Part shown: positions 1 through 5,248 of the stretch, in pieces
How the letters are laid out: every line of letters starts with the position of its first letter
How positions within the stretch are numbered: position 1 is the first letter of the stretch
Assembly (NCBI GenBank): GCA_964426185.1
Contig: CAYRPF010000058.1
Span: forward strand, 1-5,248
Reading direction: 5' to 3'
Origin: an uncultured archaeon
Lineage (GTDB): Archaea > Asgardarchaeota > Lokiarchaeia > Sigyniarchaeales > Promethearchaeaceae
DNA length: 5,248 bases
Notes under the pieces: generated by a model
Seen by the model: the letters and a program-made list of their open reading frames with translations, nothing else
Told to the model about the DNA's origin: nothing
Databases searched by the model: none
Position numbers and translations under genes: made by a program

Positions 1-988
1 TTTCTTGAGCTTCTTCTAAAAGAGAAGTAACATCTTTGTATCTACTGGAAAAATGGGTTAAAAATAGCATGCAAACTTCTGCTTCTTTAGCAATTTCAGC
101 CGCCGTAGCTGCAGTTAAATGTTTTTTTTCTTCCGCTAAATCAGCAAATTCTTTTCCATATGTAGCTTCACATATAAATACATCTGCCTTTTTAGCCAGA
201 TTAATTAGACCTACGCATCTTTTGGAGTCAGCACTGTAGCAAATAATCCTTCCGGGTCGAGGAGGAGATACAATTCCGCTTTCGAGTGGATCAATTTCAA
301 TACCACTATTCAATTTAACTTTTTTACCTTTCTGCATCTGTTTCCAAAGAGATCCTCTAGGAACACCCATTTCGATTGCTCTATTTGGATTGAATTTTCC
401 ATCCAGGGGCATTTCTTCAAACCGAAAACCCATAGTAGGAACTGAATGTTCTACCCAAGCATATTTGACTTGGTACTTTTTTGTTGAAAAAACAATATTA
501 TCAGAGCGATTGTATACAGTTCGCTCATAATTAGGTGTTAAAAATTGCGAGTATTTAATTAATCGTGTATTAACATTAAGAACATCAGAGAAAGAATCAG
601 AATTCTCTCCATTTATAATATATGGAGGAATAACTTCAATCACTGTTAAAGGATATTTTTCTGCCTTCAATCCCACTATTTGATAGTGCATTAAAAGAAA
701 GGACGCAATTCCAAACGGACCTATAATTGTGAGGGGTTTGGTTCGAGAGTTGAGATGAAAATTAAATAATAAGCCTGGAAGTCCGATAATATGATCGCCG
801 TGTAGATGTGATATAAAAATTGTAGTGGGAACATTAAATTTCAAATTTGCTGCTTCAAACCTACGTTGAACATCTTCTCCAGCATCAAAAAGTAAAATAT
901 GTCCTGAATCTAAACGCAAGGCAACTGCAGGTAAATTTCGGGTTTTAGTGGGAGTAGCCCCACTGGTTCCTAAAAAAATAAGATCCAT
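1..988 (-). CDS. rnz: Ribonuclease Z (tRNase Z short form, metallo-beta-lactamase fold); 3' end lies beyond the left window edge
   Basis: Hand translation from ATG at 988 is open for 329 codons to the edge: MDLIFLGTSGATPTKTRNLPAVAL...LLFDAGEDVQRR...IFISHLHGDHIIGLPGLL (HxHxDH metal motif)...LTIIGPFG...EHSVPTMGFRFEE...GKFNPNRAIEMGVPRGSLWKQMQKGKKV (exosite/flexible arm)...RPGRIICYSADS...ADVFICEATY...KHLTAATAAEIA...LFLTHFSSRY. All RNase Z motifs occur in the expected order. It is absent from the ORF track, presumably because no stop codon falls in the window. Confidence 0.96.
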   Translation of the reverse strand, partial: MDLIFLGTSGATPTKTRNLPAVALRLDSGHILLFDAGEDVQRRFEAANLKFNVPTTIFISHLHGDHIIGLPGLLFNFHLNSRTKPLTIIGPFGIASFLLMHYQIVGLKAEKYPLTVIEVIPPYIINGENSDSFSDVLNVNTRLIKYSQFLTPNYERTVYNRSDNIVFSTKKYQVKYAWVEHSVPTMGFRFEEMPLDGKFNPNRAIEMGVPRGSLWKQMQKGKKVKLNSGIEIDPLESGIVSPPRPGRIICYSADSKRCVGLINLAKKADVFICEATYGKEFADLAEEKKHLTAATAAEIAKEAEVCMLFLTHFSSRYKDVTSLLEEAQE

Positions 989-990
989 GA

Positions 991-1203
991 TTACTCGTCT
1001 AGTAGTTGTGATACAAATTTAGAGAAATGTCGCTGTGAGTGATAAGTCATTGGAATTTTTAGAATCTCACATTTTTTAGAATTTGGAACGTTATAAATGA
1101 GGGGATGAACTAAATCTTCTATAGGATATTCGTGTTCATTACGAAAAACAGGTTTTTTCGCTGAGGTGATATACCGAATGAAAGCAGTTTTTTGCAAATT
1201 CAT
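991..1203 (-). CDS. Small hypothetical protein (~70 aa, MNLQKTAFIRYITSAKKPVF...SQLLDE), probably co-transcribed with rnz
   Basis: The stop TAA (993-991) lies 2 nt before the rnz ATG (TAA-TC-ATG), and the ORF fills an otherwise empty gap. ATG at 1203 is preferred over the track's GTG at 1278 because the latter would run through the divergent promoter region. No recognisable domain. Confidence 0.5.
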   Translation of the reverse strand: MNLQKTAFIRYITSAKKPVFRNEHEYPIEDLVHPLIYNVPNSKKCEILKIPMTYHSQRHFSKFVSQLLDE

Positions 1204-1318
1204 GGTTCTAATACTATAAAGCCGTTTAAGCATAAAAGAATTTTTTCTTAATGAAGTAAATTTTTTAACCCAATTCACTCATTTATTACTAGCGATCATT
1301 CCATTTGGTAATAAAAAA
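1204..1318. promoter_or_regulatory. Divergent intergenic region with candidate archaeal BRE/TATA elements for both directions
   Basis: Plus strand: GAAGTAAA-TTTTTTAA at ~1253-1268 and TTTATTA at 1282-1288, upstream of the kinase ATG at 1319. Minus strand: GAAAAAATTCTTTTATGCTTAAA about 22-44 nt upstream of ATG 1203. The AT-rich background makes the exact boxes uncertain. Confidence 0.45.
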
Positions 1319-3286
1319 ATGTCCAGTTCTTCTAAAGAATTCCTTCAGTGCCCTCAGTGCAAGACGATATACTTGTTAGATAATAAAGAGACCCATTCGT
1401 GTGAAAAGTGTCAATATCCTAAGTTAGAAAAGATTTCTGGTCGATTTATTTTACGATGCAAGAAATGTGGTCTAACACAAAATAAAAATAGTTTTATGCA
1501 GCTACATGGAAATACTGCCTTAAGCTGTCAAGCCTCAAACTGTAATGGTGATCTAAAAGCAATTCAAATTGGGATAAATCCAAACGCTCCATCAACAGCA
1601 ACAAATAAATCGGGGGCAATTCCGGGATTTGGGGCAGTAAAACCACCTAAAATGCCCAAAAGGAGAAAATTAGCTGCACAAAGTTCTCATGAAGCTGAAA
1701 AATTGGTGAAAACTTTAGCCGCCCAACCAAAACCAAAAATAAAAAAAAGTTCATTTTTCCCCTTTCCAATAATTGAAGAGAGTACCGATGCAATGGAAAA
1801 TGGAAAATCGGGAATACGACCAAATCAACCTCCAGCAGATCTATTTTTACAAAATCTTCAACCTTTTCCCACTTCTACCCCAGCAAAAGAAGAAAAATAT
1901 AAACAAAAAGATCACGCTGGAATTAGAGTTGGGGATGTATTGATGCTAAATGATATTCCATATCAAGTTATTTTAAAAATAGGGACAGGAGGTATGGGCG
2001 CAGTTCATAAAGTCAAAAACTTGAAAACTGGAGAATTTTCTGCATTAAAAGAATTTTATTATACACGTTTTCACGATCCTGAATCAGGAAAAAATTTCTG
2101 TGAGAAATACTGGGAGCGCGAATCCCATATCACAGCAATTCAAAGTGAATCTCCCGAACGTAGCATGAAATTTATTGGAAAACTCCACTTAACACAATTT
2201 CATAACCCTGAATACTACATTTTTCTGGAATATATTGAGGGAACACCACTAGATAAGTGGTATTTGGAAAAATTTCCCGATTTATCACATCTAACCTTAC
2301 CAGTACTTCAAGATTTGATAAAAAATATTTTAATGCCTATCACCCGACATATGTATTTTTGTCATCAAAAGGGTATTGTTCATCGAGATCTTACTGTTCA
2401 AAATATCATGATTGTATCTCCAGATGAAAATACGTATTATCCAATTATAATTGATTGGGGGGTTGCAAAGGAAATTGGATTAGAGAAAATATATAATCCT
2501 CGAAAACCTTACTATGTTTCAGCTACGCCAGAAGCCACGGGAATCCGTAACCGAGGCACACCTCCTGAAGTAATGGCCGGTTTTGAGCCTATTGCCACCA
2601 CAGATGTGTATATGTTAGGACATATCATGTTCTATTTATTTAGTGGAGGTAATTATGCGGGGGCAGCTGCTACAAATGAAGATTTTGTATTACATCCGGG
2701 TGATTTTAATCCGAAACTGCCAGAAGAATTTAATAAATTGGTCGAATACATGACTCAATATGAACCTGCAGATCGAATGGCAGATATGGTTAAAGTTTAT
2801 GATGCACTACAATGGATCTATGAAGCTGCAGATAAAATAATTCAAAAAAGCAAATTACCTCAATCCTGGGCAAAATATTATTTGTATTGTGATTATAATC
2901 AAGGATTTTTGGAAATTCCCCCTCGTCAAATCGTCAATATCGGAAGAGACGAGATATTACATGTGGGTCGAACTCATGAGATGGATGGCCATATTTATAA
3001 TGCACTCTTACCGACCGACGATGGAAAATTTTCCTTTCAATTATATATCGATAATGATATAGCCTATATTCGAGACATTTACTCTCCTATGGGAACATTT
3101 CTTTCCAAATTAACAATGCCAAATCAACAAGTCTATAACAATGTGGCAATAAAAAATTTAGATAACGTGGCAATCCAATTATCATCCGCAAATCTAGGTA
3201 ATATGCTTATTGAAGTCCCATTTGTTGCTCCAGATGGCAAAACATATCGAATACCGTTCAAAATATATAAACAGGAAGTAGAATAA
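1319..3286 (+). CDS. Hanks-type (eukaryote-like) protein kinase with N-terminal zinc ribbons and a C-terminal FHA-like domain
   Basis: Cys pairs C11xxC14, C28xxC31, C47xxC50 and C70xxxxC75; Pro/Lys-rich linker ~aa85-195. Kinase motifs: GTGGMGAV (aa222-229), ALK244, alphaC E268, HRDLTVQN (355-362), DWG (379-381), PPE417, DVYMLG (429-434), R486. C-terminal VNIGR (539-543) and YIRDIYSPMGTFL (583-595) resemble the FHA GR and D-x-x-S-x-NGT motifs. Confidence 0.95.
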   Translation: MSSSSKEFLQCPQCKTIYLLDNKETHSCEKCQYPKLEKISGRFILRCKKCGLTQNKNSFMQLHGNTALSCQASNCNGDLKAIQIGINPNAPSTATNKSGAIPGFGAVKPPKMPKRRKLAAQSSHEAEKLVKTLAAQPKPKIKKSSFFPFPIIEESTDAMENGKSGIRPNQPPADLFLQNLQPFPTSTPAKEEKYKQKDHAGIRVGDVLMLNDIPYQVILKIGTGGMGAVHKVKNLKTGEFSALKEFYYTRFHDPESGKNFCEKYWERESHITAIQSESPERSMKFIGKLHLTQFHNPEYYIFLEYIEGTPLDKWYLEKFPDLSHLTLPVLQDLIKNILMPITRHMYFCHQKGIVHRDLTVQNIMIVSPDENTYYPIIIDWGVAKEIGLEKIYNPRKPYYVSATPEATGIRNRGTPPEVMAGFEPIATTDVYMLGHIMFYLFSGGNYAGAAATNEDFVLHPGDFNPKLPEEFNKLVEYMTQYEPADRMADMVKVYDALQWIYEAADKIIQKSKLPQSWAKYYLYCDYNQGFLEIPPRQIVNIGRDEILHVGRTHEMDGHIYNALLPTDDGKFSFQLYIDNDIAYIRDIYSPMGTFLSKLTMPNQQVYNNVAIKNLDNVAIQLSSANLGNMLIEVPFVAPDGKTYRIPFKIYKQEVE

Positions 3287-3289
3287 GAA

Positions 3290-4420
3290 ATGGTAACTAA
3301 TTCTGACCAAAATATTAATCCTTTGCGCGATCTACTTTACGAAATTGGCAACTTAAACCCGCCTCAATATGTTTGGCAGTGGTTTTTTCGTTATTTTGCA
3401 GGAGGAACCAATAACTTCAAAGATGAGCCAGTTGATCTATTAGAAAATTATGAGAATCTATTTCTTATGGCCATGAAAACCTTAGAGTACAGATATTCAA
3501 CCCAACAATATGCGAAAATTATTCGAGATTTGATGACACCTGATTATACATACTATTTTGTGGGTGACACTCATGGGAGCTTCGATGACACCTATTTGAT
3601 AATTGATTACTTCATAAAGGTTTTTCAAGTAAATCCTAAGGTAAAAATAGTATGGATTGGAGATATGGTTGATAGAAATCCATATGATCTGCAAAATTTG
3701 GCATTTATTCTATCTTTTTGGATACTTTTTCCAGATAATGTATTCATCCTTCGTGGAAATCATGAAGATTCATCAGTGTGTTCAAGATACGGCTTTTCTC
3801 AACACTTATATGAAAAGGCTCAATCTCGCGAAAAATTTGAATCTATATGGAAATTGATTACCAATTTCTTCAGCAAGTTGCCTTTAGGTTTAATATTTCA
3901 GAGTGGGAATAAAAAAGGCTTGGTATTCCATGGAGGGATCCCTTTTGATGTGGCAAATTATCACCCAGTTAATTTAGATGAAATAGAGCAATATTTGAAT
4001 TGTTATCAACTTGAACATTTTGATATGGATGTGTATTCTCAAACAATATTATGGGCAGATCCTGATCCCCAATTATCTGAACCTGTTGCTCCTACGCCAA
4101 GAACTGGACGACCTCGGTTTAGCCAACAAGCTTTCTCTGAATTTATGAGTGTTAATAAATTTGATTTGATGATTCGTGGTCATCAAAAATTTAAAAGTGG
4201 ATATCAACTTTTTTGGAATAACCAATTAATTTCACTTTTCAGCACTTCTACCTATGACGGAAGAAAGATAGGATATGCACGTTTTCTGCGCCTATTTCCA
4301 AATTCACCTATTTCTGAAATTGGACCTGAAGAAGAAGGAAAACAAGGAATCCTATGGGTGAATGGTGAATTTTTAGAACAACAGCTAGCCAAATATTACA
4401 ATGCCAGCACTAAATCATAA
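3290..4420 (+). CDS. PPP-family Ser/Thr protein phosphatase (calcineurin-like metallophosphoesterase, PP1/PP2A-like)
   Basis: GDTHG (92-96), GDMVDRN (124-130), RGNHE (155-159), YGF, HGG (214-216), LWADP (254-258), IRGHQ (295-299) and GYQLF...LISLFSTSTY (304-322). The start is 3 nt after the kinase stop, with AGGAAG upstream. Confidence 0.94.
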   Translation: MVTNSDQNINPLRDLLYEIGNLNPPQYVWQWFFRYFAGGTNNFKDEPVDLLENYENLFLMAMKTLEYRYSTQQYAKIIRDLMTPDYTYYFVGDTHGSFDDTYLIIDYFIKVFQVNPKVKIVWIGDMVDRNPYDLQNLAFILSFWILFPDNVFILRGNHEDSSVCSRYGFSQHLYEKAQSREKFESIWKLITNFFSKLPLGLIFQSGNKKGLVFHGGIPFDVANYHPVNLDEIEQYLNCYQLEHFDMDVYSQTILWADPDPQLSEPVAPTPRTGRPRFSQQAFSEFMSVNKFDLMIRGHQKFKSGYQLFWNNQLISLFSTSTYDGRKIGYARFLRLFPNSPISEIGPEEEGKQGILWVNGEFLEQQLAKYYNASTKS

Positions 4421-4431
4421 GATCCTAAGGA

Positions 4432-4493
4432 TATAAAAAAAAAATTTATAGCCATTCTTCTGATATTATATTGAAAATAATAATAACCGGTGA
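4432..4493 (+). promoter_or_regulatory. Candidate BRE/TATA promoter and Shine-Dalgarno for the BI-1 gene
   Basis: A10 tract (4435-4444) immediately followed by TTTATA (4445-4450). GGTGA at 4489-4493 lies 5 nt before ATG 4499. Confidence 0.5.
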
Positions 4494-4498
4494 ATAAA

Positions 4499-5209
4499 AT
4501 GAAATACTTTGGAGAAAGAGATGTTAATGAAGAACCATTGGGTGAAGATTTCTATAATAAAACAATGCCGACCATTTTTTTTGGAATGGCAATTTGGGCG
4601 TTTTCTGCTCTATTTTTCTCGGGCTTTATCACGGGAAAGCCGATTGTGCCGTCTTTAGGCATTATAATCACCCTAACTATCTTGTATTTTGTAATTTGGA
4701 TTGCTACCATGATTTTAGCCGGCAAGCGTCAAAATGAAATTGCGCGCGTTCTCTTTTTCAGCGCTTCCTTTATTACAGGAATATTAAATTCATTTATTTT
4801 GTTGTCTGGCGCATTAGAGGTTGGCTTGGGGTTAGCTCGAGATTTATTTACTGTAGCATCTATCATCGGTGTTTTTGCGGTTGGTTCCGCGTTAGCTATA
4901 GGATATATGTTCAGGCGAAATTTCAGTTTAAAGTATATTTACTCATTTATGATTTTTGGTGTTATTATTATTTCTATGGAATGGATTTTGTCAATTTTTC
5001 TCAATCAATCATCCGGATGGGTGATATTTATTAGTATTCTCAGCTTAATCTGGATACTTGGAATAACATTATACGATGGAGCAACCTTATCAGCAAAAAT
5101 TGGTGCTGGATATTGGATGATGGCAGTTATCGACGTATTTTTAGATTTGGTTGTTGTAATCATCCGAATTTTTATTATATTGGTTAGAATTTTTGCAGAA
5201 TCGAAATAA
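4499..5209 (+). CDS. Bax inhibitor-1/YccA (TMBIM) family 7-TM membrane protein
   Basis: Seven hydrophobic segments. TM3 ASFITGIL, TM6 ending in TLYD, and TM7 MAVIDVFLDLVVVIIRI match the family LYD...LYLD di-aspartate pattern, with basic KR at the end of TM2. ATG 4499 is preferred to the track's GTG 4490 because the GTG is part of the GGTGA SD. Confidence 0.85.
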   Translation: MKYFGERDVNEEPLGEDFYNKTMPTIFFGMAIWAFSALFFSGFITGKPIVPSLGIIITLTILYFVIWIATMILAGKRQNEIARVLFFSASFITGILNSFILLSGALEVGLGLARDLFTVASIIGVFAVGSALAIGYMFRRNFSLKYIYSFMIFGVIIISMEWILSIFLNQSSGWVIFISILSLIWILGITLYDGATLSAKIGAGYWMMAVIDVFLDLVVVIIRIFIILVRIFAESK

Positions 5210-5210
5210 T

Positions 5211-5230
5211 CTCAACTTTTTTAATTATAT
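5211..5230 (+). terminator. Possible archaeal oligo-T terminator
   Basis: T6 run at 5217-5222, 7 nt after the BI-1 stop, with no hairpin. Weak evidence in an AT-rich context. Confidence 0.3.
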
Positions 5231-5248
5231 CTTATTCTCATAATTTTA

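Follow-up and report, generated by a model that had tools for sequence, protein, structure and literature searches.

A Lokiarchaeial gene pair for a zinc-ribbon/kinase/FHA-fold protein and a eukaryote-like PPP phosphatase: probably a lineage-specific version of a familiar signaling operon

What does it mean that, in an archaeal genome, the gene for a Hanks-type kinase with zinc-ribbon and FHA-fold modules lies directly upstream of the gene for a eukaryote-like PPP phosphatase? Eukaryotic PPP phosphatases are thought to have descended from Asgard ancestors (PMC8249667), and Asgard PPPs have been described as the closest prokaryotic relatives of the eukaryotic enzymes (Kerk et al. 2021, PMC8249667). 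A first-pass annotation of the locus, within a window of 5,248 nt (the whole stretch of DNA analyzed), read it as a self-contained switch with phosphorylation writer, reader, and eraser in one operon, in a probable Asgard-type archaeon. The assignment of the host is borne out by orthology: full-length kinase orthologues (50–77% identity) are found only in Lokiarchaeia, and the source genome belongs to the same GTDB genus as Ca. Harpocratesius repetitus (Lokiarchaeia).

The ORF listing gives two plus-strand ORFs, of 655 and 376 aa (Table 1), both far longer than expected by chance in DNA of 35% GC and each with full-length orthologues. Their separation by 3 nt on one strand, as originally described, is exact: the kinase stop codon (TAA, 3284–3286) is followed by “gaa” (3287–3289) and then by the phosphatase ATG (3290). 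Since the spacer is only 3 nt long, there is no room for an internal promoter before the phosphatase gene. A TATA-like tttatta box 31–37 nt 5′ of the kinase ATG is a candidate promoter for a near-leaderless kinase–phosphatase transcript. The corresponding gap is between −4 and 35 nt at 12 related loci besides this one, and the pair can be read, as first proposed, as one operon-like unit that is presumably co-transcribed.

Table 1. Features of the kinase–phosphatase locus (window positions; residue numbers refer to the kinase protein).
Feature	Positions	Strand	Evidence
TATA-like box tttatta, candidate promoter	1282..1288	+	Read directly from sequence
Kinase gene (Zn-ribbon / Hanks kinase / FHA-fold)	1319..3286	+	ORF; full-length orthologues, 50–77% identity
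N-terminal double zinc ribbon, residues 1–85	1319..1573	+	Cys conservation, AF2 model
Disordered Pro/Lys/Ala/Ser-rich linker, residues 86–192	1574..1894	+	pLDDT, composition
Hanks-type kinase domain, residues ~205–512	1931..2854	+	Pfam, PDB matches, invariant residues
Divergent FHA-fold domain, residues 517–655	2867..3283	+	AF2, Foldseek, VIA-align
3-nt spacer, kinase stop to phosphatase start	3287..3289	+	Read from sequence
376-aa eukaryote-like PPP Ser/Thr phosphatase gene	3290..4420	+	Pfam, PDB matches, motifs

The kinase protein begins with two Cys4 zinc ribbons, formed by four CxxC-type Cys pairs (C11/C14, C28/C31, C47/C50, and C70/C75). C70 and C75 do not vary in the alignment of orthologues, and conservation of C47 and C50 is at least 90%, which supports the Zn-binding module suggested earlier. 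AF2 models the region as short beta hairpins (pLDDT 67–88), and the zinc-ribbon profile models of Pfam and NCBIfam give weak matches below threshold. A linker of ~110 aa follows, with pLDDT below 50 across residues 86–131 and 133–192; it contains the short conserved motifs PxRRxL (113–118) and FxPFP (146–150), and in an otherwise variable sequence the conservation of P148 and P150 reaches 90% or more.

The identity of the kinase domain is as annotated. Pfam Pkinase (PF00069) matches residues 215–488 (E 1.7e-20; 74 bits, cut-off 31.7), with profile positions 1–253 of 263 aligned, covering both lobes; the best PDB matches, at ~1e-8, are CDK2, HRI, PknA, and PknB. Recognizable motifs include the G-loop (222–227), K244 (ALKE), HRDLTVQN (355–362), DWG (379–381), and PPE (415–417), and G222/G224/G225, K244, D357, N362, D379 (DWG), and E417 (PPE) are invariant in 22 orthologues. 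The catalytic-loop Lys of HRDxKxxN is replaced by Thr, which leaves kinase activity likely rather than certain on the evidence of the residues. Thr or Ser at this position, together with DWG, is common to all paralogues of the lineage; Bud32 and Rio kinases likewise have Thr or Ser there. No transmembrane segment was found in the protein, in agreement with its description as a soluble kinase.

The second gene appears to encode a complete PP1-type PPP phosphatase, predicted from its motifs to be active, so that the partner is of the PPP class and not PP2C, as the annotation had held. It matches Pfam Metallophos (E 6.3e-22), and in the PDB it is closest to PP1 catalytic subunits (E 2e-26, 237 residues aligned), followed by PP5 and PP2A. 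The motifs are GDTHG (92), GDMVDRN (124; the last Gly of GDxVDRG is Asn), GNHE (156), HGG (214), LWADP (254), RGH (296), and FSTSTY (317), which occupies the SAPNY position. D93, H95, D125, R129, N157, H158 (GNHE), H214, and H298 are invariant among orthologues; the catalytic residues are intact in both enzymes. At 376 aa the protein is longer than the sister family's one PPP (~300 aa) and has family-specific N- and C-terminal extensions.

[quoted passage not shown] The top Foldseek match is the FHA domain of ArnA (E 7.9e-4), and the best VIA-align match is the aprataxin FHA domain (Z 11.3, rmsd 2.1, 97 of 102 residues aligned); the ArnA FHA domain (Z 10.6, 21% identity) is the most sequence-similar structural match. 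There are 106 PDB chains with Z of at least 8, the best 39 VIA-align rows are all FHA domains, and Rad53 (1–466) is among the structural matches. In sequence searches, the kinase protein has no Pfam FHA match at E ≤ 0.1 and none in NCBIfam, and a six-frame search of the genome with PF00498 did not find the domain; a profile built from the domain family matches a canonical triple-FHA protein (E 4.9e-5) and, weakly, ArnA (E 0.24). The FHA-like module therefore holds as a fold though not as a Pfam detection, and domain and fold evidence agree on a Zn-ribbon/kinase/FHA-fold architecture within one protein.

The role of reader, also attributed to this domain, fared less well. In the domain G542-R543, D586, S589, and G592 are invariant, but the canonical phosphothreonine pocket is only partly kept. 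By sequence alignment the SxxH positions fall on a variable GKFS, and the Asn of NG is Leu or Met across the family; because these two elements are missing, “reader” is a description at the level of fold only. It is possible, though the less favored reading, that kinase and phosphatase are coupled as writer and eraser only, and that the FHA-fold domain is a phosphorylation-independent interaction or dimerization module. This would fit the altered pocket and the lack of a Pfam FHA match, as well as a helical insert specific to the family (THEMDGH at 552–558; H553, D556, G557, H558, and A562 highly conserved) that takes the place of the usual beta4 region. It fits less well with the invariance of R543, the Arg that binds phosphate in the GR motif, and of S589, with the fact that the closest structural and sequence relatives, ArnA included, are phosphothreonine-binding FHA domains, and with a related kinase of the same layout (P0039), which has a canonical FHA domain (SxNGT motif) at the same position. 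In the preferred model the domain would read phosphothreonine.

Linkage across genomes had been set beforehand as the refutation test for the pairing. A PPP gene lies directly downstream of the kinase gene at 13 of 16 related loci; at one further locus a small GTPase gene stands between the two. The two most divergent members of the family (L016 and L017) have no downstream PPP. Among 14 genomes of the GTDB family, 10 have both orthologues, adjacent, and the other four have neither, so adjacency is found in all 10 genomes with either gene. The genomes with the pair represent four genera of this one family; it was found in none of 69 genomes of the sister family and nowhere else among ~300 genomes of the phylum. 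The surrounding block is also syntenic in large part (RNase Z, orf95, and a giant Zn-ribbon protein), the locus being single-copy and beside RNase Z across genera; orf95 has no assigned family in Pfam, PADLOC, or the protein atlas. At loci such as L018 and L021 a GH38 mannosidase gene is upstream in place of RNase Z and orf95, and the kinase–PPP pair is kept.

With one family and syntenic surroundings, part of this conserved adjacency may be inherited gene order. In the extreme case adjacency would be nothing else, and the two proteins would serve separate pathways while sharing a transcript or a neighborhood. The narrow range of the pair, the synteny of the unrelated RNase Z and orf95, the many PPP paralogues, and the loci where the kinase has no PPP neighbor would all be expected then. 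We nevertheless consider it unlikely: the genes overlap or lie within 35 nt of each other despite orthologue identities of just 50–77%, the pair has outlasted rearrangement of its flank and a gene insertion, presence and absence match strictly across the 14 genomes, and there is an independent second kinase–PPP cluster.

That second cluster, a paralogous kinase-PP2C-PPP-PPP arrangement conserved in the same genomes, is part of a larger set. Hanks kinases and canonical FHA proteins number 4 each in the source genome, and PPP paralogues 8, which is hard to reconcile with a “self-contained” or “dedicated” switch; with 8 PPP paralogues in the genome, the kinase–PPP partnership need not be exclusive. 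Genomes with the pair have 3–11 PPP paralogues each, where the sister family has one; Hanks kinases, from none detected, reach 2–5 per genome. For individual paralogues, the kinase C-terminus of C46 does not match the FHA-fold profile significantly (E 0.14), and the C59 kinase has no phosphatase neighbor. An older kinase–PPP linkage was considered for the sister family, whose single PPP is ~2 kb from a Pkinase-like match in five of five genomes. At one annotated locus the Pkinase-like gene proved to be Rio2, convergent with the PPP and three genes from it, past GGACT, LSm, and methyltransferase genes; the linkage was not taken as evidence of coupling.

Taken together, the pair is probably one co-transcribed Lokiarchaeial signaling unit, in which a soluble, catalytically competent kinase would be antagonized by an active PP1-like PPP. 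The kinase would autophosphorylate, or be phosphorylated, on Thr or Ser residues of a long activation segment (379–417) or of the linker, and would phosphorylate its substrates, for which the conserved neighborhood suggests the giant zinc-ribbon repeat protein and the downstream zinc-ribbon PPP as candidates; the FHA-fold domain might make a phosphorylation-dependent or oligomerizing contact, as in ArnA or Rad53/Chk2; and the co-expressed PPP would reset the phosphorylation state, presumably by acting on the kinase or on its substrates. A more ambitious extension is rather doubtful: that the clade of Harpocratesius, Promethearchaeum, and Lokiarchaeum built a eukaryote-style Ser/Thr network de novo, with the kinase-FHA/PPP operon as founding module and the PPP catalytic subunit recruited to its kinase through the conserved linker motifs (PxRRxL, FxPFP) or the FHA-fold domain. 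If true, it would provide a prokaryotic precursor of the docking-motif targeting of eukaryotic PPP catalytic subunits.

Two other readings are far less probable. The idea, raised in the first-pass annotation, of a kinase-toxin/phosphatase-antidote or antiviral defense module is not supported: the kinase domain does score against the defense-kinase models mad6 (3e-25), MkoA, PD-T4-6, and PglW (PADLOC, NCBIfam), but these matches span only the generic kinase domain (residues ~215–500) with scores like that of Pfam Pkinase, the NCBIfam match reaches 52 bits against a cut-off of 460, the phosphatase has no PADLOC match, and the single-copy locus keeps the same stable housekeeping context on its RNase Z side across genera, with no mobile-element or defense genes nearby. 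Nor is it at all likely that the second gene codes for some other metallophosphoesterase, for instance an ApaH-like diadenosine tetraphosphatase, as weak matches to the NCBIfam ApaH models (22 bits, E 6.5e-5) and the database name “ApaH/PP2A family” of some homologues might suggest: the ApaH cut-off is 176 bits, of 92 PDB matches, each of the 60 listed is a PPP catalytic subunit or a fusion containing one (PP1, PP5, PP2A, rdgC, PPT), the best listed being PP1 at E ~1e-24 to 1e-26, and HGG, LWxDP, RGH, and FSTSTY are PPP motifs outside the metallophosphoesterase core.

The preferred reading, a coupled kinase–PPP unit, gives one Asgard PPP a concrete, genetically linked kinase partner. The two Lokiarchaeia in culture, P. 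syntrophicum MK-D1 and L. ossiferum, both have orthologues, which makes the pairing directly testable. The locus is, in addition, a marker of a lineage-specific burst of Ser/Thr signaling genes that is absent from the sister family and bears on the timing of eukaryote-like phospho-signaling complexity within the Asgard archaea.

Among eukaryotic proteins, Rad53 and Chk2 combine an FHA domain and a Ser/Thr kinase in one polypeptide and are reversed by Ser/Thr phosphatases; with its kinase domain ahead of the FHA fold, the protein here follows the order of the kinase-FHA2 portion of Rad53. Neither Rad53 nor Chk2 carries zinc ribbons, and in eukaryotes the kinase and phosphatase genes are unlinked. 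The kinase domain described here shows no specific sequence affinity (best PDB matches CDK2, HRI, and PknA/B). The phosphatase resembles the archaeal “EukaryoticPPP-like” phosphatases, Asgard PPPs and PP1-arch enzymes among them, in being a monomeric PPP catalytic subunit with a full motif set (PMC8249667; PMC5007285). No description of an Asgard kinase-FHA or kinase-PPP operon was found in the literature searched: in the text of Kerk et al. 2021 (PMC8249667) “operon” is absent and “kinase” and “neighbor” occur once each, and an ESCRT paper notes that the ESCRT loci of euryarchaea include kinase and phosphatase genes, with the phosphatase class unnamed.

Bacterial Hanks kinase/PP2C operons include M. 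tuberculosis pknB-pstP with fhaA/fhaB, P. aeruginosa PpkA-PppA-Fha1, B. subtilis prkC-prpC, and D. radiodurans DRA0331-0334. According to two sources (PMC6213207; bioRxiv 10.64898/2026.01.23.701218), the kinase is co-transcribed with its cognate phosphatase and FHA domains serve as the readers; the review (PMC6213207) agrees with the first-pass annotation that the phosphatase partner in these operons is PP2C. Their phosphatases are PP2C/PPM and their kinases mostly membrane receptors; the pair described here has a eukaryote-like PPP and a soluble kinase instead.

Another archaeal counterpart is the archaellum network of Sulfolobus acidocaldarius, with ArnA (zinc finger plus FHA), ArnB (vWA), the Hanks kinases ArnC and ArnD, and the PPP phosphatase PP2A (PMC5007285, PMC7472852). 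Both systems bring together Hanks kinase, FHA domain, and PPP-class phosphatase activities, and ArnA itself unites a zinc finger and an FHA domain. In Sulfolobus, however, these are separate proteins, the kinases and PP2A being reported as separate components and not as a kinase-phosphatase operon, whereas here a single polypeptide contains zinc ribbon, kinase, and FHA fold, with the PPP gene 3 nt further on; the locus also has no vWA (ArnB-like) partner within the window, and its FHA pocket is non-canonical. Since each of the three components comes from a well-known family and co-transcription of kinase and phosphatase is textbook knowledge, the finding refines rather than overturns what is known: the locus is a lineage-specific version of a familiar kinase/phosphatase signaling operon, and not a new type of system.

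The two genes are best read, on sequence grounds, as a co-transcribed and antagonistic pair: a Zn-ribbon/Hanks kinase/FHA-fold protein and a PPP phosphatase would be made from one transcript and act in opposition, the phosphatase working on the kinase or on the kinase's substrates. The positions of both plus-strand ORFs in the first-pass annotation proved exact, with a 3 nt spacer (gaa) between them. GC content across the window is ~31-39%, and there is no compositional break. On the divergent upstream side are orf95 and an RNase Z gene (NCBIfam TIGR02651, E 2e-83). Conservation of orf95 begins in most related loci only at about residue 28, so its translation start is probably the ATG at 1203 and its true product ~70 aa; no family was assigned to it by Pfam, PADLOC or the protein atlas. 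Downstream, a TATA-like box separate from the pair's precedes the 239-aa membrane protein gene. This gene does not regularly accompany the kinase-PPP unit: only Harpocratesius (L001) and a single metagenomic locus (L019) retain it, and the L019 homologue is weakly marked as Bax inhibitor-1 (PF01027). The giant 1272-aa protein stays near the pair in related genomes, as at some loci do the mannosidase and the long PPP, whose N-terminal extension on contig C58 is ~235 residues.

Coordinates of the kinase-PPP pair, its neighbors, and related features in this genome (G000) and at comparison loci (L-numbers)
Feature	Location	Strand	Remarks
Kinase-protein gene, 655 aa	window 1319-3286	+	ORF; stop TAA at 3284-3286
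Phosphatase gene, 376 aa	window 3290-4420	+	ORF; ATG at 3290
Catalytic loop HRDLTVQN, residues 355-362	window 2381-2404	+	Thr at usual Ser/Thr-kinase Lys position
DWG in place of DFG, residues 379-381	window 2453-2461	+	motif
orf95, small conserved ORF	window 991-1278	-	2 nt upstream of RNase Z; divergent from kinase
TATA-like box, tttata	window ~4446-4451		precedes membrane protein gene
Multi-pass membrane protein, 239 aa	window 4490-5209	+	downstream of phosphatase
1272-aa protein with terminal zinc ribbon, GH38 alpha-mannosidase, 511-aa PPP	G000 contig C58 5610-14069 (L013 362-8820)	-	convergent with pair
Second cluster: kinase 459 aa, PP2C 277 aa, PPP 371 aa, PPP 401 aa	G000 contig C46 3434-8037 (L011)	-	one strand
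Canonical FHA match	C46:12001-12138		just upstream of second cluster
Arf/Rag-like GTPase gene	L019 6857-8020		between kinase and PPP
Roc/Ras protein, 1058 aa	L016 1828-5004		convergent with kinase

The kinase domain (Pfam Pkinase, residues 215-488, E 1.7e-20) has generic solved relatives (CDK2, HRI, PknA/PknB, ~1e-8), and all 22 full-length orthologues that were aligned share its G-loop, K244, D357, N362, D379, and E417. Every kinase paralogue examined from the lineage has HRD(L/F/I)(T/S)xxN and DWG instead of HRDxKxxN and DFG, a sign that they may form a separate archaeal Hanks-kinase clade; Bud32 and Rio kinases typically have Thr or Ser in place of the catalytic-loop Lys. An AlphaFold2 model of the whole protein (from a 22-sequence alignment, mean pLDDT 75.6) has four regions: short beta hairpins bearing four Cys pairs (residues 1-85), with C70 and C75 invariant; a disordered linker (86-192) abundant in Pro, Lys, Ala, and Ser, with conserved short motifs PxRRxL (113-118) and FxPFP (146-150); the kinase domain; and a confident beta-rich domain (517-655). 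Its most hydrophobic 19-residue window has a Kyte-Doolittle score of 1.04, too low for a membrane helix, so the protein is predicted to be soluble.

Neither Pfam nor NCBIfam makes an FHA call on the C-terminal domain, and PF00498 misses it in a six-frame search of the genome. Folded alone from 16 orthologous sequences (pLDDT 92.5), it retrieves almost only FHA domains from the PDB with Foldseek, headed by that of Sulfolobus acidocaldarius ArnA (E 7.9e-4). By VIA-align it matches the aprataxin FHA domain with Z 11.3 (rmsd 2.1, 97 of 102 residues) and ArnA with Z 10.6 (21% identity), and 106 chains have Z of at least 8. Searched against 1.84 billion representatives, the family profile matched a triple-FHA protein of the canonical type (E 4.9e-5); its match to ArnA had E 0.24. 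From these model-based structural matches and the profile matches, the FHA fold is established. Whole-domain matches to this divergent form are confined to the present kinase family. P0039, a distant relative with a Pfam-detectable FHA domain after its kinase domain, has the IGR(E/D)xI-plus-insert layout in common and a canonical SxNGT, which suggests that the present form derives from a conventional kinase-FHA fusion.

ArnA, with its zinc finger and FHA domain, and Rad53/Chk2 offer the analogy: the FHA-fold domain and zinc ribbons would supply targeting or phospho-dependent assembly, the former by reading phosphothreonine. The pocket for this appears only partly canonical. The family keeps G542-R543 and D586/S589/G592 without exception; opposite the SxxH positions the alignment has a variable stretch, and Leu or Met replaces the NG-motif Asn. 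A helical insert particular to the family and highly conserved (H553, D556, G557, H558, A562) follows the GR loop, ahead of the next core strand. A phosphorylation-independent role for the fold, replacing the reader step, is a serious alternative.

In the favored reading of an antagonistic pair, the opposing enzyme is the 376-aa protein, which is a complete eukaryote-like PPP (Pfam Metallophos, E 6e-22), a class documented from Asgard archaea before (PMC8249667). Among solved structures it is closest to PP1 catalytic subunits (E ~1e-24 to 2e-26 across 237 residues), then to PP5 and PP2A. It has the motifs GDTHG, GDMVDRN, GNHE, HGG, LWADP, and RGH, with FSTSTY at the SAPNY position; the metal ligands, catalytic H158, and R129 are invariant in a set of 24 orthologues and paralogues. 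The ApaH matches are weak and far under the cut-off.

The adjacency from which the first-pass annotation argued for one operon is conserved: a PPP orthologue is directly downstream of the kinase at all 10 reference-genome loci and at three of six more divergent metagenomic loci. At another of these six an Arf/Rag-like GTPase gene intervenes, and at the two most divergent loci the kinase has other neighbors, a Roc GTPase gene in convergent orientation and a GyrI-like gene; with GTPase genes beside the kinase at two divergent loci, the family may be linked to Asgard small-GTPase signaling. The gap from kinase stop to phosphatase start is -4 to 35 nt at 12 loci, and at one more the sole in-frame phosphatase ATG lies within the kinase gene, giving a 53-nt overlap. 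At L018 and L021 the pair is kept although a GH38 mannosidase gene, not RNase Z/orf95, is upstream. Of the 14 genomes in the GTDB family, 10 (four genera) have both orthologues side by side and neither was detected in the other four (three genera, 76-91% complete), counts that do not represent independent events since the genomes are related. Synteny alone, with kinase and PPP uncoupled, is possible but less likely. Nothing supports the proposed toxin/antidote or antiviral module: PADLOC matched the kinase domain only generically and the phosphatase not at all, and this single-copy locus has stable housekeeping surroundings.

Nor does the pair form a "self-contained" circuit, as had been claimed: the genome has 8 PPP-like genes, 4 Hanks-type kinase genes, and 4 canonical FHA matches. 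The kinase-PP2C-PPP-PPP arrangement on contig C46, with zinc-ribbon-like ORFs on its upstream side, recurs in the same related genomes as the window's pair. In an order-level genome sample, the four genera with the kinase have 3-11 PPP paralogues; the sister family has exactly one, of ~300 aa, in 22 of 22 sampled genomes. In each of the five sister-family genomes checked, the Pkinase model has just two short matches, one being Rio2 (from a single annotated locus) and the other, an open frame of ~225-240 aa, perhaps Bud32- or Rio-like. By these PPP, kinase, and FHA numbers, against the single sister-family PPP, the pair is part of a lineage-specific Ser/Thr signaling expansion.

The Asgard origin deduced in the first-pass annotation was correct. 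Full-length orthologues of the kinase are confined to Lokiarchaeia/Promethearchaeota, with identities of 75-77% (Ca. Harpocratesius), 53% (Ca. Lokiarchaeum ossiferum), and 52% (Promethearchaeum syntrophicum MK-D1), and the genome shares its GTDB genus with the Ca. Harpocratesius repetitus assembly (4.36 Mb). The kinase was found in none of 69 sister-family genomes, nor in the remainder of a 300-genome phylum sample.

A literature search found no description of a Hanks kinase-PPP operon, or of this kinase family, in Asgard archaea. In bacterial operons the kinase is paired with a PP2C enzyme (reviewed in PMC6213207), the usual arrangement according to the first reading too, whereas the partner here is a PPP. 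In Sulfolobus, kinase, ZnF-FHA protein, and PPP are separate proteins (PMC5007285); here, in contrast, zinc ribbon, kinase, and FHA fold are in one polypeptide, with the PPP gene adjoining.
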